Source: Candidatus Limnocylindria bacterium
GTDB taxonomy: Bacteria; Chloroflexota; Limnocylindria; QHBO01
Direction of reading: 5' to 3'
Assembly: GCA_050695815.1 (NCBI GenBank)
Contig: JBOGSW010000136.1
Location: forward strand, 1-48,680
Length of the DNA stretch: 48,680 nucleotides
Shown here: piece after piece, positions 1 through 48,680 of the stretch
Layout of the letters: the number at the start of each line of letters is the position of its first letter
How positions within the stretch are numbered: position 1 is the first letter of the stretch
Position numbers and translations under genes: made by a program
Notes under the pieces: model-generated
Databases searched by the model: none
What the model was told of the DNA's origin: nothing
Seen by the model: the letters and a program-made list of their open reading frames with translations, nothing else

Positions 1-2694
1 CTGGCCGCCTTCCGTGAGTCCCATGAGGCCGGTCGCGAGGCGATCGGCATGGCCGAGGCGAGCTACTGGGAGGCGGAGGAGGCCGCCCGCGAGGCCGCAC
101 GGGCCCGCGAGACGACGCGCGAGGCGCTTATCAGGCTCGAGAGCCGTCTGGAGGGTCTCGAGTCGCGCCGGTCGGAGGCCGAGGCGGCGATCGAGAGCGG
201 CGCGACCGAGCTCGGCGAGGCCGAGGCACGCTTGGCCGCGACGGATGACGACCGGCTCGAGACCTCCGTCGCTCCTGCGCTCGCCGCGGCGGGGGAGGCC
301 GAGGAACGCTGGCAGGCTGCCGTGACGGCGCTCGCCGCCGCCGATGCGGACCTGCTCGCCGCCGAGGAGGCGCTCTCCGCGGTCCGTGCGCGCGAGAGTG
401 ACCGCATCGCCGCGACCGCACGCGCCTCGGAGGAGGATGCGCGTCGGCGCGCCCGGCATGAGCAGGCGACAGCCGAGCTCGAATCGACCACCACGTCCCT
501 CCAGGCGAGCCGCGACGCGACCATCCGAGCGCGCGATGCCGCCGAGAAGGCCCGCGCGAGCGCCGATGCGGCGAGCGACGCCACCGACCGCAAGGCCGCG
601 GAGCGCGATACGTCGCAGTCCGCTGCGGACGAGACCCGCCAGCAGGCGCTCGAGATCGGGGAGCGCCTGCGCGCCACCCGCGCCGAGCTCGATGCCGCCA
701 CCGACAGCGGCGACCGTCCGGCTCGCCTCGGCGCGCGGCTGGCGAAAGCGGGATGGTCCAGTTTGCTCGACTCGATCGACGCGCCCGAGGCGTCCTGGGC
801 CGCCGTCGAGGCTGTCGTCGGCGGCGAGCTCGAAGGGGCGCTGCTATGGACCGATGACGACCCATCGAGCGAGCTCGCCGGCGCCCGCGGCGCAGCTCGA
901 TTCCTGCGCATCGAGCTCGACGACTCCGGACGCGCCGAGGCGCTGAGCGCCGTGGCCGGGACGCGCACGCTGGCAGAGTGGATCGGGGCCGCCGACGCGC
1001 CGCTCGCGTTTCAGCGCACGGTCGTGGCGCACGATCTCGCCGCACTCCTCGCCGGCTGGCGTCGCCTTCCGGCCGGATGGGGCGCGGTCACGGTGGAGGG
1101 GGACCTGGCCGATCCGCGCGGGATCATCGTGCTGCGCGGGCGCGCGGACGAGGCGGGTGGCGCATCGGCCCGCGCACACGCGCGGCGCCGGGAGCTGACG
1201 GAGCTCGCCGCGCGCCTCGAGCGCGAGGCAACCGTGGCGCAGGGGGCGGCGCACGACGCTGCCGAGCGCTTGCGCCAGGCTCGCGAGACGCACCTCGCCG
1301 CGTCGGCGGCGCACGACGAGGCGTCACGCACCGCGCGTCGGGCGCGCGAGGACCTCGACGCGGCAGAGGCGCACGAGCAGCGGCTGGCCTCGCGTCATGA
1401 GACGCTCCGTGCGGAGCTCGCCGCGCTGTCGGGATCGCGTGTGGCCGGGATCCCTCCGGCGCAGGCGTCCGATGAGCTATCGAGGCTGCAGGCGGCCGCG
1501 GGCGAGGCGCGACGGAGGCGGGATGCCGCCGGTGCGGCGCGCGACGCCGCGCGCGAAGGGTGGAGCGCAACGCGCCTCGCGGCGGAGGAGGCAGAGTCAC
1601 GGACCGCCGGGGAGCGGCGTGGTCGAGCGGTGGCCGAGGCACGCGTGGCCCAGCTGCGTGCCGGCCTCCCCGAGCGTCGGGTGGCGCTGGAACGGCTCGA
1701 CCAGGAGCGCAAGGCCGTGGCCGCTGAGGCGACCTCGGCGCGCGAGGCGGACTCGTCGGCAGAGGCGACGCGGCGGGCGGCGGAGGAGGCACGCTCCGCT
1801 CGGCGCACGGAGCTGCTCGAGCTCGAGCGTGGCCAGGGCGGTGCGGGGACGCGGCTGGCGGAGCTCGAGCGGGAGGCGCACGCCACCGCCATCGAGGCGT
1901 CGCGCCGTGACGAGGCGTTCAGCGCGCTGACGCGCGAGCGCGAGGTCGCGCTCGACGGGCTGCCGGAGGCCACGGCGGGCGCCGATGACGAGCAGCTCGC
2001 CGCGGACATCGAGACCCTCGACGACGAGGCGCTCGAGACGGAGCTGCGGCGCGTTCGTCGCACGCTCGGGCAGATCGGATCGGTCAACCCGTTCGCGGTC
2101 GAGGAGCACCGCGAGCTTGCCGGTCGCATGGCGGAGATGACCACGCAGGACGCCGACCTTCGGGCCGCCATCGGTTCCACCGAGGAGCTGATCGCGCGGC
2201 TGGAGTCGGAGATCTCGGAGCAGTTCGACGCAGCATTCCGCGCCATCGCCGAGCGGTTCGATGAATTCTGCCGGCTCCTGTTCGCAGGTGGGTCCGCCTC
2301 GCTCCAGATGGCCGACGAGGCCGACGGTGACGCGCCGGGAGGGATCGAGATCGTGGTGCGGCCGCCCGGGAAGCGACTCCAGCGCCTGGCGATGCTCTCC
2401 GGTGGCGAGCGAGCGCTGACCGGCGTGGCGTTGCTCTTCGCCATGCTGACCGTGAACCCGGTGCCGTTCTGCATCCTCGACGAGGTCGACGCCGCGCTGG
2501 ACGAGGCCAACATCGGCCGTTTCGCGCAGGCGCTCGGCAAGCTGTCGGAGTCGATCGACTTCGTCGTCATCACCCACAACCGCGCCACGATCGAGGTGGC
2601 CGACACGATCTACGGAGTGACCATGACCGATGCCGCGGTCAGCCGCCTCCTCTCCCTGCGCCTGGCAGACCTGCCGGCCGAGGTGACCGCCTAG
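1..2694 (+). CDS. smc: Chromosome partition protein SMC, C-terminal part (5' end lies outside the window)
   Basis: Frame 1 is open from base 1 with no upstream stop (first ATG at 49). A long Ala/Glu/Arg coiled coil is followed by an ABC head with signature LSGGERALTGVALLFA and Walker B FCILDEVDAALD. ftsY follows directly, as is common. Confidence 0.9.
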   Translation: MAAFRESHEAGREAIGMAEASYWEAEEAAREAARARETTREALIRLESRLEGLESRRSEAEAAIESGATELGEAEARLAATDDDRLETSVAPALAAAGEAEERWQAAVTALAAADADLLAAEEALSAVRARESDRIAATARASEEDARRRARHEQATAELESTTTSLQASRDATIRARDAAEKARASADAASDATDRKAAERDTSQSAADETRQQALEIGERLRATRAELDAATDSGDRPARLGARLAKAGWSSLLDSIDAPEASWAAVEAVVGGELEGALLWTDDDPSSELAGARGAARFLRIELDDSGRAEALSAVAGTRTLAEWIGAADAPLAFQRTVVAHDLAALLAGWRRLPAGWGAVTVEGDLADPRGIIVLRGRADEAGGASARAHARRRELTELAARLEREATVAQGAAHDAAERLRQARETHLAASAAHDEASRTARRAREDLDAAEAHEQRLASRHETLRAELAALSGSRVAGIPPAQASDELSRLQAAAGEARRRRDAAGAARDAAREGWSATRLAAEEAESRTAGERRGRAVAEARVAQLRAGLPERRVALERLDQERKAVAAEATSAREADSSAEATRRAAEEARSARRTELLELERGQGGAGTRLAELEREAHATAIEASRRDEAFSALTREREVALDGLPEATAGADDEQLAADIETLDDEALETELRRVRRTLGQIGSVNPFAVEEHRELAGRMAEMTTQDADLRAAIGSTEELIARLESEISEQFDAAFRAIAERFDEFCRLLFAGGSASLQMADEADGDAPGGIEIVVRPPGKRLQRLAMLSGGERALTGVALLFAMLTVNPVPFCILDEVDAALDEANIGRFAQALGKLSESIDFVVITHNRATIEVADTIYGVTMTDAAVSRLLSLRLADLPAEVTA

Positions 2695-3675
2695 ATGTTC
2701 CGGCGCCGCCGCGACGAGCCCCCCGAAGAGGCGAAGGCCCCGGCACCGATGACGGTCGCCCGACCCCCGCGCGAGGCTCGCGGGATGGGTCTCCGCACTC
2801 GACCATCGGGCCTCGGCGCGAGGCTGCGAGGAGTCCTGGGCGCCGGGACGGCGGCCGATGCAGCCACCTGGGACGAGGTCGAGGAGGCACTCATCGCCGC
2901 CGACGTCGGCGCAACCACCACGCTCGAGCTGGTCGATGCGGCCCGCGAGCGCGTTCGCGCCGATGGCGACCGCAGCGGCGAGGCCGCACGCCGCGCGCTG
3001 ACGACGGAGATCCGCGATCGCCTGGTGCGGGTCGGGTCGGGCGCGTTCGAGCTCGGGCCGCCTCCCGCGGTGATCCTCTTCGTGGGAGTCAACGGAACCG
3101 GCAAGACGACGACGCTCGCGAAGCTCGCCCACCGCCTGCAGGCCGAGGGCCGCACGCTGGCGCTCGCCGCGGCCGACACGTTCCGCGCTGCGGCGATCGA
3201 GCAGCTCCGCGTCTGGGGTGAGCAGCTCGGCGTGCCGGTCGTGGCACAGCGTGCCGGGGCGGATCCCGGTGCCGTCGCATTCGACGCCGTTGCCGCGGCC
3301 GAGTCGCGAGAGCTTGACGCGGTCCTGGTGGACACGGCCGGCCGGCTCCAGAACAAGCAGCAGCTCATGGACGAGCTCGCCAAGATCCGCCGGGTCATCG
3401 AGCGCCGGATGCCCGGCCAGCCGCGCCACGTCCTGCTGGTGCTGGACGCCACGACCGGCCAGAACGGGCTGATGCAGGCCGAGGCGTTCAGCCGCGAAGC
3501 CGGCGTCACCGGCATCGTGTTGACGAAGCTGGACGGGACGGCAAAGGGCGGCGTGGCGCTGGCGGTGGCGGATCGGCTGGGCGTGCCGATCGTGTTCGCC
3601 GGGGTGGGCGAGGAGATCGACGCGCTGGCGCCGTTCGAGCCCGAGGCCTTCGTGGAGTGGCTCTTCGCCGAGTAG
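2695..3675 (+). CDS. ftsY: Signal recognition particle receptor FtsY
   Basis: SRP-GTPase motifs GVNGTGKTTTLAKLA, DTAGRL and TKLDGTAKGG are present. The ATG abuts the smc stop (TAGATG). Confidence 0.92.
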   Translation: MFRRRRDEPPEEAKAPAPMTVARPPREARGMGLRTRPSGLGARLRGVLGAGTAADAATWDEVEEALIAADVGATTTLELVDAARERVRADGDRSGEAARRALTTEIRDRLVRVGSGAFELGPPPAVILFVGVNGTGKTTTLAKLAHRLQAEGRTLALAAADTFRAAAIEQLRVWGEQLGVPVVAQRAGADPGAVAFDAVAAAESRELDAVLVDTAGRLQNKQQLMDELAKIRRVIERRMPGQPRHVLLVLDATTGQNGLMQAEAFSREAGVTGIVLTKLDGTAKGGVALAVADRLGVPIVFAGVGEEIDALAPFEPEAFVEWLFAE

Positions 3676-3680
3676 CTTCG

Positions 3681-3709
3681 TTGCCCGAGTCGGCAACGAC
3701 CCCTAGAAT
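3681..3709 (+). promoter_or_regulatory. Putative sigma-70-type promoter for ffh (TTGCCC - 17 nt - TAGAAT)
   Basis: TTGCCC at 3681-3686, a 17-nt spacer, and TAGAAT at 3704-3709, about 55 nt upstream of the ffh ATG. The -35 lies inside the small hairpin CGTTGCC/GGCAACG (3679-3699) that follows the ftsY stop. Confidence 0.4.
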
Positions 3710-3764
3710 GGGCAGCCGTTTGCCGGCGTCGTCGCGCCGGCCCTGATCCCGTATCGGTTCATCC

Positions 3765-5099
3765 ATGTTCGAATCCCTCTCATCGCGCCTGCAGGGCGTC
3801 GCAGGTCGGCTGCGCGGCAAGGCCAGGATCACCGAGGCCGATCTCGACGTCGCGCTGCGCGAGATCCGGCTCGCGCTGCTCGAGGCGGACGTCAACTTCA
3901 GGGTCGTCAAGGACTTCGTGGCTCGCGTGCGCGAGCGCGCCGCGGGGCTCGACCTGCTCTCCGGCCTCAATCCGGGCCAGCAGATCGTCAAGATCGTCCA
4001 CGAGGAGCTCGTCGCGGTGCTCGGTGGCGAGCGCCACCAGCTGAGCCTCGACGCGCGCCCGGCGGTGATCATGATGGTCGGCCTGCAGGGCTCGGGGAAG
4101 ACGACCACGTCGGCGAAGCTCGCCGTGCGGCTGCGCAAGGAGGGCAAGAAGCCGCTCCTGGTCGCCGCCGACGTGTATCGGCCCGCCGCCGTCGACCAGC
4201 TGGTCCAGCTCGGCGACCAGATCGGGGTCGAGGTCCACACCCGCCCGGTCGGCACGCCCGCGCTCGAGGTCGCCCGCTCGGGGCTCGAGGTCGCCCGCCA
4301 GCGCGGGCTCGACGTGATGCTCCTCGACACCGCCGGACGCCTCCACGTCGACGACGCGATGATGGACGAGCTGGTCCGGATCACCGGCTCGGTCACCCCG
4401 TCGGAGACGCTCCTCGTCGTCGACGCGATGACGGGGCAGGAGGCGGTCAGGGTCGCCGAGGCGTTCCACGCGAAGCTCCCCGTCACCGGGCTGGTCCTGA
4501 CGAAGATGGACGGCGACGCACGCGGCGGCGCGGCCCTCAGCATCCGGGCCGCGACGGGCCTACCGGTCTCGTTCCTGGGCACCGGCGAGCGCACCGACGG
4601 GCTCGAGCCATTCCATCCCGACCGGCTCGCCCAGCGCATCCTGGGCATGGGCGACATCCTGAGCCTCGTCGAGCGGGTGCAGGAGAACGTCGACCAGGCC
4701 GAGGCGGAGAAGGTCGCGCAGCGCATGATCGAGTCGCGCTTCACGCTCGAGGACTTCCGCAGCCAGCTCAACCAGATGAAGAAGATGGGACCGATCGGGC
4801 AGCTGGTGGGCATGATTCCCGGGGCGAGCCAGATGGCCGGTGCCGCCCAGGAGGCGGTCGACTCCGGCCAGCTCGTGCGCATCGAGGCCATGATCGACTC
4901 CATGACGCCCGAGGAGCGGCGTCGGCCCGAACTGATCAAGGCCAGCCGGCGGCGGCGAATCGCCCTCGGCAGCGGTACCACGACCGCGGACGTGAACCGA
5001 CTGCTCAAGCAGTTCGTCGAGATGCAGAAGATGATGAAGATGTTCTCCGGCGGGAAGATGCCTCGCGCGGGTGGCCTCGGCGCCCTGCTGGGCCGCTGA
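3765..5099 (+). CDS. ffh: Signal recognition particle protein Ffh (SRP54)
   Basis: G-domain motifs GLQGSGKTTTSAKLA, DTAGRL and TKMDGDARGG, plus a Met-rich M domain (MKKMGPIGQLVGMIPG, MQKMMKMF). Confidence 0.95.
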   Translation: MFESLSSRLQGVAGRLRGKARITEADLDVALREIRLALLEADVNFRVVKDFVARVRERAAGLDLLSGLNPGQQIVKIVHEELVAVLGGERHQLSLDARPAVIMMVGLQGSGKTTTSAKLAVRLRKEGKKPLLVAADVYRPAAVDQLVQLGDQIGVEVHTRPVGTPALEVARSGLEVARQRGLDVMLLDTAGRLHVDDAMMDELVRITGSVTPSETLLVVDAMTGQEAVRVAEAFHAKLPVTGLVLTKMDGDARGGAALSIRAATGLPVSFLGTGERTDGLEPFHPDRLAQRILGMGDILSLVERVQENVDQAEAEKVAQRMIESRFTLEDFRSQLNQMKKMGPIGQLVGMIPGASQMAGAAQEAVDSGQLVRIEAMIDSMTPEERRRPELIKASRRRRIALGSGTTTADVNRLLKQFVEMQKMMKMFSGGKMPRAGGLGALLGR

Positions 5100-5102
5100 C
5101 GC

Positions 5103-6677
5103 ATGCACCGGCTCGTCATCGCGCTCGTCACCCTGATCGGCCTCACCGGCGCCGCCTTCGTGGCGGGCTACGCGTTCCTCTTCTCCGCCTCGACGGATCG
5201 CGCCGCCGCCATGGCCCCGGCCGACAGCGCTCTCTACCTCAACGTCTACCTCCAGCCGTCGACCGGTCAGCAGATGAACCTCGGTGGGCTCATCGGTCGG
5301 CTGCCGGGCTTCGCCGACGACGCGTCGCTCGACGAGAAGATCGACCAGGTCGTCCAGAACCTCCTCGGGGGATCCGGCATCGACTACCGCGAGCAGCTCA
5401 AGCCGTGGATCGGCAACCAGGTCACGCTCGTCGCGTGGCCGAGCGACGAGGGGGTCGCGCAGCCGACCGCGGTCCTGCTCGTCGACGTCAAGGACCGCGA
5501 GCTGGCCGAGTCATCGGTCGCCGAGCTGGTGGGGGAGGGTGAGGAGAGCTTCTCGGCGGAAACCTACCAGGGCGCGGAGCTGCAGGTCGCCGAAACGGGC
5601 TCCTACGCGTTCGTCGGCGAGATGCTCGTCGTAGGTGAAGCAGCCGATGGGATTCGCGCAGTCGTCGACGTCGAGCGTGGCGCGGCTGGCTCGATCGGCG
5701 AGCGCGAAGACTTCCGGGCGACCATGGCCGAGTTGCCGGCCGACCACCTCGCCTCGGCATTCGTCGACCTCGCCGCCATCGCGGAGGCGGCCGATCTCGG
5801 AGAGCAGGCCGCCCAGCTCAGCACGGCCGGCGCGGTGCTCGTCGCCGAGCGGGATGGCCTGCGCCTGAGCGGCAGCGCGCCATTCGACGTGGGCGAGGCG
5901 GAGGCGTCCGCGCGCGCCGGGTTCGCGCTCGGAGGTGAACCGTCGAGCCTCGTCGATTGGATGCCGGAGGACACGATTGCCTCGGCCGTCGTGTTCGGCC
6001 TGCGCCAGACCCTCGAGGAGGCCGAGGCGGCCGCGCGATTGACGCCCGAGGGCGAGGAGCTCGGCAGCGCGCTCGACCAGTTCCGAGCCATTGCCGCGTT
6101 CGGCCTCGGGATCGACCTCGACAATGACATCCTGCCGCTGATCGACCGCGAGGTGGGCGTGGCGCTCGCCGGGGTCGACGGCGGCCTCCCGAGCGGCCAG
6201 CTGCTCCTCCGTCCCGACGATCCCGAGGCCGCGGCCGATGCGCTCGGTCGCCTGGCCGACCGGCTCGGGTCACTCGGCGCCGAGAGCCGCACCGAGGAGA
6301 TCGGCGAGGTCGAGGTCACCGTCGTTTCCGTCCCGGACATCGCCGAGGTCGCGTACTCCATCGTGGACGGCATCGTCATCGTGGGCCTGGCCCCGGAAGA
6401 CGTGGTGGCCGCCATCGAGGCTCACCGAGACGGCGGCACGCTCGGCAGCAGCGATCTCTATTCGCACGCGTTCGAGGTCGCCGGCGCGCGCGCGGGCAAT
6501 GAGCTCTTCGTCGATATCGACGGCCTGCTCGGCATGATCGAGGAGGACGACGCGCTTCCCGACGACGCGCGCGATATCCTTCAGCAGCTCGGTGCCTTCG
6601 GATTCACGGCGCCGTCCCGCGACGATCGAATCGAGTTCCACGCGGTCCTCACCGTCGAAGAGGCGGGGCCGGAATGA
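5103..6677 (+). CDS. Hypothetical N-terminally membrane-anchored protein (DUF3352-like by eye)
   Basis: The 524-aa ORF has strong GC3 codon bias and an N-terminal hydrophobic helix (LVIALVTLIGLTGAAFVAGYAFLF). It starts 3 nt after the ffh stop. No catalytic motif is recognisable, and the family assignment is from memory only. Confidence 0.5.
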   Translation: MHRLVIALVTLIGLTGAAFVAGYAFLFSASTDRAAAMAPADSALYLNVYLQPSTGQQMNLGGLIGRLPGFADDASLDEKIDQVVQNLLGGSGIDYREQLKPWIGNQVTLVAWPSDEGVAQPTAVLLVDVKDRELAESSVAELVGEGEESFSAETYQGAELQVAETGSYAFVGEMLVVGEAADGIRAVVDVERGAAGSIGEREDFRATMAELPADHLASAFVDLAAIAEAADLGEQAAQLSTAGAVLVAERDGLRLSGSAPFDVGEAEASARAGFALGGEPSSLVDWMPEDTIASAVVFGLRQTLEEAEAAARLTPEGEELGSALDQFRAIAAFGLGIDLDNDILPLIDREVGVALAGVDGGLPSGQLLLRPDDPEAAADALGRLADRLGSLGAESRTEEIGEVEVTVVSVPDIAEVAYSIVDGIVIVGLAPEDVVAAIEAHRDGGTLGSSDLYSHAFEVAGARAGNELFVDIDGLLGMIEEDDALPDDARDILQQLGAFGFTAPSRDDRIEFHAVLTVEEAGPE

Positions 6678-6712
6678 ACCAGTACCACCAACCCACACAG
6701 AGGTAGCTCGAC

Positions 6713-7174
6713 TTGGCAGTTCGCATTCGCCTGACTCGCGTCGGCGCCACGAAGCGCCCCGCGTATCGGGTCATCGCCATCGACAAGCGCCGACCGCGCG
6801 ACGGTCGCGCCCTCGAGATCCTGGGCTTCTACGATCCGCTCACTGAACCGGCGACCGTGAAGCTCGAGACCGAGCGGATCAACGCCTGGATCGGCAAGGG
6901 CGCGCAGCCGTCCGAGACGGTCATCAGGCTCATTCGCCAGGCCGAGGCCGCCGCCGCGCCGGGCGAGGCTCCCACCCCGAAGAGGGCAACGCGTCCCAGC
7001 AGGCCAAAGGCATCAGCCAAGAAGGCCGCGAAGGCCGAGAAGGCCGACAAGGACGAAGCGCCGGCTGAGGAAGCCGTCGCCGAGGCCAGCGCCGAGGCCA
7101 GCGCCGAGGCCAGCGCCGAGGCCGAAGAGACGGCCGCCGAGCGGACGGAAGAGTCCGAGAAGGCCGAAGCGTGA
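6713..7174 (+). CDS. rpsP: 30S ribosomal protein S16 with a long Lys/Ala- then Glu/Ala-rich C-terminal tail
   Basis: TTG start. The N-terminus AVRIRLTRVGATKRPAYRVIAIDKRRPRDGRALEILGFYDP is canonical S16. The tail of about 70 aa is low complexity. Confidence 0.93.
   Translation: MAVRIRLTRVGATKRPAYRVIAIDKRRPRDGRALEILGFYDPLTEPATVKLETERINAWIGKGAQPSETVIRLIRQAEAAAAPGEAPTPKRATRPSRPKASAKKAAKAEKADKDEAPAEEAVAEASAEASAEASAEAEETAAERTEESEKAEA
7079..7123 (+). repeat. In-frame 12-nt tandem repeat GCCGAGGCCAGC x3.75 inside the rpsP tail
   Basis: Direct reading gives 7079-7090, 7091-7102 and 7103-7114 as identical units, then a partial unit. It encodes (AEAS)n. Confidence 0.85.
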
Positions 7175-7410
7175 AGGCCTTCCTGGAATACATCGCCAAG
7201 TCGTTGGTGGACAAGCCCGACGCGGTCTGGGTCGAGGTCGACGAGGATGGCGACGCGACCGTTCTCACCCTCGGCGTGGACCAGGAGGACATGGGGCGCG
7301 TCATCGGTCGCGACGGCCGGATCGCCAACGCGATCCGCAGCCTGCTGCGGGTGATGGCCACGCGCGATGGACGACACGTCGAGCTCGAGATCGTCTCCGA
7401 CGCCGAGTGA
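7171..7410 (+). CDS. KH-domain RNA-binding protein (YlqC/UPF0109 family)
   Basis: The 79-aa protein carries the KH GxxG-type motif MGRVIGRDGRIANAIRSLL. Its GTG start overlaps the rpsP stop (GTGA). It sits in the conserved position between rpsP and rimM. Confidence 0.8.
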   Translation: MKAFLEYIAKSLVDKPDAVWVEVDEDGDATVLTLGVDQEDMGRVIGRDGRIANAIRSLLRVMATRDGRHVELEIVSDAE

Positions 7411-7900
7411 TCGGCGCCTGGCCGTCGCCAGGATCCTTGGGGCGAAGGGCCTCGCCGGCGCCCTGCGCGTCGAGCTGGTCACCGACTGGCCGGAGCGGCT
7501 GACGGTGGGCGCCGACCTGTGGCTCGAAGGCGAGTCGGAGCCGATGCGCATCGCCGCGCTCCAGACCGGTGGCCGCGTCCCGGTGCTGCAGCTCGATGGC
7601 GTGACCACCCGCGATGCCGCGGAGGCGCTCGCCGGCCGCTATCTCGAGCTGGGCGTGCATGAGCTGCCGCCGGAGGCCTACTACTGGGACGACATCGTCG
7701 GTCTCCGCGTCGAGGAGCCCGACGGCACCGAGGTCGGCGAGCTGACCGAGATCTTCCGCGCCGGCGGCAACGAGGTGTACCTCGTGACCGGGCCGCACGG
7801 CGAGCGCCTCATTCCCGCGCTGCGCAGCGCAGTCCTGCGCATCGACCTCGAGACAGGCCTCATGGTCGTCGCCCCCGACGAGAGCGTCGAGGTTGGCTGA
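7367..7900 (+). CDS. rimM: 16S rRNA processing protein RimM
   Basis: [21 protein letters not shown] matches a RimM N-terminus, with a PRC-barrel-like C-terminus, and the gene lies between the KH gene and trmD. The start is uncertain: ATG 7367 overlaps the KH gene by 44 nt, and no canonical start follows 7410. Confidence 0.85.
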
Positions 7901-7904
7901 GCCG

Positions 7905-8636
7905 ATGCGCATCGACCTCGTCACCATCTTCCCCGAGCTGGTCGAGGCGCCCCTGCGCACATCGATCATCGGCCGCGCCGCCGAAGCGGGCCTGATCGAG
8001 TTCGGTATCCACGACCTGCGCGACCACGGCATCGGTCGGCATCGGTCGGTCGATGACGAGCCGTACGGCGGGGGAGCGGGAATGGTGATGCGCCCCGAGC
8101 CACTGTTCGCGGCGATCGAGCCGCTGCGCGCCGCGGGCGCCCTCGTCATCCTCATGGATCCGGCGGGCCAGGTGCTCAGCGACCGGCTGGCACGCGATCT
8201 CTCGGCGCTCCCGCACCTCGCCCTCGTCGCGGGCCGGTACGAGGGGATCGACGAGCGCGTCCGCTCCCTCGTCGACCGCGAGGTCAGCATCGGCGACTAC
8301 GTGCTCACCGGCGGCGAGCTCCCGGCATTGGTGCTGATCGACACCGTCGTGCGGCTGGTGCCCGGCGTCATCACGGAGGCATCGCACACCGGCGACTCGT
8401 TCGCATCGGGCCTGCTCGAGCATCCCCAGTACACGCGCCCCGACGACTTCCGCAACATGCGGGTGCCGCCGGTCCTGCTCAGCGGGCACCACGCGGAGGT
8501 CGAACGCTGGCGCCGTCGCGAGGCACTGCGCCGCACGCTGGCGCGGCGCCCCGATCTCCTGACCGATGCGACCCTCACCAACGAGGACCGAGCCATGCTC
8601 GGGTCGATCCGGGCCGAGGACGACGCCGGCGGCTGA
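7905..8636 (+). CDS. trmD: tRNA (guanine37-N1)-methyltransferase TrmD
   Basis: [13 protein letters not shown] at the N-terminus, plus [10 protein letters not shown] and [30 protein letters not shown] 7905 is preferred over the ORF-track TTG 7893, which overlaps the rimM stop. Confidence 0.93.
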
Positions 8637-8642
8637 CCAATG

Positions 8643-8672
8643 TTGCCGGTCATCGGGGACGGCTGCTATACT
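8643..8672 (+). promoter_or_regulatory. Putative promoter for rplS (TTGCCG - 18 nt - extended -10 TGCTATACT)
   Basis: TTGCCG at 8643-8648 and TGCTATACT at 8664-8672. A leader of about 85 nt contains the hairpin CGCGGG-TCAC-CCCGCG (8729-8744) and the SD GAGGA before ATG 8765. Confidence 0.4.
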
Positions 8673-8764
8673 TCCCCGCGTCGCGGCCGCTTCTCGCGGT
8701 CGCGTTCTGCGTGTCGCAATCATCATCCCGCGGGTCACCCCGCGACCACGAGGACGCCCCTGCC

Positions 8765-9112
8765 ATGAACGCCATCAAGGAGCTCGAGCGCGAGCAGCTC
8801 CGCTCCGACGTGCCGGAGATCGCCCCCGGCGACACGATCCGCGTCTCGGTGAAGGTGGTCGAGGGCAGTCGCGAGCGGATCCAGGTCTTCGAGGGCACCG
8901 TGATGCGCATGCGCGGTGGTGGGCTCAACCGCCAGATCACCGTCCGCCGCATCGCCAGCGGCGTCGGCGTCGAGCGCACGTTCATGGTCCACGCGCCGCG
9001 CGTCGAGAAGATCCAGGTCGTCAGGCACGGCGTCGCCCGACGCGCCCAGCTCTACTTCCTGCGCAACCGGGTCGGCAAGTCCGCCACCCTTCGCGAGCGC
9101 CGCGCCAACTGA
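8765..9112 (+). CDS. rplS: 50S ribosomal protein L19
   Basis: [47 protein letters not shown] is canonical L19. The internal ATG 8765 is chosen over the ORF-track start 8711 because of length and the RBS. Confidence 0.93.
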
Positions 9113-9175
9113 GCCCATCGGCGAGCCCGTCGCCGGCCGACGAACCGATGCGTGGCTTCTCGATAGACTGAGGCC

Positions 9176-9892
9176 GTGAAGGCTGTCAGGCGCTCCGGAC
9201 GCATCGTCAAACCATCCACGCGCGTCGAGCGCGGGCACTGGAACGCCGGCAGGAGCCTGGTCGTCGGTGCCGACGCGGTGGGCGTCGCGTGCCTGAGCGG
9301 CCCCGTCCTGGCGGCCGCCGTGGTGATGCCGCCCTTCGCGCGACGCATTCCGGGTATCCGGGACTCGAAGATGCTGTCGCGCGCGCAGCGCGAGCGGCTC
9401 TACCCCCTCATCCTGCGGCGGGCGGTCGCCGTGGGGCTCGGTGCCGCCAGCGTCCGTGAGATCGATCGAATCAACATCTATCACGCCACGAACCTGGCCA
9501 TGCGCCGCGCCATCTGCCGCATCCCGGGGCGCGAGCACGTCCTCATCGACGGGCTGCGGGTGCATCGACTGGAGGACCACGTCGGCGCGTACACGGCCAT
9601 CGTGCGCGGTGACGCGCACTGCTACTCGATCGCCGCCGCGTCGATCGTGGCCAAGGTGATTCGCGATCGACTGATGGACCGGCTGGCAGCCCGCCATCCG
9701 CACTACGCCTGGGAGCACAACGCCGGCTACGCCACCCTGGCGCACCGACGCGGCATCGATGAGCACGGGCTGACCGCCTTCCATCGCCGATCGTTCGCCC
9801 GGATCAAGGCGGCGGCGCTCGGCCATCAGCTCGAGCTCGACCTGGTCGCGTTCGATCTCAGCGAGCCGCTCGGCGACCCGGTCCCGGCCTGA
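9176..9892 (+). CDS. rnhB: RNase HII-family protein with a degenerate first active-site motif
   Basis: Family motifs DSKMLS, INIYHATNLAMRRAI, VLIDG, VRGDAHCYSIAAASIVAKVIRD and GY..H.RSF are present, and the gene sits in the syntenic position after rplS. The canonical GxDEAGRGxxxGPV reads GADAVGVACLSGPV. Confidence 0.85.
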   Translation: MKAVRRSGRIVKPSTRVERGHWNAGRSLVVGADAVGVACLSGPVLAAAVVMPPFARRIPGIRDSKMLSRAQRERLYPLILRRAVAVGLGAASVREIDRINIYHATNLAMRRAICRIPGREHVLIDGLRVHRLEDHVGAYTAIVRGDAHCYSIAAASIVAKVIRDRLMDRLAARHPHYAWEHNAGYATLAHRRGIDEHGLTAFHRRSFARIKAAALGHQLELDLVAFDLSEPLGDPVPA

Positions 9893-9896
9893 CTCG

Positions 9897-9942
9897 CCAC
9901 CCGATAAGCCACCCGATAAGCCACCGGTAAGCCCCCGGTGAG
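9897..9942. repeat. Four tandem 11-12-nt units (CCACCCGATAAG x2, CCACCGGTAAG, CCCCCGGTGAG) in the rnhB-yraN spacer
   Basis: Direct reading gives units at 9897-9908, 9909-9920, 9921-9931 and 9932-9942. The array begins 5 nt after the rnhB stop. Confidence 0.85.
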
Positions 9943-9989
9943 CACCCCGCGCGCATGATGAGCCCACCGACCGCTCCGGAGGGACCCAG

Positions 9990-10367
9990 GTGGGAGACCC
10001 GCGCCACGATCTCGGCCGAGCGGCGGAGCAGGCTGTCGCCGCCTGGCTCGTCGCGGCCGGATGGACCGTGCACGCCCGTCGGCGACGCTCGGCGCACGGC
10101 GGCGAGGTGGACCTGGTGGCGCTCGACCCGGCGGGGGTGCTCGTGGCCGTCGAGGTGCGGGCGCGCCGCAGCGGACGAGTCGGATCCGCGGCCAGCACCG
10201 TGGATGCCGAACGCGTGGATCGTCTGCGCCGGACGCTTGCGTCGGTCGCGGGCGAGATCGACGCGCCGCATCGCGGCCTGCGGATCGATCTCGTCACCGC
10301 CGAGCCCGAGCCGGGCAGCGCGAACCGCTGGCGGCTGCGCCGCATCCCCGACATCGGCGCGTGGTGA
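9990..10367 (+). CDS. yraN: YraN-family (UPF0102) predicted endonuclease
   Basis: LGRAAEQAVAAWLVAAGWTV and GEVDLVALD...VAVEVRARR match the restriction-endonuclease-like YraN core. GTG start with SD GGAGGGA 5 nt upstream. It is a conserved neighbour of rnhB. Confidence 0.8.
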   Translation: MGDPRHDLGRAAEQAVAAWLVAAGWTVHARRRRSAHGGEVDLVALDPAGVLVAVEVRARRSGRVGSAASTVDAERVDRLRRTLASVAGEIDAPHRGLRIDLVTAEPEPGSANRWRLRRIPDIGAW

Positions 10368-10395
10368 CGCTCCCTGGCGCCCCGTGAGGCTCGGG

Positions 10396-11499
10396 TCAGC
10401 CTCCGAACAGCCGCTCGAGGACCACGATCGAGGCGATGTAGGGACGGCTCACCGCGTAGATCCCATGGCGGTCCGTCGCCCGCTGGCCCTGGTAGTAGGC
10501 GGCCAGCACCAGGCCACGGTTGCCGTCGTAGCGGTCGAGGTAGTGCGCCAGGAGACGAACGCCGGCGCGGACGTTCTGATGCAGGTCGCGCGGGTTGACG
10601 GGCGCGGCGAGCATGACATCACCGATCCACGCGGCAGTCGCCGGCATCAGCTGCATGACGCCGATGGCACCCGCATGGCTGACGACGTTCTGCCGCCATC
10701 CCGACTCCTGCCACGCCACCGCCAGCGCGAACGCGACCGGCACGCCCTGCCGCTTCGCCTCGGCCGCGATGAGATCACGAACCGAGCCGCGCGCGGCAAC
10801 GAGCCTGGCCATCGAAGCGGGCATGGCCGGCGCCGGAGCGGCGGCCGGCCCCTCGGTCACGCCGGGAATGGTGAGTCGCTGGCCGGCGAAGATGCGGCTC
10901 GGGTTGACGATGCCGTTGGCGGCCGCGATGGCCGAGACGGTCACACCGTAGCGCCGCGCGATGCCGATCAGGTTCTCGCCGGTCGCGATGGCATGGATGC
11001 GCGCGGCCGGCGCTGGAGGCGCGGTTCGCGCGGGAGGCGCGGGAACGGCTGCCTTCGGAGCAGGCACGCCCGGGATGGTGAGCGCCTGGCCGGCGTAGAT
11101 GCGGCTCGGGTTGCCGATGCCGTTGGCGGCCGCGATGGCGGAGACGGTCACCCCGTAGCGCAGCGCGATGCCGGTGAGATGCTCGCCGGCGCCGATCGTA
11201 TGGATCCGAGCCGACGGCACGGCGGGCGTCGCGGCTGCCGGAGGGGCGGCACCGGTGGCGGGCGTGGGAGCCGTCAGTCGCAGCCGCTGGCCGATGTAGA
11301 TGCGGTTCGCGTCGAGCAGGCCGTTGAGCTCCACGATCTCGTCGATGCTCACGCCGTGGCGCTTCGAGATCGCGGTCAGCGTGTCGCCGCCCTTCACGAC
11401 GATCGGATCGGCCGCGAGCGCCACGGCGCCCAGGATCGGCGCTGCGAGGATGAGGGCGGCCAGTCCCGCCAGCGGTGCGAAGAGCTGTGGTCGGTGCAA
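10396..11499 (-). CDS. Secreted 3x LysM - lytic transglycosylase (SLT domain) protein
   Basis: TTG start with SD GGAGGA 8 nt upstream on the - strand, and a signal-anchor LFAPLAGLAALILAAPILGAVALA. There are three LysM repeats (e.g. GDTLTAISKRHGVSIDEIVELNGL....IYIGQRL). The C-terminal SLT motif is AVAWQESGWRQNVVSHAGAIGVMQLMP. This is the only convincing minus-strand gene. Confidence 0.85.
   Translation of the reverse strand: MHRPQLFAPLAGLAALILAAPILGAVALAADPIVVKGGDTLTAISKRHGVSIDEIVELNGLLDANRIYIGQRLRLTAPTPATGAAPPAAATPAVPSARIHTIGAGEHLTGIALRYGVTVSAIAAANGIGNPSRIYAGQALTIPGVPAPKAAVPAPPARTAPPAPAARIHAIATGENLIGIARRYGVTVSAIAAANGIVNPSRIFAGQRLTIPGVTEGPAAAPAPAMPASMARLVAARGSVRDLIAAEAKRQGVPVAFALAVAWQESGWRQNVVSHAGAIGVMQLMPATAAWIGDVMLAAPVNPRDLHQNVRAGVRLLAHYLDRYDGNRGLVLAAYYQGQRATDRHGIYAVSRPYIASIVVLERLFGG
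10859..11215 (-). repeat. Two ~150-nt direct repeats at a 207-nt (69-codon) period, encoding LysM modules 2 and 3
   Basis: 10859-11008 and 11066-11215 align by eye with only scattered mismatches over the central ~100 nt (CTGGCCGGCG.AGATGCGGCTCGGGTTG.CGATGCCGTTGGCGGCCGCGATGGC.GAGACGGTCAC). Confidence 0.75.
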
Positions 11500-11670
11500 C
11501 GAATCGGTCCTCCGGTCTGAGCCTGCGGTGAGGGCACGAGGCGGGTCCCCACGACGCTGGCGGATGCTAGGAGCGATGCGCGCACGGTCAAGGTACCTGC
11601 GGGGACCGGGGGAGTACTTCGGTACCGTGTGGTGGGGTCAGGGGCTAGCCGGCTGCCGCGCGGCGCGCTC

Positions 11671-11679
11671 TGCTATACT
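11671..11679 (+). promoter_or_regulatory. Putative extended -10 element (TGCTATACT) for rpsB-tsf
   Basis: It shares the 10-mer CTGCTATACT with the element upstream of rplS, and I see no good -35. It would give a leader of about 135 nt with GC hairpins (e.g. CGCGC-AGCA-GCGCG) before GTG 11821. Confidence 0.35.
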
Positions 11680-11820
11680 CATCAGGCTCGCGCAGCAGCG
11701 CGGGCATTCTCATCACACACGCTCGGCGGATCCTGCTGGTCGGTGGTGCCGGCGCGACGACGTCGCGGCCGGTCGACCCCGGAGCCGATGTCGGGCGGAG
11801 GAACAACCGGAGGTTTTCAC

Positions 11821-12777
11821 GTGGCTGCCACCAGCATGAAGCAGCTGCTCGAGGCGGGCGTCCACTTCGGGCATCAGACCCGGCGCTGGAACCCGAAGAT
11901 GCGCGAGTTCATCTTCGCTGAGCGTAATGGGATCCACATCATCGACCTGGCTCAGACCGTGTCGCTGCTCGACCAGGCCCTCGAGTTCGTGCGCGAGACG
12001 GTGCGTCGCGGCGACAGCATCCTGTTCGTCGGCACCAAGAAGCAGGCGCAGGAATCGCTCGCCGAGGCCGCCCAGCGGTCGGGCCAGCACTACGTCAACA
12101 CCCGCTGGCTCGGCGGCATGCTGACGAACTTCATGACGATCAAACGCCGCATCCAGCGCCTCGAGGCTTTGGAGGCGCGACGCGACGCCGGCGAGTTCGA
12201 GCGCCTCACGAAGAAGGAGGCATCGAAGCTCAACGACGAGATCACCAAGCTCGATGCCGCCCTCGGCGGGATCCGCAAGATGCGGCGCCTGCCGGGCGCC
12301 GTCTTCATCGTCGATCCGCATCGAGAGTCGATCGCGGTGGCGGAGGCGCGGCGCCTCGAGATCCCGATCGTGGCGATGACCGATACGAACTGCGACCCGG
12401 ATCTCGTCGACTGGGTGATCCCGGCGAACGACGATGCGATCCGATCGGTGAGGCTCATCTGCAGCCTCGTCGCCGATGCGGCGAGCGTGGCGCAGCAGGA
12501 GCGCCAGGCGAAGCTCGACGAGGAGTTCGAGCAGGCCGAGGCGATGCCACCGGTCGACGAGACGGCCCTCGGCACCGAGGCCGACTACAGCGCCGCTCTC
12601 GCCTCGGGCGAGGCGCTCGTCTTCGAGCCGGAGCCCGAGGACGACGAGGAGGAGGAGCGCAAGGCTCGCGCCCGCCGCGCGGCACACATCGAAGAGGGCG
12701 AGCCGCCACATGACCCCGATCGGGAGCACGAACGCCAGATCGACGAGCACACGAAGGAGCCACGCCCCGAGGCGTAG
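11821..12777 (+). CDS. rpsB: 30S ribosomal protein S2 with an acidic C-terminal extension
   Basis: (V)[26 protein letters not shown] is the canonical S2 N-terminus. GTG 11821 is preceded by GGAGG (11808-11812). The upstream part of the ORF-track frame (11629-11820) is Arg/Ser-rich and non-S2. The tail is rich in E/D. Confidence 0.92.
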
Positions 12778-12789
12778 GCGGAAGGAACC

Positions 12790-13425
12790 ATGACGAACAG
12801 CGTGACCATCAAGCCAGAGGACGTGAAGCGGCTCCGCGAGCAGACCGGGGCCGGCATCATGGACTGCAAGCGTGCGCTCGAAGAGGCGGACGGCGACTAC
12901 GAGCGTGCCGTTGCGGCGCTCCGCAAGAGGGGGCTGTCGACCGCGGCAAAGAAGGCCGATCGCGTGGCCCTCGAGGGGATCGTGACGAGCTACATCCATC
13001 ACGGCTCACGGCTTGGCGTCCTGCTCGAGCTCAACTGCGAGACCGATTTCGTGGCTCGCACCGACGACTTCCAGCAGCTGGCGCGCGATCTCGCCATGCA
13101 GGTCGCCGGCATGAGCCCGCTCTACGTGAGCCGGGATGACGTGCCCGCCGGGGCGGTCGAGGAGCAGACACGCCGCTTCGCAACGGATGCCGAGCTGGAG
13201 GGCCGACCGGCCGATCGGATTCCGACGATCGTTGAGGGCAAGCTGAACAAGTGGTACGAGGCGGTCTGCCTGCTCGAGCAGCCTTACCGCGACACCGACC
13301 GCAAGATCGGTGACCTAGTGACCGAGAAGGTCGCCCTGCTGGGCGAGAACATTCGCGTCGCTCGCTTCGTGCGGATGGCGGTCGGAGAGACCGCCCCGGC
13401 AGAGGGTGCCGAGGAGGCCGCCTGA
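12790..13425 (+). CDS. tsf: Elongation factor Ts (short form)
   Basis: [37 protein letters not shown] is the UBA-like N-terminus, and [16 protein letters not shown] is also present. The gene follows rpsB. Confidence 0.92.
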
Positions 13426-13427
13426 CC

Positions 13428-14165
13428 GTGCCGTCCTCGGCCTCGGCCGAACCTGCGACTCGCCGGGTGCTTCTGAAGCTCTCCGGCGAGGCGCTCATGG
13501 GAGACCACGAGTACGGGATCGATCCCGAGGTCGTGCGCGAGATCGCCGGACAGGTGGCCGAGGCCGCCGCTGACGGGATCGAGATCGCGATCGTGGTGGG
13601 CGGCGGGAACATCTTTCGCGGGCTGGCGGCCAGCACGCGCGGGATGGATCGCTCCACGGGCGACTACATGGGCATGCTCGCCACGGTGATGAACGGCCTG
13701 GCCCTCCAGGACGCGCTCGAGCAGTCGGAGACGCCGACTCGAGTCATGAGCGCCATCGCCATGGACGAGATCTGCGAGCCCTACATCCGCCGCCGCGCGG
13801 AGCGCCATCTCGAGAAGGGTCGCGTGGTGGTGATGGTGGCCGGCACCGGCAACCCGTACTTCACGACCGACACCGCCGCCACGCTGCGCGCGGTCGAGGT
13901 CCACGCCGAGGTGATCCTCAAGGCGACCCGCGTCGACGGGGTGTACGATGCCGACCCGGAGGTGCACCCCGGAGCGCAGCGCTACACCCGCATCGGGTAC
14001 ACGGAGCTGCTCAGCAACCGGCTCCAGGCGCTGGACGCCACGGCCGTGAGCCTGGCGATGGACAACGAGATGCCGATCGTCGTCTTCGACATGACCGTTC
14101 CCGGCAATATCACCAGGGCGGTGCGTGGCGAGCGGATCGGAACCCTGATCGCAGGAGAGGTGTGA
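13428..14165 (+). CDS. pyrH: UMP kinase
   Basis: [37 protein letters not shown] and [13 protein letters not shown] are present. GTG start lies 2 nt after the tsf stop. Confidence 0.95.
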
Positions 14166-14168
14166 CCG

Positions 14169-14726
14169 ATGACGCATGAATCGCTGACCGCCATCGAGCC
14201 CAGGATGCTGCACGCCATCGAGGCGATGGAGCGCGACTTCTCCGGGATCCGTACCGGCCGCGCGTCGACCGCGCTGGTGGAGAGGATCACGGTCGACTAT
14301 TACGGAACCCAGACGCCGCTCAACCAGGTGGCCGGCATCAGCACTCCCGATGCGCACCTCATCGTCATCCAGCCGTGGGATCGATCGGTCCTGTCGGCGA
14401 TCGAGAAGGCGATCACCAAGAGCGACATCGGCATCACCCCCAACGTCGACGGGACCGTGGTGCGGCTGAACGTGCCGCCGCTCACCGAGGAGCGCCGCCG
14501 CGAGATGGTCAAGCAGGTCCGGCGACGCACCGAGGAAGCGCGCGTCGAGGTCCGCAACCGTCGTCGAGAGGCTGCCGACCAGCTCAAGAAGGCACTGCGC
14601 GACGGAGACCTGTCGGAGGACGAGGAGCGGCGCGAGCTCGACAACCTCCAGAAGCTGACCGATCGCCACATCGAGGCGATCGACGCGAAGGCGGACCGCA
14701 AGGAAGCCGAGATCCTGGAGGTCTGA
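14169..14726 (+). CDS. frr: Ribosome recycling factor
   Basis: LSGIRTGRASTALVERITVDYYGTQTPLNQVAGISTPD and PPLTEERRREMVK are present, and 185 aa is a typical length. Confidence 0.95.
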   Translation: MTHESLTAIEPRMLHAIEAMERDFSGIRTGRASTALVERITVDYYGTQTPLNQVAGISTPDAHLIVIQPWDRSVLSAIEKAITKSDIGITPNVDGTVVRLNVPPLTEERRREMVKQVRRRTEEARVEVRNRRREAADQLKKALRDGDLSEDEERRELDNLQKLTDRHIEAIDAKADRKEAEILEV

Positions 14727-14729
14727 CCG

Positions 14730-15425
14730 GTGCCGGGCGAGCGGGTCCGACCCCGGCATGTGGCGATCATCGCCGACGGCAACCGCCGCTGGGCCAGGGA
14801 GCGTGGTCTGCCCGTGCTGGCCGGCCACATCCAGGGCATCGAGGCGATCCGGCCGATCGTCCGTCGCGCGCGCGATCGCGGGGTTGAGACCCTGTCGGTC
14901 TACACGTTCTCCACGGAGAACTGGACCCGGCCCGACGACGAGGTGAGCGGGCTCTTCGGCCTCATCGACGGGGCCGTGCGCCAGTACACCGACGAGCTCG
15001 CCGAAGAGGGGGTCCGGGTCCGGGTCATCGGCCGCCTGCACGAGGCGCCGGGTGACGTCCAGCGCTCGATTCGCGCGGCGGAGGACCGAACCCGCTCGGG
15101 CACGCGCCTGACGCTGAACATCTGCTTCAACTATTCGGGTCGCGCCGAGATCGTCGACGCGGCGCGCGCCATGGTGGCGGCCGGCGCCAACCCGACGGAG
15201 GTGAACGAGGAGCACTTCGCCGAGCACCTCTACACCGCCGGCCAGCCGGACGTCGACCTCCTCATCCGGACCGGGGGAGACCAGCGGACCAGCAACTTCC
15301 TGCTCTGGCAGGCCGCCTATGCCGAGCTGGTCTTCAGCACGAAGTTCTGGCCCGACTTCGGGGCCGATGACTTCGACGCGGCGCTCGACCAGTTCGTGCG
15401 CCGCGAGCGGCGCTTCGGGAGCTGA
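14730..15425 (+). CDS. uppS: Undecaprenyl/isoprenyl diphosphate synthase (cis-prenyltransferase)
   Basis: HVAIIADGNRRWARERGL, FSTENWTRP, RTGGDQRTSNFLLWQAAYAELVF. Confidence 0.93.
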   Translation: MPGERVRPRHVAIIADGNRRWARERGLPVLAGHIQGIEAIRPIVRRARDRGVETLSVYTFSTENWTRPDDEVSGLFGLIDGAVRQYTDELAEEGVRVRVIGRLHEAPGDVQRSIRAAEDRTRSGTRLTLNICFNYSGRAEIVDAARAMVAAGANPTEVNEEHFAEHLYTAGQPDVDLLIRTGGDQRTSNFLLWQAAYAELVFSTKFWPDFGADDFDAALDQFVRRERRFGS

Positions 15426-15428
15426 CCG

Positions 15429-16328
15429 ATGCTGCGGACGCGCCTCCTGACCGCCGCCATTCTCGGGCCGATCATCCTGGCCGTGGTGGTCATCGGCGAG
15501 CCGTGGCTCTCCCTCCTCGTCGGCATCGTCGCGTTCCTCGCCTTCGCCGAGCTGGTCGCCCTTCTCGACGCGGCCGGGTTCGAGCCACCGCAGGTGCTGA
15601 TGCTGCTGGCCGGCATGCTCGTCACCGCCGCGAGCCTGGTGGCCACGAACCACGACGGCGTGGGCGGCCTCCTCACCTCCCTGCTCTCCGCGACCGACCC
15701 ACCCGGTCTCGTGGCCGGCACGCTCATCGCGGCCATGCTGCTCATGGCGCTCGCTGCCTTCATGCGGCCCGATCCCCGCGACGGCTTCGCGACCTGGGCC
15801 ATGAGCTCGTTCGGGATCGCGTACGTCGGGCTGTTCCTGCCCACGATCGTCCTCGTCGCGCACCTCGCGCCGGTCGGCGGCTCCGCGTCGACCGCGGTCG
15901 GCCTGTTCGGCCTCGGCTCGGGAGCGGCATGGGCCCTGTTGCTCGTGCTGGTGGTATGGGGCTACGACACCGGCGCCTACCTCACCGGGAGACTGATCGG
16001 GCGGCATCGCCTGATCGACCACATCAGCCCGTCGAAGACGGTCGAGGGACTGGCCGGCGGCCTCGTGGCCGCCACCCTGGGCGCCGGCATCGGTGCGGCG
16101 CTCGTCGGGCTCGAGCCGTGGCATCCGCTCATCATCGGTCCTGTCGTCGGCCTTGCCGCACAGGCTGGAGACCTGGCGGAGTCGATGCTCAAGCGCGCCG
16201 CCGGGCGCAAGGAGTCCGGCTTCCTGGTGCCCGGCCATGGGGGGATCCTGGATCGCATCGACTCGTTCCTGTTCGCCGCCCCGGTCCTCGCCGCGTACGC
16301 GCTCCTCGTGGCCGGGCGCCTGGCATGA
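15429..16328 (+). CDS. cdsA: Phosphatidate cytidylyltransferase
   Basis: A polytopic hydrophobic protein with the C-terminal CTP-transferase signature SMLKRAAGRKESGFLVPGHGGILDRIDS. Confidence 0.88.
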   Translation: MLRTRLLTAAILGPIILAVVVIGEPWLSLLVGIVAFLAFAELVALLDAAGFEPPQVLMLLAGMLVTAASLVATNHDGVGGLLTSLLSATDPPGLVAGTLIAAMLLMALAAFMRPDPRDGFATWAMSSFGIAYVGLFLPTIVLVAHLAPVGGSASTAVGLFGLGSGAAWALLLVLVVWGYDTGAYLTGRLIGRHRLIDHISPSKTVEGLAGGLVAATLGAGIGAALVGLEPWHPLIIGPVVGLAAQAGDLAESMLKRAAGRKESGFLVPGHGGILDRIDSFLFAAPVLAAYALLVAGRLA

Positions 16329-17473
16329 CCGGCATCGCCGTCCTGGGGTCGACCGGGTCGATCGGCAGGCAGGCGCTCGAGGTGATCGAGGGCCTCGGGG
16401 CGCCGTTCGAGGTGCGCGCCATCGCCGCCGGACGGAGCTCGGCCGGCTTCGACGAGCAGCTCGCCGCATGGCCGGGAGCGCGGGCGTGGTGCGCCGAGGG
16501 ACGCCCCGAAGGCCTCTCGGCGGATCGATGGGCCGACGCCGGGCTCACCGAGCTGGCCACGCTCGACGGCGTGGAGCTGGTGGTCGTGGCCACCACCGGC
16601 ATGACGGCCCTGCCCGCCGTGCTCGCGAGCCTCCGCTCGGGGCGACGCGTGGCGCTCGCCAACAAGGAGACGCTCGTCACCGGCGGCCACCTCGTGGCGG
16701 CGCTGCTCGACGAGCTGGACGGCGAGCCGCTCGACCTGCTGCGACCGATCGACAGCGAGCACTCGGCGATCTGGCAGTGCCTGGTGGGGGAGCGGATCGG
16801 CGATGTCGCTCGTCTGGTGCTGACCGCCAGCGGCGGCCCGTTCCGCGGCCGCGATCCCGAAACGCTCCACGACGTGACCCCGGACCGGGCGCTCGCCCAT
16901 CCGACATGGCGCATGGGGCCGAAGATCACGATCGACTCCGCAACCATGGTCAACAAGGCGTTCGAGGCGATCGAGGCCAAATGGCTGTATCGGCTTCCGT
17001 ACTCTAAGATCGACGCCGTGATCCATCCCCAGAGCGTCGTGCACTCGCTCGTCGAGTTCGCCGACGGCTCGTACAAGGCTCAGCTCGGGCTACCCGACAT
17101 GCGCCTCCCCATCCAGTATGCCCTGACCCACCCGTCGCGCGTCCCGGCGCCGTCGCGGCGCGGGACGCCCGAGGAGTGGGGGACCCTCGACTTCAGCAGC
17201 CTCGCCACCGGAGCCTACCCGGCGTACGACGCCGTGCGCCGCGCCGCCGATGCGGGCGGCAACCGCGGCACGATCCTCAACGCCGCCGACGAGGTGGCCG
17301 TCGCCGCCTTCCTGGCCGGAGCGCTGCCGTTTCCGAGGATCGCCTCGACGATCGACGACGCCGTCGAGCGCTGGGGGACCGATGCGGAACCGGAGCTCGA
17401 CGAGATCGCGCGGCTCGACCACGAGGTGCGCGCAAGCCTCTCGACGCAGCTTGGCCTGACGGCCGCATCCTGA
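16325..17473 (+). CDS. dxr: 1-deoxy-D-xylulose-5-phosphate reductoisomerase
   Basis: MTGIAVLGSTGSIGRQAL, LANKETLV, IDSEHSAIWQCL and HPTWRMGPKITIDSATM are present. ATG 16325 overlaps the cdsA stop (ATGA). The upstream part of the 15503 ORF is an off-frame shadow of cdsA. Confidence 0.93.
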   Translation: MTGIAVLGSTGSIGRQALEVIEGLGAPFEVRAIAAGRSSAGFDEQLAAWPGARAWCAEGRPEGLSADRWADAGLTELATLDGVELVVVATTGMTALPAVLASLRSGRRVALANKETLVTGGHLVAALLDELDGEPLDLLRPIDSEHSAIWQCLVGERIGDVARLVLTASGGPFRGRDPETLHDVTPDRALAHPTWRMGPKITIDSATMVNKAFEAIEAKWLYRLPYSKIDAVIHPQSVVHSLVEFADGSYKAQLGLPDMRLPIQYALTHPSRVPAPSRRGTPEEWGTLDFSSLATGAYPAYDAVRRAADAGGNRGTILNAADEVAVAAFLAGALPFPRIASTIDDAVERWGTDAEPELDEIARLDHEVRASLSTQLGLTAAS

Positions 17474-18600
17474 TGGAGGTTCTCGGCACCGTCGCCGCCT
17501 TCCTCGGCGTCCTCGTCGTGCTCGTCCTGGTCCACGAGCTGGGTCATTTCATCGCGGCAAAGCGGGCGGGCATCACCGTCGAGGAGTTCGGCATCGGTTT
17601 CCCGCCGCGCGTCGCATCGGTCACGTGGCGCGGGACGCGCTACAGCCTGAACTGGATCCCGCTGGGCGGCTTCGTCCGCATGCTGGGCGAGGATGGCGAG
17701 GTCGAGATCAAGCGCCTGCGCGAAGGAGGCATGACCGATGCCGAGGTCGAGCAGGCCGCGGCAGGAGCCTTCAACCGCAAGCCGATCTGGGTGCGCGTCG
17801 TCGTCCTCCTGGCCGGGGTGGCCATGAACTTCGTCCTCGCCGCGGCGCTCTTCTCGGTCGCCATCAGCCTGCCACCGCTCATTGGCCACGGACCGCTGAC
17901 GGTGATGGAGGTGCAGGACGCCAGCCCTGCCGAGGGCAAGCTCGATGTGGGCGACGTGATCATCGGCGCCGATGGCCAGACCTTCGAGCGTTCCGCCGAC
18001 CTGACCGAGTACGTGGCAGGCCGCGCCGGATTCCCGGTCACCCTGGCCCTCGAGCGCGACGGCGAGCCACTCGAGCTGACGCTCATTCCGCGGTCGGTGA
18101 GCCCGGAGGAACGGGCGCGCGGGGTGGGGCCGGTCGGATTCTCCTACGAGCCTGAACGGCTCGTCGAGGAGCCCTCGACGGTGACCGGGCCGATCGACGC
18201 GGCCGCGCGAGGCACGACCGCCGCATGGTCACTGGCGATCCAGATCCCGGGCGGCCTGGCCGACGCGGTCGGCGGCTTGATCGGCCTGAACCCGAACGGC
18301 GGCGACGCGCGCGGCCCGATCGGGATCGCGCAGGAGACCGGCCGCGTCCTCGAGGCGCCGCTCGTCAGCCAGCTGCTCTTCGTCGGCGTGCTCTCGATCA
18401 ACCTCGCCGTGCTCAACGTCCTGCCCTTCCCGCCGCTCGACGGGGGTCGCATCTTCGTCGTCCTGGTCGAGGCGGTACGGCGGCGCAAGCTGCCGGCCGA
18501 GCGCGAGGCGCTCATCTACCTCACCGGCTTCGCCGTGCTCATCGCCCTCGTCATCCTGATCAGCATCCAGGACATCCAGCGCCTCATCACCGGCGGCTGA
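17473..18600 (+). CDS. rseP: RseP/RIP-type M50 site-2 zinc metalloprotease with PDZ domain
   Basis: HELGHF zinc motif in TM1, a PDZ-like segment (GKLDVGDVIIGADGQTF) and NLAVLNVLPFPPLDGG. The ATG overlaps the dxr stop by 1 nt (TGATG). Confidence 0.88.
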   Translation: MEVLGTVAAFLGVLVVLVLVHELGHFIAAKRAGITVEEFGIGFPPRVASVTWRGTRYSLNWIPLGGFVRMLGEDGEVEIKRLREGGMTDAEVEQAAAGAFNRKPIWVRVVVLLAGVAMNFVLAAALFSVAISLPPLIGHGPLTVMEVQDASPAEGKLDVGDVIIGADGQTFERSADLTEYVAGRAGFPVTLALERDGEPLELTLIPRSVSPEERARGVGPVGFSYEPERLVEEPSTVTGPIDAAARGTTAAWSLAIQIPGGLADAVGGLIGLNPNGGDARGPIGIAQETGRVLEAPLVSQLLFVGVLSINLAVLNVLPFPPLDGGRIFVVLVEAVRRRKLPAEREALIYLTGFAVLIALVILISIQDIQRLITGG

Positions 18601-18684
18601 GGCGGGCTGCAGCGGCTCGATGCCGCGATGAGCGTCGGCGATGGCGCTGGCGTCAATCCCCACGGCCACCGAGGCCTCTCATCG

Positions 18685-18714
18685 TTGGCGGGAGAGAGGG
18701 TCATCGGGTATACT
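18685..18714 (+). promoter_or_regulatory. Putative promoter for the nusA-infB operon (TTGGCG - 18 nt - TATACT)
   Basis: TTGGCG at 18685-18690 and TATACT at 18709-18714, at the edge of one of the few AT-richer islands in the window. Confidence 0.4.
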
Positions 18715-18768
18715 CCAGCACGGTTCGACCGGCCGAATTGCGAGCCATACATATTGAACTGAGTACCT

Positions 18769-18806
18769 GAGACGTGGGTCGGTTCGCCTCCCACGTCTTT
18801 GTTTGT
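18769..18806 (+). terminator. Intrinsic-terminator-like hairpin plus U-tract in the nusA leader (candidate attenuator)
   Basis: GACGTGGG (18771-18778) pairs perfectly with CCCACGTC (18790-18797). The apical GG-TTCG-CC forms a UUCG-type tetraloop. TTTGTTTGT (18798-18806) follows, and the element ends 37 nt before the nusA ATG. Confidence 0.5.
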
Positions 18807-18842
18807 CCCGGGTGTCCTGTCCGGCGCGGAGCGAGGAGCGGC

Positions 18843-19970
18843 ATGAATCGAGACTTCATCGGAGCACTGCTCCAGCTGAACGCCGAGAAGGGTGTGCCGC
18901 AGGAGATCCTGATCCAGACGCTCGAGCAGGCCATCGAGTCCGCCTACCGGCGCAATGCCGATGCCCCCGAGAACGTGGTCGTGACGGTCAACCCGGAGAG
19001 CGGCGAGATCAGCGTGGCGCGCGAGTACGAGGTCGTCGCCACCGCCGAAGAGGTCGAGGATCCAGAAGCGCAGATGCTCGTCGCCGACGCACAGAAGATC
19101 GATCCCGCGACCGGGGTCGGGGCGAAGGTCCGGGTCCCGGAGAACGTGACGCAGGCACAGCTGGGCCGGATCGCTGCCCAGACGGCCGGACAGGTCTACC
19201 GGCAGCGCCTCCGTGAGGCACAGCGGGACGTGGTCTTCCAGCAGTACGCGGCCCGCGAGGGCGAGATCATGACCGGCAACGTGCAGCGCACGACCGACTC
19301 GGCCGTGGTGCTCGACATGGGTAAGGACGTCGAGGCGGTGCTCGCCGTGACCGAGCAGCTTCCGAGCGAGACGTACCGCATCGGCCAGCACCTGAAGGTG
19401 TACGTCATGGAGGTGCGGCGCACGACGCGCGGGCCCGTGATCGTGGCCAGCCGGACGCATCGGGGCTTTCTCCGTCGCCTGATGGAGATGGAGATCCCCG
19501 AGATCTACAACGGCACCGTCGTCATCCGCGGCATCGCTCGCGAGGCAGGCAGCCGATCAAAGGTAGCTGTCGAGAGCCGGCAGCCGGGCGTGGACGCGAA
19601 GGGCGCGGCGGTCGGCCAGCGGGGCGCGAGGATCCAGTCCATCGTCGCGGAGCTCAACGGCGAGAAGGTCGACATCGTGCTGTGGGACGAGGATCCCGGC
19701 CGCTTCGTCGCCGAAGCCCTGAGCCCGGCCGAGGTGCTGAGCGTCCGGGTCGACGAGGAGCACAAGATCGCCAACGTGATCGTTCCCGAGCGCCAGCTCA
19801 GCCTGGCCATCGGCAAGGAGGGCCAGAACGCGCGCCTGGCCGCGAAGCTCACGGGCTGGCGGATCGACATCCGCTCGGATGCGGGCGTCGCGACCGCCGC
19901 CGCCGGAAGCGACCACGTGGAGGGCGACGCGGAGGCGGAGGCGCCGGCCGATGTCGAAGCGACGACCTGA
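18843..19970 (+). CDS. nusA: Transcription termination/antitermination factor NusA (no C-terminal AR repeats)
   Basis: MNRDFIGALLQLNAEKGVPQEILIQTLEQAIESAYRR is the NusA N-terminus. S1 (GEIMTGNVQR) and two KH domains (AAVGQRGARIQSIV, LAIGKEGQNARLAAKLTGWRIDI) are present. Confidence 0.93.
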   Translation: MNRDFIGALLQLNAEKGVPQEILIQTLEQAIESAYRRNADAPENVVVTVNPESGEISVAREYEVVATAEEVEDPEAQMLVADAQKIDPATGVGAKVRVPENVTQAQLGRIAAQTAGQVYRQRLREAQRDVVFQQYAAREGEIMTGNVQRTTDSAVVLDMGKDVEAVLAVTEQLPSETYRIGQHLKVYVMEVRRTTRGPVIVASRTHRGFLRRLMEMEIPEIYNGTVVIRGIAREAGSRSKVAVESRQPGVDAKGAAVGQRGARIQSIVAELNGEKVDIVLWDEDPGRFVAEALSPAEVLSVRVDEEHKIANVIVPERQLSLAIGKEGQNARLAAKLTGWRIDIRSDAGVATAAAGSDHVEGDAEAEAPADVEATT

Positions 19971-20223
19971 CCACATCCCGACGCGGACCTGCGCGGTCTG
20001 CCGCCGATCCCTCCCGAAGAGAGAGATGACGCGGATCGTGCGCAGCAGCGACGGGTCCGTGCGCCGCGACGGGACCGGCAGGGCGCCGGGTCGCGGAACC
20101 TATCTCTGTCATGAACCGGCCTGCCGCGACCTCGAGCGGAGCGCGGCCGCCATTCAGCGGGCGCTCGGCGCCGAGGTCGTGCCGGGAATGCTCGAAGTCG
20201 AGGTGAACGATGCCACCACGTAG
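19951..20223 (+). CDS. ylxR: YlxR/DUF448 RNA-binding protein
   Basis: PTRTCAVCRRSLPKREMTRIV...GRGTYLC is the DUF448 signature. It sits between nusA and infB. ATG 19951 overlaps the nusA end. Confidence 0.8.
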   Translation: MSKRRPDHIPTRTCAVCRRSLPKREMTRIVRSSDGSVRRDGTGRAPGRGTYLCHEPACRDLERSAAAIQRALGAEVVPGMLEVEVNDATT

Positions 20224-22117
20224 ATACCGACCGCGCCGCGGGCCACGTCCGCAGCGCAAGCGCACCGGAGCCGCCGCGGCGGCGGTGGCCGAGGCCCAGG
20301 CGGCCGCGGCGCGCCCGACCGGCCCTGTTGAGCTGCCGAACCCGGTCGTGGTCAAGGACCTGTCCGAGGCGCTTGGCGTCGGCAACGGCGAGATCATCAA
20401 CGTCCTCATCCGCAACGGCATCTTCGCCACGGTCAACCAGTCGATCGACTTCGACACCGCCTCGCTGGTCGCGGGTGAGCTCGGGCTCGAGACGACCGAG
20501 AAGGGCGTTGCCGAACGCGCGGCGGCGGAGGCCGCCGGCGAGCAAGAGCTGGTCAAGCCGGGCAGCGCCGAGGAGGGTGACGGCAAACCGGTCCTGTGGA
20601 CCGAGGACGACCCGTCGAAGCTGGCGACCCGCGCGCCGATCGTGACCGTGATGGGTCACGTTGATCACGGCAAGACAAGCCTGCTCGACGCGGTGCGCGA
20701 GACGAAGGTCGCCTCGGGCGAGAGCGGCGGGATCACCCAGCATATCGGCGCCAGCGAGGTGGATCACAACGGCAAGCGGATCGTCTTCCTCGACACGCCC
20801 GGCCACGAGGCGTTCACGGCCATGCGCGCTCGCGGCGCCCAGGTCACCGACATCGCGATCATCGTGGTCGCCGCCGACGATGGCGTCATGCCGCAGACGA
20901 AGGAAGCGATCGACCACGTGCGCGCCGCCCGCGTGCCGATGATCGTGGCCATCAACAAGGTCGACAAGCCCGACGCCAACCCGGACCGCGTGAAGCAGGA
21001 GCTGGCCGACACCAACGTCCTCATCGAGGAGTACGGCGGCGATGTGATCGCCGTTCCGGTGAGCGCCAAGCAGCGCACCGGGATCGACGACCTGATGGAG
21101 ATGGTGCTGCTCGTCGCCGACCTGCAGGACCTCAGGGCGAACCCGGACCGCGACGCGATCGGCACGATCGTCGAGTCGAAGGTGGAGAAGGGTCGCGGCA
21201 ACGTGGCCACCGTGCTGGTCCAGACGGGCACCCTCAAGATCGGCCAGGTCGTCTCCGTCGGGCGGACCTGGGGTCGGGTGCGCGCGCTGAACAACGCGGC
21301 CGGCAAGCGGGTGAAGCAGGCCGAGCCTGCCACCGCGGTCGAGATCATCGGCCTCCAGGGTCTGCCCGAGGCTGGCGACACCCTCCGCGTCGTGGCCGAC
21401 GAGAAGACCGCCCGCGACGCGGCCGAGGCTACGGAGCGTGCGGCGGGAGCCGCCGACGGCCGGACGGTCAGCACGCTCGAGGAGATCAGCGCGGCCATCC
21501 AGGCCAGCGAGACGGCCGAGCTGCGCGTGGTGCTCAAGACCGATGTGCAGGGGTCGCTGGGGGCGATCCGCCACTCCCTCGAGCGGCTCAATACCGAGGA
21601 GGTGCGCATCAACATCCTGCGCGAGGGCGCCGGGAACATCAACGAGAGCGACATCAACCTGGCCTCGGCGTCCGACGCGGTCGTCATCGGCTTCAACACG
21701 AAGCCCGACGCCGGCGCCCAGCGCTCGATCGAGGCAACCGGGGTGGACGTCCGGCTGTACGACGTGATCTACAAGCTCACCGACGACATCGGGCAGGCGC
21801 TCAAGGGCCTCCTCGAGCCGAAGCTCGTCGAGCAGGTCGAGGGGCACGCGGAGGTCCGGATGGTGATCAAGGCCGGGCGCGCCGGCAACGTGGCCGGCTC
21901 GTACGTGACCGATGGACGCATCATTCGCGGCGGCCTGGCGCGGCTCTTCCGAGCGGGCACGCTGGTGACCGATACCCGCATCACCTCGCTGAAACGCTTC
22001 AAGGACGACGTCCGCGAGGTGGCGACGGGCTTCGAGTGCGGCATCGGTCTCGATGCAGACGACATCGCCACCGGCGACGTGATCGAGTGCTACCAGATGG
22101 TGGCCGAGCAGGCGTAG
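20210..22117 (+). CDS. infB: Translation initiation factor IF-2
   Basis: The G domain has [22 protein letters not shown] and NKVD, with domain II and C1/C2 regions following. Confidence 0.95.
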
Positions 22118-22468
22118 ATGAGCCAGCGAACCGATCGGCTCGACAGCCAGATCCGCCAGGAGCTGATGGAGCTCCTGCAGCGCGATATGCAGGATCCCCG
22201 CATCGGCTTCGCGACGGTGACGCGCGTTGAGACGGCCCGCGACCTCGGATCGGCCCGCGTGTGGGTCAGCGTGCTCGGCACGCCGGAGGAGCGCGAGCAG
22301 GCGATGAAGGCCCTCACCGACGCCGCCCCGTGGTTGCGCCGCCAGCTGGGTGGTCGGCTCACCATCCGGCGCATCCCGCAGCTGGTGATGCGCCACGACG
22401 ACTCGATCGAGGCGGGGGATCGGGTGCTCCGACTCCTCAGTGAGCTGGAGCGCGAGGGCGGCGAGTGA
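22118..22468 (+). CDS. rbfA: Ribosome-binding factor A
   Basis: RLDSQIRQELMELLQRDMQDPRIGFATVTRVETARDLGSARVWVSVLG. The ATG abuts the infB stop (TAGATG). Confidence 0.9.
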   Translation: MSQRTDRLDSQIRQELMELLQRDMQDPRIGFATVTRVETARDLGSARVWVSVLGTPEEREQAMKALTDAAPWLRRQLGGRLTIRRIPQLVMRHDDSIEAGDRVLRLLSELEREGGE

Positions 22469-23448
22469 GCCGCGAGGCGGTGGCGGAGGCGATCCGGGGC
22501 GCGTCTCGGCTCACGGTGATCTGCCACGAGAACCCCGACGCCGATACGCTCGGCGCGGCGCTCGCGCTGCGCATCGCGGCCGAGCGCCTCGGCAAGGTCG
22601 CCGAGGTGGTCGCCGCCGATCCGGTGCCGCCGATGCTGGCTCACCTGCCGGGGGCCGGCGAGGTTCGCACGAGGCCGCAGCTCGCTCCCGACGTCGCCGT
22701 CGTGGTCGACGGGCCGCTCTCGCGCACCGGTGCCGTGGCCAGCGAGTGCGGGGAATGGCTCGGGCGCGCACGGCTCCTGAACATCGACCACCACGTGTCG
22801 AACGACGGCAGCGAGGTGGAGGCGGCCTGGGTCGACGCGACCGCCGCTGCGACGTGCGAGATGGTCGCCGAGCTCATCCCGGATCTCGGCGTCGAGATCG
22901 ACCTCGATATCGCGACCGTGCTCACGGCCGGCATCGTCCAGGACACGCACACCTTCTCGCACCCGAATGCGACACCGCGCACGCTCCGCGTGGCGGCCGG
23001 GCTGCTCGAGGCGGGCGCGCCGCTGTCCGCCATCCACCGCAGAATCTACGCCGACAAGCCGTTCGGCACGCTCGCCCTGTGGGGACGGATGCTGGCCGGG
23101 ATCGCGCAGCGCCGGGACGGCCGGATCGTGTGGTCCGCCATGACGCTGCCGATGCTGGCCGAGACCGGCACCGATGCGGTTGCGTCGGAGGGCTTCATCG
23201 ACCTCCTCGCCTCCACGAAGGCCGCGGACATCACCGTCCTCTTCAAGGAGGTGGATGCCACGCTGACGCGCGTCAGCGTCCGCACCAGCGCCCGGGCCGA
23301 TGCGGTGGCGATCACGTCAGCCTTCGGTGGTGGAGGGCACGCCCGTGCGGCGGGGTGCTCCATCGAGGCGCCCCTGGGCGACGCGACGAAGCGGCTCCTC
23401 GACGAGTGCGAGCGCGAGCTCGACCGCGCCGATGCTCGGGGTCGTTAA
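22465..23448 (+). CDS. nrnA: DHH/DHHA1 phosphoesterase, NrnA-type nanoRNase / pAp phosphatase
   Basis: HENPDADTLGAALAL, NIDHHVSN and GGGGHARAAG (DHHA1) are present. The GTG start overlaps the rbfA stop (GTGA). Confidence 0.85.
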   Translation: MSREAVAEAIRGASRLTVICHENPDADTLGAALALRIAAERLGKVAEVVAADPVPPMLAHLPGAGEVRTRPQLAPDVAVVVDGPLSRTGAVASECGEWLGRARLLNIDHHVSNDGSEVEAAWVDATAAATCEMVAELIPDLGVEIDLDIATVLTAGIVQDTHTFSHPNATPRTLRVAAGLLEAGAPLSAIHRRIYADKPFGTLALWGRMLAGIAQRRDGRIVWSAMTLPMLAETGTDAVASEGFIDLLASTKAADITVLFKEVDATLTRVSVRTSARADAVAITSAFGGGGHARAAGCSIEAPLGDATKRLLDECERELDRADARGR

Positions 23449-24322
23449 CCTCGACAAGCCCGTCGGGCCGACGAGCCACGACATGGTCGGCCTCCTGCGC
23501 CGGCTCAGCGGCACGCGTCGGATCGGCCACGCCGGCACCCTCGACCCGCTGGCGTCGGGGGTCCTGCCGATCCTGGTCGGGCCGGCCACGCGCTTCAGCG
23601 AGGAGCTCACCGGCGGCCGGAAGCGCTACGACGCCGTCATTCGCCTGGGTGCCACCTCGCCCACCGACGACTCCGAGGGACCGATCACCCCCACCGGCGC
23701 GCCGACTCCCGACGAGGCGGCCGTGCGCGAGGCTCTCATGGGGTTCGTTGGCACGTTCGAGCAGCGGCCACCGGCCTTCAGCGCGCGTAAGCAGGGTGGA
23801 CGCACGGCCCACCGCGCGGCACGCGCCGGCGCGCCCATCGAGCTGCCCTCCCGCCGCGTGACGGTCGATGCGATCGAGGTCCTCGAGCTCGGATCGGGCG
23901 ACGGGACGCTCGACGTCCGGATCGACCTGCGATGCGGCGCGGGGACGTACGTGCGGTCGATCGCGCGAGACCTGGGCCATAGCCTCGGATCCGGCGGCTA
24001 CCTCGCCGCGCTGCGACGGACCGAGGCAGCCGGCCTGCGGGCAGTGGATGCCATCACGCCCGATCGGCTCGAGATCCTCGCCGCGGACGGACGCCTGCAC
24101 CAAGCCATCATCCCTGTCGGGGAGCTCCTGCCGCTGCCGCACGTCGTCCTCGGTGCGGACGAAGCCACCCGATTCGCCAACGGATCCGCGCAGGAGCTGA
24201 CCGATGGGGCAGCCGATGGCCGCGTGGCCGTCTTCGAGGAGACCGCCCTCGTCGGGATCGGCGTCGTCTCCGGTCGCACGCTGCAGCCGGAGAAGGTGCT
24301 GCCTCGCGAGGGCGCGCCGTGA
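23432..24322 (+). CDS. truB: tRNA pseudouridine-55 synthase TruB
   Basis: GVVNLDKPVGPTSHDMV, GHAGTLDPLASGVLPILVG and YVRSIARDLG are present. ATG 23432 is preferred over the ORF-track start 23300, which is the off-frame nrnA tail. Confidence 0.92.
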   Translation: MLGVVNLDKPVGPTSHDMVGLLRRLSGTRRIGHAGTLDPLASGVLPILVGPATRFSEELTGGRKRYDAVIRLGATSPTDDSEGPITPTGAPTPDEAAVREALMGFVGTFEQRPPAFSARKQGGRTAHRAARAGAPIELPSRRVTVDAIEVLELGSGDGTLDVRIDLRCGAGTYVRSIARDLGHSLGSGGYLAALRRTEAAGLRAVDAITPDRLEILAADGRLHQAIIPVGELLPLPHVVLGADEATRFANGSAQELTDGAADGRVAVFEETALVGIGVVSGRTLQPEKVLPREGAP

Positions 24323-25248
24323 CGGCGCGCTCGCTCGATGAGCTGCCCGCGATCGGACCCGCCGCCATCACCCTCGGCGTCTTCGACGGTGTCCACGCCG
24401 GCCACCGGCACCTGGTGGCGGAGACGGTGCGCGCCGCCCGTCGCCACCATGCCGCCGCCGTGGCGCTCGTCTTCAGCCCCCATCCTGACGAGGTGATCCG
24501 GCCGGGGACGCGGGTCGCGCGCCTGCTGCCCCCGGACGTGACGCTCTCGCGCCTGGCCGAGGCCGGCGCGGACCACGCGCTCGAGATCCGGTTCGACGAC
24601 GATCTGCGAGCGATGAGCCCGGAGGCGTTCCTGGGAGCGCTTGGCCCGTCGATCGACCTGCACGCGGTGGCCATGACGCCGGGGAGCGCGTTCGGCCAGG
24701 GCCGCTCGGGCACGCCGGCTCGCGTGGCGGAGATCGGCGCCGAACGCGGCTTCGAGACGGTGCGCGTCGAGCCGCTGGTCGTCGATGGGGCACCCGTGTC
24801 GTCGTCGCGCATCCGCTCCCTGCTCCAGGCGGGCAGCGTGCGCGAGGCGAGGGCGCTGCTCTCCGCGCCACCCCTGCTGCGCGGGACCGTGGTTTCCGGC
24901 GATCGCCGCGGGCGTGACCTGGGATTTCCGACCGCGAACCTGGCGTTCGACTACGAGCCGGCCCTGCCCGCGCTCGGGATCTACCTCGGGAGGGTGGCGG
25001 TCGCGGAACGCGGCGTGGGACCCGGGCACCCGGCGCTCGTGAGCGTCGGCGTGCGGCCGACCTTCCATGACGACGGACGCGTGCTGGTCGAGGTCTACCT
25101 GCTCGACTGGGACGGGGACCTGTACGACGCGGCACTGACGGTCGAGCTCGAGGATCGCCTGCGCGAGGAACGGCGCTTCGAGTCGGTCGACGAGCTCGTG
25201 ACGCAGATGCGCGCCGATGAGATGGAGGCCACCAGGCGCCTTCGGTGA
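24319..25248 (+). CDS. ribF: Bifunctional riboflavin kinase / FAD synthetase
   Basis: [29 protein letters not shown] and [17 protein letters not shown] are present. The GTG overlaps the truB stop. Confidence 0.92.
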
Positions 25249-25290
25249 TCGGGCGCCCCTCAAGCCGCAAGAGCGGAACGAGGGGTCCTC

Positions 25291-25299
25291 TGGTAAACT
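25291..25299 (+). promoter_or_regulatory. Possible extended -10 element (TGGTAAACT) for rpsO
   Basis: It lies in an AT-richer patch between ribF and rpsO, about 35 nt upstream of GTG 25334, with SD GGAGGA at 25324-25329. No convincing -35 is present. Confidence 0.3.
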
Positions 25300-25333
25300 C
25301 CCGAAGGTTACGGAAACGAATGTGGAGGAATAC

Positions 25334-25603
25334 GTGCCGCTCGCCAAGGACGCGAAGAGCGCAATCGTCGACGAACATGCCACGCACGAGGGCGATACCG
25401 GATCACCCGAGGTGCAGATTGCGCTTCTCACCGAGCGGATCAAGTCACTGACGGACCATCTGCGCAGCTACCCGAAGGACAACCACTCGCGCCGCGGGCT
25501 GCTCAAGCTCGTCGGGCAGCGCCGACGGCTGCTTGCGTACCTCGTCCGCAATGACGTGGACCGGTACCGGGCCGTCATCAGCAGCCTGGGGCTGCGTCGA
25601 TAG
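25334..25603 (+). CDS. rpsO: 30S ribosomal protein S15
   Basis: [53 protein letters not shown]. The 89-aa product from GTG 25334 fits canonical S15. Confidence 0.93.
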
Positions 25604-25647
25604 ACTGCCCCGCTGGATTGGGTCGCTAAGCACCGTTCGCGATCGAC

Positions 25648-25754
25648 CGAGACCCCCGTGGGGACGCCCGTACCGGGTGCCCGGGTCTCGCACAACACAG
25701 ACCATCGTCACCCATATGGCACCCCCTGCCTGACGCCTGCGCTCTGCGGAGCGC
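25648..25754 (+). promoter_or_regulatory. Structured rpsO-pnp intercistronic leader (two GC-rich stem-loops)
   Basis: CGAGACCC (25648-25655) pairs with GGGTCTCG (25683-25690) and encloses further GC helices. GCGCTC-TGCG-GAGCGC lies at 25739-25754. Neither hairpin is followed by a U-tract. The pnp SD GGAGGA is at 25787-25792. Confidence 0.4.
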
Positions 25755-25796
25755 GCCAGCAGCGGCCGGAATGCCGAATCAACACTGGAGGAATCA

Positions 25797-28406
25797 GTGG
25801 CAATTACACACGAGGCCGAGATCGGCGACAAGCCCTTCACGATGGAGGCTGGCAAGCTCGCCGAGCAGGCCGATGGCGCGGTGATCGTTCGCTACGGCGA
25901 CACCGTTGTGCTGGCGACCGCGGTCGCCAGCAAGCAGCCCCGCGAGGGGGCCGACTTCTTCCCGCTCACCGTCGACTACGAGGAGCGGATGTACGCGGCG
26001 GGCAAGATCCCCGGCGGCTTCATCAAGCGCGAGTCACGCCCATCGGAGGCGGCCATCCTGGCGATGCGCCTCACCGACCGCCCGATCCGCCCGCTCTTTC
26101 CGAAGGGCTACTACAACGACGTCCAGGTCGTGCTGACGGTCCTCTCGACCGACCAGGAGAACGACCCGGACATCCTGGCGCTCAACGGCGCCTCGGCGGC
26201 GCTCAGCATCAGCCACATCCCGTTCATGGGGCCGGTCGGCGCCGTACGGGTCGGCCGCATCGACGGGGCCTTCGTCACGAACCCCACGAACAGCCAGCTT
26301 GACGATTCGGAGCTCGACCTGGTCGTGGCCGGCACGCGTGACGCGGTCATGATGGTCGAGGCAGGCGCAAAGATCCTGCCGGAGTCGGTCATGGCCGATG
26401 CCATCGCCTACGGTCACAGCGAGCTGCAGCACTCGATCGACCTCCAGGAGCGGTTGGTCGCCTCGGCCGGCCAACCGAAGAAGGTACCCTTCGTCGCCCC
26501 CGATGCGGGATCGGTCGCCAGGCTCGGCAAGCTCATCGGCGATGGGAACGGCGAGTTCGTCGTCTTCGACCTCGAGACCACTGCCATGCGCCCGGAGAAT
26601 GGCTACGTCGTCGACGTCGCCGCCCTGCGCGTGCGCGACGGGCAGGTCGTCGATCGCTTCGAGTCGCTGGTCAATCCCGGCCGTCCGATCATCGGCCACC
26701 AGGTGCACGGCATCTCGACCGATGACGTGGCCCAGGCACCGACCGCCGCGGACGTGCTGCCGCGCTTCGTGGAGTGGGTGGGCGAGACCCCGGTCGTGGC
26801 CCACAACGTCAGCTTCGACCTCCCGTACGTCATGCGGCACCTGCCCACCGACGTGAAGTGGGAGCCGACGGCCGTCTTCGACACGCTGCAACTGGCGTAT
26901 CAGCTGTTCCCGGATGCCGGCGCCTACAAGCTGGCCGACCTCGTGCGATTCGTCTTCGGCCGCGATCACAACGCCGCGCACCGCGCCATGCCGGACGCCG
27001 AGGCGACCGCGGAGCTGTTCATCGCCTTCACCAGCGGCCTCGCCGAGCGGCTCGACGCCATCCGCGGCGACATCGCCGACGAGGTGCGCCGGGCGCGCGA
27101 GTCGTACGACCGCACCGAGCAGGGCGAGCGGCTCGAGGACATCCGGCGCCGCCACGGCATCGGCAAGGGACTGATGGACGCCCTGACCAAGGCCACCGTG
27201 CGCGAGCTCGTGCTCGGCGAGAACATCCGCATCGACGGTCGCGACACGACGACCATTCGGCCGATCGAGGTCGAGGTCGGCTTCCTGCCGCGCACCCATG
27301 GAACGGGACTCTTCAAGCGCGGCCAGACGCAGGCCCTCTCGATCGCCACGCTCGGCCCGGGCAGCGACGTGCAGCGCCTGGACACGATCTCGCCCGAGAC
27401 CGAGAAGCGCTACATGCACCACTACAACATGCCGCCGTACTCGGTGGGCGAGGCGCGCTTCATGCGCGGCCCCGGTCGCCGCGAGATCGGCCATGGCGCG
27501 CTCGCTGAGCGGGCCCTCGTCCCCGTGCTGCCCGGTGCCGACGAGTTCCCGTACGCGATCCGCGTCGTGAGCGAGGTGGTCAGCTCGAACGGATCGACCT
27601 CGATGGCCTCCACCTGTGGGTCGACGCTGGCCCTCATGGATGCCGGCGTGCCGATCAAGGCACCGGTCGCGGGCGCCGCCATGGGCCTCATCACCGACCC
27701 CGAGTCGGGCCGCTACGCCGTCCTCACCGACATCACCGGCAAGGAGGACGCCTACGGCGACATGGACTTCAAGGTGACCGGCACCGCCGATGGCGTGACC
27801 GCGCTCCAGATGGACATCAAGGTTGCCGGCATCACCCCCGAGATCATGCGTGACGCCCTCGACAAGGCTCGCGACGCGCGCCTCTTCATCCTGGACAAGA
27901 TGACCGCCGTGATCGGGACCAGCCGCGAGGAGCTGAGCCAGTACGCACCGCGCATCACGACCCTGAAGATCCCGGTCGACAAGATCCGTGACGTCATCGG
28001 CGCCGGCGGCAAGGTGATCCGGCAGATCACCGCCGAGACCGGCACCCAGATCAACGTCGAGGACGACGGCACGATCCAGATCGCCGCCACCAGCGGCGAG
28101 GCCGCCCAGAAGGCGATCGGCTGGATCGAGGGCCTGACCAAGGATGTCGAGGTCGGCAAGGAGTACATGGGCAGGGTCACCCGCATCATGAACTTCGGGG
28201 CCTTCGTCGAGATCCTGCCCGGCAAGGAGGGGCTGGTCCACATCAGCCAGCTCGCCGACTACCGTGTGCCGCGCGTCGAGGACGTGGTCAGCATCGGCGA
28301 CGAGCTGATGGTGGTCGTGACCGAGATCGACCGCATGGGCCGCGTCAACCTGAGCCGCCGCGCGGCGATGGAGCGGCACATGGCCAAGGCCGGCACGAAC
28401 AGCTGA
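25797..28406 (+). CDS. pnp: Polynucleotide phosphorylase with an inserted DEDDh exonuclease domain (869 aa)
   Basis: GTG start. PH1 ([26 protein letters not shown]), PH2 ([44 protein letters not shown]), KH ([11 protein letters not shown]) and S1 ([28 protein letters not shown]) are all present in one frame. Confidence 0.93.
26550..27041 (+). other. DnaQ/RNase T-like DEDDh 3'-5' exonuclease domain embedded in pnp (aa ~252-415)
   Basis: Exo [10 protein letters not shown] (D 26568-70, E 26574-76), Exo [15 protein letters not shown] (D 26817-19) and Exo [17 protein letters not shown] (H 26979-81, D 26994-96) occur in the canonical order and spacing. The block is flanked on both sides by PNPase sequence. 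Confidence 0.8.
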
Positions 28407-28425
28407 CCGACGCCGGCCGCACGCG

Positions 28426-29130
28426 ATGGGCACCGCGGGCGAGTCGACCGGAGGCGCGCAGGCGCTGGCGCAGATCGCGGACGAGGTTCGCGGCTGCACG
28501 CGCTGCACGCTCGCAGCGCGCCGAACGCTCACCGTTCCCGGCGAGGGAAACGTCCTGAGCGACGTCCTCCTCGTGGGGGAGGGGCCCGGCGCGCGCGAGG
28601 ATGCCACCGGACGGCCGTTCGTCGGTCCGGCCGGCCAGCTCCTCGACGAGCTTCTCGGCGCGATCGGCTGGGCGCGCGCCGACGTCTTCATCACGAACGT
28701 GGTGAAGTGCCGTCCTCCAGGAAACCGGGACCCCGAGCCGGCCGAGGTCAGCGCCTGCGGCGCGTATCTCGATCGCCAGGAGGCGGCGCTCGATCCGGCG
28801 GTGGTGGTCACGCTGGGCCGGCATTCGCTGCAACGCTATCTGCCTGGCGCCCGCATCGGGGCTGTCCACGGGCAGATGCGTCGCTCCTTCGCGGGGCTCC
28901 ATGTCTTCCCGATGTACCATCCTGCTGCGGCGCTGCACCAGGCCTCGTTGCGTGACACGCTGTTCCGCGACATCCGTGGCCTGCCATCGGCGTTGCTGGC
29001 CGCTCGCCAGGCGCTCGTCAATGAGCGCGCGGCATCGGCCGAGGCGGAGGAGGCTGCAGCTTCGGCACCGGAACCCGCATCGGTACCGGCGGAGCCCGCC
29101 GACGACGCCGAACAGATGACCCTCTTCTAG
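28426..29130 (+). CDS. Family-4 (Fe-S type) uracil-DNA glycosylase
   Basis: CTRCTL...VPGEGN....LLVGEGPGAREDATGRPFVGPAGQLLDELL, further Cys residues in VVKCRPPGNR...ACGAYL, and HPAAAL near the C-terminus. Confidence 0.85.
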   Translation: MGTAGESTGGAQALAQIADEVRGCTRCTLAARRTLTVPGEGNVLSDVLLVGEGPGAREDATGRPFVGPAGQLLDELLGAIGWARADVFITNVVKCRPPGNRDPEPAEVSACGAYLDRQEAALDPAVVVTLGRHSLQRYLPGARIGAVHGQMRRSFAGLHVFPMYHPAAALHQASLRDTLFRDIRGLPSALLAARQALVNERAASAEAEEAAASAPEPASVPAEPADDAEQMTLF

Positions 29131-29138
29131 GAGCTCTC

Positions 29139-30803
29139 ATGGCCGAATCCCTGCGCATCATCCCGCTCGGTGGGGTGGGCGAGGTCGGAAAGAACATCAC
29201 CGTCATCGAGTACGGCGTCGACATCGTTGTCGTCGACTGCGGGCTCGCATTCCCCGAGCCGGAGATGCTCGGCATCGATCTCGTGATCCCGGACGTCGCA
29301 TACCTCGAGGAGCGCCGCGACCGCGTGCGCGCGATCCTGCTCACGCACGGCCACGAGGACCACACCGGCGCGCTGCCGTATGTCCTGCCCAGGATCCCAG
29401 GCACGCCGATCTACGCCACGCGGCTGACCGAGGGCCTGGTGCAGGGCAAGCTGCGCGAGCACAAGCTGCTCGAGTCGACCCCGCTCCACGTGGTGACGCC
29501 GGGGGAGGAGTTTGCGATCGGCCCGTTCCGGGTCACCGCCTTCCGCGTCAACCACTCGATCCCCGACGGCGTCGGCTACGCGATCCGCTCACCGGTCGGC
29601 ACGGTGGTGCATACCGGAGACTTCAAGTTCGACCAGACGCCGCCGGATGGGCAGCGCGCCGACCTGGGGCTCATCGCCGACATCGGCAACCGCGGCGTGG
29701 AGTTCCTCCTGTCCGATTCGACGCGGGCCGAGAAGGAGGGGTACACGCTGTCCGAGGCGACCGTCGGCGACAGCCTCAACCGACTCGTCGGCGAAGCCCC
29801 CGGACGCGTCATCGTGGCCACCTTCGCCAGCAACATCGGTCGCGTGCAGCAGGTGATCGACGCCGCCTGGGCGCATGGTCGCAAGATGGTCGCGCTCGGT
29901 CGCAGCATGGAGCAGAACACCGCGATCGCCCTCGAGCGCGGCTACCTCGACCCTCGCGACGGCACGTTCGTGAAGAAGGATCAGCTCCAGCGCCTGCCGA
30001 AGGAGGAGCTGGTGGTGATGACGACCGGCTCGCAGGGTGAGCCGATGAGCGGCCTGACGCGGATGAGCAACCGCGACCATCGCAACATCACCATCGAGCC
30101 CGGTGACACCGTGATCGTCTCCGCCTCACCGATCCCGGGCAACGAGGAGGCGGTCGCCAAGACGATCGACAACCTCTTCAAGGAGGGGGCGATGGTCCAC
30201 TACGAGCCGCTGGTGCACTGCCACGTCTCCGGCCACGGCTCGCGCGAGGAGCTCAAGCTCATGCTCGCCCTCGTCCGTCCGCGCCACTTCGTACCGGTCC
30301 ACGGCGAGTACCGCATGCTCGTTCAGCACGGCCTCGTGGCCGAGGGCGCGGGCGTCGACGTCGACAAGATCTTCGTCCTCGAGAACGGCCAGGTCGTCGA
30401 GTTCGACGGGCAGCGCGCGCGAATGGCCGATCCGGTGCAGGCCGGTGCCGTCCTGGTCGACGGGATCGCGGCCATCGACGGGATCGATGGTGTCGTGCTC
30501 CGTGATCGGCGCATGCTGGCGTCCGACGGCGTCGTGCTCGTGGCGCTCACGATCGATGCCAAGACGGGCCAGTCGGTCGGCATGCCGGACCTCGTCAGCC
30601 GTGGGTTCCTGTCCGACCCGGAGGATCCGCTCATGGCCGAGGCACGCGACCACCTCGTCGACGCGCTTCGGCAGCGCCGCGAGGATGAGCACACGGCGGA
30701 GGCCGGCTACGTGAAGACGAAGATCCGCGACACGCTGAGCCGGTTCTTCCATCAGCGCACGAAGCGACGGCCGATGATCCTGCCGATCGTGATGGAGGTC
30801 TAG
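29139..30803 (+). CDS. rnj: Ribonuclease J (beta-CASP metallo-beta-lactamase)
   Basis: LRIIPLGGVGEVGKNITVIEY, LLTHGHEDHTGALPYV, DSTRAE and HCHVSGHGSREEL are present, and 554 aa is typical. Confidence 0.92.
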   Translation: MAESLRIIPLGGVGEVGKNITVIEYGVDIVVVDCGLAFPEPEMLGIDLVIPDVAYLEERRDRVRAILLTHGHEDHTGALPYVLPRIPGTPIYATRLTEGLVQGKLREHKLLESTPLHVVTPGEEFAIGPFRVTAFRVNHSIPDGVGYAIRSPVGTVVHTGDFKFDQTPPDGQRADLGLIADIGNRGVEFLLSDSTRAEKEGYTLSEATVGDSLNRLVGEAPGRVIVATFASNIGRVQQVIDAAWAHGRKMVALGRSMEQNTAIALERGYLDPRDGTFVKKDQLQRLPKEELVVMTTGSQGEPMSGLTRMSNRDHRNITIEPGDTVIVSASPIPGNEEAVAKTIDNLFKEGAMVHYEPLVHCHVSGHGSREELKLMLALVRPRHFVPVHGEYRMLVQHGLVAEGAGVDVDKIFVLENGQVVEFDGQRARMADPVQAGAVLVDGIAAIDGIDGVVLRDRRMLASDGVVLVALTIDAKTGQSVGMPDLVSRGFLSDPEDPLMAEARDHLVDALRQRREDEHTAEAGYVKTKIRDTLSRFFHQRTKRRPMILPIVMEV

Positions 30804-30812
30804 GCGCGACCG

Positions 30813-33203
30813 GTGCCGAGCCGACGGAGGACCCCGACCCGCAGGCGCGCCACGCGTCGCCGCCGCCAGACGACGCCGCTCACGATGAGCGCGCGCTTCG
30901 TCCGCGAGGCACTGGCGCTCGTGCTCGTGTTCCTGGCGATCCTCAGCGTCATCGCCCTCTTCGCCCCCAACGCCGGCGCCATCGTCCGGCCGTGGCACGA
31001 CGTGCTCGCCACCACGCTCGGCTGGGGGATCGCGTTCGCCGCGCCCCTGCTCGCCGGCTTCGCGCTCATGCTGTGGATGAAGACGATGCCGGCCGAGCGT
31101 TGGATGGCGGCGAGCGGCGCCGCGGCGGTGGCCCTGGCGCTGCTCGGCATGTTCCACCTCGCCGTCGGTGGCGGGTCCGATGCCATCGCGTCCGGACAGG
31201 GCGGGGGCGCGATCGGCTTTGCGGTCAGCGAGGTCCTCGTCGGAGCCCTCGGCGCAGCCGGAGCGTGGGTGGTGCTCATCCTCCTGGCGGTGGTCGGGCT
31301 GCTGCTCTACTTCAACATGACGATCGGTGATCTGGTCGCCGCGTACCTGAACGAGCGCGACGAGCGCCGCAAGCGCGATGCGGAGGAGGGTCGGCGAGCC
31401 GCCGCGCGGCGGCCGCGGGCTGGCGAGGCGCGAGGTCGCCCCGAGCCCGCACCGGAGCCCGAGACGCGAGCCGGGCTCATCGACCGCATGCGCGACCGGC
31501 TGGCGGGAGGCGGTGACGCGGACGACGAGCCACCGCTCATCGTGCGCCGCGAGCGCCCTGCGACGGCCACCGGCAACGGCGGTCCACGGGTCGTCTCGCC
31601 GCCCGTGGCGGTGCCGGTCCCCGCGGCCGTGCCGGGCGACGGGGAGTCACCCGCGGCGAGCGACGATCTCGAGCACACCGAGGAGGCGCACCTGGCGCAG
31701 GCCGCGGCGGGAGAGACGGCCGACGCGGCCCTCGAGCCGGTCGAGCGCACGTGGGAGCTGCCGGAGCTCGATCTGCTTGCCAACGCCCCGGAGTCATCGG
31801 CGGCGCAGATGGACCTCACCGCCAAGGGGCACCGCATCCGCGAGACACTGGCCCACTTCGGCATCGGCGTGAAGGTGGCGCGCATCCAGGAGGGCCCGGT
31901 CGTCACGCAGTACGCGCTCGATGTCGAGCCGGGCATCAAGCTGAGCCGGATCGAGGGACTCTCCGACAATCTCGCGCTGGCGCTGGCCGCTCGCAGCATC
32001 CGGATCGAGGCGCCGATTCCGGGTGAGCCGTACGTCGGCGTCGAGATCCCGAACAACGCGTTCGACCTGGTCACGCTCAAGGAGGTGCTCGCCAGCCGCA
32101 ACTTCGCCGATGGCTCGAAGAAGTCGAAGCTCGCCTTCGCCCTCGGCCAGGACGTGGCCGGCCAGCCGTTCAGCGCCGACCTGGCCAAGATGCCGCACGT
32201 CCTCATCGCTGGGGCGACCGGATCGGGCAAGAGCGTGTGCGTCAACGCGATCATCGACAGCCTGCTCATGAACGCGACGCCAGCGGAGGTGAAGCTGATC
32301 CTCATCGACCCCAAGCGCGTGGAGCTGGCGCAGTACAAGGGCATCCCGCACCTGCTGACCGAGGTCATCGTCGAGCCGGAGAAGTCGGTGAACGCCCTGA
32401 AGTGGACGGTGGGCACGATGGAGAGCCGCTACGCCGAGTTCGCGTCCCGCGGCGTCCGCAACATCGGCGGCTACAACGAGGCCCTTCGCAGCGGCGAGCC
32501 GCGGATGCCGTACATCGTCATCATCATCGATGAGCTGGCCGACCTAATGATGGTGAGCGCGTACGAGGTGGAGGCGACCATCACCCGCATCGCCCAACTG
32601 GCGCGCGCGACCGGGATCCACCTGGTCGTCGCCACCCAGCGCCCGAGCGTGCAGGTGATCACGGGCCTCATCAAGGCCAACATCCCGTCGCGCATCGCCT
32701 TCGCCATGACGAGCGGCGTCGACTCGCGCACGATCCTCGACACGACGGGGGCGGAGGATCTGCTCGGACGCGGCGACATGCTCTATCAGCCGATCGACGC
32801 GCCACGCGCCGTGCGCCTCCAGGGCGTGCTCGTCACCGATGGAGAGATCGAGGCCGTGGCGCGGCACTGGCGCGGCCAGGGCGGCCCACAGTACCGGCCC
32901 GAGGTCACCGCACCGCGGCGGGACGGCAAGGCCGGCGGGCGGCCCGGCGAGGATGGGCAGGACGACGATGCCGACGCGCTGCTCAGCCAGGCCGTCGACA
33001 TCGTGAGGCGCTCGGACAAGGCCTCCGCCTCGCTGCTGCAGCGACGGCTGCGCATCGGCTACGCGCGGGCGGCCCGCATACTCGATCAGATGGAGGACCG
33101 CGGCATCGTCGGGCCTGCAGACGGCAGCCGCTTCCGCGAGGTCCTCGTGACGAGCGACGGCTGGGGAGGTGATGTCGGACCCGACGGGGAGGACGAGCTG
33201 TGA
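30813..33203 (+). CDS. ftsK: DNA translocase FtsK
   Basis: N-terminal TM helices, an Ala/Pro/Arg-rich linker, the motor LIAGATGSGKSVCVNAII...IVIIIDELADLM and a gamma winged helix ASASLLQRRLRIGYARAARILDQMEDRGIVGP. The start (GTG 30813 versus ATG 30885) is uncertain. Confidence 0.92.
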   Translation: MPSRRRTPTRRRATRRRRQTTPLTMSARFVREALALVLVFLAILSVIALFAPNAGAIVRPWHDVLATTLGWGIAFAAPLLAGFALMLWMKTMPAERWMAASGAAAVALALLGMFHLAVGGGSDAIASGQGGGAIGFAVSEVLVGALGAAGAWVVLILLAVVGLLLYFNMTIGDLVAAYLNERDERRKRDAEEGRRAAARRPRAGEARGRPEPAPEPETRAGLIDRMRDRLAGGGDADDEPPLIVRRERPATATGNGGPRVVSPPVAVPVPAAVPGDGESPAASDDLEHTEEAHLAQAAAGETADAALEPVERTWELPELDLLANAPESSAAQMDLTAKGHRIRETLAHFGIGVKVARIQEGPVVTQYALDVEPGIKLSRIEGLSDNLALALAARSIRIEAPIPGEPYVGVEIPNNAFDLVTLKEVLASRNFADGSKKSKLAFALGQDVAGQPFSADLAKMPHVLIAGATGSGKSVCVNAIIDSLLMNATPAEVKLILIDPKRVELAQYKGIPHLLTEVIVEPEKSVNALKWTVGTMESRYAEFASRGVRNIGGYNEALRSGEPRMPYIVIIIDELADLMMVSAYEVEATITRIAQLARATGIHLVVATQRPSVQVITGLIKANIPSRIAFAMTSGVDSRTILDTTGAEDLLGRGDMLYQPIDAPRAVRLQGVLVTDGEIEAVARHWRGQGGPQYRPEVTAPRRDGKAGGRPGEDGQDDDADALLSQAVDIVRRSDKASASLLQRRLRIGYARAARILDQMEDRGIVGPADGSRFREVLVTSDGWGGDVGPDGEDEL

Positions 33204-34483
33204 CCGAGGATGTCCACAAGCTCGGCGAGGTGCTCCGTGCCGCCCGTGAGGCCAAGGGCGTGGAGCTTCCGCGGGTGGAGCGCGAGACGAAGATCCGCGA
33301 GCGCTACCTGTCGGCTCTCGAGCGCGGCGAGTACCGCGAGCTGCCGGGAGCCGTCTACACGAAGGGATTCCTGCGCAACTACGGCGCATACCTCGGGCTC
33401 GACCCGGAGTACCTCATCGACCTGTATCGGCTCGAGACCGCCGCCACCGTCGAAAAGCCGCGCGTTCCGGCGCCGCCACGGCCGCTCGCCACCCGCCGCT
33501 CCCGCGCGTTCGTCGTCACCCCCGGTGCCGTCGTGGGAGCGATCCTGACCATCGGCGTCGGCGCCTTCATCGCGCTCATCGGCTACCAGCTCGTCACGTT
33601 CGCGCGCATGCCGGAGCTTCGCATCACGCAGCCACCGGGAGACGTCCGCAGCCACGACGAGCTGACCTACACCGTTCGCGGCGTGACCGAGCCGAACGCG
33701 CGCATCACGGTTACCGGGCTGCGCGAGAACCCGACCGTCGACGCCGATGCGGACGGCAGCTTCGAGATCACCGTCGAGCTCGTCCCCGGCTCGAACGTCC
33801 TGCGGCTGGTCGCCTTCGACCCGGTCACCGAGCGCGATTCGGAGCCGGTCGAGCGCACCATCCGGGTCGAGCTCGCCTCGACCGAGAGCCCGTCCCCCGA
33901 CGTGCCGGCGCTGGCGCTGGAGCAGCCGGCAGCCGACGCGGCGTTCACCGGACCGGTGCCCCTGGCCGGCACGGCCGCACCGGCAGCGGTGCTCGAGGCG
34001 ACCGCCGCGCTCGTCACGGCGGCATCGCCGACCTTCACCGTCGTCGACGGCACGGGCGCGGCGGTCACCCTCAGCCCGGAGCCACCGACCGCCAGCGGGG
34101 TACCGATCACGGTGGCGGACGACGGCAGCTTCACCGGCAGCATGGCCCTCCGGCCGGGCACGTGGGACGTGACGGTGACGCCGGCCGATGGCGAGCCGAT
34201 CACCCGGCGGGTCAGCGTCGGGCCGGCCGCCGGCCTGATCGGCACACTCAGCCTCGAGGGCGGCCAGTCGTACCTCGAGGTCGAGCAGGACGGCACCGCT
34301 CTTGCCGACGTCACGGGCACGATCGCCGACGAGGGCGACACGATCATGCTGCAGGCCACCGACGAGCTGCGCATCCGGGCCGGCAACGCCGGCGCGGTTG
34401 GGCTCATCATCAACGGCATCAGCATCGGCGCCATGGGAGAGCCCGGTGCCGTCGTGGAGTGGAATATCAGCCGCGCCGATTGA
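33200..34483 (+). CDS. RodZ-like HTH (XRE-type) membrane protein with C-terminal DUF4115-like domain
   Basis: LGEVLRAAREAKGVELPRVERETKIRERYLSALERGEY..LPG.VYTKGFLRNYGAYLGLD, one TM helix (AVVGAILTIGVGAFIALIGY), and the C-terminus ...LRIRAGNAGAVGLIINGISIG. The GTG overlaps the ftsK stop. Confidence 0.75.
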   Translation: MTEDVHKLGEVLRAAREAKGVELPRVERETKIRERYLSALERGEYRELPGAVYTKGFLRNYGAYLGLDPEYLIDLYRLETAATVEKPRVPAPPRPLATRRSRAFVVTPGAVVGAILTIGVGAFIALIGYQLVTFARMPELRITQPPGDVRSHDELTYTVRGVTEPNARITVTGLRENPTVDADADGSFEITVELVPGSNVLRLVAFDPVTERDSEPVERTIRVELASTESPSPDVPALALEQPAADAAFTGPVPLAGTAAPAAVLEATAALVTAASPTFTVVDGTGAAVTLSPEPPTASGVPITVADDGSFTGSMALRPGTWDVTVTPADGEPITRRVSVGPAAGLIGTLSLEGGQSYLEVEQDGTALADVTGTIADEGDTIMLQATDELRIRAGNAGAVGLIINGISIGAMGEPGAVVEWNISRAD

Positions 34484-34516
34484 CGCATCGGCGCCGCACA
34501 CGGAGGCAGGGACGTC

Positions 34517-35008
34517 ATGGCATCTGATTCATCGTTCGACGTGGTGAGCGACTTCGACCAGCAGGAGCTGGTCAACGCGCTCGACCAGGCGCGACGCGAG
34601 ATCGCGACGCGCTACGACTTCAAGGGCAGCAAGGTCGCCTATGAGCTCGGCAAGGACGCGATCACGCTGTCCGCCGACGACGAGTACCGCGCCGGGGCGG
34701 CGAAGGATCTGCTCGAGTCGAAGTCGGTCAAGCGCGGCCTGTCACTGAAGATCTTCGACTGGGGCCGTATCGAGCCGGCCGGAGGGGGCATCGTGCGCCA
34801 GGAGATCACGCTCAAGCGCGGCCTGACCTCGGAGCAGGCCAAGGAGCTCTCGAAGCGCGTCCGCGAGGCCTTCCCCAAGACGAAGCCGAGCATCCAGGGC
34901 GATGCCGTCCGCGTGTCGGCCAAGTCGAAGGATGAGCTGCAGGCGGTGATCGCCGCGCTCAAGGCGCTCGACTACCCGGTCGCCCTGCAGTTCACGAACT
35001 ACCGCTAG
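34517..35008 (+). CDS. yajQ: YajQ-family (UPF0234) nucleotide-binding protein
   Basis: SFDVVSDFDQQELVNALDQARREIATRYDFKGS. The 163-aa length is typical for the family. Confidence 0.9.
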   Translation: MASDSSFDVVSDFDQQELVNALDQARREIATRYDFKGSKVAYELGKDAITLSADDEYRAGAAKDLLESKSVKRGLSLKIFDWGRIEPAGGGIVRQEITLKRGLTSEQAKELSKRVREAFPKTKPSIQGDAVRVSAKSKDELQAVIAALKALDYPVALQFTNYR

Positions 35009-35012
35009 ACCG

Positions 35013-35528
35013 ATGCCGCAGCCGCGCCCACCCAGCGATGACGAGCTCGACGCCGCGGGCAGGCGCCTGGGACGCGCGCTCGTCGGGCGCGGCTGGCAGA
35101 TGGCCGCCGCCGAGTCGTGCACCGGCGGCCTGGTCGGCCACGTCATCACGCAGGCGCCGCGCTCGAGCGACCACTTCCTGGGTGGCATCGTGAGCTACTC
35201 GAACGCGGCCAAGGAAGAGCTTCTCGACGTCCCGGCCGATCTGCTCGAGCGCGTCGGCGCGGTCTCGGCCGAGGTGGCGGAGGCGATGGCGACCGGCGCG
35301 CTGCGGTGCTTCCCGGTTGCGACGCTGGCCGTGGCGGTGACCGGGATCGCGGGTCCCGATGGCGGTTCGGACGACAAGCCGGTCGGCCTCACCTACGTCG
35401 CGACAGCGTTCCGCGATGGAGCCGCCAGCGTCGAGCGGCACACCTGGCCGTACGACCGTGATGGAAACAAGCGCGCCTCGGCGCTCGCGGTGCTCGAGCT
35501 GGCCACCCGCGTTACGGGCGAGGGATAG
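35013..35528 (+). CDS. pncC: CinA C-terminal-domain protein / nicotinamide-nucleotide amidase PncC
   Basis: AAAESCTGGLVGHVIT..P.SS..F.GGIVSYSN..K...L, TGIAGPDGG...KPVGLTY. Confidence 0.85.
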   Translation: MPQPRPPSDDELDAAGRRLGRALVGRGWQMAAAESCTGGLVGHVITQAPRSSDHFLGGIVSYSNAAKEELLDVPADLLERVGAVSAEVAEAMATGALRCFPVATLAVAVTGIAGPDGGSDDKPVGLTYVATAFRDGAASVERHTWPYDRDGNKRASALAVLELATRVTGEG

Positions 35529-35531
35529 GGA

Positions 35532-36944
35532 GTGGTCACCGCCGGCGAGCGCATCCATGTCATCGGCATCGCCGGCTCGGGCGCAGCTGGCGCATCGGTC
35601 CTGCTGAAGCACGCCGGAGCCCTGGTCGACGGGTGCGACGCCGACGTCCCGTCGCCGTACACGCCAGCGCTCGATGCCGCCAGCATCCCGTACGTGAGCG
35701 GCCATGATCCCGCGCACCTCGACGGCGTCGATCGCGTGGCCATCAGCCCTGCCGTGCGGGCCGCCCCCGACCACCCCGAGCTGGCGGCGGCCGAGGCGCG
35801 CGGCATCGGGGTGGCGACCTGGCAGGCACTGCTGGGCGAGCTGATGGACGCTCCGGGGCACATCGGGCTGGGCGTGACGGGCACCCACGGCAAGTCGACC
35901 ACCACCGCGCTGCTGGGTCACCTGCTCATCGCCGCCGGGCTCGACCCCACCGTGGAGGTCGGTGCCTTCATCAGGCCATGGGGCGCATCGGTCAGGGCCG
36001 GTGGGGGAGCGCCCTTCCTGGTCGAGGCGGACGAGTTCGGCGACAACTTCCTGAACTACCACCCCGCCGGCGCGATCGTCGCGAACGTCGAGATGGATCA
36101 CCCCGACTACTTCGCCGACGCTGCCGCGGTGATGGCCTCGTTCGAGCGATTCGTGCGCGGCATGGGCAGCCACCCTGCCCTCAACGGTCGGCTGCTGGTG
36201 ATCTCGGCCGGCGACCCGGGCGCCAACGAGCTCACCGCGCGGCTGAGCGGGTGGACCGGGAGGATCGTGCGCTACGGCAGCGGCGGCGAGATTGCCGCAT
36301 CCGAAGTGGTGCGCAACCAGGCCGGTACCGCGTTCACGCTCTTCGCCCATCGGTTCGAGATGACGCTCGCCGGCGAGCACAACGTGCTGAACGCGACCGC
36401 GGCGCTGATCATGGCCCGCACGCTCGGCGCGGACCTGGACCTCCTGGCGGACGGCCTGCTCACGTTCGCCGGAGCCGGACGCCGCATGGAGCTGATCGCC
36501 GATACTGCGGACGTGACGATCCTCGACGACTACGGCCACCACCCGACCGAGGTGCGCGCCGCGCTGGCCGCCGCGCGCCAGATGGTCGGTCCGGATCGAC
36601 GCCTGTGGGCCGTCTTCGAGCCCCACATGTACTCGCGCACAGCGCTCCTCATGGATGCCTTCTCCACCTCCTTCACCGATGCGAACGAGGTCGTCATCGC
36701 CGATATCTTCGCCTCGCGTGACACGCCCGAGGCGATGGCCTCCACCAGCGCCGAGGCCCTGGCCGACGCGATCGAGCGCGCATCGGGGATCCCTGCCATG
36801 GCCACCGGCGACGTGGACGCCACGGCCGCCTATGTTGCCGGCCATCTCACGAGCGGCGACGCCGTGCTCGTCATGGGCGCCGGAAAGTCGTACCGCATCG
36901 CGCGCGGCCTGGCCGAGCACGCGGCGGGGGAGCGACCCGGGTGA
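35532..36944 (+). CDS. murC: Mur ligase, UDP-N-acetylmuramate--L-alanine ligase (MurC; the Mpl paralogue is not excluded)
   Basis: IHVIGIAGSGAAGAS Rossmann N-terminus, GVTGTHGKSTTTALLGHLL P-loop, EADEFG, DDYGHHPTE. Confidence 0.8.
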   Translation: MVTAGERIHVIGIAGSGAAGASVLLKHAGALVDGCDADVPSPYTPALDAASIPYVSGHDPAHLDGVDRVAISPAVRAAPDHPELAAAEARGIGVATWQALLGELMDAPGHIGLGVTGTHGKSTTTALLGHLLIAAGLDPTVEVGAFIRPWGASVRAGGGAPFLVEADEFGDNFLNYHPAGAIVANVEMDHPDYFADAAAVMASFERFVRGMGSHPALNGRLLVISAGDPGANELTARLSGWTGRIVRYGSGGEIAASEVVRNQAGTAFTLFAHRFEMTLAGEHNVLNATAALIMARTLGADLDLLADGLLTFAGAGRRMELIADTADVTILDDYGHHPTEVRAALAAARQMVGPDRRLWAVFEPHMYSRTALLMDAFSTSFTDANEVVIADIFASRDTPEAMASTSAEALADAIERASGIPAMATGDVDATAAYVAGHLTSGDAVLVMGAGKSYRIARGLAEHAAGERPG

Positions 36945-37318
36945 TCGGCGCCCGCTCGGCATTCCTCGGCGCGATCCTGGCGCTGGCCGTGGCGATCGCC
37001 TACCAGGGCGTCGTGCGCCTCGTCGATGCCTCCGGCGCGCGCGACCAGCCGGCGGTGATCCTGATCCTCCTCCTGTCGGCCTTCCTTGGCGTCCTGACCG
37101 CGGTGGTGACGCGCATGATGCGCCTGCCGGGCGCCACGGCTCCCACCGTGCTGGTCCTGGGATGGACCCTCGTGCCGATCGTGCTCGGCGCCATCCCCAG
37201 CGCCGCCACCGAGCTCTTCGCCGGAGACGGAGCGCTCACCACGGGGCAGGCGCTGGCGCTGGCGACGGCCACGGTGGCGGCCGCCGTGACGCTCGGGGTT
37301 CCCGCCGAGCGTCGCTGA
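36941..37318 (+). CDS. Hypothetical small integral membrane protein
   Basis: The 125-aa protein has 3-4 hydrophobic helices. Its GTG overlaps the murC stop, and its own stop overlaps the next ATG. There is no recognisable family motif. Support comes from coding bias and the coupling pattern only. Confidence 0.45.
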   Translation: MIGARSAFLGAILALAVAIAYQGVVRLVDASGARDQPAVILILLLSAFLGVLTAVVTRMMRLPGATAPTVLVLGWTLVPIVLGAIPSAATELFAGDGALTTGQALALATATVAAAVTLGVPAERR

Positions 37319-37971
37319 TGCCGGACCGGGAGCTGCTCGACGAGCAGATCGCTTACTACCGTGCCCGAGCGGCCGAGTACGACGCGACCTCGACGGTGGA
37401 CGGCGATCCGTTCGCCGAGCACACGGCCCGCATCCGATCGGCGCTCGATGCCTTCGCTCCGAGCGGCCGTGCCCTCGAGCTTGCCGCCGGCACCGGCCAG
37501 TGGACCGGCCAGCTTGCCGAGCACGCCGACAAGCTGCTGGTGACCGACGCATCGCCCGAGATGCTCGAGCTCAATCGGGCCAGGGTTGGGCAGCGCGCCA
37601 ACGTTCGCCGCCGCGTGGCCGATGCCTTCGCGCTGGAGCCCACGCACGGCCACGACGTCGTCTTCTTCGGCTTCTTCCTGTCCCACGTGCCTCCGAGCCG
37701 CTTCGGGGCGTTCTGGAGCGGCGTGGAGGGCGTCCTGGCCCCTGGGGGACGCGTCTTCTTCGTCGACGAGGCTGCCCACGGCCTGTGGGAGGAGGACTGG
37801 GTCGACCGGGATGCTGGCGTCACGCGAAGGACGCTGAGTGACGGATCGGTCCACCGTGCGGTGAAGGTCCTCTGGCGTCCAGACGAGCTCGCCGCCACGC
37901 TGAGGACGCTCGCCTGGGACGCATCGGTCCAGCAGGAAGGTCCGTTCTACCACGGGATGGCCCGCAGATAG
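37318..37971 (+). CDS. Class I SAM-dependent methyltransferase (unknown substrate)
   Basis: YYRARAAEYD at the N-terminus, motif I ALELAAGTGQWTGQLA and motif-II-like DVVFFGFFLSHVP. ATG 37318 is chosen, because the upstream part of the ORF-track frame is an off-frame shadow. Confidence 0.75.
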   Translation: MPDRELLDEQIAYYRARAAEYDATSTVDGDPFAEHTARIRSALDAFAPSGRALELAAGTGQWTGQLAEHADKLLVTDASPEMLELNRARVGQRANVRRRVADAFALEPTHGHDVVFFGFFLSHVPPSRFGAFWSGVEGVLAPGGRVFFVDEAAHGLWEEDWVDRDAGVTRRTLSDGSVHRAVKVLWRPDELAATLRTLAWDASVQQEGPFYHGMARR

Positions 37972-38102
37972 CACTACGCGAGTCCTATTGCGGGACGGTG
38001 ATACGGTCAGTGCTCCGGGTGAATGCACCGAGGATGAGTGCCTCGGTCGTCCGAGCCGATCGCGGCCGCTCGGTACTGCCCGCGCACGAACGGAGGCATC
38101 CG

Positions 38103-40505
38103 ATGCCGATGTCACGTCCCGTTCGCCGACGGCTGCGCGCGATCGCCGCGCTCGTCGCTGCCATGGTCCTCGTCCTTGGCAGCCTGCCGGTCGGTGGCAA
38201 TTCCGGCCTCGAGTTCGACCCTGCCGAACAGCAGGTGATCCAGGTCATCGCCGGCGATGAAGCCGGCCTGGACCGGCTGATCGCCATGGGCATTGACCTC
38301 ACCGAGCACGTCGAAGCGACCGAGGACGGCCTCGTCGTGCACGCGGTGCTCACCGGCGATGAGATCTCGCGGGTACGGGCACAGGGCTTCGCGACCGGCG
38401 AGGTTATCTCGAGCGAGTCGGACTCCGAGCGAATCCTCGCCGAGCGCGATGCGGAGCTCGCGGCCGAGCGCGCGGCCGCCGACCGCGACATGGCCGAGCT
38501 GCAGCAGCAGGCCGCCGCCCTCACGACCGACGTCGTGAAGATCCTGCGCGCCGACTTCTACACATCCTTCGACGAGCTGGTGATCTCGGTCGAGGCACGA
38601 ACGAGTGCCGGCGACGATCCATCGGTCGACCTCGAGATGTGCTGGGACAGCGGTCCGGGGACCGACTTCACGCCCGCAAACTGCGAGGACATGAGCCGGT
38701 TCTCCGACGTCGGGCACTATCTGTATCACCGCGACACGAACGACAGCCCGGACGTGCGGCCGTCTCGCGTCCGAGTGACCAGCTCGGAGGGCGGCAGCGC
38801 CATCGCCGACGTCACCGACTGGCTGCCGACCGAGCCGGGCTCGCCGCGGCAGGACCCCTACCTGACCGACTTCATCACCGATTACATGAGCCCGACCGAG
38901 CTGTACGCCGCTTACGACGAGCTGGCGGCCCAGTTCCCGGACCTGGTCGAGGTGATCGAGCTTCCGTACCTGACCAACGGCTACCGGCGCCATGCCCAGG
39001 CACTGATGGGATCAACCCAGTCCAACGCGGTCGTGGTCACGTCGACGGCCTGGGGCCACGAGGGTGGTAACGACCTGACCATCGCGTTCGTGGATCCGGG
39101 GGCGGCTGACTCACCGCTGAGCGTGAGCGTGACCGGCAACGACATCGTCGTCAGCCTCGGAACCGATGCCGGCGGCGCGCTCGTCAGCACCGCGGCCGAG
39201 GTCGTGGCGGCGCTGGACGCGCATCCGTCCGGCGTGGTGGACGCGTTCACCTACCGTGGAAATGCGGGGGCCGGGATCGCCCAGCCACAGGCAGCCGAGC
39301 AGCTGAGCGACTTCCTCGACGCGCCCGCCGAGATCAGCCGCGATCCATTCCAGGTGAAGGCCTACCGCATCGGCAAGCACCGTGACGGCTCGAAGGTCGG
39401 CGTGCTCGCCTATGCCCAGGAGCATGCGCGCGAATGGGTGCCGCCGCTGGTTGCGCTCGAGACGGCGAACCGGCTGCTCCACAACTACGGACAGGACGGG
39501 GAGACGAAGCAGCTGCTCAACAACCTCGACATCTTCTTCCTGCCATCGGTCAATCCGGACGGCGGACACTTCTCGTTCTTCGACGAAAACTTCCAGCGCC
39601 GGAACCTGACCAACCATTGCGACGACGCCAACTCCGATCCCGCCCGGCGTGACGATTGGGGCGTCGACGTGAACCGCAACTACAACGTCGGATCGCTGTT
39701 CGACGGCTATTTCGGCGCGTCGGACTTCTGCCGGAGCGACGTCTTCGCCGGGCCGGCAGAGCTATCGGAGCCGGAGAGCTCGAACGTGGCCTGGCTGGCT
39801 GACACGTTCCCGAACATCAGGTTCAGCATGAACCTGCACAGCTCGGGCAACTACTTCATGTGGTCGCCGGGGTCCTACATCCTCGACGGTCGCGTCACGC
39901 TGCCGCGGCCGACGGTGGGGGAGGAGGCCTTCTTCTGGGCCTCGTCGAACCGGATCCTGACCGAGATCAAGAAGTACCGTGGGCTGTCGGTGACGCCGGC
40001 GCGCACCGGACCCATCGCGGACGTCCTGTACTCGGCGGCGGGGAACTCCGGAGACCGGCTGTGGTACGAGAACGGCATCTATGCCTGGAACTTCGAGGTG
40101 GGCTTCAGCTTCCAGCCCAGCTGGGACGAGGCGCATGCCGAGACCATGGAGTTCGCCAACGGGCTCATGGAGCTGATGCGCGTCGCGTACGACTTCGGCA
40201 AGGACACGAAGCGGCCTGACACCACCGCGGTGTTCACCCCCGGAGACGAGTCCGGGACGGTCGACGTCGACTTCGATCGCACCGAGCCGGTGACGATCTT
40301 CTATGAGCTCGACGGCAGCCGGCCCACGTTCGACTCTGATCAGCTCGTCTCCGCCGGCATCCGCGAGCTGGATGAGACGCTCACCGTCGCGGAAGGGTCG
40401 ATGGTGCACTGGTTCTCGATCGATGCCGCCGGCAACATCGAGAACAACTACAACCCCGACGGAAGCGGGAACAACTACAACAAGGCGGTCGCCTCAGCCG
40501 GCTGA
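38103..40505 (+). CDS. Secreted multidomain M14 zinc carboxypeptidase
   Basis: Signal peptide RRRLRAIAALVAAMVLVLGSLPVGG. Zinc ligands are HAREW (H 39423-25, E 39432-34) and NLHSSGNY (H 39837-39), with substrate motif VDVNRNY. There is a long N-terminal pre-domain and a C-terminal beta-rich module (IFYELDGSRPT...IDAAGN). Confidence 0.8.
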   Translation: MPMSRPVRRRLRAIAALVAAMVLVLGSLPVGGNSGLEFDPAEQQVIQVIAGDEAGLDRLIAMGIDLTEHVEATEDGLVVHAVLTGDEISRVRAQGFATGEVISSESDSERILAERDAELAAERAAADRDMAELQQQAAALTTDVVKILRADFYTSFDELVISVEARTSAGDDPSVDLEMCWDSGPGTDFTPANCEDMSRFSDVGHYLYHRDTNDSPDVRPSRVRVTSSEGGSAIADVTDWLPTEPGSPRQDPYLTDFITDYMSPTELYAAYDELAAQFPDLVEVIELPYLTNGYRRHAQALMGSTQSNAVVVTSTAWGHEGGNDLTIAFVDPGAADSPLSVSVTGNDIVVSLGTDAGGALVSTAAEVVAALDAHPSGVVDAFTYRGNAGAGIAQPQAAEQLSDFLDAPAEISRDPFQVKAYRIGKHRDGSKVGVLAYAQEHAREWVPPLVALETANRLLHNYGQDGETKQLLNNLDIFFLPSVNPDGGHFSFFDENFQRRNLTNHCDDANSDPARRDDWGVDVNRNYNVGSLFDGYFGASDFCRSDVFAGPAELSEPESSNVAWLADTFPNIRFSMNLHSSGNYFMWSPGSYILDGRVTLPRPTVGEEAFFWASSNRILTEIKKYRGLSVTPARTGPIADVLYSAAGNSGDRLWYENGIYAWNFEVGFSFQPSWDEAHAETMEFANGLMELMRVAYDFGKDTKRPDTTAVFTPGDESGTVDVDFDRTEPVTIFYELDGSRPTFDSDQLVSAGIRELDETLTVAEGSMVHWFSIDAAGNIENNYNPDGSGNNYNKAVASAG

Positions 40506-40527
40506 GGCGCCCCGGCTCATTCTCAGC

Positions 40528-40557
40528 GCCGCCCGTCGGGTCCGCCCGGCGGGCGGC
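40528..40557 (+). terminator. GC-rich hairpin after the carboxypeptidase gene (weak terminator candidate)
   Basis: GCCGCCCG (40528-40535) pairs with CGGGCGGC (40550-40557). The downstream tract GTATTGT is only weakly U-rich. Confidence 0.3.
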
Positions 40558-40572
40558 GTATTGTCCTCGGTT

Positions 40573-40776
40573 GGAGCGCATCGGCTCCCGCCGGGCGTGA
40601 TCCGTCTGGATGTCTGGCGCGGACATATGCTCCGGTGGCAGGCCCTTATGCCGGCGAATGCCCTTCCGCCGATGACATATGGGCGGGTGACTGTGCGGAT
40701 GTCACGGTAGGGGGGCGCATCGGTCCCTCCGGGAGGAGTTCGGGAACGTAAGGTCCCGCCCCAGGCCCATATGTCA
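40573..40776. repeat. Intergenic cluster of direct and inverted repeats (candidate structured RNA or relic element)
   Basis: A 12-bp perfect inverted repeat TGACATATGGGC (40673-40684) / GCCCATATGTCA (40765-40776). A direct repeat GCGCATCGG.TCCC.CCGGG at 40576 and 40715. A third GACATATG at 40622. Internal hairpins GTGAC-N9-GTCAC and CTCC-GGGA-GGAG. Confidence 0.55.
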
Positions 40777-40834
40777 CGCGTACGGACCGGCCAGTCGCGT
40801 GTCGCGCGCGGGGACGCTCCAGCCGGAACGGTAG

Positions 40835-40862
40835 TTGCAGACGCAACCATCGGTGCTATCAT
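40835..40862 (+). promoter_or_regulatory. Putative promoter directing a leaderless pirin mRNA (TTGCAG - 16 nt - TGcTATCAT)
   Basis: TTGCAG at 40835-40840 and an extended -10 TGCTATCAT at 40854-40862. The pirin ATG at 40869 lies 7 nt after the -10, and no SD is present. Confidence 0.45.
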
Positions 40863-40868
40863 GGCTCC

Positions 40869-41873
40869 ATGCCAGCCATCACCGTCGACGACATCAGCGT
40901 CCTGCCCCGCATCGGCGCTCCCGACCCGGCCGTCGCTCGGGAACGTCCCGTCCTGAGCGTGACGAGCGCGCCGCGCGGCTTCGAGGGCGAAGGATTCCCG
41001 GTGCGTCGCGCGTTCCACGGCGTCGACCTCGGCGCGCTCGACCCCTTCATCCACCTCGACCAGATGGGGGAGGTGGAGTACGCGCCGGGGGAGCCGAAGG
41101 GCACCCCGTGGCACCCGCACCGCGGCTTCGAGACGGTCACCTACATGATGGACGGCACCTTCGAGCACAGCGACTCGAACGGCGGCGGGGGAGTGATCAC
41201 CAACGGCGACACCCAGTGGATGACTGCCGGTGCCGGCATCCTGCACATCGAGAAACCGCCGGAGTCCCTCGTCGTGAGCGGTGGGCTGTTCCACGGAATC
41301 CAGCTGTGGGTGAACCTGCCGAAGGCGCAGAAATGGTCGCCGCCGCGCTACCAGGACATCCGCGCGGGCGAGGTTGGCCTGCTCTCATCGGCCGATGGAG
41401 GTGCGCTGGTGCGCGTCATCGCCGGGGAGCTGAGCGGGAATACGGGGCCGGGATCGACCTCTACGCCCATGACCCTCGTGCACGCGACCCTCAGCCCCGA
41501 GGGTGAGCTGGTGATGCCGTGGCGTCCCGAGTACAACGCGCTCGTCTACGTCCTGGCCGGCCACGGCTCGGTCGGTGCCGAGCGGACTCCGATCCAGTCG
41601 GGCCAGCTCGCCGTGCTCGGGCCGGGCAACACGTTTCGCATGGCCGCCGCGCCACGACAGGAGAGCCGCAGTCCGAATCTCGACCTGCTCATCCTTGGCG
41701 GACAGCCGATTCGCGAGCCGATCGCCTGGGCCGGCCCGTTCGTCATGAACACCCGAGACGAGGTGATGCAGGCGTTCACCGACTACCAGGCCGGACGACT
41801 CGGCACGATCCCCGCGGTCCACGGGGCACCGACCACCCTGACCGAGTCCGCGGCCGACACGCCGGACGCGTGA
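40869..41873 (+). CDS. Pirin-family bicupin protein
   Basis: GFPVRRAF, HPHRGFETVTYMMDGTFEHSDS, QWMTAGAGILHIE and GIQLWVNLP are present, and a second cupin half follows. Confidence 0.9.
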   Translation: MPAITVDDISVLPRIGAPDPAVARERPVLSVTSAPRGFEGEGFPVRRAFHGVDLGALDPFIHLDQMGEVEYAPGEPKGTPWHPHRGFETVTYMMDGTFEHSDSNGGGGVITNGDTQWMTAGAGILHIEKPPESLVVSGGLFHGIQLWVNLPKAQKWSPPRYQDIRAGEVGLLSSADGGALVRVIAGELSGNTGPGSTSTPMTLVHATLSPEGELVMPWRPEYNALVYVLAGHGSVGAERTPIQSGQLAVLGPGNTFRMAAAPRQESRSPNLDLLILGGQPIREPIAWAGPFVMNTRDEVMQAFTDYQAGRLGTIPAVHGAPTTLTESAADTPDA

Positions 41874-41880
41874 TCGTGCC

Positions 41881-42057
41881 GTGGTGCCGGACACGCCGAT
41901 CGACTTCGAGGGCAGCGAGCTCGACTACCTCGCTCAGATCAACGGCATCAGCACCGAGCGCGCGCAGCAGATGCTCGACCGCGTCACCGGCTCGACGCCG
42001 GCGCGCCCGGGCGTCACAATGCGGGACGCGGCGCAGCATCGACACCCGAGACGGTGA
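41881..42057 (+). CDS. Coding-like 58-codon ORF in the same frame as the GAF kinase, ended by TGA 42055-57
   Basis: GTG-GTG start. The product is VVPDTPIDFEGSELDYLAQINGISTERAQQMLDRVTGS.... G/C is nearly uniform at third positions for the first ~45 codons. It falls below the 60-aa cutoff of the ORF track, and I do not recognise a family. Confidence 0.35.
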   Translation: MVPDTPIDFEGSELDYLAQINGISTERAQQMLDRVTGSTPARPGVTMRDAAQHRHPRR

Positions 42058-42219
42058 GCGCCGAGGCCCGAGGAGAGACCCATCGACCGCGAGCGCGATG
42101 CGCCCAATGCGATACGAGCGACTGCCGGGCTGAAGCCGTCCGAGGGCGGGCTCGATCGAGCCACCGGCGTCCAGGCCGCCCTGTATCGCATCGCCGAGAC
42201 GGCGAGCGCGACGGAGGAC

Positions 42220-45200
42220 ATGCCATCCTTCTACGCCGCGATCCACGAGATCGTCGGCGAGCTCATGTACGCCGAGAACTTCTACATCGCGCTCTACGAC
42301 CCCGAGCGCGAGCGGATCGGCTACCCCTTCTACCGCGACCTCGTCGACCCTGACATCCCGGACCCGAAGGTGTGGGAACCGTTCGGGATCGGCAATGCGC
42401 GTGGGTCGACCGCGTACGTGCTGCGCCATGGCAAGCCGGAGCTCTTCACCTTCAGCCGGATGGAGGAGCTGGCGCGGAAGGGCGAGCTCGAGATCGTCGG
42501 CGCGAAAGCGGCTGAGTGGATGGGTGCGCCACTGGTCTCGGACGGGCAGATCATCGGCGTCGTCGCGGTGCAGAGCTATCGCGACGACCGGCTCTACTCT
42601 CCGAGCGACCTCGACCTCCTCACCTTCGTGGCCCAGCACATCGGGACGGCGCTGGCCCGCGCCCGGGCCATCGAGGAGACGCGCCAGCGCAACGCGGAGC
42701 TCGCGCTGGTCAACGAGGTCGCATCGGCGCTCTCGATGCAGCTCGACTTCGCCGCCATCATCGAGCTCGTCGGCGCGCGAATCAGCGCGATCTTCGAGTC
42801 GGACTCGGTCGGCATCACCCTCCATGACCCGGGCACGAACCTGCTGACCTCCCCGTACATGTTCGATCGTGGCGTCCGTCTCTCGATGGACCCGTACGAG
42901 CTCGGCCCCGGCCTCAACTCGGAGGTCATGCAGACCCGGCGGCCGCTGCGCCTCGCCTCCTCGTCGGAGATGGAGCAGCACAGCGTGATGCATGTCCCGC
43001 GGTTCGAGGGCGACGAGGATGCGTCCGAGTCATGGCTGGGGGTGCCGATCCTGGTCGGCGAGCGCGTCCTCGGCGTGATCAGCATCGAGCGGGAGGAGGC
43101 GCATGCGTTCGACGACGCCGACGAGCGCCTGCTCAGCACGCTCGCGTCGAGCCTCGGCGTGGCGCTCGAGAACGCCCGGCTCTTCGACGAGACGAAGCGG
43201 CTCCTCGTCGAGACCGAGCAGCGCAACGCGGAGTTGGCGGTCGTCAACGAGATCGGAGCCGCGCTGGCCAAGCAGCTCGAGTTCGACGCCATCATCGAGC
43301 TGGTCGGGGAGAGGATCCGAGGCATCTTCCAGACGGACTCGATCTTCATCGGCATCTACGACGCGGCGAGCCAGACCGTTACCTTCCCGTACTCGATCGA
43401 GGAGGACGAGCGGGACGAGATGCCGCCGCTGAAGATCGGCGAGGGGCTCACCTCGCAGATCCTGCTCTCGAAGCAGCCGATCCGCATGGGTACGTTCGAG
43501 GAGTCAATCGGGATGGGCGCCATCACGTCCGGTCTTGACACCCAGGCCTGGCTCGGCGTCCCGATCCTTGCCGGCGACCGGGCCATCGGCGTCATCGCGC
43601 TCGAGAGCCTCGAGGTGAACCGCTTCAGCGAGGCCGACGAGCGCCTGCTCAGCACGCTCGCATCGACCATGGGCGTGGCGCTCGAGAACGCGCGGCTGTT
43701 CGACGAGACGAAGCGGCTGCTGGCCGAGACCGATCGGCGCGCCGCCGAGCTCGCCATCGTCAACAGCGTGCAGCGCGGGCTGTCTGCCGAGCTGGAAATC
43801 CGGGCCATGTACGAGCTGGTGGGGGAGCGCGCCAGCGACGTCTTCGACGCCAACGTCGTCGACATCGCCATCTTCGATCACGCCGAGAACCTCATGAGCT
43901 TTCCGTTCATCCTCGAGCGCGGCGAGCGCCTGCCGAACCAGCCGCGGGAGATCATCGGCTTCCGGCGCCGCGTGATCGAGACCGGCGCCCCGGTGATCGT
44001 GACGCACGACCTGGCGCGGCAGGCGGCCGAGGCCGGGCAGCCGGCACAGCTCGTCGGCGAACCCGCGCGGTCCGCGATCTACGCCCCCCTGGCGCTGGGA
44101 GACGAGATCCTCGGCGTGATCAGCCTCCAGAACCTCGATCGAGAGTACGCCTTCACCGATGCCGACGTCTCCCTGCTGACCACGATCGCCGCGAGCCTCA
44201 GCGTCGCGCTCCATACCGGCCGGCTCATCGACGAGACACGGCAACGCGTGGCGGAGCTCGGCACGATCAACGAGGTCGGCGAGGCGATCACCGCGCAGCT
44301 CGAGGTGAACCCGTTGCTCGCGCTCGTTGGAGACAAGACCCGCGAGGCATTCGACGCGGACATCGCCTACGTCGCACTGCTCGACGAGGAGACCAGGATG
44401 ATCGAGTTCCCGTACTACGTCGAGAGGGGCTCGGACACGATCCAGGCTCCGCTGCCGCTCGGCGAGGGCCTCACCTCCCGCGTCATCCAGCGTCGCGAGG
44501 GCCTGCTGCTCAACCGCGAGGCCGACTGGGTCGCTCTCGGCGTGCGCGGGATCGGGACGAGGGCGAAGTCGTGGCTGGGCGTGCCGATCGTGGCCGGGGA
44601 GCGGGTCATCGGCGCCATGAGCGTCCAGAGCCTCTCCCACGAAGGACGCTTCGACGCCGCCGACGCAAGCCTGCTGAGCACCATCGCCGCCAACGTCGGG
44701 GTCGCGGTGCAGAACGCCCGGCTCTACACGGAGACGCGCCGTCGCGCCGAGGAGATGGCCGCCCTGGCCGAGGTGGGGCGCGAGATGTCCGCCACGCTCG
44801 AACTGTCGGTCGTGCTGGAGATGATTGCCGGCCGCGCGAAGACGCTCCTCGGAGGTGACACGAGCGCGGTCTACCTTCCAGAGCCCGATACCGACGAGCT
44901 GCACGCGATCGTCGCGCTCGGGACGATGGCCGACGCGATCCTCGCCGATGCCATCACCCGCGGCGAGGGGATCATCGGAAGCATCGCCGCCAGCGGCACG
45001 GCGGAGCTCGTCAACAGCACGAACGCCGACGGGCGATCGCTGACGATCCCGGGGACCGAGGAGGACGAGGACGATCGGCTCATGGCCGCGCCGCTGACGA
45101 TTCGCGGCGAGGTCGCCGGCGTCCTCGCCGTCTGGCGCTTCCCAGGCTCCGCGCCGTTCACCGGCGCGGACCTCAGCTTCCTCTCCGGCCTCTCGCAACA

Positions 45201-46875
45201 GGCGGCGATCGCCCTCCAGAATGCCCGGCTCTTCGCCGATGCCGAGGAGTCGCGTATGGCCGCCGAGGAGGCGAACGAGGCGAAGAGCAGCTTCCTGGCC
45301 TCGATGAGCCACGAGATCCGTACCCCGCTCAACGCCATCATCGGCATGGGCGGGCTGCTGCTGGACACGAAGCTTGACGACGAGCAGCACGAGTTCGCCG
45401 CCACCATCCGCACCTCCGGCGATGCGCTGCTCATGATCATCAACGACGTCCTCGACTTCTCGAAGATCGAGGCGGGTCGCGTCGAGCTCGAATCGGTGCC
45501 GTTCGTCCTGCGCGACGCGGTGGAGGCGTCGCTCGACATCCTGGCGCCGGCGGCTGCTGAGAAGGGCCTGGAGCTGGTCTACGCCATGGACGACGACCTG
45601 CCCGTGGCGCTGACCGGCGACACGAGCCGTCTCCGCCAGATGTTGCTCAACCTGCTGTCGAATGCCGTGAAGTTCACCGATCGCGGCGAGGTCGTCGTCA
45701 CCGTCGCGGGCGAGCGGGTGGAAAGGGCACGACCCAACGTTCCGGACGAGTGGCAGCTCAGGATCGACGTGCGCGACACCGGCATCGGCATCCCCGCAGA
45801 GGCCATGGACAAGCTGTTCCAGTCGTTCAGCCAGGTGGACGCGTCGATCGCCCGACGCTACGGCGGCACGGGCCTGGGCCTGGCCATCAGCCGCAGGCTT
45901 GCCGAGCTCATGGGCGGCACGCTCGATGCCGAGAGCAGCGGCGTTGCGGGGGAGGGAAGTGTTTTCCGCCTGGCCGTGCGGCTGCCGGAGGCACCGACCG
46001 ACGCGGTGACCTCCGCGCGGCCGATGCGGATCGACGCGGACCTGACCGGTCGGACCGTCCTCATCGTCGACGACAACGCCACGAACCGGCGCATCCTCGT
46101 CGCGCAGACCGCGAGGTGGGGGATGGTTCCGCGCGAGACCGGGTCGCCGGCCGAGGCGCTCGCCTGGCTGACCGGAGGCGCCCGATTCGACCTCGCGCTC
46201 TTCGACCTCCTGATGCCCGGGCTCGACGGCCTGGAGCTCGCCGACAGCGTGGCCCAGCTGACGGGCAACGGGTCCGGCCCGGCGCTGCCGGTCGTCATCC
46301 TCTCCTCGATCGGCCTTCGCGAGCGTGTTGCGGCGCCGATCGCGGCCTGGCTGGCCAAGCCGGTCAAGCCGTCGGCGCTGCACGACGCGATCGCGACCAT
46401 CCTGCTCGGCACCGACGCGCCAGCGGCAGGTGATGTCGAGCCTGCGCCCGGTGCCGCACCCGGCGAGCGTCATCCTCTCCGCATCCTGCTGGCGGAGGAC
46501 AATCCGGTGAACCGCAAGCTCGCCCTTCGCCTGCTCTCCCAGCTGGCCTACGACGCCGCCGTTGCGGTCGACGGGAAGCAGGCGATCGAGGCGCTGGAGC
46601 GCGCGGAATTCGATCTGGTGTTCATGGATGTTCAGATGCCGGAGCTTGACGGGCTGGAGGCGACCCGACGCATCCGCGCCCGGTGGCCCGACCGCCAGCT
46701 GCGGATCGTGGCCATGACCGCCAACGCCATGACCGGTGACCGCGAGGCGTGCCTGGCTGCCGGGATGGACGACTACATCGCCAAGCCGATCCGCCCCGCG
46801 GAGCTCGCTGCGGCACTCGAGCGAACTCCGGCCCTGACCCACGCGGATGCCCAAGGAGACGCACATGGTGGATGA
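42220..46875 (+). CDS. Soluble hybrid sensor histidine kinase: 6 tandem GAF domains - HisKA - HATPase_c - REC - REC (true start probably upstream of 42220)
   Basis: Six modules of about 172 aa each end in a [L/V][15 protein letters not shown]-type linker. H-box [13 protein letters not shown] (His 45310-12), N box [13 protein letters not shown] boxes DTGIGI and [12 protein letters not shown]1 [10 protein letters not shown] (Asp 46204-06) and REC2 [11 protein letters not shown] (Asp 46627-29). No TM segment is present. Confidence 0.9.
43117..43217 (+). repeat. Intragenic direct repeat, copy A (GAF2/GAF3 linker)
   Basis: GCCGACGAGCGCCTGCTCAGCACGCTCGC...GGCGTGGCGCTCGAGAACGC.CGGCT.TTCGACGAGACGAAGCGGCT recurs 516 nt (172 codons) downstream with few mismatches. 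Confidence 0.85.
43633..43733 (+). repeat. Intragenic direct repeat, copy B (GAF3/GAF4 linker)
   Basis: Partner of 43117-43217, with the same reading frame and the same peptide [30 protein letters not shown]. Confidence 0.85.
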
Positions 46876-47224
46876 AGGGGTGCTCGCAGAGCTGCGGGCA
46901 TCGGTCCAGGGCGACACGGAGTTCGTCCGCGAACTCGTGGATGCCTACGTGGCCGATAGCGCAGGCTGCATCGATGCCATCGAGGCAGCGGCCGACGCCG
47001 GGGACGTTGACGCGATGGTTCGGCCGGCCCACACGCTGAAGTCGAGCAGCGCGACGCTCGGGGCGATGACGCTCTCGGCGACGGCCCGCACGCTGGAGGT
47101 GGCCGCCCGCTCCGGGACGCTCGACGATCCGGAGACCCGCGATGCCGCGTCCCGCGCGCGCGCCGAGTGGGAGGCGGCCACGGCGGCGCTGCGAACCTGG
47201 GTGGACGGAGCGGAGTCGCAATGA
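46865..47224 (+). CDS. Histidine phosphotransfer (Hpt) protein
   Basis: [10 protein letters not shown].......I and [13 protein letters not shown], with phospho-His at 47030-32. The start is ATG 46865 (or 46847), and both options overlap the kinase 3' end. The stop overlaps the next ATG (ATGA). Confidence 0.8.
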
Positions 47225-48345
47225 CCGAGGCCTCCGTCGCTCTGGTCGTCGACGACAGCCGCGTCAACCGGCTCGTCCTCGTTCGCCAGCTCGCCGGGCT
47301 CGGGCTGGAGGCGCTCGAGGCCGAGAACGGGGCGGAGGCCCTGAACCTTCTGCGCACGCATCCGGGCGTGATCGAGCTCGTTCTCCTCGACGTGGTCATG
47401 CCCGAGATGGATGGCTACGAGACACTCGCCGCCATGAAGGCCGACGAGGTGATCCGGCACATCGGGGTCATCATGGTGTCCGGCGTGGAGGAGCTCGATA
47501 GCGTCGTTCGCTGCATCGAGCTCGGCGCCACCGATTACCTGACCAAGCCGATCAACCCCCGCATCCTGGGCGCGCGCATCAACGCGTCCCTGACCGAGAA
47601 GCGGTTGCACGACCTCGAGCACGAGCACTTCGAGCAGCAACGCGCGCTCAACGAGACGATCGAGCGGCAGCGTGCTCAGCTGGCGCGCTTTTTGTCGCCC
47701 CAGGTAGCCAGCCTGATCTCGTCGCCCGAGGGGGAGCAGCTCCTGGCCGGGCATCGGCGCGAGATCACGGTCGCCTTCTGCGACCTGCGCGGCTTCACCT
47801 CATTCGCCGAGCAGGCTGACCCGGAGGAGATGCTCGGCGTCCTGGGCGAATATCACCGCATGATGGGGGAGGCGATCACCGAGCACGCCGGCACGCTGGA
47901 GCATTTCGCCGGTGATGGCGTGATGACGTTCTTCAACGACCCTGTTCCCCAGCCCGACCACGTGGAGCGCGCCGTTCGCATGGCTCTCGCCATGCGGGAG
48001 CGGTTCGCGCCGCTGGCGGCCGGCTGGCGCAAGCGCGGCTACGAGCTCGGCTTCGGGGCGGGCATCGCGACCGGCTACGCGACCCTGGGGCGCATCGGCT
48101 TCGAGGGCCGATACGATTACGGGGCCATCGGCAACGTGGTGATCCTGGCCTCGCGCCTATCCAGCCAGGCGGCAGCCGACCAGATTCTGCTGAGCCAACG
48201 TGCGCACGCCATGGTCGAGGGCATGGTGGATGTCGAATCCATCGGCGAACTGACGCTGAAGGGCATCAGCCGGCCGGTCGCCGCCAGCAACGTCCTGGCG
48301 GTTCGTGACCCGATGCCCGACACGGATGCGGTCGCTGCTGGCTAG
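47221..48345 (+). CDS. Response regulator receiver fused to a class III adenylate/guanylate cyclase domain
   Basis: REC has ALVVDDSRVNR, LLDVVMPEMDG (Asp 47389-91) and YLTKPI. A coiled-coil linker follows. The CHD has ITVAFCDLRGFTSFAE, FAGDGVMTFF and AIGNVVILASRL. Confidence 0.88.
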   Translation: MTEASVALVVDDSRVNRLVLVRQLAGLGLEALEAENGAEALNLLRTHPGVIELVLLDVVMPEMDGYETLAAMKADEVIRHIGVIMVSGVEELDSVVRCIELGATDYLTKPINPRILGARINASLTEKRLHDLEHEHFEQQRALNETIERQRAQLARFLSPQVASLISSPEGEQLLAGHRREITVAFCDLRGFTSFAEQADPEEMLGVLGEYHRMMGEAITEHAGTLEHFAGDGVMTFFNDPVPQPDHVERAVRMALAMRERFAPLAAGWRKRGYELGFGAGIATGYATLGRIGFEGRYDYGAIGNVVILASRLSSQAAADQILLSQRAHAMVEGMVDVESIGELTLKGISRPVAASNVLAVRDPMPDTDAVAAG

Positions 48346-48354
48346 AGTTGTCCG

Positions 48355-48680
48355 ATGGACATGAAACTCGAACTCGTGGCGGTGCCGGTCAGCGACGTCG
48401 ACCGTGCCAAGGCCTTCTACGTCGACCAGGTCGGCTTCATCGCCGATCATGATCAGCAGGTGAGCGACGAGCTGCGCTTCGTCCAGCTCACGCCGCCCGG
48501 ATCGGCGTGCTCGATCGTGATGGGCACCGGCATCACCGACATGCCGCCGGGCTCCCAGAAGGGCCTGCAGGTCGTGGTCGACGATGCGGCCGGGCTCCGA
48601 GACGAGCTCCGCGGCCGCGGCGTGGAAACCAGCGACGTCGACAAGCAGGCGTGGGGCTGGTTCATCTACTTCAGCGACCC
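48355..48680 (+). CDS. VOC-family (glyoxalase/bleomycin-resistance-like) protein, 3' end outside the window
   Basis: MDMKLELVAVPVSDVDRAKAFYVDQVGF...FVQLTPPGSACSI. The frame stays open to the window end, so the ORF is not in the supplied track. Confidence 0.7.
   Translation, partial: MDMKLELVAVPVSDVDRAKAFYVDQVGFIADHDQQVSDELRFVQLTPPGSACSIVMGTGITDMPPGSQKGLQVVVDDAAGLRDELRGRGVETSDVDKQAWGWFIYFSD

What the first reader, a model, noticed from the sequence alone, without database searches (positions are those of the whole stretch)
26550..27041. PNPase with a complete DEDDh (DnaQ/RNase T-like) exonuclease domain inserted between the two RNase PH cores
Seen:
- pnp (25797-28406) is one uninterrupted 869-codon frame. 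By my recollection typical bacterial PNPases are about 700-740 aa.
- PH1, PH2 ([14 protein letters not shown] from 27225), KH and S1 are all present.
- Residues ~252-415 carry three ordered motifs: [22 protein letters not shown] and [14 protein letters not shown].
- All five DEDDh catalytic positions are intact: D 26568, E 26574, D 26817, H 26979, D 26994.
- Codon bias is continuous across both junctions. Helical PNPase-like sequence flanks the insert on both sides (…[14 protein letters not shown]… and …[20 protein letters not shown]…[11 protein letters not shown]…).

Established: these motifs define the DnaQ/RNase T/oligoribonuclease superfamily of hydrolytic 3'-5' exonucleases. The PH1-PH2 connector of PNPase is normally an all-alpha domain.

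Inference: a single polypeptide, and hence a trimer, would combine phosphorolytic and hydrolytic 3'-5' exonuclease activities. The insert might finish the short oligonucleotide end-products of PNPase, or trim 3' ends that stall phosphorolysis. I am not aware of this architecture having been characterised.
Basis: partly seen in the sequence, partly recalled or inferred. Interest (0 to 1): 0.85.

Follow-up and report, generated by a model that had tools for sequence, protein, structure and literature searches.

The report
PNPase with built-in DEDDh exonuclease domain
The RNA-degrading enzyme PNPase of one class of soil and freshwater bacteria (Limnocylindria) carries a second, intact, water-using exonuclease domain spliced into its middle; this architecture is conserved and common in sequence databases, but I found no paper that describes it.

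Summary
Window 25797-28406 is one 869-codon pnp gene at the usual rpsO-pnp position. A complete DEDDh exonuclease domain (residues 253-415, nt 26553-27041) lies between the two RNase PH cores. The model places it between helix 1 and helix 2 of the alpha-helical linker domain.

It is not an assembly artefact. Intact 854-895 aa copies with the same domain set occur in at least 239 protein clusters (90% identity). These form three lineages, and every taxon-named member is Candidatus Limnocylindria or Chloroflexota.

- The five DEDDh residues are kept in 238 of 239 clusters, and the eight PNPase catalytic-motif residues I checked are kept in all 239.
- dN/dS of the insert is 0.17-0.22, the same as the PH cores.

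By sequence and predicted fold, the insert is closest to the DinG, PolC and DnaQ exonucleases. It is not closest to RNase T or oligoribonuclease.

The most likely reading is a dual-mode enzyme: a phosphorolytic ring with three hydrolytic 3'-5' exonuclease sites on the face opposite S1/KH. Substrate (RNA oligonucleotides, RNA 3' ends or DNA) is inferred, not shown.

Eight literature searches found no description. I rate it a new variant of a known kind, of moderately high interest.

The parts
25334..25603 (+). rpsO (ribosomal protein S15, 89 aa). It marks the canonical rpsO-pnp locus.
   Evidence: Pfam PF00312, E = 1.1e-35. The same rpsO-pnp order is seen in L034, L035, L037 and L038.
25787..25792 (+). 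Shine-Dalgarno sequence GGAGGA, 4 nt upstream of the GTG start of pnp.
   Evidence: Read directly from the sequence.
25797..28406 (+). pnp coding sequence: 869 codons plus stop, encoding PNPase with an embedded DEDDh domain.
   Evidence: ORF. NCBIfam TIGR03591 scores 973 bits against a cut-off of 525, matched in two stretches. AF2 model has pLDDT 91.6 and pTM 0.85. Foldseek matches solved PNPases with target-normalised TM up to 0.95.
25830..26420 (+). First RNase PH core (PH1: RNase_PH 12-142, RNase_PH_C 145-208).
   Evidence: Pfam. It aligns to residues 24-249 of PNPase 5yjj.
26505..26540 (+). Helix 1 of the alpha-helical linker domain (residues 237-248). This is the fast-evolving segment on the N-terminal side of the insert.
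   Evidence: AF2 secondary structure H237-248. dN/dS over residues 237-252 (this helix plus the four residues before the DEDDh domain) is 0.5-1.8; entropy is 1.15.
26553..27041 (+). Inserted DEDDh (DnaQ-like) 3'-5' exonuclease domain, residues 253-415.
   Evidence: Pfam PF00929 at 255-408, full profile, E = 1e-21. NCBIfam NF005906, DinG and PolC at E = 1e-42 to 1e-34. PDB 2p1j at 4e-21. Domain model has pLDDT 94.2; Foldseek gives DinG and PolC exo at TM 0.86. dN/dS is 0.17-0.22.
26568..26576 (+). Exo I motif: D258-x-E260.
   Evidence: D in 238 of 239 and E in 239 of 239 fusion clusters. Invariant in alignment A3 with free-standing DEDDh proteins.
26817..26819 (+). Exo II aspartate D341 (in HNVSFD).
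   Evidence: 239 of 239 clusters. Invariant in A3.
26979..26996 (+). Exo III motif: H395-x4-D400. The histidine defines the DEDDh subtype.
   Evidence: 239 of 239 clusters for both residues. Invariant in A3.
27039..27221 (+). Helices 2-4 of the alpha-helical linker domain (residues 415-475).
   Evidence: AF2 helices H415-432, H439-453 and H457-475. Pfam PF03726 matches only residues 457-483, at sub-threshold score. Insert-less PNPases realign from about residue 417.
27225..27941 (+). Second RNase PH core (PH2), the phosphorolytic active site. Key residues are R561, R562, G599, S600, S602, D651, D657 and K659.
   Evidence: All eight are invariant in 239 of 239 fusion clusters. All but R561 (which is >=90% conserved) are also invariant in alignment A2 with 83 insert-less PNPases. 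Mapping to E. coli catalytic residues rests on my own knowledge.
27957..28130 (+). KH domain (residues 721-778).
   Evidence: Pfam PF00013, E = 8.9e-12.
28146..28361 (+). S1 domain (residues 784-855).
   Evidence: Pfam PF00575, E = 5.2e-19.

Best explanation
This is the single housekeeping PNPase of the class Candidatus Limnocylindria (Chloroflexota). A DinG/PolC/DnaQ-type DEDDh 3'-5' exonuclease domain was inserted into the loop between helix 1 and helix 2 of the alpha-helical linker domain, and it has been kept ever since.

**Shown**
- One reading frame at the rpsO-pnp locus.
- Both catalytic centres complete.
- The insert is under the same purifying selection as the PH cores.
- The architecture is conserved across three lineages that differ by about 40% in sequence.
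- The insert is absent from the nearest insert-less relative, which sits at a similar locus.
- A confident model shows a normal PNPase protomer carrying a normal DnaQ fold.

**Inferred**
- The protein forms the usual PNPase trimer. RNA enters from the S1/KH face and is phosphorolysed in PH2.
- Three hydrolytic, Mg2+-dependent, phosphate-independent 3'-5' exonuclease sites sit on the opposite face. There the helical domain borders a side pore to the phosphorolytic site.
- Most likely role: these sites hydrolyse single-stranded RNA 3' ends that the ring cannot handle. Candidates are the short oligonucleotide left at the end of each processive run, and short or PNPase-added 3' tails.
- The result would be one particle that takes RNA down to mononucleotides whether or not phosphate is available.
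For: **Architecture.** establish the domain order. AF2 gives pLDDT 91.6 and pTM 0.85, with the order H237-248 | DEDDh 253-412 | H415-475.

**Independent intact copies.**
- L003 has an 869-aa ORF that is 88% identical. L001 and L002 are 86% identical up to their contig ends.
- All 120 listed clusters related to the window protein are 854-895 aa and carry PF00929 plus the PNPase domains.
- All 120 listed clusters related to the Ca. Limnocylindrus protein P0241 show the same domain set.

**Selection.**
- dN/dS is 0.17-0.22 for DEDDh, 0.19-0.20 for PH1 and 0.16-0.17 for PH2.
- The D-E-D-H-D pentad is kept in 238 of 239 clusters, and the eight PNPase catalytic-motif residues checked are kept in 239 of 239.
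- The pentad survives although the domain is only 37% identical between the window protein and P0241.

**Housekeeping locus.** The gene order is nusA-infB-rbfA-DHH-truB-ribF-rpsO-pnp-udg-rnj-ftsK.

**Bracketing of the insertion.** The nearest insert-less PNPase, P0242 (62% identical), lies in a similar rpsO-pnp...udg context.

**RNA activity is plausible.** The closest structural neighbour is the DinG exonuclease domain (TM 0.86).
- It degrades ssRNA as well as ssDNA in vitro (PMC3270479).
- It is a 3'-5' exoribonuclease on unprocessed rRNA in Listeria (PMC12774634).

[quoted passage not shown] It forms part of a side pore to the active site (PMC2723993).

**PNPase leaves a short oligonucleotide product** (PMC11572968 abstract). 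A DEDDh oligoribonuclease, REXO2, clears such products alongside PNPase in mitochondria (PMC7261184).
Against: - No activity, substrate or quaternary structure was measured.
- All the nearest sequence and fold relatives (PolC exo, epsilon, ExoX, Cas2-DnaQ, DinG) are primarily known as DNA exonucleases.
- The insert is not in the RNase T or Orn branch.
- An NrnA-like DHH/DHHA1 gene, a candidate nanoRNase, lies in the same gene string (22465-23448). A dedicated finisher may therefore already exist.
- The orientation of the DEDDh active site relative to the channel and side pore could not be read, because the tools return no coordinates.
- Over deep time the insert diverges much faster than the PH cores (37% against 62-73% identity).
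Confidence: 0.5

Rival explanations
1. DNA-end processing. The embedded DEDDh domain is a 3'-5' exodeoxyribonuclease that works with the known ssDNA-directed activities of PNPase. It would trim or clean DNA 3' ends during repair or recombination, and would not act in RNA decay.
For: - The best sequence and fold matches are DNA exonucleases: PolC proofreading domain, DinG-exo, Pol III epsilon, ExoX and Cas2-DnaQ.
- A family-4 uracil-DNA glycosylase gene starts 20 nt after the pnp stop codon.
- From my own knowledge, not checked here: PNPase of Bacillus subtilis and mycobacteria has ssDNA phosphorylase/polymerase activities and roles in repair.
Against: - The host protein keeps the full RNA-handling apparatus (KH, S1, phosphorolytic site) at the ribosome-biogenesis/RNA locus.
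- A UDG gene also lies downstream of the insert-less pnp in L037, with other genes between. Linkage to udg therefore predates the insertion.
- DEDDh enzymes of this branch also degrade RNA.
Confidence: 0.2
2. Tail editing. The DEDDh domain acts on 3' tails that the same enzyme synthesises from NDPs. It would limit or remove heteropolymeric tails hydrolytically, as a built-in antagonist of PNPase's polymerase mode, and would not finish degradation products.
For: - DnaQ-type domains are typically partners of polymerases (PolC, epsilon).
- The domain sits by the pore proposed to admit NDPs and phosphate to the active site (PMC2723993).
- From my own knowledge: PNPase is the main tailing enzyme in several bacteria that lack poly(A) polymerase.
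Against: - There is no evidence on tailing in this lineage.
- PNPase can already remove its own tails by phosphorolysis.
- This reading cannot be told apart from the main explanation by sequence alone.
Confidence: 0.1
3. Non-catalytic module. The domain no longer cuts. It serves as a 3'-end or nucleotide-binding, gating or protein-docking module on the helical-domain face.
For: - The helical domain it interrupts is thought to modulate access to the active site.
- The insert's surface evolves fast between lineages (37% identity).
Against: - All five metal- and water-activating residues are kept in 238 of 239 clusters across three lineages. This is hard to explain without catalysis.
- The full-length profile match and a confident canonical fold argue the same way.
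Confidence: 0.07
4. Artefact. The insert is an assembly chimera, or a mis-called fusion of two genes.
For: Many database homologues of the insert are 150-465 aa fragments, some on very long contigs.
Against: - Those fragments come from long-read contigs whose neighbouring genes (truB, ribF, rnj) are broken in the same way. They are indel errors.
- Short-read assemblies give uninterrupted 858-895 aa genes in hundreds of independent samples.
- GC, GC3 and frame are continuous.
Confidence: 0.01

Closest known systems
Canonical bacterial polynucleotide phosphorylase (NCBIfam TIGR03591; solved structures 5yjj, 4nbq, 3cdi, 4aim, 1e3h)
   Same: - PH1, helical linker, PH2, KH and S1 in the same order.
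- Located at the rpsO-pnp locus.
- 42-62% identity outside the insert.
- Phosphorolytic residues intact.
- Fold match with target-normalised TM up to 0.95.
   Different: - About 160 extra residues form a complete DEDDh exonuclease domain between helix 1 and helix 2 of the linker domain.
- No solved PNPase has such an insert. Apart from the Limnocylindria-type full-length representative P0241 and four fragments, none of the best 150 representatives has one either.
DEDDh exonuclease domains of DinG (Firmicutes), PolC and DNA polymerase III epsilon (DnaQ)
   Same: - Exo I, II and III motifs are present.
- Fold match: TM 0.86 to S. aureus DinG and PolC, 0.83 to epsilon.
- Like the PolC exonuclease (own knowledge), it exists as a domain inserted inside another domain.
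- The DinG exonuclease degrades ssRNA and pre-rRNA.
   Different: - Only 25-29% identical.
- The host is a phosphorolytic RNase ring, not a helicase or a polymerase.
- It scores far below every equivalog cut-off: for example, DinG NF005981 scores 113 bits against a cut-off of 789, and PolC NF001688 scores 113 against 873.
Oligoribonuclease (Orn) / REXO2 working with PNPase in trans
   Same: - It pairs PNPase with a DEDDh hydrolytic 3'-5' exonuclease.
- In human mitochondria REXO2 removes the short RNAs left by the PNPase-SUV3 machinery (PMC7261184).
   Different: - Here the two activities are on one polypeptide.
- The insert is not an Orn or RNase T family member by sequence or by best fold match.
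RNA degradosome of Caulobacter crescentus (RNase E scaffold with PNPase and RNase D)
   Same: A phosphorolytic PNPase is physically coupled to a DEDD-superfamily hydrolytic 3'-5' exoribonuclease (PMC4245959).
   Different: - The coupling is non-covalent, through RNase E.
- RNase D is a DEDDy enzyme with HRDC domains.
- The genome here encodes RNase J next to pnp.
Eukaryotic nuclear exosome (PH-like ring plus Rrp6 and Rrp44); own knowledge, not tested here
   Same: An RNase PH-type ring with an S1/KH cap is combined with hydrolytic exonucleases, one of them (Rrp6) from the DEDD superfamily.
   Different: - The eukaryotic ring is catalytically dead and the nucleases are separate subunits.
- Here the ring keeps phosphorolysis, and the DEDDh domain is covalently built into each protomer.

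Membership tests
Polynucleotide phosphorylase (TIGR03591 / PRK11824) | Score above the curated equivalog cut-off | tested here: met
   TIGR03591 scores 973 bits (cut-off 525) and NF008805 scores 971.6 bits (cut-off 471), each matched in two stretches around the insert.
Polynucleotide phosphorylase (TIGR03591 / PRK11824) | Two RNase PH cores followed by KH and S1 domains | tested here: met
   Pfam finds RNase_PH x2, RNase_PH_C x2, KH_1 and S1. Foldseek matches solved PNPases with target-normalised TM 0.74-0.95.
Polynucleotide phosphorylase (TIGR03591 / PRK11824) | Intact phosphorolytic site in PH2 (RR, GS(S/T)S, D...D.K motifs) | tested here: met
   R562, G599, S600, S602, D651, D657 and K659 are invariant with 83 insert-less PNPases. 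Together with R561 they are invariant in 239 of 239 fusion clusters. The functional assignment of these residues rests on my own knowledge of E. coli PNPase.
Polynucleotide phosphorylase (TIGR03591 / PRK11824) | Contiguous all-alpha linker domain (Pfam PF03726) between PH1 and PH2 | tested here: not met
   Only profile positions 55-81 of 81 match, at 19.6 bits against a cut-off of 24.6. The model shows four helices split 1 + 3 by the DEDDh domain. This is the respect in which the protein is a variant, not a standard member.
Polynucleotide phosphorylase (TIGR03591 / PRK11824) | Homotrimeric ring with a central channel; phosphorolytic activity | not testable with these tools
   Only a monomer model without coordinates was available.
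DEDDh / DnaQ-like 3'-5' exonuclease superfamily (Pfam PF00929) | Full-length profile match above the gathering score | tested here: met
   78.6 bits against a cut-off of 24, covering profile positions 1-164 of 164.
DEDDh / DnaQ-like 3'-5' exonuclease superfamily (Pfam PF00929) | Exo I D-x-E, Exo II D and Exo III H-x4-D present and conserved | tested here: met
   D258, E260, D341, H395 and D400 are present. They are invariant against 35 free-standing DEDDh proteins. They are kept in 238 of 239 fusion clusters.
DEDDh / DnaQ-like 3'-5' exonuclease superfamily (Pfam PF00929) | RNase H-like alpha/beta fold of DnaQ | tested here: met
   The domain model has pLDDT 94.2 and pTM 0.90. Foldseek gives TM 0.86 to DinG-exo and PolC-exo and 0.83 to epsilon.
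DEDDh / DnaQ-like 3'-5' exonuclease superfamily (Pfam PF00929) | Metal-dependent 3'-5' exonuclease activity | not testable with these tools
   This needs biochemistry.
   No RNase T or Orn chain is among the 11 PDB sequences with E <= 1e-3. Neither is among the best 25 of 29 NCBIfam families. RNase T ranks 22nd or lower with TM 0.74-0.77.
DNA polymerase III epsilon subunit (JGI's automatic name for many homologues) | Score above the epsilon-family cut-offs | tested here: not met
   TIGR01406 scores 73-76 bits against a cut-off of 222.7. TIGR00573 scores 67-70 bits against 71.5. The name reflects the domain, not the protein.

The most novel reading that the evidence does not exclude
Limnocylindria would have a single-polypeptide, bacterial counterpart of the eukaryotic exosome.
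- RNA threaded from the S1/KH face through an active phosphorolytic PH ring is handed, as its residual oligonucleotide or when phosphorolysis stalls, to a DEDDh hydrolytic site on the exit face.
- One homotrimer thus degrades RNA completely to mononucleotides, independently of phosphate supply.
- In this class the enzyme would replace separate hydrolytic exoribonucleases such as RNase R/II or Orn.
Probability: 0.2. Interest if true: 0.8.

Novelty: new variant of a known kind. Interest (0 to 1): 0.62.

Why it matters
- **Two chemistries in one enzyme.** PNPase is one of the most studied RNA-decay enzymes, and all characterised forms use only phosphorolysis. A class-wide natural variant with a conserved hydrolytic DEDDh site would be the first PNPase to combine both 3'-5' chemistries in one protomer.
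- **A tractable test system.** It offers a way to ask how the end-products and stalled substrates of a PH-ring nuclease are passed to a second nuclease. Elsewhere that question has to be studied in multi-subunit systems: exosome with Rrp6/Rrp44, PNPase with REXO2, or degradosome with RNase D.
- **Tolerance of the helical domain.** It shows that the poorly understood helical domain accepts a 160-residue catalytic insertion at a defined loop. This is useful for engineering and for understanding that domain's role.
- **Ecological weight.** Named database members are soil (Limnocylindria/Limnocylindrales) and freshwater (Ca. Limnocylindrus) metagenome-assembled genomes, and some clusters hold more than 300 sequences, so the enzyme is likely to be quantitatively important in nature.
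- **Annotation.** These proteins are currently split between two misleading automatic names.

Tried and rejected
1. **Assembly chimera: rejected.** Intact copies occur in many independent short-read assemblies, and composition is continuous.
2. **Naturally split genes: rejected.** The first homology search returned only 150-465 aa fragments, some on 300-870 kb contigs. In those contigs truB, ribF and rnj are broken too, and the fragments contain out-of-frame stretches. These are long-read indel errors.
3. **RNase T or Orn membership: rejected**.
4. **Mixed alignment A1: abandoned.** MAFFT scattered the short free-standing DEDDh proteins across the PNPase columns. A2 (fusions plus insert-less PNPases) was used for the full-length model, and A3 for the domain alone.
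5. **Other oversize PNPases as independent catalytic insertions: none found**.
   - P0253 has an expanded K/E-rich helical domain plus a second KH.
   - P0258 and P0259 have three S1 domains.
   - P0286 has three KH domains and low-complexity sequence.
6. **Regulatory RNA in the 193-nt rpsO-pnp spacer: nothing found.** The fold z-score is -0.89. There are no Rfam hits, tRNAs, or promoter- or terminator-like sites.
7. **Literature: no description of the fusion.** Eight searches combined PNPase with DEDDh, DnaQ, RNase_T, exonuclease domain, Chloroflex* and Limnocylindria. The library omits most subscription-journal papers.
8. **Tests that could not be run.**
   - Whether these genomes lack RNase R/II, Orn or a second pnp.
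   - Where the DEDDh active site points. The tools return no coordinates or PAE.
Full report
**Observation**

Window 25797-28406 (+) is a single GTG-initiated ORF of 869 codons with no internal stop. A GGAGGA Shine-Dalgarno sequence lies 4 nt upstream.

Pfam finds the following:
- RNase_PH twice and RNase_PH_C twice.
- KH_1 at residues 721-778 and S1 at 784-855.
- Between the two PH cores, a full-length RNase_T/PF00929 match at residues 255-408 (profile 1-164 of 164, E = 1e-21, 78.6 bits against a cut-off of 24).

NCBIfam calls the protein a PNPase well above the curated cut-off (TIGR03591, 973 bits against 525), but in two stretches that flank the insert.

Against solved PNPases, residues 9-236 and 459-856 align to residues 24-249 and 312-707 of 5yjj. 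About 222 residues therefore stand where a normal enzyme has about 62. GC (0.67-0.72) and GC3 (0.91, 0.93, 0.93) are continuous across both junctions.

**Not an artefact**

The species-representative genome collection holds three close loci:
- L003 has an uninterrupted 869-aa ORF that is 88% identical over its full length.
- L001 and L002 are 86% identical up to their contig ends, with no frameshift.

A full-length protein search returned 120 clusters at 90% identity. All are 854-895 aa, 86-100% identical, and carry PF00929 together with the PNPase domains.

The first search, with the insert alone, had returned only 150-465 aa fragments, several on 300-870 kb contigs. Those contigs have Flye-style names, and their truB, ribF and rnj genes are broken as well. 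The fragments contain out-of-frame stretches, so they reflect long-read indel errors and not split genes.

**Distribution**

I scored the protein against 1.84 billion 50%-identity representatives.
- The only full-length representative with a single end-to-end match is P0241 (864 aa, 59% identical). Four fragments also carry the insert.
- Every other PNPase among the best 150 matches in two stretches and so lacks the insert.
- P0241 carries RNase_T at residues 254-408. Its cluster is named Candidatus Limnocylindrus sp. / Chloroflexota.

A search with P0241 gave another 120 clusters, all with the same domain set. One group is 85-100% identical to P0241. A large third group is 70-73% identical and is named Candidatus Limnocylindrales. 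Candidatus Limnocylindria is a class of Chloroflexota.

The nearest insert-less PNPase is P0242 (741 aa, 62% identical). It lies in a similar rpsO-pnp...udg context, which brackets the insertion event.

In the window, the gene sits in the classical housekeeping string nusA-infB-rbfA-DHH/DHHA1-truB-ribF-rpsO-pnp. A family-4 UDG, RNase J and ftsK follow. This is therefore the orthologous pnp, not an accessory paralogue.

**Conservation**

| Comparison | DEDDh | PH1 | PH2 | KH-S1 | Residues 237-252 |
|---|---|---|---|---|---|
| dN/dS, window vs L001-L003 | 0.17-0.22 | 0.19-0.20 | 0.16-0.17 | 0.04-0.07 | 0.5-1.8 |
| Identity, window protein vs P0241 | 37% | 62% | 73% | 66% | 19% |

- Across 239 cluster representatives from the three lineages, D258 is kept in 238, and E260, D341, H395 and D400 in all 239. 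The PNPase residues R561, R562, G599, S600, S602, D651, D657 and K659 are also kept in all 239.
- The pentad survives although the domain is only 37% identical between the window protein and P0241.

**Structure**

AlphaFold2 was run with an alignment of 20 fusions and 83 insert-less PNPases. It gives pLDDT 91.6 and pTM 0.85.
- The order of elements is PH1, helix 237-248, the DEDDh alpha/beta domain 253-412, helices 415-432, 439-453 and 457-475, then PH2, KH and S1.
- The insert therefore lies in the loop between helix 1 and helix 2 of the helical linker domain.
- The core matches solved PNPases with target-normalised TM up to 0.95. No solved PNPase has the extra domain.

The domain modelled alone has pLDDT 94.2. 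Its best structural matches are:
- S. aureus DinG exonuclease and PolC exonuclease, TM 0.86.
- A Cas-associated DnaQ domain and Pol III epsilon, TM 0.83.
- RNase T appears only from rank 22, with TM 0.74-0.77.

Sequence searches agree: NF005906, DinG and PolC score 1e-42 to 1e-34, and 2p1j scores 4e-21. No RNase T or Orn chain reaches E <= 1e-3.

**Mechanism**

*What is shown.* There are two complete, conserved catalytic centres in one protomer of a housekeeping PNPase.

*What is inferred.*
- In E. coli PNPase the helical domain lies on the face opposite S1/KH. It contributes to a side pore that gives access to the phosphorolytic site (PMC2723993).
- A trimer of this protein would therefore carry three hydrolytic sites on that face.
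- PNPase ends each run with a short oligonucleotide product (PMC11572968). In mitochondria a DEDDh enzyme, REXO2, clears such products (PMC7261184).
- The closest characterised relative of the insert, the DinG exonuclease, degrades ssRNA and acts on unprocessed rRNA in vivo (PMC3270479, PMC12774634).

I therefore favour a dual-mode RNA exonuclease whose DEDDh sites hydrolyse oligonucleotide remnants or short 3' tails independently of phosphate (confidence about 0.5).

*Rivals.*
- DNA 3'-end processing (0.2). It is favoured by the DNA-exonuclease affinities of the domain. It is not favoured by the adjacent UDG gene, because a UDG also lies downstream of the insert-less pnp.
- Editing of PNPase-made tails (0.1).
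- A non-catalytic module (0.07). The invariant pentad argues against this.

An NrnA-like gene 2.3 kb upstream cautions against assuming that the insert is the cell's only nanoRNase.

**Comparison and novelty**

The protein is a PNPase by every test except the contiguous helical domain. Its insert is a DEDDh superfamily member, but not a member of the RNase T, Orn, epsilon, DinG or PolC equivalogs.

Functionally it resembles pairings that are otherwise made in trans:
- PNPase with REXO2.
- PNPase with RNase D on the Caulobacter degradosome (PMC4245959).
- The PH-like exosome ring with Rrp6/Rrp44 (own knowledge).

Eight full-text searches found no paper describing the fusion. The library omits most subscription-journal papers. 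Public databases hold hundreds of copies under the automatic names 'polyribonucleotide nucleotidyltransferase' or 'DNA polymerase III epsilon subunit family exonuclease'.

**Verdict**

The feature is real, conserved across the class and, as far as I could find, uncharacterised. I rate it a new variant of a known kind, with interest 0.62.

The decisive steps are:
- Biochemistry with exo-dead and phosphorolysis-dead mutants.
- A trimer structure.
- A census of other 3'-5' exoribonucleases in Limnocylindria genomes.

Noticed in passing
L034 1-9014 and L035 1-9215 (ENA ERZ25039530 and ERZ25039586 contigs): These long contigs carry pnp, truB, ribF and rnj broken into several ORFs by frameshifts, typical of uncorrected long-read assemblies. 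They populate protein databases with 150-465 aa 'PNPase/exonuclease' fragments that could be mistaken for split genes.
   Followed up: yes
L001, L002, L003 (record titles): Three pnp loci are 86-88% identical to the window's pnp and share gene order where flanking sequence is present. They are filed under Steroidobacteraceae, Candidatus Limnocylindria and Candidatus Binatia MAGs. The short contigs (6.8-22.6 kb) are probably mis-binned, because every other named homologue is Limnocylindria or Chloroflexota.
   Followed up: partly
window 22465-23448 (+): A DHH/DHHA1 protein aligns end to end with the NrnA oligoribonuclease/pAp-phosphatase model, but well below its cut-off (89 bits against 350). 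It is a candidate nanoRNase in the same gene string as pnp, and is relevant to whether the DEDDh insert is needed as a finisher.
   Followed up: partly
window 28426-29130 (+) and 29139-30803 (+): A family-4 uracil-DNA glycosylase gene starts 20 nt after the pnp stop, and RNase J follows immediately. The pnp-udg-rnj order recurs in L034 and L035. A UDG gene and a gene of RNase J size also lie downstream of the insert-less pnp in L037, with extra genes between.
   Followed up: partly
P0253, P0258, P0259, P0286 (proteins): Other oversize PNPases vary by different means. P0253 has about 125 extra K/E-rich helical residues in the linker domain plus a second KH. P0258 and P0259 have three S1 domains. 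P0286 has three KH domains and a low-complexity linker. The helical domain and the RNA-binding tail are hot spots for expansion, but none of these carries a second catalytic domain.
   Followed up: partly
P0024 (389 aa, on a 1,454-bp contig): A protein joins a PF12225-type N-terminal part to the linker and first half of the PNPase DEDDh insert. It is most likely a chimeric short contig.
   Followed up: no
P0236 (884 aa): This is the only one of 239 fusion clusters with a change in the catalytic pentad (D258Y). It may be a sequencing error or a rare inactive allele.
   Followed up: no
window 42220-46875 (+): A very large (1,551 aa) hybrid histidine kinase with six GAF domains, HisKA/HATPase_c and two receiver domains. 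A receiver-adenylate/guanylate cyclase gene follows at 47167-48345.
   Followed up: no
window 11629-12777 (+): Ribosomal protein S2 is called as 382 aa, with the S2 domain only at residues 73-285. This implies unusually long N- and C-terminal extensions, or a mis-set start.
   Followed up: no
window 25797 vs 25842: The protein database holds two versions of the window's gene product: 869 aa (P0121) and 854 aa (P0122, starting at M16). The Shine-Dalgarno sequence and the alignment to other PNPases from residue 4 favour the 869-aa start.
   Followed up: yes
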